Positions 1 through 39,856 of a stretch of DNA of 39,856 nt are shown here, in pieces (within the stretch, counting starts at the first letter, position 1; the number at the start of each line of letters is the position of its first letter). This DNA comes from a virus. Its lineage: Duplodnaviria > Caudoviricetes. The notes under the pieces were generated by a model. The model did no database searches and had not been told where the DNA came from. It saw only the letters and a list, made by a program, of their open reading frames with translations. The translations under genes were made by a program, and so were the position numbers. Location of the stretch: positions 1-39,856 of IMG/VR virus record IMGVR_UViG_3300028594_000126; one strand, given 5' to 3'.

Positions 1-2
1 AA

Positions 3-1331
3 GAAGTTAACCCTCATTTTGATGATTTTCTATTTGATTGGAATCAAAAGTTTCAACTGTTGGTAGGTGGATACGGTTCATCGAAGTCCTATCACGTGGC
101 ATTGAAAATTGTCCTTAAACTATTAGAAGAAAAGCGGACGGCTCTTGTTGTTCGTGAAGTCTATGAAACTCATAAAGACAGCACATTTGCTTTATTTACC
201 GAGATTATAGATGAGCTTGGTCTATTGGATGATTCAGGCAGGAGAAGAATTGCTCGAGGGAAAATCAAAGCGAAAGAGAGTCCATATGAATTAAGGTTCT
301 CTAATGGATCTAAAATTATATTCAAGGGTATGGATAAGCCTGCCAAGTTAAAATCCATTCACAATGTGTCGTTAATTTGGCTGGAAGAGTGTTCAGAAAT
401 AAAGTATGAAGGATTTAAAGAGCTAATCGGTCGTTTGCGACACCCTACCCTAGATTTATATATGATTCTTTCAACAAACCCTGTATCTGAGGAAAACTGG
501 ACATATACGCACTTCTTTAAAGATGAACTAAACGAGACTTTCATTCTTGATGACCAAGAACTCTATGAAAAGCGAACTATTGTCGTCGGCAATACTTATT
601 ATCACCACTCTACTGCAGATGATAATTTATTCTTACCTGAAAGTTACATCGAGCAGCTGGAGGATATGAAGAATTATGACCCAGATCTTTACCGAGTTGC
701 TCGGAAAGGTCATTTTGGTGTTAGCGGAACTAGGGTATTACCGCAATTTATGGTCGAGTCTCATAGTGACGTCATGCAGGCGATTGAAAATATCAGTAAT
801 CCTATCAAGCGTGTTGGTATGGACTTCGGTTTCGTCGAATCTTATAATGCTGTTTTGCGTCTGGCTGTGGATCCTGATAAAAAGTATCTTTATATTTATT
901 GGGAATATTACAAAAACAATATGACCGATGACAAAACCGAAAAGGAATTGAAAAAGCACGGTCTGCATAAAGAAAAGATTATTTCTGATTCTGCAGAGCC
1001 CAAGACTATTCAGTTTTACAGGCAACAAGGATTCAACATGTTCGGTGCTAAAAAGTACAATGGTTCACGGCTGCAGAACACGAAAAAGGTTAAAAGGTTC
1101 AGGAAAATCATTTGCTCCGATGAGTGCAAGAACACGATAAGGGAATTAAAGACTCTCACTTACAAAAAGGACAAACAAGGAAAAACGATATATGACGAGT
1201 TCAACATTGACCCCCATACATTTGAGGCTATTTGGTATGGATTGGATGGCTATGAAGTTGCTGATCTAAAAGACGAGGCACAAAATAAAGGTCGTTCATC
1301 AGGTAAAAGACCAGCAGGAAGGAGGAGGTAA
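3..1331 (+). CDS. terL: Terminase large subunit, PBSX (XtmB-like) family, 5'-truncated by the window
   Basis: Frame is open from base 3 ([29 protein letters not shown]). Walker A GGYGSSKS, Walker B LIWLEE, nuclease-domain GMDFG motif. Confidence 0.95.
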
Positions 1332-1334
1332 TCT

Positions 1335-2867
1335 ATGGCAGAAGAAACAACCGTTAGGGCAAGGGTTATTAAAGCGTCCGATCAGTCCAAACAAATATAC
1401 AAAGATGATTTCGCTGGAGCATATGGTCAGGGGGATATAATAGCACCACCCTATAATTTAAGAGAATTAAAATTAATGGGTGATTATTCTTCCATCCTGC
1501 AGCAATGCATTGATGCGTATAAAACAAACATTGTCGAATTCGGGATTGAGCCTGAGTATAAAATAGACATCAATTCAGAGGAAATAAAAGAAGAATTAAA
1601 AAAACAAGCTCAAGAAGAATGGACTAGACTTGATGAATTTATTCGTTATTTGAATTTGGACGAATCTCCAGAAGTCGTTTTAGGGTACGTTATAGACGAT
1701 AAGGAGAAGACGGGTAACGGTTATATGGAAATTATTCGAAACGGCAAGGGCGACCCTGTTGGAATTGAATATGTGGATGCTCAATACATGAGAGTCTGTA
1801 AAAAAACCGTTCATGAAAAAGTGGAGTATACCATTTTGGAAAATGGAAAAGAAAAAAAGACTCACCGCTGGAAGCAATTTAGAAGATATGTCCAGATGGT
1901 CGACGGAAAGAAAGTATACTTCAAAGAGTATGGCGATCCTAGGACAATGAATCTAGCGACAGGAAAGTTTGACGAGAACACTCCAGAACACCTTATTGCC
2001 AATGAAATAGTTCATCTTAAAATCGGAAGCGGAACATATGGAAAGCCGAGATGGATTGGTACATTAATCAGTCTCTATGGGGCACGAAAAGCCGAGGAAT
2101 TAAACTTAATGTATTTTAGCAACGGTCGTCACATTCCAGCAGCAATCACTGTTTCTAATGGCAGGCTGGACGATAGTTCGTATGAAAAGCTTCAAGAATA
2201 CATGAATGAGCTGCAAGGAACAGATGGTGCTCACAAATTTTTGTTGCTCGAGGCGATGGGAACTGTCGAAGAAAGCACTATTCATGGTGAGGAAAAAGTT
2301 GTTCCAGCTAAGGTGGAAATAAAATCGTTAGCAGAGGTATTGCAGCAGGACGCATTGTTCCTTGAGTATGACAACAACACTAGGACAAAAATTCGTTCTG
2401 CATTCCGTTTACCGCCACTTTACACAGGAGAGGCACAGGAATTTAGTCGTGCTACGGCTGATACAGCCAGAAAAGTTACTGAGGAACAAGTATTTCAGCC
2501 TGAAAGAAAGGTATTAGCCAGAGTTTTAAACACTTTATTCCTTGAACCGCTGGGATTTAGCCACGTGAAACTAGGTGTAAAAGGCGCTGACTTCCATGAT
2601 CCAGTAGAAATTTCAAAGGTTTTAGACCCGTTTATCCAAGCGGGAGCTGTTTCTCCTAACGATTTGAGACCATTGCTTGAAAAAGTCTTAGGAACAAAAT
2701 TAGATCCGTTTCCCGACGAATACAATATTCCTTTGCAGGCGTTGCTTCGTGAAGTTGATAATCCGTTGTCAGGTTTGCTTAATGTCCAAAAATCGAGCGA
2801 TAGTCAGTCCGATCTTATTAACTTACTAAAAGATATGCGAGATGTTCTCGAGGGGCTGCAGTCATGA
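1335..2867 (+). CDS. Portal protein, PBSX (XkdE-like) family
   Basis: 510 aa directly after terL; YFSNGRHIP and IRSAFRLPPLYTG portal-like motifs; SD GGAGGAGG. Confidence 0.92.
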   Translation: MAEETTVRARVIKASDQSKQIYKDDFAGAYGQGDIIAPPYNLRELKLMGDYSSILQQCIDAYKTNIVEFGIEPEYKIDINSEEIKEELKKQAQEEWTRLDEFIRYLNLDESPEVVLGYVIDDKEKTGNGYMEIIRNGKGDPVGIEYVDAQYMRVCKKTVHEKVEYTILENGKEKKTHRWKQFRRYVQMVDGKKVYFKEYGDPRTMNLATGKFDENTPEHLIANEIVHLKIGSGTYGKPRWIGTLISLYGARKAEELNLMYFSNGRHIPAAITVSNGRLDDSSYEKLQEYMNELQGTDGAHKFLLLEAMGTVEESTIHGEEKVVPAKVEIKSLAEVLQQDALFLEYDNNTRTKIRSAFRLPPLYTGEAQEFSRATADTARKVTEEQVFQPERKVLARVLNTLFLEPLGFSHVKLGVKGADFHDPVEISKVLDPFIQAGAVSPNDLRPLLEKVLGTKLDPFPDEYNIPLQALLREVDNPLSGLLNVQKSSDSQSDLINLLKDMRDVLEGLQS

Positions 2868-3769
2868 AAAAAATAAATAAACTATTAAAAAGCCTGAATG
2901 ATTTCATAGAAAAAGCGACAAATGATGATGATTTAGAAAACGTATCAGACTTTCCAGGGCTAGAAAAAATACCAGAGCTCGTAGAAGAGTACGAGAAAGT
3001 GGTCGCTAAATTGCTCAGGGAACAGCGTAAACGATTTTTAGATGCATTCAATACATTTATATCTAAAAATGATTCAATCACCATAGAGGCGTTTCTTTTG
3101 TATTTAAAGACTGACTTATTTGCCGCAGATGAGTTTGCGGACGAATTCGGGGAAGAAACAGCAAAGTTTTTAGAGTTGACCATCGAAGAGTTAGCAAATA
3201 TCATGATGGAATCCATTGACCCAGACATAATGCTGGAAGCCTTATCCGACCGTACTACTAACTGGATTAGAAGTTGGTCGAGTGATTTGGGCGAAATCAT
3301 GCAATTAAACACACATGAAGCACTTGAAAGGGAATTACTTGACGCCATAACAAACGGCGATTCCATTGCAGATGCCGAGCTAAAAATAAAAGAATTATCT
3401 CAGTTTGACAGAAAGAGAGCCAGAACTACTGCAAGGACTGAGATATTGACTGCATCGAGTCGGGCTCATTATGAATCTTTTCTTCAAAGTCCATCCGTAG
3501 TGGGAAAAACGTGGAAGCATAGCGGGAACAAGAAGATAACAGCAAGAGAAACGCACATGGCTATGGACGGGGTCACCATTCCTGTGGATGATTATTTTTT
3601 AGTAGACGGTGAAGAGGGTTTGTATCCTCGGGATCCTTCGTTTAGTGCAAAAAATAGAGTGAACTGCGGTTGTGTGTTAGGCCCAGATGTTGATGAGGGC
3701 ATTTTAAGAATGAGCAAGGAAGAGAAAGAAGCCATCAGGCAAGAAGTTTTAGATGAATTATCCGACTAG
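2864..3769 (+). CDS. Minor head morphogenesis protein (SPP1 gp7/MuF-like)
   Basis: RARTTARTE, ARETH and NCGC motifs; follows portal with an ATGA overlap. Confidence 0.85.
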   Translation: MKKINKLLKSLNDFIEKATNDDDLENVSDFPGLEKIPELVEEYEKVVAKLLREQRKRFLDAFNTFISKNDSITIEAFLLYLKTDLFAADEFADEFGEETAKFLELTIEELANIMMESIDPDIMLEALSDRTTNWIRSWSSDLGEIMQLNTHEALERELLDAITNGDSIADAELKIKELSQFDRKRARTTARTEILTASSRAHYESFLQSPSVVGKTWKHSGNKKITARETHMAMDGVTIPVDDYFLVDGEEGLYPRDPSFSAKNRVNCGCVLGPDVDEGILRMSKEEKEAIRQEVLDELSD

Positions 3770-3780
3770 GAGGTGTTAAA

Positions 3781-4008
3781 GTGGCGGGTTTAAAACAGAG
3801 ATTTCAAGAAGAGTTACTTGAATTAGAGCACATGCCGAGTCCGAATGTCGTGGTTACCGCAGTCCGTTTACCAACTGGAGCGGTTGAAGTGATTACCAAT
3901 CATCAAGAGTTAAAAGATAAATTGAAATACCTGAACGAGGCGTATGATGACGAATTTAAACTAAAAAGAAACAGCGATGTCCAGATTGTTGGTTATATAA
4001 TCGCTTGA
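3781..4008 (+). CDS. Hypothetical phage protein
   Basis: 75-aa ORF with SD AGGAGGT, filling the gap in the head operon. Confidence 0.7.
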   Translation: MAGLKQRFQEELLELEHMPSPNVVVTAVRLPTGAVEVITNHQELKDKLKYLNEAYDDEFKLKRNSDVQIVGYIIA

Positions 4009-4024
4009 AGGGAGGTGATATTAA

Positions 4025-5131
4025 ATGGCTAGAGAGCTAATCAACGCCAACATTACTCACGTTTCATATGTGGATAAAGGAGCTAATCAGAAGCAGTTCT
4101 TTTTCACGAAATCGGAAAAACAGCCCGACTTCAAGAAAGAAGTAAAGGTGTTCATTAACAAAGAGGATGAAGAGCAGCAGCTTGTTTATGGAGTTGTCTA
4201 TGAGCCCGATGTTGAGGACGCTCACGGAGACGTTATGAGCGCTGCTGAAATAGAAAAAGCAGCTCACGGTTTTGTTAAGGATGCCCGAAACATCGACAAG
4301 CAGCACGATTTCGAAAGTGGCGTAGGTGAGGTAGTGGAGTCATATATCGCTCCTGCAGATTTTGAGATTGGCGAACATGAAATTGTTAAGGGTTCATGGG
4401 TTCTTGTCACCAAAGCAAGCGATGAGGTTTGGGAAGATATCAAAAAAGGCGAAATAACTGGTTACAGCATGGCTGGAACTGCAGAAATAATTGAAAAAGA
4501 ACAAGATGAAAAGCCTGTTTCTAAGTCGGAAGGTGACGATGAAATGAAAGGCTTTTTTAATTTGATGAAAAGGTTCTTTACTGGCGAAAAGATAGAGAAA
4601 GGCGAGCTCAGAGACAATTACGAACGCAATCAAAAGCGTCGCAATTTATGGGCTGCATGGGATGGGTTAGATGATATATATTACAACTCATTATGGGACA
4701 ATATGACGCCAGACGTTACCGATTTCGAACGATTGAAAGAGGGAGTCCAAGAGTTCTTGGAAATTCTTCAAGAAATCGAGGATAACGGCGACATTCAGAA
4801 AGCTCTGGATAGTAAGCCTATCAGTAAAAATAAAGGAGATGAAGAAATGAAAAAAGAGGATATCGAAAAGCTACTCGATGAAAAGCTAGATCCAATAAAC
4901 AAACGTTTAGATGAATTTGAAAAAGAGGAAAACGGCGAGGGTGAAGTCGAGTCTGAAACAGGCGACATCATGAAACAGTTTGCCGAAGCTCTCGATGAGA
5001 AACTAGACCCTATCAACAGCCGTCTTGACAACATCGAGAAAGCAAGAGGTATTTCCAAGCAAGCTGATAACGATGATGTCAACGACAAAGGAAAAGACAT
5101 TGAGAAAGGTTATATGCGCCATTTTAGCTAA
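4025..5131 (+). CDS. Prohead protease/scaffold (XkdF-like)
   Basis: VYGVVYEPD..DAHGD, IDKQH and GEITGYSMAG motifs; acidic helical C-terminal half; precedes the capsid gene. Confidence 0.88.
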   Translation: MARELINANITHVSYVDKGANQKQFFFTKSEKQPDFKKEVKVFINKEDEEQQLVYGVVYEPDVEDAHGDVMSAAEIEKAAHGFVKDARNIDKQHDFESGVGEVVESYIAPADFEIGEHEIVKGSWVLVTKASDEVWEDIKKGEITGYSMAGTAEIIEKEQDEKPVSKSEGDDEMKGFFNLMKRFFTGEKIEKGELRDNYERNQKRRNLWAAWDGLDDIYYNSLWDNMTPDVTDFERLKEGVQEFLEILQEIEDNGDIQKALDSKPISKNKGDEEMKKEDIEKLLDEKLDPINKRLDEFEKEENGEGEVESETGDIMKQFAEALDEKLDPINSRLDNIEKARGISKQADNDDVNDKGKDIEKGYMRHFS

Positions 5132-5162
5132 TGGCAAATAAAAAAGAGGAGGAAAAATAGTA

Positions 5163-6107
5163 ATGAAAACTAACCAAGAAATCATTAACAAAGAAACAGC
5201 CATTGCTTCAATTAAGAAAAACATTGACATTCCAATGGCTGTAAAAGATGCAGAGGCTTTCTTAGTAGATACGATTAACAATGCCAAAACGTTAAATAGC
5301 TTAGTTCCTATCTACCGTGATGTGGCTGCAGGTAACATTGACGCACTAAGTGTAGGTCGCCGTCGTTTACGTCAAGCTGGAAAGAATGATGAACCAACTG
5401 GAACAGGCTCAATTGGAAATAGAAAAATTCCATATGCTGTTCGTAAAGTGAAGTGGGACGAGTGGTTACAAAATGATGACGTGTTTTATTCGCAAGCCGC
5501 ACGTGGTGACAACGCAGAGCAAAAAGTAATTGATATGATCCAAAGACAGTTCGCTGTTGATTTGCAAGACTTAATCTTTAACGGTGATGTTGACGCAACA
5601 TTGGAAGACGGAGAAACTCCAGACGAGTTCCTTAACATTCTTGATGGATTCATCAAGAAAATGAAGCAGTCACCTAACAAAACGGATTTAGCAGCGGCTG
5701 ATCTAACTATCTTGGACTTTGTGAACCATATCCAGGTACTTCCAGAGCGTTTCAAAAGCCACACGGATATCACTTGGTTCATTACTCAGGCAACCAATGA
5801 CAAGTTGGTAGCATTAGTTTCAGAACGTCAAACTGGATTCGGTGATGCGGTACTTCAAGATGGAAAAATCACTCGTTTGGCTGGTTACCCTGTTGAAGTA
5901 GTGGCGGAAATGCAAAGTGGATTCGCTGCATTAACACCTAAGTCCAACTTGAAACCAGTATTCACTCGTCAGTTACGTTACATTCGTACTGCTGACGGTG
6001 CGACTGCTGCGGCAAAAGACGCAACTTATCATGTTCTTTATGCTTACCTAGACGCAATTGTTCGTGAAGTCGATGCCGTTGCATGGATGACTGGAGATAA
6101 ACTATAA
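5163..6107 (+). CDS. Major capsid protein
   Basis: 314 aa after the protease; DLQDLIFNGD and DGFIK motifs like XkdG-type capsids; strong SD. Confidence 0.88.
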   Translation: MKTNQEIINKETAIASIKKNIDIPMAVKDAEAFLVDTINNAKTLNSLVPIYRDVAAGNIDALSVGRRRLRQAGKNDEPTGTGSIGNRKIPYAVRKVKWDEWLQNDDVFYSQAARGDNAEQKVIDMIQRQFAVDLQDLIFNGDVDATLEDGETPDEFLNILDGFIKKMKQSPNKTDLAAADLTILDFVNHIQVLPERFKSHTDITWFITQATNDKLVALVSERQTGFGDAVLQDGKITRLAGYPVEVVAEMQSGFAALTPKSNLKPVFTRQLRYIRTADGATAAAKDATYHVLYAYLDAIVREVDAVAWMTGDKL

Positions 6108-6134
6108 ACATTTACTAGAAAGGAGGCGCTTTTC

Positions 6135-6497
6135 ATGGCCAAAGTTCAATATAAAAGCAAAAAAGGCGTTTTCCACATTGGTGGCGGACGCTTTTTTCAT
6201 GCTCAAAAACCAGTAGAAGTTTCCGAGGAGGAAAGTGAGCAACTCTTAAAAACTTACTCTGATCTCGAATTGGTTACTGATCCCAATGAAAAACAAGAAG
6301 GCTCAAACGCAAATGGTCAGGATGACGCAGGCGAGAAAGAAAAGCATACGAAATCGTCCATCAAGAAGTTAAATGCTGATGAACAGCGTGAGCTTATCGT
6401 CGACTTGGGCGGTAATCCAGAAGAAACAAGTAACGAAGATGAGCGCATTGCTCTAATCTTACAATTGCAGGAAGAAAAACAAGAAGAGAGCGAGTGA
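6135..6497 (+). CDS. YqbF-like head accessory protein with a small C-terminal helical domain
   Basis: Position after capsid; C-terminal KKLNADEQRELI...NEDERIALIL helix-extension-helix-like motif. Confidence 0.6.
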   Translation: MAKVQYKSKKGVFHIGGGRFFHAQKPVEVSEEESEQLLKTYSDLELVTDPNEKQEGSNANGQDDAGEKEKHTKSSIKKLNADEQRELIVDLGGNPEETSNEDERIALILQLQEEKQEESE

Positions 6498-6502
6498 TAG
6501 CG

Positions 6503-6883
6503 ATGCCTATTACTCCCTCTGATTTGAAAAGTTATTCTGTTTTTGAAGATGTGCTCGAGAGAGATGATGATCATCTAAAAATGGATATCTTAGAAGCGGT
6601 CACTTATGTTGAAAGCAAGCTGGAAAAACCATTCGAAGAGTACAAGCCATTGCCTGATAAGCTAAAACTGGCTCTATTGAAGGTAGCTCAGTTTTTTGCA
6701 TTGGTTAACAGCGATGAGTCAATGGCTAAAGGATACAAGTCTGAAAAGATAGGTGATTATTCTTACACATTGCAAGACGGCTCGAAGTTGACCATTCCTG
6801 ACATATCCGACTTAATAAGTGAATTCGTCAAAAAGGAAGAGTCGTCTAACGGCAATGTTTTTCTAAGGATGAGGGCATTATGA
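6503..6883 (+). CDS. Head-tail adaptor (YqbG-like)
   Basis: YKSEKIGDYSYT motif; ATG 6503 preferred over GTG 6494 on SD spacing. Confidence 0.8.
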   Translation: MPITPSDLKSYSVFEDVLERDDDHLKMDILEAVTYVESKLEKPFEEYKPLPDKLKLALLKVAQFFALVNSDESMAKGYKSEKIGDYSYTLQDGSKLTIPDISDLISEFVKKEESSNGNVFLRMRAL

Positions 6884-7236
6884 GCTATCGAAAACTACTA
6901 ACCGATAGATGTGATATCTATCGGATGAAAACAAAAGATTCCACAAGACCAACTTATGGAATCGATGCGAAAGATTTGCAAAAAGAGCGCTACTATTCAG
7001 ACGAACCAGATTACGAAAACGTTAGAAGTTACTTTGTTGAAAACAATCAAACTGTTGTCCAAGCAGAGCCTAACCAAGTCATCACAGAGGTGTATGATGT
7101 CCATTTTCTAAAATCCACCGACATTCAATTGGGTGATAAGGTCGTTTGGGACGGAATTGCTTATACGGCTCGAAAACCACGACTGGTAAAGAATCACCAT
7201 ATTGAGGTAGTCGTGTATAGGAGTGAAAACACTTGA
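6880..7236 (+). CDS. Head closure protein (XkdH/YqbH-like)
   Basis: LLTDRCDIY N-terminus; synteny. Confidence 0.75.
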   Translation: MSYRKLLTDRCDIYRMKTKDSTRPTYGIDAKDLQKERYYSDEPDYENVRSYFVENNQTVVQAEPNQVITEVYDVHFLKSTDIQLGDKVVWDGIAYTARKPRLVKNHHIEVVVYRSENT

Positions 7237-7739
7237 AGTTTGACATTGATGGTCTAGACGAATTTATAACAGCGATTGATAAGGCTGCAGATGGCGATTT
7301 GGAAAACGAACTAAAGGCATGGCTGGAAGCAATGGGCATGGAATTTCTCGATCTCATTCAAGACGAAATAATTAGAACAGGAACTGTAGACACCAGACGT
7401 TTACTGAACTCTTTTGAAAAAGGGGACAGAGAAAACTACTGGAGCGCGTCAGACGGCGGACTTACACTTGATGTGGGGACGAACGTTCATTATGCATCCT
7501 ATGTCAATGACGGTCACTTTACTATTGACCCAAGCAAAGGCAAGGACAGGCGGTGGGTTCCAGGTTATTGGTCTGGTGACAGATTCAGATATGACCCAGG
7601 AGCTGACACAGGCATGCTTTTAAAGTTCACTTGGGTTGATGGAACTGGATATTGGGATAGTGCTCTCGCCATATTCGATCGTATTTTCGAAAAAGGTCTA
7701 GAACGACTATTGCAGGAGTGGATTGACGACACGTTTTAA
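7233..7739 (+). CDS. HK97 gp10-like neck/tail protein (XkdI-like)
   Basis: VDTRRLLNSF and VGTNVHYASYVNDGH motifs. Confidence 0.82.
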   Translation: MKFDIDGLDEFITAIDKAADGDLENELKAWLEAMGMEFLDLIQDEIIRTGTVDTRRLLNSFEKGDRENYWSASDGGLTLDVGTNVHYASYVNDGHFTIDPSKGKDRRWVPGYWSGDRFRYDPGADTGMLLKFTWVDGTGYWDSALAIFDRIFEKGLERLLQEWIDDTF

Positions 7740-7753
7740 GAGGAGGTGATTGA

Positions 7754-8194
7754 TTGAATCCAGAAATCGGGGCAATAATGAGTTATTTTTATAAATTGTT
7801 CCCTGTTAAGGTGTATGAAAAAGAAGTTCCCAAGGATTTTAAAGTACCTTCATTGTACTTCCCTGCACCGATAACATTTGACGAAAACGATACCAACATG
7901 ACGTTTATTAAAGTTTACAGCTTGTCGGTCAAGTTGTTTCATGAGGATTCAACTATCGCCAATGAAAAAGCAGAACTAATTGCAGATGCCATCAGGTCAA
8001 ACAGGAATATAATCCCCTTGGTAGATCCAGAAGGCGAGCCAACAGGCGATTATATCCGCATGACGAGAATTGAAACAAGAATTGGCGATAGTGGAGTAGC
8101 TACGATTGTGCTCCAATGGGAAAGTAGTTATCACTACAGTCGTCAAGAGTGGCCAGTAGCTAACAGCATTGAACTAAATAGTGAGGTGAAATAA
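7754..8194 (+). CDS. Tail terminator (XkdJ-like)
   Basis: VPKDFKVPSLYFP motif; lies before the sheath gene. Confidence 0.72.
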   Translation: MNPEIGAIMSYFYKLFPVKVYEKEVPKDFKVPSLYFPAPITFDENDTNMTFIKVYSLSVKLFHEDSTIANEKAELIADAIRSNRNIIPLVDPEGEPTGDYIRMTRIETRIGDSGVATIVLQWESSYHYSRQEWPVANSIELNSEVK

Positions 8195-8419
8195 ATGAGC
8201 AACAAAAGCAAGCAATCAGAAAAGCCTACACCTGCCAAGACAAAGGTGGAGGAAAAGAAGTTTTATATACACGTTTTAAGAGAGCATAGTCAAGAATTAT
8301 TTGGGGTAAAACCCGAAGTTCTAGACGGTGCTTTTTTTAATGTGAAGGAAACGCAGCTTACAAAAGCGGATGCGGAAAAGCGTATCAAAACATTTTTAAA
8401 TAAGGAGGTTAAACAATGA
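8195..8419 (+). CDS. Small phage protein preceding the sheath gene
   Basis: 74 aa, SD GAGGTGA, overlaps the sheath start; same position as in PBSX-like phages. Confidence 0.65.
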   Translation: MSNKSKQSEKPTPAKTKVEEKKFYIHVLREHSQELFGVKPEVLDGAFFNVKETQLTKADAEKRIKTFLNKEVKQ

Positions 8420-9744
8420 AAGGCGGAACATTTACTCCAGGTCAAGAAAAAGTGAGACCAGGTATTTATTTCAATTTCACAGAACGTGCCAATGATCGTA
8501 TCACAACTGGCGACCGTGGTAGAGCTGCAATCCCTTTGGCTTTGCCGTGGGGAGAATCAGGCAAGATAGTTGAAATCGCCAGAGAGTCAGACGCTCTCGA
8601 AAAGTTGGGATTAGACATATCAGACCCTTCACTGTACCTGCTAAGGGAGATTAGAAAGCATGCCAGCGAGGTGCTTGTTTATCGGGTTAATGAGGGGGAG
8701 AAAGCGCAAGCGGATCTAGGTGATGGATTAACAGCTACAGCACGTTATGGCGGTTCAAAGGGGAATGAAATCACGATACAAATTGCCACTAATGTTATCG
8801 ATGAAACGGCTAAGGATGTTACAACATTCTTCGAAAATAGAGAAATCGACACACAGACCGTCAAGACTGCAGATGAACTGAACGACAACAGCTACGTGAC
8901 TTTCACGGGTACTGGTGTTTTAACTGATACTGCAGCAACATCTTTAACAGGAGGTAGTGATTCAGCTCCAGTCACGGGTGCTTACACCGAATTTTTCTCT
9001 GCGCTGGAAACAGAGTCATTCGATGTAGCTGCTTTACCAGTTACTGAAGAAGAATTGAAGGTGACGTTCTCTTCATTCATAAGAAGATTGCGTGAGGATC
9101 AAGGGATTAAAGTTCAAGGTGTAATCTCTGGTCATGCTGCAAACTATGAAGGAATTATTAATGTTACGAATGGTGTTGTTTTAGAAGGCGGGAGAACTTT
9201 AACACCTAACGAGGCAGTCGCTTGGGTGGCTGGTGCAACCGCTGGAGCTTCATTGAGGCAATCACTCACATTTATGGAATACGAAGGTGCTATCGACGTT
9301 GAGCCTCGATTTGACCATGACGAAACTGTAGAGCGATTAAATAAAGGTGAATTCTTATTCACGTTTGACGCTCGAGACAAAACTGTGACTGTGGAAAAAG
9401 ACCAGAACTCTCTTGCTTCAAACGCTAAGTTCTCGCAGAACAAAATCATCCGCATTATTGATGCATTTCACAATGATGTTTTCCGTAGCTTCAAAGATAT
9501 TATTCGTAATCGTAAGCGGACAGGTGAGGACATTCCTGTTTCTCCAGACGGTGTATCGATTGTTCAAACTGCGGTAGCGCTATACCTGAATGTACTTCAA
9601 GATGATGGAGTTGTTATGAATTTCGACCCACAAGAAGACATCCAGATTGAAATTACTGCAGCTGGTGACGGTTTTGTTGTTAATGTCGGTATTCAGCCTG
9701 TTGGATCCGCAGAGAAATTCTACTTTGCAGTGGAGGTGAGATAA
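8416..9744 (+). CDS. xkdK: Contractile tail sheath
   Basis: MKGGTF..GQEKVRPGIYFNF N-terminus, WVAGATAGA, KNKIIR-like QNKIIRIID motif. Confidence 0.93.
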   Translation: MKGGTFTPGQEKVRPGIYFNFTERANDRITTGDRGRAAIPLALPWGESGKIVEIARESDALEKLGLDISDPSLYLLREIRKHASEVLVYRVNEGEKAQADLGDGLTATARYGGSKGNEITIQIATNVIDETAKDVTTFFENREIDTQTVKTADELNDNSYVTFTGTGVLTDTAATSLTGGSDSAPVTGAYTEFFSALETESFDVAALPVTEEELKVTFSSFIRRLREDQGIKVQGVISGHAANYEGIINVTNGVVLEGGRTLTPNEAVAWVAGATAGASLRQSLTFMEYEGAIDVEPRFDHDETVERLNKGEFLFTFDARDKTVTVEKDQNSLASNAKFSQNKIIRIIDAFHNDVFRSFKDIIRNRKRTGEDIPVSPDGVSIVQTAVALYLNVLQDDGVVMNFDPQEDIQIEITAAGDGFVVNVGIQPVGSAEKFYFAVEVR

Positions 9745-9747
9745 GAC

Positions 9748-10194
9748 ATGGCATTTCGAGCAAGAGATACCATTAACGGTAAAGAAGGACGCTTGTTTCT
9801 CGATGGTGAGGAATTAGCGTATATCAAAACTTATGAAGCTACAGTCGAAAAAGCAAAAGAGGAAACGCCTATCATGGGTCGTAGAATGATGGGTCATAAA
9901 ACTTCAGGGGCAAGCGGAACTGGAACGGCGACATTTTATAAAGTGACGTCACGATTCATTGAAATTATGGCTGAATACGTCAAATCTGGACGTGATCCGT
10001 ACTTTACAATGCAATCGGTTCTTGACGACCCTACCGCAAATCGTGGTACGGAGCGAGTCACCCTTTATGATGTGAACTTCGACAGCGTTCAGATTGCAAA
10101 TCTAGATGTTGAAGCTGCGTCATTGGAAGAGGAAGTTCCATTCACTTTCGAGGACTTCGACTTGCCAGAAGCATTAAGAGATACATTCGATTGA
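9748..10194 (+). CDS. xkdM: Tail tube protein
   Basis: TINGKEGRLF, GTGTATFYKVTS and EEEVPFTFEDFD motifs. Confidence 0.93.
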   Translation: MAFRARDTINGKEGRLFLDGEELAYIKTYEATVEKAKEETPIMGRRMMGHKTSGASGTGTATFYKVTSRFIEIMAEYVKSGRDPYFTMQSVLDDPTANRGTERVTLYDVNFDSVQIANLDVEAASLEEEVPFTFEDFDLPEALRDTFD

Positions 10195-10195
10195 T

Positions 10196-10221
10196 AAGGG
10201 CGATTAATTTCGCTCTTTTTT
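10196..10221 (+). terminator. Intrinsic terminator after the tail tube gene
   Basis: AAGGGCGA-TTAATT-TCGCTCTT hairpin followed by a T run. Confidence 0.7.
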
Positions 10222-10253
10222 CTTATTTTAATATCACTTAGGAGGTTTTATAT

Positions 10254-10697
10254 ATGTCAAACAATGAACAACCAATGGATTTATCCTTTTTTATGCCAGG
10301 CAAAGCAGAGGATGCGGAGGAAATCAAAGCTCCCATATCGAGACGGTTTAAGGACGGTAAAGGGAACGTCATCCCATTTGTTTTTAAACCAATCACAACC
10401 GATCGTGTTGATGAATTGGAAAAAACGAGCTTAAAATCCGTAGTTAAAAATAATCGTGTTGTCGGTAAAGAATTGGATAACGCACGTTTCATGGCTCGAA
10501 TCGCTGTGGAATCAACTGTTTATCCAGATTTCAAAGCTGTAGAACTTAGAAAAGCATATAAAACGGAGGATCCAGTAGAAGTGGCAAAGAAAATGTTACA
10601 TGTTCCTGGAGAATATTCCAACTGGATTGCCAAGGCTGCAGAAGTGAACGGATTCGATGATGACGTTGAGGACTTGGAAGAAATAGTAAAAAACTAA
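10254..10697 (+). CDS. xkdN: Tail assembly chaperone (XkdN-like, gpG analogue)
   Basis: VYPDFK and PGEY motifs; ends at slippery heptamer A AAA AAC. Confidence 0.88.
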   Translation: MSNNEQPMDLSFFMPGKAEDAEEIKAPISRRFKDGKGNVIPFVFKPITTDRVDELEKTSLKSVVKNNRVVGKELDNARFMARIAVESTVYPDFKAVELRKAYKTEDPVEVAKKMLHVPGEYSNWIAKAAEVNGFDDDVEDLEEIVKN

Positions 10698-10876
10698 TAA
10701 GGGATGGGAATAAAGAGGCGGTTTATATGTATTATGCAATGCATGAACTCAAATATTCACCATCTCAATTATTAGAAATGTACCAAGCTGATTACAAATT
10801 CAAGTCATTCCTCTATGGATTGATATCCGTAAAACTTGAAGAGTTGGCAAAGGAAGCGAAGAAAAATAAAAAGTAA
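10694..10876 (+). CDS. -1 frame extension of the tail chaperone (gpT analogue), not in the ORF track
   Basis: 60 open codons LIRDGNKEAVYMYYAMHEL...AKKNKK* in the -1 frame from the slippery site to just before the tape measure gene. Confidence 0.82.
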   Translation, partial: LIRDGNKEAVYMYYAMHELKYSPSQLLEMYQADYKFKSFLYGLISVKLEELAKEAKKNKK

Positions 10877-10891
10877 GGGAGGGAATAACTC

Positions 10892-13800
10892 ATGGCCAAA
10901 CTGACAGCGAGATTCGATTTGCAAGACCGTATCTCTAAAAAGCTAAAAACCATCAGCGACAATACGAAAAAACTTGAAAAATCAAGAGACCAACTGAACA
11001 GACCCATTACTCTCAGAGTTAGAGATCAGGCAACTAGAAAATTAAACAGAGTTCACAGGTTTGTCCTCAAGGATATCGCAAAGACGCATACGATGTTTGT
11101 TAAATTAAGAGACCAAGCGACGAGACCGCTTAATAGAATTAATACATTTGTTAAAAGACGAATGCCAAGGACTCATGATTTAATTGTTAGGGCTCAAGAT
11201 AGAACGAGAACGGTGCTTGAAAGAATAAGACGCTATGCAGGAAGGCATCTCTCTGTACCATACATGTTGATGGTTGCTGCGAGAGATAGGGCGACGCCTG
11301 TTTTGCATAAAATAGCTAATTATGCAAGAAGAGCATTGTCTAAGGGTTATAACTTCTCTGTTCGAGCTATCGACATAGCTACTAAAACGGTGGGTCGAAT
11401 AGCTTCGTTTGCCCGAACCGCCATTCCTAGATACCGTGATTTCACGATTAGGGCGTGGGATCGGGCGTCTAGGATTATCGGAACAGTAAGAAGAGCTTTA
11501 TTCTCCATACCCACGATGATTACAGTCACTTTGGCTGTCGTCGGATTAGGTAACTTGACGAGTGCTACAATTGGCTCTGCGATGAACTTCGAAGGCTATG
11601 AAGTTGCTATGCAGCATTGGTTGGATGGCAACAAGAAGCAAGCGGATGAATTAGTGCAATGGATGGGACAGTTTGCTGACTCCACTCCATTCAGTTCTGT
11701 TGAGCTATTCCCAGCTTTATCACGAGGAATCGGTGTAACTGATGGGAATATCGCTGACGCTAAACAATTATTAACAATTGCTTCAAACATGGCAGCCTTA
11801 ACACCTAACCGTACTGTCGAAGACGCAATGGAAGCATTGGCGTCAGCTCAAATGGGTGAATTTGAATTACTCAAAGGCTACAACATGAAGATAACAGCTG
11901 ATGACTACGATGATATGGGATGGTCGGGATTTCTCGATCTAATGGATAGTAGGTTTGAGGACGGTGCGAAAAAGTTCTCCCAAACAGCATCTGGACAATT
12001 GGCTACATTACGTGGTTACACGTCATCCATATTCCGTGAGGCTGGAGTCGGCATTCTAGAATCCATGAAACCACGGCTGGATGCAATCACTACCTGGCTT
12101 GATAATAACCAAGAAACGTGGGGTAGATGGAAAGATACTGTTCAGCAAGCGGGACTGGATGCGTCTGAGTGGCTATTTTCCAAGTTGGAAAACGGATTTT
12201 CACACATTAGAACCAACTATCTTGAAAATGACGACTTTAAAAATCTTGATTTTGAAGGAAAAGTAAAGTTCATTATGGACGACTTGGGAGAATGGTGGAA
12301 TAAAACAGGACGACCATTAATGGCTGATGTCAGCAAAGATGTCGGAGAGGCGATATTTAAAGGTGTTACATGGGGAATAAAAGAAGGAATAAAAGGCATT
12401 GGCTCCATGTGGGCGGACGCTTTCAAAAATCCTAGCGTTGAAGGGTTCGCTGGAGCGGGAATAGCGACCGCTATTGCGGGATCGATACTCTCCTTAGTTT
12501 TAACTCCATTATTCAGAGGGATAAGCGGTATATTCAAAACAGGTAAATGGTTCTGGGATCAGGGCAAGAAAGTCGGGGGATTATTCAGCAAAGGAAAAGG
12601 CAAACCTCCAGTAGTTCCACCTGGAGGAAAAACACCAACGACACCTACGAGTGGTGGAAAGGGTGGAGGGTGGTTTTCGAGGCTCTTTGGCAGGAATAAA
12701 CAACCAGATTACAGAAACCCTTGGTTCGATAGAGGCGCGAAGCCAGTATTGAATGTACCTAATGCTGCTACAAAAGCACCGAAGATTCCAAAGGCGTTAA
12801 CGAAAATAGGGAATTTCGGAAAAAGAATTCCAGTTTTAGGTACATTGCTTAGCGGATTAGCACTTGCTACAGCGCCGAAAGAGGAAAAAGCAGGAGTTGC
12901 TGGTGGTATCGGTGGCGGTATGGCAGGAGCGGCAGCAGGAGCGGCAATTGGTTCTGTAGTTCCTGTGATTGGCACAACAATCGGCGGAATACTCGGCGGT
13001 ATCCTTGGTTCGATTGGTGGTTCAGCCATCGGCGACTGGTTTAGTGATAATTGGTCATCGATAAAAGAGGGGGCTTCAGATGCAGCCTCTTGGGTTTCTG
13101 ATAAATTCAATACCGCTAAAGATGCAATAGGAAGTACATTGTTCAGTTCCGACTGGTGGTTGGGACATTGGGATTCCGTAAAAAACTGGACATCTGATAA
13201 ATGGGACTCCACAGTAGAAATCTGGGACGGCGTTAAAGATACAATCTCAAGCACTATATTCAGTTCGGATTGGTGGCTAGGACATTGGGAATCCGTTAAA
13301 GGGTTTGCCACATCAACATTCTTGAGTGCTAATTGGTGGGCGGAACAAGCTGGGTTTGTCTGGGGTTACCTTGAGTCAACAATCTTTAGCGGGGACTGGT
13401 GGAGCGAACAATGGAGCAAAGTTCAGGAGCTCACCGAAGGGACAATATTCGATGGCGCTTGGTGGACAGACAAGTGGAATGCTGTCATGGAATGGACTTC
13501 TGAAAAGTGGGATTCTGCCGTTGAAATATGGGAATCTGTAAAAACAGCTTTTGCAGAAACCGTATTCAGTTCCGACTGGTGGCTTGGCCATTGGGAGTCG
13601 GTCAAAGGTTGGACGCAAGAGAAATGGGACTCTGCCGTTGTGGTTTGGGAATCCATAACAACTGCATTATCTGACACAGTCTTTAACTCTGGCTGGTGGC
13701 TCGAAAAGTGGGAAGGCGTTAAGGGTTGGACACAGGAGAAGTGGGATTCAGCAGTAACTATTTGGAATTCCATTACTGATAAAATCAGCGAAACAGTCTT

Positions 13801-14458
13801 TAGCTCCGAATGGTGGGGCGGCAAATGGGAATCCGTTAAAGGATGGACTCAAGATAAATGGGATACATTTACGAGTGTCTGGAACTCTGCGAAAGAGAAA
13901 ATCAACGAAACTTTATTCAGCAAAGACTGGTGGAGTGGTAAATGGGAAACTGTTAAAGGTTGGGCTACAACCGCATGGGAAGGCATTAAGAGCATGGCAA
14001 GCGGGTTGGGTGAATCGTTCAATGTAGGACGTGATAGAGGACAAAGTGCTGCTGAACATGCGAATGGTGGCTTTATCACTCGACCGCACTTGGGTCTAGT
14101 TGGCGAAGCAGGACCAGAAGCAATCATTCCTTTATCTCCCAATAGACGTGATCGTGCTATGAGTTTGTATGAAAAAACGGGTCAATTGCTCGGGGTAAAG
14201 CCTTATGCTTATGGAGGTATAGTTGGTGCAGCAACCGCAACATTGCCGCAGGAGCAAGTCACTACCGTTATTTCTGTTGTAAAAGGAGACTCTGGTAAAG
14301 GTGGATCTGGACGGGATATCATTGTTCAGATTACTGGTGATAATTACTACAATGACGAAATGGATGCAGAGAAAGTCGCAGATATAGCAGTGGATGCAAT
14401 TGAGAAGAAGTTGAAGGAAGAATATGACGAAGGCGGGGAGTTGGTAGTGTATGAGTAA
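10892..14458 (+). CDS. Tail tape measure protein
   Basis: 1188 aa; FADSTPFS motif, Gly/Ala transmembrane-like stretch, Trp-rich repeats, HANGG...VGEAGPEAIIPL C-terminus. Confidence 0.93.
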   Translation: MAKLTARFDLQDRISKKLKTISDNTKKLEKSRDQLNRPITLRVRDQATRKLNRVHRFVLKDIAKTHTMFVKLRDQATRPLNRINTFVKRRMPRTHDLIVRAQDRTRTVLERIRRYAGRHLSVPYMLMVAARDRATPVLHKIANYARRALSKGYNFSVRAIDIATKTVGRIASFARTAIPRYRDFTIRAWDRASRIIGTVRRALFSIPTMITVTLAVVGLGNLTSATIGSAMNFEGYEVAMQHWLDGNKKQADELVQWMGQFADSTPFSSVELFPALSRGIGVTDGNIADAKQLLTIASNMAALTPNRTVEDAMEALASAQMGEFELLKGYNMKITADDYDDMGWSGFLDLMDSRFEDGAKKFSQTASGQLATLRGYTSSIFREAGVGILESMKPRLDAITTWLDNNQETWGRWKDTVQQAGLDASEWLFSKLENGFSHIRTNYLENDDFKNLDFEGKVKFIMDDLGEWWNKTGRPLMADVSKDVGEAIFKGVTWGIKEGIKGIGSMWADAFKNPSVEGFAGAGIATAIAGSILSLVLTPLFRGISGIFKTGKWFWDQGKKVGGLFSKGKGKPPVVPPGGKTPTTPTSGGKGGGWFSRLFGRNKQPDYRNPWFDRGAKPVLNVPNAATKAPKIPKALTKIGNFGKRIPVLGTLLSGLALATAPKEEKAGVAGGIGGGMAGAAAGAAIGSVVPVIGTTIGGILGGILGSIGGSAIGDWFSDNWSSIKEGASDAASWVSDKFNTAKDAIGSTLFSSDWWLGHWDSVKNWTSDKWDSTVEIWDGVKDTISSTIFSSDWWLGHWESVKGFATSTFLSANWWAEQAGFVWGYLESTIFSGDWWSEQWSKVQELTEGTIFDGAWWTDKWNAVMEWTSEKWDSAVEIWESVKTAFAETVFSSDWWLGHWESVKGWTQEKWDSAVVVWESITTALSDTVFNSGWWLEKWEGVKGWTQEKWDSAVTIWNSITDKISETVFSSEWWGGKWESVKGWTQDKWDTFTSVWNSAKEKINETLFSKDWWSGKWETVKGWATTAWEGIKSMASGLGESFNVGRDRGQSAAEHANGGFITRPHLGLVGEAGPEAIIPLSPNRRDRAMSLYEKTGQLLGVKPYAYGGIVGAATATLPQEQVTTVISVVKGDSGKGGSGRDIIVQITGDNYYNDEMDAEKVADIAVDAIEKKLKEEYDEGGELVVYE
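13142..13990 (+). repeat. 117-bp (39-aa) Trp-rich repeats in the tape measure gene
   Basis: FSSDWW-type units start at 13142, 13259, 13448, 13565, 13682, 13799 and 13916, with shorter ~21-aa units between 13259 and 13448. Confidence 0.85.
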
Positions 14459-15131
14459 AAGTGTATATCAGTTCTGGTTATCCACAAATGATAACAAAGA
14501 GAGATTGAGACTACCTGTTCTCCCCAGCTCTTTGGATATAAGTAATGCTTCAAAAAACGAGACTGTTGACATCGCTAATTTAGGTGAGGTCACTATCTTG
14601 CAGGATCCTGTGGCTAAAACGCTGCAGTTTTCCTCATTTTTCCCAGCTCACATGAGCCCGTTAGTCGAATATAACAATCCGCCAAAGCCGTGGGACGCTG
14701 TTAACAGAATTGAAAAGTGGAAGAAATCAAAGCAGCCACTTCGATTTCTAGTGACAGGAACATCGATTAATATACCTGTATCAATTGAAAATTTCACTTA
14801 TGGTGAAGAGGGAGGGGCTGTCGGTGATCTTACTTATGACTTGATGTTGAAGGAGTATGTATTTGTTTCCGTTAGAAAAATAAAGGTGAAAGTCAAGACA
14901 CCGCCAAAACCAAAGAAATCAAGACCCTCAGTAACGCCAAAGGAAAAAACTCATAAAGTCAAAAGAGGCGACACATTATGGGCTTTATCGAAAAAATATT
15001 ACAAGGATAACGGGTTAGGGTGGAGAAAAATATGGAATGCAAATAAAGCAGCAATGATTAAAAGAGATCCACGAAATAGGAAAAACCCAGGACATTGGAT
15101 TCACATCGGACAGGTGTTGAAGATACCATGA
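14451..15131 (+). CDS. LysM-domain tail tube initiator (XkdP-like)
   Basis: HKVKRGDTLWALSKKYY...IWNAN...IHIGQVLKIP LysM domain. Confidence 0.9.
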   Translation: MSKSVYQFWLSTNDNKERLRLPVLPSSLDISNASKNETVDIANLGEVTILQDPVAKTLQFSSFFPAHMSPLVEYNNPPKPWDAVNRIEKWKKSKQPLRFLVTGTSINIPVSIENFTYGEEGGAVGDLTYDLMLKEYVFVSVRKIKVKVKTPPKPKKSRPSVTPKEKTHKVKRGDTLWALSKKYYKDNGLGWRKIWNANKAAMIKRDPRNRKNPGHWIHIGQVLKIP

Positions 15132-16102
15132 TTGAACTTTATCTTGTGAAACCGAATGAAATGATTGAAATCCCTACTTCATCAATAAGTTGGTCGGGTC
15201 AACGCTTTAAATCAGCACGAAAGATTACAGCCAACATCCTTTATACCGATAGAGGCGGGCTTCAGTATACAAAAATCACTCATGGCGACACCGTTCTGTT
15301 TAACTGGAAAGGGAAAGAGTTGTTTCGAGGCATTGTTTGGGATTTCAACAAAACAAAGAGCGGGACGCTTGTTATGGTTGCTTATGACATACTGCAGTAT
15401 CTGCTGGCGAATAAAGATGTTTATGTTTTTACCAATAAACGAGCAACCGATATTGCTGTAAGGATTTGCAAGGATTTCCAAATCCCTCGTGGTACTATTG
15501 CCAATACTGGGGTTAGGCTGGATGAATTGTTTGTTAACGAAACTACGCTTTATGACATGATATTAAGGTCATTAATCAATACAGAAAAGCAATCAGGACA
15601 AAGATTCCAACTGCTTTCCAGAAAAGGAAAGTTAAATCTTATTGAGTGGAAAGAGTCAACTGATCAATGGGTTCTAGAAACTGGCGTAAATCTTATAGAT
15701 TACAATTATTCATCGTCACTTAGCGACACTATAACAAGAGTGAAGTTAATTTCTGGCGATGACAATAATACGGTTACTGCTGTTGTAAATGATGGTTCTG
15801 GTCAGAGGAAATACGGTGTTTTGCAGCACTTCGAACGAGTGAATGATGATTTAAGCAAAAACCAATTGACGAACAGGGCAAGGAAAACTTTGAATCAGAA
15901 AAAGGGAATCCAGCGGCATTTAGAGGTGGATGCATTGGGGATCGATGAAATCATAAGCGGAATGCCTGTTTACGTCATTGAGAATGATATTAATGTAAAA
16001 GGTACCTATTATGTGGATTCGGACACTCATTTCTTTATGGGTGATTACCACGATATGAAGCTCAACTTGTTGGAAAAGAACACTATGGCGGAGGTGGTTT
16101 GA
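15128..16102 (+). CDS. Baseplate hub (XkdQ-like)
   Basis: AYDILQYL..NKDVYVFTNK.A and KYGVLQ motifs; ATG 15128 overlaps the upstream stop (ATGA). Confidence 0.85.
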   Translation: MIELYLVKPNEMIEIPTSSISWSGQRFKSARKITANILYTDRGGLQYTKITHGDTVLFNWKGKELFRGIVWDFNKTKSGTLVMVAYDILQYLLANKDVYVFTNKRATDIAVRICKDFQIPRGTIANTGVRLDELFVNETTLYDMILRSLINTEKQSGQRFQLLSRKGKLNLIEWKESTDQWVLETGVNLIDYNYSSSLSDTITRVKLISGDDNNTVTAVVNDGSGQRKYGVLQHFERVNDDLSKNQLTNRARKTLNQKKGIQRHLEVDALGIDEIISGMPVYVIENDINVKGTYYVDSDTHFFMGDYHDMKLNLLEKNTMAEVV

Positions 16103-16491
16103 TGAGTTTGGGGCAAACAATTAAAAAGATGGCAATGGAGACCATTAATTCTAGCAGTCCACTACAGTTCATGGAAGGCGTTGTCCATTCAGCACCACCA
16201 AATATCCAAATCAAATTAAAGGATAATCCAAAATTGGTGATACCCAGCAAATTTATAAGAGTAGCCGAACATCTAACTAGGCACAGTCGAACAGCCGATA
16301 TATCCAGTTCAAATATTTCTAGTTCACTATCAAGAGCTGGGGATCCGCAGCATACTCATAGCGTGAATTCATTGACGCTAAATAATGCGACGATAAATTT
16401 CACGGACGAATTAAAAAAGGGCGATAAAATAATGGTTGCCGCCATACAAGGTGGGCAATCGTTTTTTATTATCGACAGATTTGTGGGGTGA
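16099..16491 (+). CDS. Baseplate spike-like protein (XkdR/DUF2577-like)
   Basis: LKKGDK...GGQSFFIIDR C-terminus and an HTH metal-tip motif. Confidence 0.8.
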   Translation: MMSLGQTIKKMAMETINSSSPLQFMEGVVHSAPPNIQIKLKDNPKLVIPSKFIRVAEHLTRHSRTADISSSNISSSLSRAGDPQHTHSVNSLTLNNATINFTDELKKGDKIMVAAIQGGQSFFIIDRFVG

Positions 16492-16497
16492 TAGGAA

Positions 16498-16917
16498 ATG
16501 GTATTATCACCAGAAGTTGATATAGCTGATGGTTTACTAGATGAAGAGGTCGAAGTTGAGACGCTTAGAACTTATAAAATTGACTATGAAACCATGACAA
16601 TAACAAGTGAAATCATAGAAGGTATCGAATCGATAAAGCAGTTTATTCATATGGCGCTAAGAACGCCTAGGTATGAACACCAGATTTATTCATCTGATTA
16701 CGGCAGCGAAATTGAAGCGTTGTTATCAGACAATGAGGTCACCCAAGAATTCAAACAAATGGAATTGCCTCGCTTGATAACAGAAGCACTAATTTACGAT
16801 GACCGCATCGATGACGTTACTGATTTCGATATCATTCAAACTTATGATGCATTTCATGTTAGTTTCACCGTTCACAGCGTTGAGGGAATCTTGGAGATAG
16901 AGGAGGTGCTAGAATAA
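16498..16917 (+). CDS. Baseplate wedge/sheath initiator (XkdS/DUF2634-like)
   Basis: LRTPRY..IYSSDYGSE and EALIYDDRI motifs. Confidence 0.88.
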   Translation: MVLSPEVDIADGLLDEEVEVETLRTYKIDYETMTITSEIIEGIESIKQFIHMALRTPRYEHQIYSSDYGSEIEALLSDNEVTQEFKQMELPRLITEALIYDDRIDDVTDFDIIQTYDAFHVSFTVHSVEGILEIEEVLE

Positions 16918-17978
16918 TGTTCGACGATATAACGCCTGATTCGTTGTTAGAGGAAATGCTGGACACTATCGATGATGATATCGATAAAAGAGAAGGATCT
17001 ATTATTTATAACGCTCTTGCTCCAGCCGCAGGTAAATTGTTTGAAATGTATACATCGCTAGGGCAAGTTTTAACCCTAGCATTCCCGCAAACTAGCGAAG
17101 CTGAATACTTGGAGTATATCACCATGAGTGAAGGCGTCGAAAGAAATCTAGCCACTCCATCTACTAGGCATTTTCAAGCGGACGGATCTGGTCAGATTAC
17201 AGAGGGAGACAGGTTTTTTGTTGATGATATATATTTCGTTGCACAAGAAACAATCGAAATCCCAGGGGTTTTTAAGGCGATATCAGAAGAGGTTGGCTCA
17301 AACACCGCAATTTATGACCCTGATACCATTTTGCCAGTTGAAGACATCGATGGACTTGAAACACTTTCTATAGTTATGGATCACGAAAACGATTCAGACG
17401 GAATTGACGATGAGTCAGACGCTGCACTACTTCAAAGGTATTGGGAAAAAGTTGAAAACTCACCTGGCCCAGGAAACATATCTGATTACATTAGATGGGC
17501 AAAAGAAGTTCCTGGAGTAGGAAACGTTCTTCCAGAGCCTCTTTGGAATGGAGATGGAACCATCAGGTTAGTTATTCTTACCCCTGATGGGAAGCAAGCG
17601 CCGCAATCGCTTATAAATGAAGTGCAAGAACTAATTGATCCAGGCTCAAAGGGTATTGGAGAAGGGAAGGCGCCAGTCGGCGCTAAGGTAACCGTCGCAA
17701 CTGCAGGGGTTACTTATATCTCGGCGACGATTCCCGAACTATCAATTGAACAAGGGTACACCTTGGAGCAAGTTCGTTCTAACGTAGAAGAGGCTCTTAG
17801 TGATTATTTATCAAAAATAAACCCAGGTGGTGTTATTAGAATCCAAGAAGCAGGGAGTGCCATTATAAACGCTCTCGGCGTTCTTGATACTGGAGATTTA
17901 CTATTAAACGGCTCTCGGAATAACATTACACTCGACATCACGGAGTTTGCCAGCTTAGGAGAGGTGACATACGTATGA
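16917..17978 (+). CDS. Baseplate J-like protein (XkdT-like)
   Basis: DKREGSIIYNALAP, ESDAALLQR and GNISDYIRWAKEVPGV motifs. Confidence 0.92.
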   Translation: MFDDITPDSLLEEMLDTIDDDIDKREGSIIYNALAPAAGKLFEMYTSLGQVLTLAFPQTSEAEYLEYITMSEGVERNLATPSTRHFQADGSGQITEGDRFFVDDIYFVAQETIEIPGVFKAISEEVGSNTAIYDPDTILPVEDIDGLETLSIVMDHENDSDGIDDESDAALLQRYWEKVENSPGPGNISDYIRWAKEVPGVGNVLPEPLWNGDGTIRLVILTPDGKQAPQSLINEVQELIDPGSKGIGEGKAPVGAKVTVATAGVTYISATIPELSIEQGYTLEQVRSNVEEALSDYLSKINPGGVIRIQEAGSAIINALGVLDTGDLLLNGSRNNITLDITEFASLGEVTYV

Positions 17979-18844
17979 ATGAACGAGATTTACTAGATAT
18001 GTTACCAGAACATTTTTCTGTATTGAAAGAAATGAGAGAAATAGCTAAGGCTGAAGGCAAGCAATTCGATAAATTATATGATTCTATCGATGATTTATTG
18101 AATCAAGTATTTATCGTGACGGCAACTTGGGGGCTGGATTATTGGGAGAGGCAATACCTGTTACCAGTATTAAGTGAGGACGATGATTACGAAAAGCGTA
18201 GACGCCGCATCCTAACCAAGAAAAGAAGTAATAAAGCTAATTTGGTAGATATATTAAGGGCAATCGAACCCACTATCGAACTAAGGTGGGGAGGGTTGGT
18301 GCTGCCTTTTTATATTTTGTCCAGTACGGAACACTACAACTTCGGAGAACTAATAAGAACGTTGGAAGTCGAAAAGCCGTCTCATTTATCCTATTCTTTC
18401 GACTTGAGACCAAACGGTTATACGGTTAAGGCTGATTATAACGATAGATACTCCGTTGCATTGAAATTATTGTCTGGAACAGCTCATGCTGGGAGATATC
18501 CAAAAGCAAACACTCGGGGTGAATCACTTCACGCCATCATCGGTATTGGCGGTCAAAGGGTAACGGGTATTTCTGAGTATCAACGGTCTGCTGGATTAGT
18601 TAGTGGAGATAAAGATTCGCAAAGCTCATTCGGTAGTGTCGATAGAGAGATAATACAGATCAAGACCAGAGGCGTCACGGGGGTTTCATCATATAACCAG
18701 TCTGGTCAATATAATACAGGGCAAATTTTAACGAGTTCTGTTGGCTCTTCCAATGACATTGGGTTAGGGACTAAATCTGTTGCAGCTACTGGGTATTCCT
18801 CATTTCCGTGTGGAGTAAGATTCTCTGGCGAGGAGGTGGCGTAA
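17975..18844 (+). CDS. Baseplate wedge gpI-like protein (XkdU/DUF2313-like) with Gly/Ser-rich C-terminal extension
   Basis: TATWGLDYWE and KPSHL motifs. Confidence 0.85.
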   Translation: MNERDLLDMLPEHFSVLKEMREIAKAEGKQFDKLYDSIDDLLNQVFIVTATWGLDYWERQYLLPVLSEDDDYEKRRRRILTKKRSNKANLVDILRAIEPTIELRWGGLVLPFYILSSTEHYNFGELIRTLEVEKPSHLSYSFDLRPNGYTVKADYNDRYSVALKLLSGTAHAGRYPKANTRGESLHAIIGIGGQRVTGISEYQRSAGLVSGDKDSQSSFGSVDREIIQIKTRGVTGVSSYNQSGQYNTGQILTSSVGSSNDIGLGTKSVAATGYSSFPCGVRFSGEEVA

Positions 18845-19135
18845 TTGTTGAAAATCATGGACGAGATTGTGGATTATATTGATAAGCGAGCGGTAAGAGG
18901 AGATTACACAATCGGTGGGCGAACATACCCAGCTAATATAAGGCGTTCGATTGTTGAAGGAAATACCGTTAGAAAACACATTTATTTAACGCATAAAGAC
19001 CCAATCGGAACCGTCACAAGAGCAAGACTTCTTGATGCGGACGGGAAAGTTGTCGCCGAGAGGACTGATAACCAAGTTCACGAAGCTAACGAGGGATTGT
19101 TGCTAGAATTTAAAATCACTATACAGGAGGTGTGA
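18845..19135 (+). CDS. Hypothetical tail/baseplate protein
   Basis: 96 aa, TTG start, SD GAGGAGGTG, translationally coupled in the tail operon. Confidence 0.7.
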   Translation: MLKIMDEIVDYIDKRAVRGDYTIGGRTYPANIRRSIVEGNTVRKHIYLTHKDPIGTVTRARLLDADGKVVAERTDNQVHEANEGLLLEFKITIQEV

Positions 19136-19137
19136 GT

Positions 19138-19647
19138 ATGTCTGTTAAAGATTATCGTGATCAATCATATGTACCCACAGAATGGGAAGATCAAGTTGTT
19201 GATAAAGAGTCTGGTGACGTATTAGTTGAAGGGACGCCAGTAGCTGAAACCACTCTCGGAAACATGGAAACTGGTATAATGCTTTCTCATTTTGACATAG
19301 GCTCGATGGCGCTATTCGCCTTGCAAATGGCGAATCATAACCAGTTAGAGCTCGAAAAATATAAAAGGCAGCGATTATTACAAGGGAGAGAGACGATTTC
19401 GAATAACGTTAGCGACAACGGATACTTCAGGTCGTCAGAACCATTTAAAACCGTTTCACTAGATGGATTCCCTCAAATCAATGCACCAGACTATGATATC
19501 TTATTAACCCCGACGTCTGCAGATGATTTGGGGAAAGTCGGTGAACTTATCGCTTATGATAAAACTCAAAATGGTTTCAAAGTAAAGATGACTGGCTCTG
19601 CAAAGACAGTCTCTTTTTTATGGACTTTAATAAATCCAAATGTATAA
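19138..19647 (+). CDS. Short tail fibre/adaptor-like protein
   Basis: Y.PTEWED...GTPV...LGNMETGI fibre-attachment-like N-terminus and DKTQNGFKV C-terminal beta domain; ATG 19138 chosen on SD spacing. Confidence 0.6.
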   Translation: MSVKDYRDQSYVPTEWEDQVVDKESGDVLVEGTPVAETTLGNMETGIMLSHFDIGSMALFALQMANHNQLELEKYKRQRLLQGRETISNNVSDNGYFRSSEPFKTVSLDGFPQINAPDYDILLTPTSADDLGKVGELIAYDKTQNGFKVKMTGSAKTVSFLWTLINPNV

Positions 19648-19661
19648 AGGGAGGTTTTCAA

Positions 19662-20048
19662 ATGATTATTTCACATGCAAATGATGGTGAAAAAGCAATT
19701 TATTCATTGAGTGGCGACAAATTGACTGTTGGTGGTGCTGTAACAATCGATTTACAAGAAAAGCAGCGGACTACCGAGAGGGTTATAGACATTTGTTTAG
19801 ACCGTAACTTAGAGGTTATGCGAGAAGGGTTGAGTGCTTGGTATGTCGCTAACGTGATTATTCCTGCAAAGCGATACTCTTTTCAACCGTCTGGAGAAAA
19901 AGACGAGGAGGGCAACGAGGTTATGGAAGAGATAGAACTCCCTGTGGATCCAACTCAAGTTGAATTGCGCTTATGGGGATTGCCACCACAGTACTTTGAA
20001 AACATGAATCAAGAAGATGAAGAAACAGAACAAGGAGCTGAAGCATAA
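19662..20048 (+). CDS. Hypothetical tail-associated protein upstream of the DGR target
   Basis: SD AAGGGAGG before ATG 19662; stop overlaps the target start (TAATG). Confidence 0.7.
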   Translation: MIISHANDGEKAIYSLSGDKLTVGGAVTIDLQEKQRTTERVIDICLDRNLEVMREGLSAWYVANVIIPAKRYSFQPSGEKDEEGNEVMEEIELPVDPTQVELRLWGLPPQYFENMNQEDEETEQGAEA

Positions 20049-21055
20049 TGCCATTTATCTTATCAGTAAAAGACACATATAGACAAGCTGTCGAGGCAGC
20101 GAGTAACGGAAAGAATACAGTTATGTACGACAACAGAGGGAACCCGTCAATAATGGTTTGCATTCCTCGTTTCAATTTATCCGATGTGATTGACGGAGCG
20201 CCAAATACGCCACACCCAGCATTTATTGTTAATGGTGTTGTTAAGTCGGAAATATGGATCTCGAAATATCAAAACGTTGTTCATGACAACAGGGCTTATT
20301 CACTTCCTGGAATGAACCCACAAACATCCGTTGACTTTGATACATCAAAAGCTTATTGCACTAATAAAAATGGCGATGGTGAAGAGGGTTGGCACTTAAT
20401 GACCAATGCGGAGTGGGCAGCCATTGCGCTATGGTCTAAGAAAAACGGAACAATGCCAAGAGGGAATAATAGTTATGGAAAGGATCATTCCGCACCTTAT
20501 GAGACAGGGCGAGAGGCAACCAGAGATTCAGAAGGCCGCACCTCAAAAATTCTGACTGGATCAGGGCCAGCTTCATGGAGCCATGATCATACAAATGCTG
20601 GCATTTTCGATTTGAACGGTAATGTATGGGAGTGGAACGACGGACTCAGAATTATTGATGGGAAAATTTACGTTCATAAAGACAACGACTTTGAAACCCC
20701 AGACAACATTTCTAATTTTGTCGATACGGGGGCGTTCTTTGATGATGTCGGTGGAATAGTGCTCAATTCATCAAAAACAACAGACAATGAAGGTCAAGTT
20801 TATAAAGAATTTGAAAACTTAGCAGCAGCTTCAGGGTACACCATCCCAGAGTTGCTTAAATATTTAGCTATAGCACCAACTGAGGGCGACCACGGAGGCG
20901 ATAGGGTATATGCAACTCTTGGTGGTGAGCGCTTTTCTCGTCGTGGCGGCACTTGGTCGAACACGTCGACTGCTGGTGTGTTCTACCTGTCCTTGTACCG
21001 CACTCGTTCGGATGTGCATTCGGCTGGTGGGTTTCGCTCCGCTCGGGTTTTGTGA
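20048..21055 (+). CDS. DGR target protein, CLec/FGE-sulfatase-like fold; probable receptor-binding (tropism) protein
   Basis: WHLMTNAEWAAIA, GIFDLNGNVWEW, RGGxW and GFRSA motifs; VR covers all but the last 3 of the final 42 sense codons; tail-tip gene position. Confidence 0.92.
   Translation: MPFILSVKDTYRQAVEAASNGKNTVMYDNRGNPSIMVCIPRFNLSDVIDGAPNTPHPAFIVNGVVKSEIWISKYQNVVHDNRAYSLPGMNPQTSVDFDTSKAYCTNKNGDGEEGWHLMTNAEWAAIALWSKKNGTMPRGNNSYGKDHSAPYETGREATRDSEGRTSKILTGSGPASWSHDHTNAGIFDLNGNVWEWNDGLRIIDGKIYVHKDNDFETPDNISNFVDTGAFFDDVGGIVLNSSKTTDNEGQVYKEFENLAAASGYTIPELLKYLAIAPTEGDHGGDRVYATLGGERFSRRGGTWSNTSTAGVFYLSLYRTRSDVHSAGGFRSARVL
20926..21043 (+). repeat. DGR variable repeat (VR)
   Basis: Ungapped match to 21496-21613 (offset 570) at 105 of 118 bases. 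Confidence 0.97.
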
Positions 21056-21083
21056 TCTGTAATCTGAATAACTGAAATCTGTT

Positions 21084-21105
21084 AGGGGCTGCGGTAGCAG
21101 ACCCT
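21084..21105 (+). promoter_or_regulatory. DGR target-recognition hairpin downstream of VR/IMH
   Basis: AGGGGCTGC-GGTA-GCAGACCCT: 9-bp stem with one mismatch and a GRNA-type 4-nt loop. Confidence 0.8.
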
Positions 21106-21124
21106 TTATTTGAAAGGAAATAAC

Positions 21125-21469
21125 ATGAAAAATGAAAGCGAATTGAAGATACTGCAAAGGTGTTATGACATGATTGAATACGGATATATTGCACTTAGAC
21201 AATTTCCTAGATCAGAAAGGCATACACTTGCAGCGGAAATAAAAACAAGTATGTATGAGCTATTAAAATTAATCATCCGTGCCAATAAAAGATATTTCAA
21301 AAAGACGACATTACAAGACATGGACGTTGAACTTGAAAACTTGAGGTATTTAGTTAGATTGTCTAATTCATTGGGGTTCTTACCATTTAACCGATATGAA
21401 CAATGGTCGAGACAGTTAGACGAACTAGGCAGAATGTTAGGTGGTTGGTTTAAATCTATTAAGAAATAG
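21125..21469 (+). CDS. avd: Accessory variability determinant (Avd), four-helix bundle
   Basis: 114 aa, basic; FPRSERHTLAAEIK and ELGRMLGGW motifs; lies between VR and TR; SD GAAAGGA before ATG 21125. Confidence 0.93.
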   Translation: MKNESELKILQRCYDMIEYGYIALRQFPRSERHTLAAEIKTSMYELLKLIIRANKRYFKKTTLQDMDVELENLRYLVRLSNSLGFLPFNRYEQWSRQLDELGRMLGGWFKSIKK

Positions 21470-21475
21470 CTTTTA

Positions 21476-21747
21476 TGGGGAGTAGGCCATTTACTTGAGC
21501 GCTTTACTCGTCGTGGCGGCAATTGGACGAACACGTCGAATGCTGGTGTGTTCTACCTGAACTTGAACAACACTCGTTCGAATGTGAATTCGAATGGTGG
21601 GTTTCGCTCCGCTGGTTCTCCTCATCCGAAACTGTAAGGTTATTGACCTTAGAGGCAGCATGAAGGAAAACGGGCTTACTTCCCCAGCCAATGGCTGAAA
21701 CATTTAATTACAAGCTAATCAGTTAGTATTCGCACGGTAGTGCGATA
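21476..21747 (+). ncRNA. Predicted structured DGR template RNA (TR plus flanks and spacer)
   Basis: 21476-21488 can pair with 21673-21686; spacer hairpins at 21635-21651, 21685-21697 and 21730-21745. Boundaries are inferred. Confidence 0.65.
21496..21613 (+). repeat. DGR template repeat (TR)
   Basis: Intergenic copy of VR with 24 adenines, 18 of them in nine AAY codons when read in the target frame. Confidence 0.97.
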
Positions 21748-21783
21748 GAAAGGTGATACGGCGTTGTTATCTGATTTATTAAA

Positions 21784-22863
21784 GTGAAACGAATAGGGAA
21801 TTTATACGAAAAAATATATAGTTCCGAGAATTTATTTAAAGCATATTTAAATGCTAGAAAAGACAAGCGTTATCGTCGTGATGTTCTGGAGTTTTCTCAC
21901 GATCTAGAAGGTAATTTGATTAAATTACAACAAGAATTAATGAATGAAACATATAAAATCGGTCTGCATCGAGAGTTTTTTATTTACGAACCTAAAAAGC
22001 GATTAATTACAGCACTTCCGTTCAGAGATAGGGTCATTCAATGGGCGATCCATCTTGTAATCGAGCCTTATTTTGAGAAAAGATTCTATCAGCACTCTTA
22101 TGCATGCCGTCCTGAAAAAGGAGCGCACTTAGCTGTTAAAAATGTACAGAATGAGCTCAGAAGATTAGAGAGGCTTCCAGGCAAGACTTACTACTTAAGT
22201 ATGGATATCAGCAAGTTTTTCTATCGAGTGGATCATGACATCGAAGAAAAAATATACGAAAGAACATTCAAAGACAGAAAGCTACTTAATTTATTAAAAG
22301 TCATACGTGATGCAAATGGTGAAAAGTTCGGCATTCCTCTCGGCGATCATTTTTATGAACAAGAGCGAGAAGATGATGTTGGTATGGCTATAGGAGACCT
22401 GCTGTCACAATTAAGGGCTGGTGTTTACCTTAATGAAGCTGATCAGTACATTAAACACGACATGAGGGTTGAATCATTTTACCGTTATATGGACGACTTC
22501 TTGATACTCTCAAAATGTAAGAAAGAGTTGCGAGGAATACTTGAAGAGGTTGAGCTGTTTCTCGGTGTCGAATTAGGTCTGCAGCTGAATAACAAAACTA
22601 TGATCGCTCCTGCAGCTGGAGGAATTGATTTTGTCGGATACCGAATATGGTCAACTCATGTCAAGGTTCGCAAGTCTACGGCGAAACGAATTACAAGAGC
22701 AAGTAGATTCTTTGTCAAAGCATTTCGCAATGGGTGGATGGAGGCGAAGGACATTCATGCTCGTTTAATGAGCTTTTGGGGAGTTATTAAACATGCCGAC
22801 GCTTATGGTCTTTGGTTAAAAATACTTGGGATAGTTAGATTATCCAGACCAGGGAGCACTTAG
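21784..22863 (+). CDS. DGR reverse transcriptase
   Basis: EPKKRLI..PFRDRVIQ, DISKFF, IGDLLSQ, YRYMDD and GIDFVGY motifs; 359 aa with no obvious maturase or endonuclease domain. Confidence 0.95.
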   Translation: MKRIGNLYEKIYSSENLFKAYLNARKDKRYRRDVLEFSHDLEGNLIKLQQELMNETYKIGLHREFFIYEPKKRLITALPFRDRVIQWAIHLVIEPYFEKRFYQHSYACRPEKGAHLAVKNVQNELRRLERLPGKTYYLSMDISKFFYRVDHDIEEKIYERTFKDRKLLNLLKVIRDANGEKFGIPLGDHFYEQEREDDVGMAIGDLLSQLRAGVYLNEADQYIKHDMRVESFYRYMDDFLILSKCKKELRGILEEVELFLGVELGLQLNNKTMIAPAAGGIDFVGYRIWSTHVKVRKSTAKRITRASRFFVKAFRNGWMEAKDIHARLMSFWGVIKHADAYGLWLKILGIVRLSRPGST

Positions 22864-22882
22864 CTTTATTATTGTAAAGGTG

Positions 22883-23038
22883 GTGAGGCTGATCCCGATT
22901 TATGCAGAGCTCTTGCAACTCATTGAGCACTTGCAAAATACTGTATCTACCCAAAACGAACTAATCGCAAGCCTTTTAAATGAGAATGCAGAGCAAGAAA
23001 ATATGATTAACATCATGATGAAAGAACATATCGATTAA
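22883..23038 (+). CDS. Small coiled-coil protein (~50 aa) after the RT, not in the ORF track
   Basis: VRLIPIYAELLQLIEHLQNTVSTQNELIASLLNENAEQENMINIMMKEHID*; SD-like AAAGGTGGTGA; exact start uncertain. Confidence 0.6.
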   Translation: MRLIPIYAELLQLIEHLQNTVSTQNELIASLLNENAEQENMINIMMKEHID

Positions 23039-23043
23039 ACGCA

Positions 23044-23067
23044 AGCGCCAGATGAGGCGTTATTTTT
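23044..23067 (+). terminator. Probable intrinsic terminator closing the DGR block
   Basis: AGCGCC-AGATGA-GGCGTT followed by ATTTTT. Confidence 0.55.
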
Positions 23068-23092
23068 ATGTCTGAATACGGGAGGTCGAAGG

Positions 23093-23401
23093 ATGACGAT
23101 TGAAATCGGAATTTTGTTTTCTGTAATTTCTCTAATTCTAGCTGTGCTAGGTTATCAAATCAGTAAAACAAACCAGCAGATTAAGAAACAGCAAATCGAG
23201 AGGCAAGAGATAAAAACCGATACTGAGGCTAGTGTTGAAGTAAAAGCGGAACTTGGTTACATCCGAAAGGGGGTCGATGATATTCGGATCGACTTAAAAG
23301 CTAACGAAAAAAACATCGCTCATCTGTCGGAACGAGTTACACGGGTTGAGGAATCATCAAAACAGGCTCATAAGCGGATAGACGCTATGGGTGCAGAATA
23401 G
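23093..23401 (+). CDS. Holin-associated membrane protein (XhlA/BhlA-like architecture)
   Basis: N-terminal transmembrane helix, coiled coil, SSKQAHKRID end; lies before the holin. Confidence 0.7.
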   Translation: MTIEIGILFSVISLILAVLGYQISKTNQQIKKQQIERQEIKTDTEASVEVKAELGYIRKGVDDIRIDLKANEKNIAHLSERVTRVEESSKQAHKRIDAMGAE

Positions 23402-23421
23402 TCCTGTGAGGGCTATTTTTT
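23397..23421 (+). terminator. Terminator-like hairpin before the holin
   Basis: AATAGTCCT-GTG-AGGGCTATT followed by TTTT. Confidence 0.55.
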
Positions 23422-23447
23422 ATGTCTTTTTTAAGGAGGTGACATAG

Positions 23448-23699
23448 ATGGTTGAGATTTTAGCAATCGCAACATTAATTGCTCCAGTTACATCGGGAGC
23501 TGTCCAAGCGGTAAAGAAAGCAACGAATGTGAACAAGAGATTTTTACCAGTTTTAGCAGTAGGTGTAGGGATTACGTTAGGCGCAGCTGCATTTTTTGTA
23601 GATATCGGCATTGGCGAGCGTATCTGGGCAGGTGGTATTTCTGGTCTTGCTTCAGTTGGGTTATTTGAATTAGGAAAAAATACTAAGGAGGAAAAATAA
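23448..23699 (+). CDS. Holin (A118 Hol118-like)
   Basis: 83 aa, hydrophobic segments, WAGGISGLASVGLFE motif, charged tail; coupled to the endolysin. Confidence 0.88.
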   Translation: MVEILAIATLIAPVTSGAVQAVKKATNVNKRFLPVLAVGVGITLGAAAFFVDIGIGERIWAGGISGLASVGLFELGKNTKEEK

Positions 23700-24817
23700 T
23701 GGCTATTATCGGTCTTGATTTAGGTCACGGTAAAAACACATTCCCGCCATCAAAAGGTGTATATCGCAATGGAGAAGGCTATGCAGAATACGATGCTAAC
23801 AGTCGGGTAGGTAGGCAGTTAAAAGCTAAACTTGAAGCGGCAGGACATACGGTCGTAATGGCGCAACCGTTTAATAGTAACGATGTAGTTTTATCTAGAC
23901 GGACAAGCATTTATTTTTCAAGAAACGTAGACTTAATCATCTCACTACATGCTAACTATAATAGCAACAGCGATGCGAACGGTTATGCGGCTTTTTATTG
24001 GTATAATCATGCAGATTCCAAAAAACTTGCTGATCTATATGAAGAGGAGCTGGTTAAACACGGATTTAAATTGTGGGGTGGATCTAGACCGTCACGTCCG
24101 AATGATTGGTCAAACTTCCACATGTGCCGAGTACCAGCGCAAAGAGGTGTGCCGTCAATCCTTGCGGAGAACGGCTTTATGGGTAATGCACGTGATTTTG
24201 AATGGATTTTTGGAAGTAAAAAGAATGAATATGCAGAGAAGGTATCTGAGGTTGCGTTTAATGCGATTCAACGTTATTTAGGTGAATCTACAGATGTTAA
24301 AGTAGAATCAGCGCCGAAAGAGGAGACGGCGAGCGATACAGTCAAAAAATCAATCAGCCAAATGGCGTCCGAGGTAATCGCAGGAAAGCATGGAAATGGT
24401 CATGCGAATCGTAGACGATCTTTGGGTATCAGCGCATCTGAATACGAAAAAGTTCGTGCTGAAGTAAATCGACGATCAGGAGTATCTTCCAATCCAAAGC
24501 CAAGTAAACCAAGCAAGCCAAGCAAATCTATTGCTCAAATGGTTCAGGAGGTCATCGATGGTAAACATGGAAATGGGCATACCAACAGACGCAAGTCGCT
24601 TGGTATTAGTCAGGCGGAGTATAACAAGGTGCGAGCTGAAGTTAATAAGCGCCTAAGTAGTGGAGGATCTTCCCCATCTAGGAAATCAATTAGTCAGATG
24701 GCGTCTGAGGTAATCGCAGGAAAGCACGGAAACGGTCATGCAAACCGCAGACGTTCTTTAGGCATCAGCCAATCTGAATATGAAAAAGTTAGAGCGGAGG
24801 TAAATAAACGGTCTTAA
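23699..24817 (+). CDS. Endolysin: N-acetylmuramoyl-L-alanine amidase (Amidase_3) plus three Cpl-7 (CW_7) repeats
   Basis: LDLGHG, E, ISLHAN and ILAENGF zinc-amidase motifs; three copies of KSI.QM..EVI.GKHGNG...RR.SLG....Y.KVRAEVN. Confidence 0.93.
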   Translation: MAIIGLDLGHGKNTFPPSKGVYRNGEGYAEYDANSRVGRQLKAKLEAAGHTVVMAQPFNSNDVVLSRRTSIYFSRNVDLIISLHANYNSNSDANGYAAFYWYNHADSKKLADLYEEELVKHGFKLWGGSRPSRPNDWSNFHMCRVPAQRGVPSILAENGFMGNARDFEWIFGSKKNEYAEKVSEVAFNAIQRYLGESTDVKVESAPKEETASDTVKKSISQMASEVIAGKHGNGHANRRRSLGISASEYEKVRAEVNRRSGVSSNPKPSKPSKPSKSIAQMVQEVIDGKHGNGHTNRRKSLGISQAEYNKVRAEVNKRLSSGGSSPSRKSISQMASEVIAGKHGNGHANRRRSLGISQSEYEKVRAEVNKRS

Positions 24818-24916
24818 ATGGCACGGTTAAAAAGAAAGGAATTATGGTAAAATCTACTGTATAATAGAAGTATGTTTTATCCCCAAATTCCTGTAAAAGT
24901 CTGTGGATAAGTACAT

Positions 24917-25113
24917 GTAATATACGGGTAATATACAAAAGCACTCCGAACCCCTTACTGTACAGGCTACCTCAGTTACCAAAACGGTAAGTTTTCAAGG
25001 TTCACCAAACCCTCAACCCTATGTGGTTGGGGGTTTTTAGTTTTTATAAGGCTCTATAAATTGCTGCATATTCGCACACATAATATACAAGTAATATACG
25101 GGTAATATACAAA
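24917..25113. other. Putative intact attP with integrase arm-type repeats
   Basis: (G/A)TAATATAC at 24917, 24928 and at 25080, 25091, 25102 (11-bp spacing) flanking a core; immediately downstream of int. Confidence 0.8.
25007..25038 (+). terminator. Intrinsic terminator inside the attP region
   Basis: AAACCCTCAACC-CTATGT-GGTTGGGGGTTT hairpin with T tail. Confidence 0.8.
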
Positions 25114-25133
25114 CTTTTCTAAAGAAAAGCCGC

Positions 25134-26159
25134 CTATTTAAGCGTGTCTATCGCTATAAGCAGCTGTTCAATATCTTTATGTGTATACACCTTGTCTGTG
25201 ATGTCTTTTGAGGCATGGCCCATAATCCGTTTAATGGATAGTTTGTTTGCTCCGGCATTATCCATTAATGTCGCAAATGTATGTCTGCAGTCGTGTGGCC
25301 TGTGTTCCATTTCCAATTGTTCCATCACTTTTTTCCATCTTTCATGATAATAGGTGTAATAACTCATTTTATTTCCTTCGTGGTTTGCAATTAAGTACTC
25401 ATTGTCTGGATCCATCCGTTTTTCAATGAGTTTATGAATTTTTTTGTGGATAGGAATTACTCGATTTGTTCCAGCTTCCGTTTTAAATCCACCCCGGAAA
25501 TACCTTTTCTCTAAATAGACACTTTCATTTTTAACCTCAACCAATTCACCTGGGCGTAGCCCTGTATAAATCATAATTAAAACCGTGTCTATATCGTCGA
25601 GTCTATCGAGGTTTTCCCACAACTTTTTAATTTCATCCAATGTAAAGGGTTTTCTTGAACTTTTTGTGTTATCTTTAGGAAGCTCAACGAATCTTGCGTA
25701 GTCTCTTTGTGTAAGGTCATTCTCCATGGCGTATTTATATAACTGGTTGTACAATATTTTAATTTTTCTTTTCGTTCCGTGCGATTTATCACAGCTGTCT
25801 ATCACTTTTTGCATATGAGATTTTCTTATATCAATAAATTTTAAGTCATGCAGATCCTCCGACCTGTTAAAAGCCATCCTATAACCACTCTGGCTAGATT
25901 TAGACATCTTTGGAAATTTTTCTTTCACAAACCTTTCGTATACTTCTTTAAAAGTGATCTTGCCAGATGATAGATCATAAGGGTTGCTGTTGTATTCAGC
26001 GAGCGCCATCATTGCTTCCTTTCTGCTGGCAAAATAACCTAAATACTCATACTGTTGCTTTCCGTCATCCGTCCATCCGGTAGTTATCCTCACCGCAAAT
26101 GGTTTCCTTCTTTTTCCGGATAGTTTAAAGACAGAACCGTAACCGTTTGGGTGTTTCAA
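25134..26159 (-). CDS. int: Tyrosine integrase
   Basis: TGLRPGEL, HDCRHTF, MGH and VYTH catalytic R-H-R-H-Y set; N-terminal NGYGSV arm-binding-type segment. Confidence 0.96.
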   Translation of the reverse strand: MKHPNGYGSVFKLSGKRRKPFAVRITTGWTDDGKQQYEYLGYFASRKEAMMALAEYNSNPYDLSSGKITFKEVYERFVKEKFPKMSKSSQSGYRMAFNRSEDLHDLKFIDIRKSHMQKVIDSCDKSHGTKRKIKILYNQLYKYAMENDLTQRDYARFVELPKDNTKSSRKPFTLDEIKKLWENLDRLDDIDTVLIMIYTGLRPGELVEVKNESVYLEKRYFRGGFKTEAGTNRVIPIHKKIHKLIEKRMDPDNEYLIANHEGNKMSYYTYYHERWKKVMEQLEMEHRPHDCRHTFATLMDNAGANKLSIKRIMGHASKDITDKVYTHKDIEQLLIAIDTLK

Positions 26160-26234
26160 ATTAATACCTCCTAGAATATGTGTTCTGTTAAATTCTATAA
26201 AAACAGGCGCAAATGGCAGTGCGCCCAGAAAACA

Positions 26235-27200
26235 TTATTGAGTTATATTTGATACTGTTTCAAACCCTTTTGAATTTTCGCTAGGAACAAACGGCAATCC
26301 GTTAAGAGCTTTTTCATCTACATTTTGATAGATTGACGGGTGCATCCAGTATCCGTTAGAAACTTTGTAAAAGTTACTTGAGTCTGCGTAGGTTTGATTT
26401 ACAAAGTTTTTAAAATTAATTTCATCATAATTTTCTTTATCAAAATATGCGATTATCGTTCTTTCTGTTGATTCGTTACCTTTTTGGTCAACCATCGACA
26501 TCATTTGAACAAATCCAATTCCATTTAAATTATTATTATCTTTGACTTCTCTCATAATTGAAGTTGATTCAATAGCGAAATCTTTGAAAGCTGATGTTTC
26601 CGACCAAAATGATCCGTCAGAATAAACAATGATCGCGATACTATCTTCGAGTAAAACTTGTTCAATTTTATCGTGGTTTTTCTTTAGCAATTTATCGATA
26701 GATTTAGCATCGGTAGCGTTAGTTAAATTTATTTCATCTTTAGGTGTTTTTTCTTTGTTAACTTTCGCTGTAACAACTTCAGATTCTGTTGGTTTTTCTT
26801 CATTTTCTTTTTCTTTGGTTTCTTGTTGTTCTTTTTCCTGTTTTTCTTGTTCGGCCTTTTCCTTCTGGGCTTTCTCTTTTCCTTCTTGTTCTTCTTTCTC
26901 TTTGCGCTCTTGTTTCTCTTTCATTTTTTGTTCTTTTTCCTTTTCCTCAGCTTCTGATTTTTCGGCAGCGGCAATTTCTCTTTCTTGTTTTCTTTCTTCC
27001 ATCCTTGCCTTTTGTTCTGGTGTTGGTTCGGGTGTTAGGATAATAGTTGTAATGAAAACCGCAATTGAAACAGTAAGTAATATAGACAACTTTTTAAATG
27101 ACGGCCCCTTCTTGAATATTGCTCGGACAATGAATAAAACGATTGTGACAAAAACTGTGAGCATACTTATCAAAAATAATATGAAAATCAGAACCTCCAT
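26235..27200 (-). CDS. Membrane-anchored protein of the lysogeny module (superinfection-exclusion-like position)
   Basis: Two N-terminal transmembrane helices, E/K/Q-rich stalk, globular C-terminal domain. Confidence 0.75.
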   Translation of the reverse strand: MEVLIFILFLISMLTVFVTIVLFIVRAIFKKGPSFKKLSILLTVSIAVFITTIILTPEPTPEQKARMEERKQEREIAAAEKSEAEEKEKEQKMKEKQERKEKEEQEGKEKAQKEKAEQEKQEKEQQETKEKENEEKPTESEVVTAKVNKEKTPKDEINLTNATDAKSIDKLLKKNHDKIEQVLLEDSIAIIVYSDGSFWSETSAFKDFAIESTSIMREVKDNNNLNGIGFVQMMSMVDQKGNESTERTIIAYFDKENYDEINFKNFVNQTYADSSNFYKVSNGYWMHPSIYQNVDEKALNGLPFVPSENSKGFETVSNITQ

Positions 27201-27237
27201 AAAATCACCCTCTCAAAATAGTAATAAAATCGTGGTA

Positions 27238-27690
27238 TCATGTACCTATTGAAAAATCAAATTTTTTTAAGTGACAAACCTCTTGAGGAACCCCATACAT
27301 AGCGGCTGCGTCATAAATTGTCATGTTACTATCTTTTAACTCATATAAATCTCTATCAGACATCAGTAGTTCGACAGCGAACCTGTTTGCCTCGTGTTCA
27401 ATCTTATCGACCGATAAAAGAGTATTGCTTCTTAAGAATGGTGTGTTTGTTCTTGGGTGTAGTTGTGAATGGCCTAATTCGTGGGCGCAAGTGAATAGCT
27501 GGGTATCATCGTTTAGATTGGAATTTATAAATATAAACTTATTCCTTCGAATGTATTTGTAGAAACCCATAATTTCATTATGAAGATCCCTTTGATAAAC
27601 ATGAATATGCATGGCGTGAGCGATTTCAAAAGGATCATTAGTGTTATATTTTTCGGTTATACTATTTACTTTTTCCTTTATCCAAGTCAT
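27238..27690 (-). CDS. immA: ImmA/IrrE-family metallopeptidase (antirepressor protease)
   Basis: CAHELGH (HExxH) and E.EANRFAVELL motifs; ATG 27690 follows SD AGGGGG. Confidence 0.92.
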   Translation of the reverse strand: MTWIKEKVNSITEKYNTNDPFEIAHAMHIHVYQRDLHNEIMGFYKYIRRNKFIFINSNLNDDTQLFTCAHELGHSQLHPRTNTPFLRSNTLLSVDKIEHEANRFAVELLMSDRDLYELKDSNMTIYDAAAMYGVPQEVCHLKKFDFSIGT

Positions 27691-27712
27691 GAATACGCTA
27701 CCCCCTAGAACT

Positions 27713-28195
27713 TTATTCTTCAGTGGACTTATTCCTGTGTTTTTTGGGGATGTATTTTTTATTGATCCTTGTAGCTTGTCGTTCTGCATATTCAAGAGCA
27801 TCGAGTAATGACTCTATCGCTTCATCGCTTAGTGGATCTCCCATAAAGCTTAGTCCGTCTCCGGCAGCGCCTTCTTTTAAATCCTTTTTCAATTTTTCCA
27901 TACGTTTTGCGATATCGCGCTCATCTTTTTCTGTGAGCTCAGGAAATTCGTTTGATTCCGTATCGATCTCGCCTTCATCTTCTAAGTATCCAGCAACTTT
28001 CATCATTTCTTTATAAGGAATAGATAATGCATCAGACAACTTCTTTATATTTTCAGCTTTAGGAACTCCTCTTTTGCCATTTTCGATTCTGGACAATTGA
28101 GCAGCGCTTATGCCGGAATACAAAGATAGTTGATTTACTGTGAATCCCTTTTCTTCTCTTTTTTCTCTTAAATATTTACCGAAATCATTAGTCAT
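27713..28195 (-). CDS. Immunity repressor (XRE HTH, ImmR/CI-like)
   Basis: LREKREEKGFTVNQLS...LSRIENGKR HTH; divergent from the cro-like gene; ATG 28195 follows SD AGGAGA. Confidence 0.9.
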   Translation of the reverse strand: MTNDFGKYLREKREEKGFTVNQLSLYSGISAAQLSRIENGKRGVPKAENIKKLSDALSIPYKEMMKVAGYLEDEGEIDTESNEFPELTEKDERDIAKRMEKLKKDLKEGAAGDGLSFMGDPLSDEAIESLLDALEYAERQATRINKKYIPKKHRNKSTEE

Positions 28196-28251
28196 TGTAT
28201 TCTCTCCTACCGCTAACAATCCTTGTTACACCTCAATTCTATTTGATTCCA

Positions 28252-28351
28252 TTGCCAAAAGGAAATATTTTTTTATATTTTTTATAAAAAGTGTTGCCAA
28301 ATGGTAAAATAGATGCTATATTATTACCAAAAGGTAATTACCAAAAGGTAA
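28252..28351. promoter_or_regulatory. Genetic switch: four 14-bp operators and a rightward SigA promoter
   Basis: TT(A/G)CC-N4-GG(T/A)AA at 28252, 28294, 28324 and 28338; TTGCCA (28294), 17 bp, TATATT (28317) with extended TG. Confidence 0.85.
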
Positions 28352-28367
28352 AGGAAGTGAAAAACAC

Positions 28368-28640
28368 ATGAAACAAACTAGTGTCATCTTAGTCAAGACA
28401 GAATTCCTTCGAAACTACCTAAACGAGCACGAATTATCGGAAAGACAGTTTGCTGAAATTATAGGTGTAGCCCATAGCACTGTTAACCGTATCCTAAACG
28501 GTAAACGAAACCCAGGAGGCAAATTCGTTACTGGTGTTCTTCAAAATTTCAGTGATCTAAGTTTCGAACAAGTATTTTCTTATGGTAACCAATTACCAAA
28601 AGGTAACAAGAGCAAAGAGTCCGTCAAAGACGCGATTTGA
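28368..28640 (+). CDS. Cro-like XRE HTH regulator
   Basis: LSERQFAEIIGVAHSTVNRILNGKR HTH; first gene of the rightward operon. Confidence 0.85.
   Translation: MKQTSVILVKTEFLRNYLNEHELSERQFAEIIGVAHSTVNRILNGKRNPGGKFVTGVLQNFSDLSFEQVFSYGNQLPKGNKSKESVKDAI
28593..28606. promoter_or_regulatory. Distal operator copy inside the cro-like gene
   Basis: Exact TTACCAAAAGGTAA. Confidence 0.75.
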
Positions 28641-28658
28641 ATAAAGGAGGTTGCGGTA

Positions 28659-29450
28659 ATGGACCAATTAAAACCAGTTGAGCATTTAACAAAAATATTT
28701 GACGGTCAGCACTTAAGGATCGTTGAACAAAACAATGAACCTTGGTTTTTACTAAATGACCTAGTCAAAATCTTAGGTCTTAGCAATAGCAGAATGGTGA
28801 AAAGCCGATTAGATGATGACGTAAGTTCAACTTACCCCATCAAAGATTCGTTGGGAAGAACCCAACAGGCAACATTTGTAAATGAAGATGGTTTATACGA
28901 TGTCATTCTTGATAGTCGTAAACCGGAAGCGAAGAAGTTCAGGAAGTGGATAACGTCCGAAGTCCTTCCGTCTATCCGGAAAACCGGAGGATACGTAAAT
29001 AACGACGAGTTGTTCATTCAGACTTATTTACCTCATGCGGACGAACAGACGAAAGCCTTATTCAAAACAACTCTTAGCACTGTGCGTCAACAGAATGAAC
29101 AAATAGCAGCCATGAAACCGAAAGTACTTTTTGCAGATGCGGTTGAAACATCAGAGTCGTCCGTCCTGGTGGGTGAGCTATCTAAAATATTGAAGCAGAA
29201 CGGAATAGACATAGGACAAAACAGACTATTCAAATGGCTTAGAGATAATGGCTTCTTAATTAAAAAGCGGGGTGAATCTTTTAATCTCCCTACCCAAAGA
29301 AGTATGGAAATGGGACTGTTTGAAATAAAAAAGAGAACCATAAACAATCCCGATGGATCCATCCGGACTACCAGGACACCCAAGGTCACTGGTAAGGGTC
29401 AAATATATTTTGTAAATAAATTCTTATCTGAAAAAGAAGCTGTGATTTAA
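28659..29450 (+). CDS. Phage antirepressor (BRO-N plus ANT/KilAC)
   Basis: SRKPEAKKFRKWITSEVLPSIRKTG, PKVLFADAV and KVTGKGQIYF motifs. Confidence 0.93.
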   Translation: MDQLKPVEHLTKIFDGQHLRIVEQNNEPWFLLNDLVKILGLSNSRMVKSRLDDDVSSTYPIKDSLGRTQQATFVNEDGLYDVILDSRKPEAKKFRKWITSEVLPSIRKTGGYVNNDELFIQTYLPHADEQTKALFKTTLSTVRQQNEQIAAMKPKVLFADAVETSESSVLVGELSKILKQNGIDIGQNRLFKWLRDNGFLIKKRGESFNLPTQRSMEMGLFEIKKRTINNPDGSIRTTRTPKVTGKGQIYFVNKFLSEKEAVI

Positions 29451-29544
29451 CCTCCTATTCATAGTTTACTAGGAGTTTAAATAAAAAACTGACCAGTTCC
29501 TGCACCAAATGTGCAAATTCTGCACAAGGGGGTGAAGAGAAGGT

Positions 29545-29817
29545 ATGTTGTTTGGATCAATTCTTAGGAAAGCGAGGTTGAACGCAGGGCTAAGCCAAGA
29601 AGAACTAGCAGAAAAATTATATTTATCCAGAAGTGCAGTATCACGATTGGAAAACGACAAATTGGAGCTGAAAGCAGCGGACTTAATTAGATGGTTCCAG
29701 GTGACAAATGCACCAGAAGTGGCAGCGGCCATGATTTGCGGAGTAGATGTTACAGCGTTATCGCAGCTGATATCAAGTTTAAGTACTTTTGTAGGAGTGA
29801 TCATCACATGGATTTAA
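29545..29817 (+). CDS. XRE HTH protein
   Basis: ARLNAGLSQEELAEKLYLSRSAVSRLEND. Confidence 0.85.
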   Translation: MLFGSILRKARLNAGLSQEELAEKLYLSRSAVSRLENDKLELKAADLIRWFQVTNAPEVAAAMICGVDVTALSQLISSLSTFVGVIITWI

Positions 29818-30005
29818 GTAATTTTGAAAACAAAAACATGAATATAAAAGTATCTGATGCTGCAAAAATTTTAGGTAAATCGGAACAGTTTGTTCGGATA
29901 GGGTTACAAAGAAAGTTACTCCCGATCGGAACAGCGGTTCAAATGTCTAGCAAGTGGACCTATCACATATCACCTAAACTCCTAAAGGAATACGTTGGAG
30001 AATGA
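29808..30005 (+). CDS. Small winged-helix DNA-binding protein, possible excisionase
   Basis: IKVSDAAKILGKSEQFVRIGLQ; ATG 29808 follows SD AGGAGTGA (ATG 29838 is an alternative). Confidence 0.6.
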   Translation: MDLSNFENKNMNIKVSDAAKILGKSEQFVRIGLQRKLLPIGTAVQMSSKWTYHISPKLLKEYVGE

Positions 30006-30214
30006 TTGCATCAAGAATCTACATAACAGGGTCCAAGGGGGTGAACTTTTTGAAGTTGAGCGGATCGTCTTATTGCGGAGAATGCTTAGAAGATTTTAAG
30101 GATGGAGAAACCGTCTGGTATGCATGGATAGAAAATCGCTCTTTCTGCGGTAAATGCAAACAAAAATTAGACATCAAAGATTGGGAACCGAGGATTTATA
30201 AGGAGGGAAAGTAA
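30002..30214 (+). CDS. Small zinc-finger protein
   Basis: CGEC...CGKC; start uncertain (a downstream TTG after AGGGGGTGA is possible). Confidence 0.65.
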   Translation: MIASRIYITGSKGVNFLKLSGSSYCGECLEDFKDGETVWYAWIENRSFCGKCKQKLDIKDWEPRIYKEGK

Positions 30215-30360
30215 TGCTTAGAAAAATTCGCAGAAGCCTTACAGATTATTTTATCGGCGACGTTGATGAAGTTCCTGTTTCGGATGAGATTTGGTTTTAT
30301 GGTTTCTATGTAGTTGTGCTTTTGGTTGTTATCATCACATTTTCAATAATTCTATTTTAG
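30214..30360 (+). CDS. 48-aa single-transmembrane protein, not in the ORF track
   Basis: MLRKIRRSLTDYFIGDVDEVPVSDEIWFYGFYVVVLLVVIITFSIILF*; SD AAGGAGG; TAATG coupling. Confidence 0.7.
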   Translation: MLRKIRRSLTDYFIGDVDEVPVSDEIWFYGFYVVVLLVVIITFSIILF

Positions 30361-30372
30361 GAGGTTTAGAAA

Positions 30373-30582
30373 ATGAATGTAGATCAACTGATTGAATCTG
30401 GGGCAAACGTAAAGATTAGCTTTCATAGAAATAAAGATCTGAATGAAGCGTATAACAAATTGGCTCCGTTTAAGCATCTCGGCGAGATTAAATTGATACA
30501 TTACGAAGGTTCATTCTGGGCGACGATAGAAACGGACGACGTTCAAGTGACCGCATTCTACGGAAAAAGGACAAAAAAATAA
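30373..30582 (+). CDS. Hypothetical phage protein
   Basis: 69 aa, SD AGGAGGT. Confidence 0.7.
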   Translation: MNVDQLIESGANVKISFHRNKDLNEAYNKLAPFKHLGEIKLIHYEGSFWATIETDDVQVTAFYGKRTKK

Positions 30583-30648
30583 CTCGTGCTGCAACACGAG
30601 TAATCCATAACCTAAACCAATTGTACCACGTTAAAGTGGTGCGGGCAA

Positions 30649-30736
30649 GCTGGTCTTGCCTTAGTGAGTGAGGAGCAGGCATTTGGTTTCCCGCCTATCC
30701 CCCTGGCTTGTTCCTACTCACTAAGGTGCGACTAGC
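30649..30736 (+). ncRNA. Candidate structured RNA: ~29-bp stem with a C-rich loop
   Basis: Perfect CCTTAGTGAGT/ACTCACTAAGG core with flanking helices that contain G-U pairs on the + strand. Confidence 0.55.
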
Positions 30737-30763
30737 ACAATACATAAAAGGAGGTGTACTTAA

Positions 30764-30979
30764 GTGACATTTGGAGAAATGTTAGGGTTCACCAAGCGAT
30801 TTCAGGACATCATGAAGTGTTGTGAAACTAGCGAACTTAAAACAAAGCGCTTGTCGCGGTTAATGACTGATTTGGAGATTGCTTATGGGATCCCATCGTT
30901 AAAGGATGAAAAATTTGAAAAGGAAAATCCATATCTCATTAAGCTGTATCGAACGATTTCGGAAGCCAGAGTGTTTTAA
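30764..30979 (+). CDS. Hypothetical phage protein
   Basis: 71 aa, SD AAAGGAGGTG. Confidence 0.75.
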   Translation: MTFGEMLGFTKRFQDIMKCCETSELKTKRLSRLMTDLEIAYGIPSLKDEKFEKENPYLIKLYRTISEARVF

Positions 30980-31082
30980 AACAAAAATGACACGTTCGGC
31001 AGACGTGTCAGGAAACTTTTAAATAATTCTATTAAGCCAATTATAACACACTTTCGTAATTGGCTTCAACGGAGGGATATTA

Positions 31083-33092
31083 GTGAAGAAAATTGAGTTA
31101 ATCAATTTAACGTTAAGGAATTTTAAAGGGGTAAAAGATTTTTCGTTACCAGCAGACGGAAATGACATTCGAGTATTCGGTGACAACGCAACTGGAAAGA
31201 CAACTTTGTTTGATGCATTTGTGTGGCTCTTATTTGATAAGGATAGCCAAAACAAGAAAGACTTCGATATCAAAACGCTTGGTAAAAATGGAAAGGTTAT
31301 CCACGGACTTGAGCATGAAGTAGAAGGTGCTTTCTCGATTAACGGCAACCAAGTGAATTTGAGAAAAGTCTACAAGGAAAAATGGACCAAGAAGCGTGGA
31401 TCAGCAACATCTGAATTTACGGGACACACCACTGATTATTTTATCGATGGGGTTCCTTCTAAGAAAAAGGATTATGAGAAATTCATATCCGACCTGATTG
31501 ACGAAGATATCTTTAAACTGTTGACCAATCCAGCGTTTTTTAACGAACAGCTAAAAAAAGACGAAAGACGGAAGGTTCTCCTGGACTTGGCTGGTGACAT
31601 TACAGATGAAGAGGTTATCGCATCTAATGAAAAATTGACCAAGCTACCAGAAATTCTTCAAGGAAGAACGATCGAGAATCACAGAAAAATCATTGCTTCC
31701 AGAAGAGCGGAAATTAACAAGGAACTGGATAAAATCCCGGTTCGGATTGATGAAATCCAAAGAAATTTACCAAGTGTGGATGAATCGGAAAAAGCTTCAC
31801 TTGAAAATAAAATCAGCACAATCAATTCAGAGATTGACGAAAAACAGGATTACATTTCTAGTATTCGCAACGGAAGCGCGATTACTCAAAAACAAAGAGA
31901 AATTCAAGAAGTCGAAATTGAATTGATGAAGATTAAGCAAATTCACGAATCCGGATCCAAAGATGACATTTACAGATATAAAGCACGGATCCAAGAGGAA
32001 GAATCGAACGCAAACATTCTTAAACGTGATTTGGAAAATATTAATCAACAAATCGAGTACAACAAAGAAAGCATTCAATCAATCGAAAGCAATCTGGTCG
32101 AATTGCGACAAGAGTGGCACGAAGCTAACAACCTTGAATTTACGCATAACGATCAATGCGAATGCCCAGCTTGTGGCCAATCGTTACCGGAAGAGCAAGT
32201 TGAAGCGGCTCGAGAAAAGGCCTTGTCTCAATTTAATTTAGAAAAATCGAAACGCTTGGAAGAAATTAATACAAAAGGAAAACGTGGAGCAGAACGTAAG
32301 AAAACACTTGCTGCTGAAAACGAAAAACTAGCTGAAAAAGCAGGAAAGATTCAGTCTCAAATATCTGATAAAGAAGAAGCGGTTGAGAAGTTAAAAAATC
32401 AACTGGAAACGTTGGAGAGTCAAGTAGTAGACATTACCGAAAATGCACAGTATGTCGAAAAACTCCAAGAAAAGCAGACCCTGACAAAAGAGTTAGAAGA
32501 AATCAAAATGTCTGCAGATAAAACAATTCAAGAAGTTCAGATGGAAATTATTAATTTGAAAACAGAACGTGATCAGATTCAAGCAGAACTCGGACAGTTT
32601 GCAGTCGTTAATCAATCACTTAAGCGGATTGAAGAGCTTCAGAAAGAAGAAAGGGAACTTGCAGCAGAATTTGAAAAACTTGAACACGAACTATATCTCA
32701 CAGAAGAATTTATCCGATCTAAAGTTGATTTGCTTGAAGAGAAAATCAACAGCAAGTTCAAATATGCTCGCTTCAAACTATTTGAGCGACAAATTAACGG
32801 CGGATTGAAAGAAGAGTGCGAGACCATGTTTGAGGGAGTTCCATACAGCAGCGGTCTAAATAACGCAGCGAAAATCAATGTCGGCTTAGATATCATCAAT
32901 ACTCTGTCAGAGCATTATGGTTTCTCTGCACCAATATTCGTTGATAACGCAGAGGCAGTCACAAAGCTCATCGATACGGATTCACAGCTGATCAGTTTGG
33001 TTGTATCTGGAAAGGACAAGCAATTGCGTATCGAAAAGCCGGATTCTGAAAACGAATCTGACGGAACGGTATTGAACTTGGGGGTAGTTTAA
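31083..33092 (+). CDS. SbcC/Rad50-like coiled-coil ATPase
   Basis: Walker A GDNATGKTT, long coiled coil, CPAC zinc hook, Walker B IFVDNAE. Confidence 0.9.
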   Translation: MKKIELINLTLRNFKGVKDFSLPADGNDIRVFGDNATGKTTLFDAFVWLLFDKDSQNKKDFDIKTLGKNGKVIHGLEHEVEGAFSINGNQVNLRKVYKEKWTKKRGSATSEFTGHTTDYFIDGVPSKKKDYEKFISDLIDEDIFKLLTNPAFFNEQLKKDERRKVLLDLAGDITDEEVIASNEKLTKLPEILQGRTIENHRKIIASRRAEINKELDKIPVRIDEIQRNLPSVDESEKASLENKISTINSEIDEKQDYISSIRNGSAITQKQREIQEVEIELMKIKQIHESGSKDDIYRYKARIQEEESNANILKRDLENINQQIEYNKESIQSIESNLVELRQEWHEANNLEFTHNDQCECPACGQSLPEEQVEAAREKALSQFNLEKSKRLEEINTKGKRGAERKKTLAAENEKLAEKAGKIQSQISDKEEAVEKLKNQLETLESQVVDITENAQYVEKLQEKQTLTKELEEIKMSADKTIQEVQMEIINLKTERDQIQAELGQFAVVNQSLKRIEELQKEERELAAEFEKLEHELYLTEEFIRSKVDLLEEKINSKFKYARFKLFERQINGGLKEECETMFEGVPYSSGLNNAAKINVGLDIINTLSEHYGFSAPIFVDNAEAVTKLIDTDSQLISLVVSGKDKQLRIEKPDSENESDGTVLNLGVV

Positions 33093-33338
33093 ATGCCAGA
33101 AACTGTTGTCATCAAGATCGAATCTTGTCCAGGGTGGGAAGGCTTCCGGCGGGAGCGCCTTCTCATCAACGACAAGGAAGTAATGTATGCAGGTCCGTTA
33201 TCTGAATGCCCAGAAGATGCAATTCTTGAACGTGATCTACTCGGACCAAGTGACTTTATAAATTTGTTGGAAAACATTATCGAAGAACATAACGGAAAGA
33301 AAATTAAATTCGAATATGAAGAAGTGGAGGAATTTTAA
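33093..33338 (+). CDS. Hypothetical protein
   Basis: 81 aa coupled on both sides; ECPEDAILERDL motif. Confidence 0.7.
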   Translation: MPETVVIKIESCPGWEGFRRERLLINDKEVMYAGPLSECPEDAILERDLLGPSDFINLLENIIEEHNGKKIKFEYEEVEEF

Positions 33339-34321
33339 TGGCAAATCAAAACGAAAACCAAGTTGTAGAACAAAACAAGACTGTCGCTACTCAATCTGAA
33401 CGCTTCTTGGCCAATGTGCAAAAGCAATTTGCTGCAGAAGCAGGGGCTCCGGTCGCTTTTACAGATTACGAGAAATCTTTAGCTCAACATCTATTCTTGA
33501 AGGTTGATAACGTTCTGAAAGACTTTGAGGAAAAACGCCAAAAGGATGGAAAGAACAATATAACTCCATATACTTGGCAAAACATTAACATGCGTAAGTT
33601 AGCACTAGATGCTGTGCATAGAGTGAAGTTGGGTCTTGATGCATTAATTCCTAACCATATTCATCCGGTTCCTTATTTCAACCGGAGAGAAGGAAAGTAT
33701 GACCTCGATCTACGCGTGGGATATGTAGGGAAGGCATACTACCGCATCCAATCAGCAGTTGAGACTCCGGTCGATGTAGTGTTCGAACTCGTTTATAGCA
33801 CAGATACATTCAAACCTATTAAAAAGTCATTCAATAATCCTGTGGAGTCTTACGAATTTGAAATAAACAACCCATTTGACCGCGGGAATGTAATTGGAGG
33901 ATTCGGTTACATCGTGTATGAAGATGAGAGAAAAAACACTCTCGTAATGGTGTCAGAAGCAGACTTCGAAAAATCCCGCAAGGCAGCTCAAAGCGATGCG
34001 TTTTGGTCTAAGTATCCGATTGAAATGCGGTACAAGACACTGGTTCACCGGGTGACAGATAGATTAACGATTGATCCTAAGAAAATTAACGCTGCATCTT
34101 ATGCTTATGTTGAAAATCAAGAAAGTGAAACCGAAGCACGCCGTGAAATCAACGAGAACGCCAACAGGGAAGTGATTGACATTGTTCCAGACAATTCCCT
34201 CAATGAACCTGAATTCGAACCAGAACCGGCGGTAAACAAACAAAACAAAGCACCTGAAGAACAACAGCAGACTCAACCACAAGTGCAACAACTAACTGGC
34301 ACGGATGGTCCTGGCTGGTGA
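33338..34321 (+). CDS. recT: RecT-like single-strand annealing protein
   Basis: GYVG, VYSTDTF, RGNVIGGFGYI and FWSKYPIEMRYKT motifs; low-complexity tail. Confidence 0.8.
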   Translation: MANQNENQVVEQNKTVATQSERFLANVQKQFAAEAGAPVAFTDYEKSLAQHLFLKVDNVLKDFEEKRQKDGKNNITPYTWQNINMRKLALDAVHRVKLGLDALIPNHIHPVPYFNRREGKYDLDLRVGYVGKAYYRIQSAVETPVDVVFELVYSTDTFKPIKKSFNNPVESYEFEINNPFDRGNVIGGFGYIVYEDERKNTLVMVSEADFEKSRKAAQSDAFWSKYPIEMRYKTLVHRVTDRLTIDPKKINAASYAYVENQESETEARREINENANREVIDIVPDNSLNEPEFEPEPAVNKQNKAPEEQQQTQPQVQQLTGTDGPGW

Positions 34322-35019
34322 TTGAAATTAAAACTTTAGCAACAGGTAGTTCTGGGAATTGCTACTGGGTTTCAGACGGTAGCACCCAGATCCTGTTGGA
34401 ATGTGGAATCAGTTATAAAGAGATTCAAAAAGCGCTTGATTTTAACACGATGGGAATTTCCGGAGTTTTAGTGACACATGAACATAAAGACCATTCAAAA
34501 GCAGTGAAAGAAGTTTCTAATCGAGGATTCGATGTTTATATGTCACCAGGAACGAAAGAGGCTCTCGGATTGAATCATCATCGAATAAAGACAGTGGAAA
34601 GCAGGAGTCAATTCAAAATCGGTACTTGGACCATATTGCCGTTTGACGTGGAGCATGATGTAAGTGAGCCGTATGGTTTCTTACTCGCTAATCAAGCGGG
34701 AGAAAAACTTTTATTCGCCACTGATACTTTTTATGTTCGTTACCGTTTCAATGGATTAACTCACATCATGATTGAATGCAACTACAGCATGGATATTCTT
34801 AACGAAAACATCAGAACGGGACGAGCACACAAAGGCATGAAAAGGAGGTTGGTAAAATCTCACTTTTCATTAGAAAACGTCAAAGACTTTTTATTGGCGA
34901 ATGACTTGAGTAAAGTGCAGGAAATCCACCTACTCCATCTATCGGACACGAACAGCGATGAGGAGTTGTTTAAAAAGGAGATCCAGGAGCTTACTGGAAA
35001 GTTGGTCTTTGTGCCGTAA
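34318..35019 (+). CDS. Metallo-beta-lactamase-fold hydrolase (probable nuclease)
   Basis: GSSGN, THEHKDH, ATDT, IECNY and HLS motifs. Confidence 0.9.
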   Translation: MIEIKTLATGSSGNCYWVSDGSTQILLECGISYKEIQKALDFNTMGISGVLVTHEHKDHSKAVKEVSNRGFDVYMSPGTKEALGLNHHRIKTVESRSQFKIGTWTILPFDVEHDVSEPYGFLLANQAGEKLLFATDTFYVRYRFNGLTHIMIECNYSMDILNENIRTGRAHKGMKRRLVKSHFSLENVKDFLLANDLSKVQEIHLLHLSDTNSDEELFKKEIQELTGKLVFVP

Positions 35020-35035
35020 GGAAGGAGAAATCGGG

Positions 35036-36013
35036 GTGGAAAATTCAATACAAACATCGGGGTTTGTGATCCAACCCCGATTACAATTCAAAAAGACAAA
35101 GGATATGATGCTATATCAACTTTTCGTCTATCTAGCAAACTACGAAAATAGCACCAACTGCAAACGTGGGCAGCTCATCACTTCGTCTTTAAGTCTATCA
35201 AACGAAACTGGATGGACCAGGGCGGAGATAAGAGGATCTATTAAACGGCTGGAAGATGATGGACACATAATTTCCAAGCCGTACAAAAGGAACAAGGGAC
35301 TATTGATTACCGTTTCAAATTATGATGATTACCAAAAATTAACAAATTATAACAAAAAAATTAACCAACAGGATAACCAACAGGATAACCAACACAACAG
35401 CCAACAGGATAACCAACAAGGAAAACCCGAAATCCCTTGCGACAGTAAGGAGGATGACGACTTGAAAAACGAAAATAACCAACAGGATAACCAACAAGGT
35501 AGCCAACAGGATAGCCAACTCAATAACCACACTATAACAACATATATAAACAGCATTATAAACAACAATATAAACAACAATATAACATTAAAAGAGTATA
35601 TCGCTGAAGCGCCAGTAAAAAACAAGAATTTGACTACCACCGAAGAGATTGAAACCTTTGTTGATTTTGCTACGCAAACCAACGCCCTACCAGCAGGGAT
35701 TAATTCTAAATTGCTTGTCTCTTACTTTGATTGTATTCGCCTAACAAGGCAAACATGCACAATATCTGCAAATATTCTTGTGAAATTTCTTGAAAAAATA
35801 CAAAAGTATTCTGCAAATCAGATTCATTACGCTCTTTGGAAACACATTGATCAGCATGATGACAAAAGAGAATCATATACTCTTGGCATTTTGCGAAACA
35901 CAAAAGAACCAGAAGCAAGAAGAGGCTTGATAAAACTGAAAAACAGAAACGGCGGTGAAAACCTTGCAACCAATCAGTCAAGTGATCAGCAGAAGTATGA
36001 CTACGGGTTCTAG
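35036..36013 (+). CDS. Replication initiator (lambda O-like organisation)
   Basis: N-terminal winged helix (KRGQLITS...ITVSNYDDYQ), internal DNA repeats, precedes a DnaC-like gene; GTG 35036 follows SD AAGGAG. Confidence 0.8.
   Translation: MENSIQTSGFVIQPRLQFKKTKDMMLYQLFVYLANYENSTNCKRGQLITSSLSLSNETGWTRAEIRGSIKRLEDDGHIISKPYKRNKGLLITVSNYDDYQKLTNYNKKINQQDNQQDNQHNSQQDNQQGKPEIPCDSKEDDDLKNENNQQDNQQGSQQDSQLNNHTITTYINSIINNNINNNITLKEYIAEAPVKNKNLTTTEEIETFVDFATQTNALPAGINSKLLVSYFDCIRLTRQTCTISANILVKFLEKIQKYSANQIHYALWKHIDQHDDKRESYTLGILRNTKEPEARRGLIKLKNRNGGENLATNQSSDQQKYDYGF
35363..35536 (+). repeat. 12-bp iterons (AACCAACAGGAT), two clusters of about five; probable phage origin
   Basis: Copies span 35363-35422 and 35477-35536 and are followed by an AT-rich tract. 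Confidence 0.8.
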
Positions 36014-36785
36014 TCCATTTGACAGTTTTAAAGTTATCAACCGTTATTGCTGTTTGAAATGTCGGGGAGAAGTAAAGGTGGCCAGATTCAAACACGCAAT
36101 TGGTCCGTATAAAGGTCAGGAAGTTGAACACACAACAGGTTGCAATTGCGAGATTCTCGACAAAATAAAAGCCGATCAACAAAAAGCGAAGGCAGCTAAG
36201 GTCAGGGCCATCTTTGAAGAAAACAGTTTGATCAATCCGGCGCTCCAGGATGCAACCTTTGAGAACTTTGAACCGGGAGAATTCAGTGAAGAACTTGAAA
36301 AGGCAAAACGTTATGTTCGGGAATTCGACTTAAAAAAACCGAGGAACTTATTCTTCCAAGGATCCTTCGGAACAGGAAAAAGCCATTTGTCAGTGTCTAT
36401 AACAAAGGCATTGACGGAAAAAGGTTACTCAACGATTTTCATATCGACGCCAAAACTTTTAACAAAATTAAGAAGCACTTACGGCAAGAACTCCGAACAA
36501 ACGGAGAGTGAAGTATTGCGTGCCATTTATGATGCGGATTTGGTTGTCTTTGACGATATCGGTGCAGAAGGAGACATTTCCGGTTGGGGGATGCAAAAAA
36601 TCTTCGAAGTGATTGATCAAAGAGCCGGTAAGCACAATGTCTATACAACAAATTTAAGTTCCGACGACTTTGCAGCATCGAGAGATTTAAACCGCATCTT
36701 CTCAAGAATGATGATGAACGCTGAACCAGTGATTATGAACGGTACAGATTACCGAAGAAAACAATTTTTGAAAGGGATGAATTAA
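35955..36785 (+). CDS. DnaC/IstB-like helicase loader ATPase
   Basis: Zinc-binding cysteines, ATFENF, GSFGTGKS, VFDDIG, YTTNL and RIFSRM motifs. Confidence 0.9.
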   Translation: MKTLQPISQVISRSMTTGSSPFDSFKVINRYCCLKCRGEVKVARFKHAIGPYKGQEVEHTTGCNCEILDKIKADQQKAKAAKVRAIFEENSLINPALQDATFENFEPGEFSEELEKAKRYVREFDLKKPRNLFFQGSFGTGKSHLSVSITKALTEKGYSTIFISTPKLLTKLRSTYGKNSEQTESEVLRAIYDADLVVFDDIGAEGDISGWGMQKIFEVIDQRAGKHNVYTTNLSSDDFAASRDLNRIFSRMMMNAEPVIMNGTDYRRKQFLKGMN

Positions 36786-36788
36786 CCA

Positions 36789-36965
36789 ATGTATATGGGG
36801 ATGAAGTCTGTAATGGTCTTTGATCCAAACGATTCCCAAGAGGAGACCGAACGAAAGTGGGTTGAGTGGAACATGAACAAAAGCGCTGTTCAAGACAAAG
36901 CTGTTCCAAACGTGGAGGAAACAAGAAAATACTTGGACGGATTGAGGAAGGCTGAATCCTCATGA
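36789..36965 (+). CDS. 58-aa hypothetical protein, not in the ORF track
   Basis: MYMGMKSVMVFDPND...VPNVEETRKYLDGLRKAESS*; ATGA overlap with the next gene. Confidence 0.55.
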   Translation: MYMGMKSVMVFDPNDSQEETERKWVEWNMNKSAVQDKAVPNVEETRKYLDGLRKAESS

Positions 36966-37156
36966 GTAATCAATCAAGCGGAATCCAATTCGCAAGAGAG
37001 CTTCAGCAAATAAAGCAGCAAATGCCGTTACATGTTGAAGCATTAATTATGGACGCTGATTTGAAACATAAATATTTCAGAGCGCTAATTAAAAGTGGTT
37101 TTACAGAAAAGCAAGCATTGGAAATCGTCAAAGCAAAAGTTCAAGGAGGAATGTAA
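36962..37156 (+). CDS. Hypothetical protein
   Basis: LIKSGFTEKQALEIVK motif common in small phage proteins. Confidence 0.7.
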   Translation: MSNQSSGIQFARELQQIKQQMPLHVEALIMDADLKHKYFRALIKSGFTEKQALEIVKAKVQGGM

Positions 37157-37669
37157 GTGAGTTTAAATAGAGTGGTTTTAGTCGGAAGGTTAACAAGGGA
37201 TCCTGAGCTCAGATATACACCGAATGGGATAGCGGTCGCCAACTTTAATATTGCGGTGAACCGTCCGTTCAAAGACCAGAATGGAGAAAACCAAGCGGAC
37301 TTCATCAATGGAGTCGTTTGGAGAAAACAAGCCGAAAATCTTGCTAATTACATGAAAAAGGGAAACCAAATCGGCATAGATGGTCGGATTCAAACGAGGA
37401 CTTATGAAGGTCAGGACGGAAAAACGGTCTACGTTACGGAGGTTCTTGCCGAAAGCATTCAATTCTTGGAGTCAAAAGGTTCGTCACAAGGCAGCCAAGG
37501 CGGCGGGCAGAATCAATCTGGAAACCAGCAAAACAGTAGCCAGAACAATAATCAAAACAACCAAAATCAATATCAAAATCAGGGAGCAGCACAAAATCAA
37601 ACCAATAACCAAAACTCGTTTGGCAACAACCAGCCGTTCGACATAAGTGATGACGATCTCCCATTCTGA
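37157..37669 (+). CDS. ssb: Single-stranded DNA-binding protein
   Basis: [21 protein letters not shown] fold; DISDDDLPF tail. Confidence 0.97.
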
Positions 37670-37707
37670 CCAGCGTGTACTGTGTAAGTGAAAGGAGGTT
37701 ATAAGCG

Positions 37708-38505
37708 TTGAAAAAAGTGAAAGCAAGACGCTGGAGCGATGAAGATATTGAGTATCTTGAATCCAGTTGGGGTGCGGTCAGCATAAAAGGGATTGCGAAA
37801 AAGCTAGGAAGGTCAATAAATGCAGTTAAGTTAAAGGCTCAAAGAATCGGTCTTGATGACGCTAGAACACACTACGACGGAATTACAGTTAGTCAACTTT
37901 CTTCAGTATTGAATACAGATTATGGGACTTTAAAGAACTGGATTAAGTCATATAGTTTTCCAGCTAAGAAGAAAACTTTCGCAGTAGAAAATAAAGTCCT
38001 AGTGGTAGCATACGACGATTTTTGGAAGTGGGCAGAAGACAATAAGCACATGCTAGATTTTAGCAGACTGGAAAGGCTATCGATTGGGCCAGAACCAGAA
38101 TGGGTGGAAGAGAAAAGAAAAGCGGATCAATTGACCAAATTGCATACACCAAAACCACATAACACACCGTGGAGCACAGGTGATGACGCAAGGTTAAAGT
38201 GGATGCTTCAACAACATAGATATTCTTATCCCGAAATAGCTAATGAAGTGAAGCGGACTCAAGCTGCAGTCAAAAGAAGAATACTTGATTTGGGTTTAAA
38301 AGAAAGACCAGTCAGATTGCCTAATAATAGAAAATACACCGAAAAAGAGGAAAAACAGTTAGTCGAAATGTTAGAAAAAGGATATTGCTTTGAGGAAATA
38401 TCCGAGCGTCTGGACAGGAGTGCTTTTGGTGTTAGAGGAAAAGCAGAAAGAATGGGATATAAATTTAAAAACGGAGTTCCATATAAATCGGATGAGGTGA
38501 GCTGA
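37708..38505 (+). CDS. Multi-HTH/Myb-like repeat DNA-binding protein
   Basis: Three W/Y-S/T-x-E/D-E/D...IA..L.RS/T..AV repeats. Confidence 0.7.
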   Translation: MKKVKARRWSDEDIEYLESSWGAVSIKGIAKKLGRSINAVKLKAQRIGLDDARTHYDGITVSQLSSVLNTDYGTLKNWIKSYSFPAKKKTFAVENKVLVVAYDDFWKWAEDNKHMLDFSRLERLSIGPEPEWVEEKRKADQLTKLHTPKPHNTPWSTGDDARLKWMLQQHRYSYPEIANEVKRTQAAVKRRILDLGLKERPVRLPNNRKYTEKEEKQLVEMLEKGYCFEEISERLDRSAFGVRGKAERMGYKFKNGVPYKSDEVS

Positions 38506-38506
38506 T

Positions 38507-38674
38507 ATGTCCGTGATCGATAGCAATTCCAAAATATGCATTGAATGCAAACGCAATGTTGTGCACTTTCATCGCAGTTATTTTTGTAAGAGCTGCATCC
38601 GTGGTTTTTTCAATAAAAATAAAGCAGAAAGAGGGCTTGTACTACCAAATCATAAACGAGCGTTATCTGCATAA
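38507..38674 (+). CDS. 55-aa zinc-finger protein, not in the ORF track
   Basis: MSVIDSNSKICIECK...FCKSCIRG; SD GAGGTGA. Confidence 0.6.
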   Translation: MSVIDSNSKICIECKRNVVHFHRSYFCKSCIRGFFNKNKAERGLVLPNHKRALSA

Positions 38675-38819
38675 AAGACCAATCATATTCAGTTCCAACG
38701 AGGATGCTGGGACATTGAGTGAAAAGATTGGATATGCAGCATCCAGCAGATTAACAGGAATGTGCGGAGATAGATTGTATCAGGTTGAAGGTAACGATTA
38801 CAGACTGCGGAAAGGATGA
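38628..38819 (+). pseudogene. 3' remnant of a second DnaC/IstB-like gene
   Basis: KEGLYYQIINERY..KRPIIFSSN...SRLTGMC...VEGNDYR is a DnaC-type C-terminus; no Walker A/B and no SD. Confidence 0.75.
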
Positions 38820-38825
38820 ATTTAA

Positions 38826-38999
38826 ATGTGCACAACCTGCAACGGCACCGGAGGCATTACCATACAGCATACCTGGGGCGCGGAAATCTATCCCTGCAAG
38901 AATCCAAACTGCGATTATGACCGACAAGCAGCACAGCGGGAAACGGATGAGGTTATGCGCCGAATGACAGCAGAGATAATGGCGCGTGAGGTCTCATGA
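38826..38999 (+). CDS. 57-aa zinc-finger protein, not in the ORF track
   Basis: MCTTCNGTGG...PCKNPNC; SD AAAGGATGA; ATGA overlap with the next gene. Confidence 0.7.
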   Translation: MCTTCNGTGGITIQHTWGAEIYPCKNPNCDYDRQAAQRETDEVMRRMTAEIMAREVS

Positions 39000-39244
39000 A
39001 TACGATGCACCATGCGCCGCAGCTATATTCAGAGTTAGCGAGGGATAACGTCATCATCCTAGACGAATTAGAGTTTATCTTTCCGAGATGGCAGTTGGAC
39101 GAAATAACAGAAATGTGGAACGACGGCATGGAACTGGAAGAGATAGCAAAAATACAGCGCCGGGATGCAAGAGAGGTCTTCTTGGCCCTCTTCCACCAGG
39201 CGGATAAGAACAAGGTGACTAGAGCATTTGCGTATAGGAGGTAA
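38996..39244 (+). CDS. Hypothetical HTH-like protein
   Basis: EMWNDGMELEEIAK...REV motif. Confidence 0.65.
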   Translation: MNTMHHAPQLYSELARDNVIILDELEFIFPRWQLDEITEMWNDGMELEEIAKIQRRDAREVFLALFHQADKNKVTRAFAYRR

Positions 39245-39248
39245 ACCA

Positions 39249-39521
39249 ATGAGCGAAGAATACAGCGGCGTTGTAGGGAAGATAGCAAAAGCTGGAATAA
39301 GCATCGACAGCGTAAACCACCCGCCGCACTATCAGGGCAAAGTGGAAGTCATTGAGATTATCGAACAACTGACAGAAGGCATGGAAGGCAGTAAGGCATA
39401 TAAGCTGGGCAATGTCATTAAGTACATTTTCCGGCACGAGCAAAAGGGCGGATTGGAAGATTTGAAGAAAGCTGCATGGTACTTGAACCGGACAATTGAG
39501 GATATGGAGGGGAAGGCATGA
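39249..39521 (+). CDS. DUF3310-family protein
   Basis: DSVNHPPHY, GNVIKY and EDLKKAAWYL motifs; SD AGGAGGT. Confidence 0.88.
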   Translation: MSEEYSGVVGKIAKAGISIDSVNHPPHYQGKVEVIEIIEQLTEGMEGSKAYKLGNVIKYIFRHEQKGGLEDLKKAAWYLNRTIEDMEGKA

Positions 39522-39739
39522 ACGTTGAAAAGGTATTCCTTAATGAATGTTGGTTAGGAGTTGGCGGGAACACACCCTGGGGGATTCCCGGAATTATAAA
39601 AGAAATAAAAATTTATGAAATCGATCCTAGAAATTTTAATGGGGCAGATAGCGCTCAGATAGTCATTATTTTTGACAACGGAAAAGAAGTACGCGCACGG
39701 GTCAAAGAGTATATGTATCTGACCGGGGATGCCCAATGA
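39518..39739 (+). CDS. Hypothetical protein
   Basis: 73 aa, ATGA overlap with the upstream gene, SD GGAGGGG. Confidence 0.6.
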   Translation: MNVEKVFLNECWLGVGGNTPWGIPGIIKEIKIYEIDPRNFNGADSAQIVIIFDNGKEVRARVKEYMYLTGDAQ

Positions 39740-39856
39740 AAATAATCTTTAAAACCCACCCCAGCCGCAGGGGAGAGCAGAGCAACTATAACCCGAGAGT
39801 GAGCGACTTTGATAATGCACTGGCAGCACATCCGGGAAGAGAAGGCATGTTAAATG

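What the first reader, a model, noticed from the sequence alone, without database searches (positions are those of the whole stretch)
20048..22863. Complete DGR diversifying the tail-tip protein of a PBSX/skin-like myophage
Seen: VR 20926-21043 and TR 21496-21613 align without gaps over 118 bp. There are 13 mismatches and every one is an A in TR (A>C 6, A>T 4, A>G 3), changing 10 residues: TR reads ERFTRRGGNWTNTSNAGVFYLNLNNTRSNVNSNGGFRSA, VR reads ERFSRRGGTWSNTSTAGVFYLSLYRTRSDVHSAGGFRSA. An Avd-like gene and a YMDD RT flank TR. Established: this is the Bordetella BPP-1 mtd-avd-TR-brt mutagenic retrohoming layout. Inference: the element has been active and switches host tropism of a contractile-tail Bacillaceae phage. 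I cannot tell whether this particular element is already described.
Basis: partly seen in the sequence, partly recalled or inferred. Interest (0 to 1): 0.93.

Follow-up and report, generated by a model that had tools for sequence, protein, structure and literature searches.

The report
Phage hypermutation cassette, variant reverse transcriptase
This bacterial virus carries an intact copy of a well-known hypermutation cassette that likely rewrites the host-binding face of a predicted tail protein; it is an ordinary member of a common family, apart from unusual residues beside the enzyme's active site whose effect is untested.

Summary
Confirmed. VR 20926-21043 and TR 21496-21613 align gap-free over 118 bp; 13 of 13 mismatches are TR adenines (P about 4e-11), changing 10 residues. 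All BPP-1-type parts are present: target, GRNA hairpin, Avd, TR with covarying flanking duplex, and an RT with IGxxxSQ and YMDD that groups with DGR RTs. The target's model matches the solved DGR variable protein TaqVP (TM 0.91). Bacillus phage BalMu-1 has the same cassette and gene order. Relatives show past activity: a second data set has a different adenine-restricted VR that shares two non-A changes with a matching TR. Current activity, tail-tip location and tropism switching are inferred; no raw reads were available. The host is likely Bacillales in the broad sense. One oddity: RT motif 4 reads IGDLLSQLRAG rather than the usual IGNLTSQLFAN. It marks an 11-protein clade with a long stem branch. 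The known mutagenic residues are kept and the mutation spectrum looks normal, so it is likely a compensated structural change. The scan noted similar DGRs on other DNA before. Verdict: new member of a very common known class; low interest.

The parts
20048..21055 (+). Target gene, 335 aa, FGE-subtype C-type-lectin-fold variable protein; likely receptor-binding tail protein
   Evidence: Pfam FGE-sulfatase E 5.5e-10; phrog_2889 E 1.5e-117; phmmer to PDB 5vf4 E 4e-68; model pLDDT 94.1, Foldseek TM 0.91 to TaqVP 5vf4
20926..21043 (+). Variable repeat (VR), codons 294-332; its GC-rich 3' end is the likely IMH
   Evidence: homology ends at 21043 and VR and TR diverge after it
21084..21105 (+). Hairpin/cruciform, 9-bp stem with one G.A mismatch (21088/21101), GGTA loop (GRNA type)
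   Evidence: a GRNA hairpin in 13 of 14 related loci examined
21125..21469 (+). avd (accessory variability determinant), about 114 aa
   Evidence: NF033474 128.8 bits, cut-off 80; Pfam bAvd E 2.6e-37; 76% to BalMu-1 Avd
21477..21488 (+). Upstream strand of the 12-bp duplex that brackets TR (analogue of the BPP-1 avd:Sp 'cPRT Stop' duplex)
   Evidence: 97% of cells paired, 6 of 12 pairs with changes on both sides in 12 loci
21496..21613 (+). Template repeat (TR), 24 adenines in 15 codons, mostly AAY/ACN
21614..21783 (+). Spacer RNA: predicted pairing with the TR 3' flank (template:primer-like), the downstream strand 21673-21684 of the bracketing duplex, and further stem-loops
21784..22863 (+). 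DGR reverse transcriptase, 359 aa, GTG start; R73, I203, Q209 and YMDD kept; variant motif 4 IGDLLSQLRAG

Best explanation
This is an intact diversity-generating retroelement of the BPP-1 type in a contractile-tailed temperate phage, which likely copies an adenine-mutagenised cDNA of TR over the 3' end of a C-type-lectin-fold gene predicted to be the phage's receptor-binding tail protein. By analogy with BPP-1 (inferred, not tested here): a TR-containing RNA folds so that its flanks pair (21477-21488 with 21673-21684) and the spacer primes cDNA synthesis in cis; RT with Avd misincorporates opposite adenines; the cDNA replaces VR, guided by the GC-rich VR end and the GGTA hairpin. The 15 adenine-containing codons give about 1.6e14 possible protein variants. 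The element has acted within this lineage (shown from relatives). The unusual motif-4 residues (D205, R211, G213) are most likely a compensated structural change that leaves adenine mutagenesis intact.
For: 13 of 13 mismatches at TR adenines, P 3.6e-11. Avd above curated cut-off. RT's best solved relative is BPP-1 bRT (8ub7, E 1e-53) against E 6e-23 for the next, a group II intron-type RT. Quick tree: window RT lies with 4 named phage DGR RTs, apart from 4 group II intron RTs, SH-aLRT 100. Signature [I/V/L]GxxxSQ and the residues equivalent to bRT R74, I181, Q187 are kept. Target model TM 0.91 to TaqVP. Hairpin fits 5'-GRNA of PMC3240598 (passages). Flanking duplex covaries: whole structure 16 of 26 pairs with changes on both sides, 0 of 500 shuffles as high, slid controls at most 7. 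Activity in the lineage: relative P0126 (89% identical) differs at 11 of 15 adenine codons, 1 of 24 other VR residues and 23 of 293 residues outside (Fisher p 8e-6 and 4e-9); P0129's whole VR is reachable from this TR by A changes alone. In run X2 (another study) a relative's VR differs from this TR at 16 places; of the 12 listed, 9 are TR adenines and 2 non-A changes (21514, 21517) are shared with a TR contig of that run, as TR-to-VR copying predicts. Mutation spectrum does not differ from 16 hand-picked relatives with the usual motif (13 of 24 vs 180 of 359 adenines changed, p 0.83).
Against: No raw reads: both holders are contigs, so present-day activity is untested. The X2 contigs are short, of depth about 3 and unlinked, the third non-A change (21563) has no TR cover, and X2's RT motif was not seen. 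Pairing of relatives' RT and target proteins rests only on equal contig lengths. The hairpin has one mismatch and lies 40 nt after the end of VR/TR homology, against 4-34 bp in PMC3240598. The RT start is a GTG with the weakest Shine-Dalgarno match of 27 loci. TaqVP is monomeric and its paper does not place it in a virion. The spectrum test has only 13 events and little power. The careful tree did not finish and long branches meet.
Confidence: 0.93

Rival explanations
1. The cassette is a true DGR but is now dormant in this phage: the VR differences are relics, and the weak RT start, the hairpin mismatch or the motif-4 change has silenced or nearly silenced it.
For: G.A mismatch in the hairpin, whereas stem integrity matters in BPP-1 (PMC3240598, passages); no Shine-Dalgarno before the RT GTG; no VR variant of this same phage in the contigs of run X1, which cannot show rare variants.
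Against: All ORFs are intact; VR has 0 non-A differences from TR, so little drift since the last copying; the variant RT is conserved over 11 proteins at 67-91% identity; relatives of the clade carry different adenine-restricted VRs.
Confidence: 0.15
2. The target is not the receptor-binding tail tip but another virion-surface or secreted adhesin (for example one binding matrix or surfaces), so diversification does not change host range.
For: TaqVP, the closest structure, is a single-domain monomer without Mtd's trimerising domains (PMC6328139, parts 1-2 of 4 read); no direct virion evidence found for this family.
Against: The gene follows baseplate J, a Mu gp48-like gene and three small genes, and precedes the lysis genes; no other long fibre gene lies in that stretch; weak match to a PHROG tail family (phrog_5302, E 3e-14); homologues are annotated 'antireceptor' or Mtd-like by depositors (annotation, not test).
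Confidence: 0.15
3. The motif-4 variant RT has altered chemistry (different misincorporation rate or base bias, or a different way of holding the incoming nucleotide), making this a mechanistic variant of DGRs.
For: D205/R211/G213 occur together in 11 of 120 close homologues and in 0 of 147 alignable 50%-cluster representatives; the clade has a long stem (0.68, SH-aLRT 100); the residues flank I203, G204 and Q209, whose bRT equivalents contact template and dNTP (bioRxiv 2023.10.23.563531, parts 1-2 of 5 read); bRT changes at nearby L184 shift the bias (PMC7826257, passages).
Against: Observed outcome is normal: A-only, fraction and base mix not different from relatives. D205 co-occurs with R or K at 211 in two other lineages (P0057; L133), which points to a salt bridge replacing N/F packing; but 2 of 147 representatives have D or E there without a basic partner. 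DiGReF already reports that motif-4 variants keep adenine exchange (PMC3521204, passages).
Confidence: 0.1
4. The repeat is a chance or ordinary duplication next to a group II intron or retron RT.
For: NCBIfam's best RT model is group II RT/maturase, but at 126.5 bits against a cut-off of 300.
Against: 13 of 13 adenine-specific mismatches; IGxxxSQ, not QGxxxSP; tree; Avd; no Rfam match in the window.
Confidence: 0.01

Closest known systems
Bordetella phage BPP-1 DGR (mtd-avd-TR-brt)
   Same: Gene order, adenine-specific VR/TR, GRNA hairpin after VR, duplex bracketing TR, RT signature and YMDD; RT 35.7% identical
   Different: Gram-positive host, contractile tail; target of TaqVP type, only distantly like Mtd (Foldseek TM about 0.31); RT motif 4 has A, D, L, R, G where bRT has P180, S183, T185, F189, N191
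Bacillus phage BalMu-1 cassette (NC_030945, gp50-gp53)
   Same: Same order from baseplate to target, avd, TR, RT, lysis genes; target 47%, Avd 76%, RT 48-49% identical; 10 of 11 VR/TR mismatches at TR adenines; GGTA hairpin
   Different: BalMu-1 RT has the usual IGNLTSQLFAN; BalMu-1 is a Mu-like phage (recalled, from its name), this one has a tyrosine integrase. No paper on its DGR among the 3 listings naming BalMu-1 (listings only)
Thermus aquaticus prophage DGR and TaqVP (PDB 5VF4; PMC6328139)
   Same: Same FGE-type CLec fold over the whole protein (TM 0.91, 38% identity), C-terminal VR of about 40 residues, same cassette layout
   Different: Target is about 45 residues shorter; other phylum
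Faecalibacterium phage Lagaffe DGR (PMC5883640)
   Same: FGE-type target (39.5%), Avd, RT (41%); read variation in its VR reported as activity (passages)
   Different: Gut Clostridia host; usual motif 4 (IGNLTSQLLAN)

Membership tests
Diversity-generating retroelement | VR and TR near-identical, differing at TR adenines | tested here: met
   13 of 13, P 3.6e-11
Diversity-generating retroelement | VR lies in the 3' end of a protein-coding target; TR non-coding | tested here: met
   VR = codons 294-332 of 335; TR lies between avd stop and RT start
Diversity-generating retroelement | RT of the DGR clade with [I/V/L]GxxxSQ and catalytic YxDD | tested here: met
   IGDLLSQ, YMDD; best PDB hit bRT; tree apart from group II RTs (motif definition from PMC7826257)
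Diversity-generating retroelement | Accessory protein Avd | tested here: met
   NF033474 128.8 bits over cut-off 80
Diversity-generating retroelement | CLec-fold target | tested here: met
   Model pLDDT 94, TM 0.91 to TaqVP
Phage (BPP-1-type) DGR | GC-rich hairpin with GRNA loop downstream of VR | tested here: met
   8 of 9 pairs, GGTA loop, one mismatch; spacing slightly longer than published range
Phage (BPP-1-type) DGR | RNA flanks of TR that pair (upstream:spacer duplex) | tested here: met
   6 of 12 pairs with two-sided changes in 12 loci; the structure was derived from this alignment, so counts lean towards it
Phage (BPP-1-type) DGR | Distinct IMH and IMH* that set direction | tested here: inconclusive
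   VR and TR share a GC-rich end and then diverge; boundaries cannot be fixed from sequence
Diversity-generating retroelement | Ongoing mutagenic retrohoming | not testable with these tools
   Only contigs held; lineage-level activity shown from relatives
Tropism-switching receptor-binding protein (Mtd-like role) | Virion location and receptor binding that changes with VR | not testable with these tools
   Gene position and fold only
Group II intron RT | QGxxxSP motif, score above TIGR04416 cut-off, intron RNA | tested here: not met
   126.5 vs 300 bits; motif; no Rfam hit
PBSX/skin-like contractile-tail phage | Xkd/Yqb-type head and tail genes with sheath and tube | tested here: met
   Pfam XkdF, XkdN, YQBQ, sheath, tube, Baseplate_J; sheath 52.5% and terminase 62.6% to Bacillus phage PBP180

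The most novel reading that the evidence does not exclude
A small Bacillales phage clade runs its DGR with a rebuilt nucleotide-binding helix (IGDLLSQLRAG; D205, R211, G213 replacing near-invariant N, F, N). This natural active-site variant changes the rate or base bias of adenine mutagenesis and gives a direct handle on the open question of why DGR enzymes misread only adenine, and a new enzyme for targeted mutagenesis.
Probability: 0.1. Interest if true: 0.55.

Novelty: new member of a known kind. Interest (0 to 1): 0.24.

Why it matters
As a DGR it adds one more case to a class with about 31,000 surveyed members (figure quoted in bioRxiv 2023.10.23.563531) and with a cultured Bacillus phage example. 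The only point for a specialist is the RT: three positions that are nearly fixed in its relatives, on the helix that carries the residues known to set adenine misincorporation, are replaced across a whole clade that still appears to mutate adenines. Either result of an assay is informative: no change would show these positions are structural; a change would identify new fidelity determinants.

Tried and rejected
No RNA holder listed. Run X1 may be the source of the window and was not counted as independent. No second VR: the repeat scan of the whole window showed one TR copy pair among the 20 largest families, and the 'own' search found no second match; the record is about 74% complete, so a remote target is not excluded. 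Promoter scan gave 5 sites against 8.5 expected by chance: no information. Rfam: 0 matches. The careful tree did not finish; the quick tree is reported. A conserved leader peptide coupling translation of RT was considered: a TTG 20 nt upstream in frame with the overlapping TGA occurs in 6 of 26 related loci, but there it sits inside their Shine-Dalgarno region, so it is probably incidental. Literature: no paper for DGR+Bacillales+phage+host, none for the motif string GDLLSQ, 1 unrelated listing for DGR+prophage+Firmicutes+Geobacillus; subscription papers and large survey supplements (e.g. of PMC8144416, not opened) may already list this element or motif. No complex prediction was sent and the RT was not folded, since the tools return no distances to test the proposed D205-R211 salt bridge.
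Full report
Observation. The repeat pair is real: 20926-21043 and 21496-21613, 118 nt, no gaps. All 13 mismatches are adenines in the downstream copy (A>C 6, A>T 4, A>G 3), all at codon positions 1 or 2, changing 10 residues; with 24 adenines in TR the chance of this is 3.6e-11. The 15 adenine-containing codons allow about 1.6e14 protein variants.

Anatomy. The target (20048-21055) matches Pfam FGE-sulfatase and phrog_2889. Its only solved relative by sequence is PDB 5VF4 (E 4e-68), which is TaqVP, the DGR variable protein of a Thermus aquaticus prophage (PMC6328139; parts 1-2 of 4 and a term search read). A model built on 119 sequences has pLDDT 94.1 and TM 0.91 to TaqVP, with TvpA, FGE and Mtd far behind. 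After the stop codon lies a hairpin, 21084-21105, with 8 of 9 pairs and a GGTA loop, fitting the GRNA consensus of PMC3240598 (passages); 13 of 14 related loci examined have such a hairpin (11 by the strict script, 2 more by folding, none in L053). Avd passes the curated NCBIfam cut-off. The RNA around TR folds better than 99 of 100 shuffles (z -3.0). In 12 loci a 12-bp duplex joins the stretch before TR to the spacer, with 97% of cells paired and 6 of 12 pairs changed on both sides; over all 26 non-TR pairs 0 of 500 shuffles reach the observed value and slid controls fall to at most 7 pairs. This is the position of the avd:Sp 'cPRT Stop' duplex in the BPP-1 structure (bioRxiv 2023.10.23.563531, parts 1-2 of 5 read). 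The structure was derived from the same alignment, so the counts lean in its favour.

The RT. Its best solved relative is BPP-1 bRT (E 1e-53; next E 6e-23). In a quick tree of 39 rows (30 of the 120 homologues plus the window RT, 4 named phage DGR RTs, 4 group II intron RTs) it groups with the DGR RTs, SH-aLRT 100; the careful search did not finish and long branches meet. It keeps the signature [I/V/L]GxxxSQ and the equivalents of R74 and I181, which promote adenine mutagenesis in bRT (PMC7826257, passages).

The phage. The window is a whole virus record of 39,856 bases, about 74% complete, with sheath, tube, baseplate J and Xkd/Yqb-type genes, integrase, repressor, antirepressor and RecT. Sheath and terminase are 52.5% and 62.6% identical to Bacillus phage PBP180. 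Named homologues of target and RT come from Sporosarcina, Heyndrickxia, Oceanobacillus, Virgibacillus, Lentibacillus and Geobacillus, so the host is likely Bacillales in the broad sense. The target follows the baseplate genes and precedes the lysis genes, and no other long fibre gene lies there; the tail-tip role rests on that and on the fold.

Activity. No raw reads are served; both holders are contigs and X1 may be the source, so present activity is untested. Lineage activity is supported. P0126 (89% identical) differs at 11 of 15 adenine codons, 1 of 24 other VR residues and 23 of 293 residues outside VR (p 8e-6 and 4e-9). All 39 VR residues of P0129 and 38 of 39 of P0126 can be reached from this TR by adenine changes alone; for P0128 3 cannot. 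In run X2, from another study, a relative's VR differs from this TR at 16 places; of the 12 listed, 9 are adenines, 2 non-A changes are shared with a TR contig of the same run, and 1 has no TR cover. Shared VR-TR changes are what copying from TR to VR predicts. These contigs are short, of depth about 3 and unlinked.

The one oddity. Motif 4 reads GMAIGDLLSQLRAG. Among 120 close homologues position 205 is N in 108, 211 is F in 99 and 213 is N in 109; the D/R/G triple occurs in 11, including this one. These 11 (67-91% identical to the window RT; one from Sporosarcina sp. ITBMC105) form one clade with a long stem (0.68, SH-aLRT 100). None of 147 alignable representatives at 50% identity has D with R/K. 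The neighbours I203, G204 and Q209 correspond to bRT residues that touch template and dNTP. Against a functional shift: the outcome is still A-only, and the fraction (13 of 24 vs 180 of 359) and base mix do not differ from 16 hand-picked relatives with the usual motif (p 0.36-0.83, low power). D205 also pairs with R or K at 211 in two other lineages, which suggests a salt bridge replacing a packing contact (inference; 2 representatives have an acidic residue without a basic partner). DiGReF noted that motif-4 variants keep adenine exchange (PMC3521204, passages). I found no paper with the motif string.

Comparison and novelty. Bacillus phage BalMu-1 has the same cassette in the same place (target 47%, Avd 76%, RT 48-49%; 10 of 11 mismatches at adenines). 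Lagaffe has an FGE-type target with read-level evidence of activity (PMC5883640, passages). Phage DGRs with tail targets in Firmicutes make up major clades of a global survey (PMC8144416, passages). The scan itself noted similar elements in other genomes, one in a Lentibacillus prophage (unchecked notes). Searches for a paper on this element or on Bacillales phage DGRs found none, but survey supplements that I did not open may list it.

Verdict. A genuine, intact, BPP-1-type phage DGR: new member of a known kind, interest 0.24. The boldest reading left open, an RT with altered mutagenic chemistry, has about 10% probability and can be tested directly in vitro.

Noticed in passing
window 24818-25133: Endolysin and integrase genes end facing each other over 316 bp with two pairs of GTAATATAC repeats (24917/24928, 25091/25102) and no host DNA between: looks like attP of the excised or packaged form. 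The core site was not identified.
   Followed up: partly
window 21764-21787: RT starts at GTG with the weakest Shine-Dalgarno match of 27 loci; a 7-codon TTG-to-TGA mini-ORF overlaps the start (GTGA). L033 and L046 show ATT and L053 GTA at the aligned start, in line with earlier scan notes on weak DGR RT starts.
   Followed up: partly
P0057 and L133 (RT motif 4): D at 205 with R or K at 211 appears in two further lineages (IGDLLSQFRAN, VGDLISQPKAN), suggesting a recurrent compensatory pair.
   Followed up: partly
P0178, P0249-P0252: Five members of one 90% cluster of target proteins differ at 19 columns from 297 to 326 of about 334, against 25 columns before that, most of them from one sequence; two lie on contigs of the same lengths as variant-motif RTs.
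   Followed up: partly
L031, L040, L035, L036, L039, L041, L042, L051, L052: Related target genes with no RT, or with neither Avd nor RT, within the DNA fetched: possible cassettes that lost the DGR, or short flanks.
   Followed up: no
L024, L025: DGRs with TR downstream of the RT; L025 has two VRs, one on each side of TR.
   Followed up: no
window 13114-13957: Tape-measure gene (10892-14458) carries Trp-rich repeats at spacings of 63 and 117 nt.
   Followed up: no
window 34318-35019: Metallo-beta-lactamase-fold gene after RecT, weak match to anti-Pycsar Apyc1 (E 1.5e-4, below cut-off); likely the usual recombination-module nuclease.
   Followed up: no
window 26235-27200 (-): Membrane protein with a charged low-complexity region between integrase and the ImmA-type peptidase; candidate superinfection-exclusion or moron gene.
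   Followed up: no
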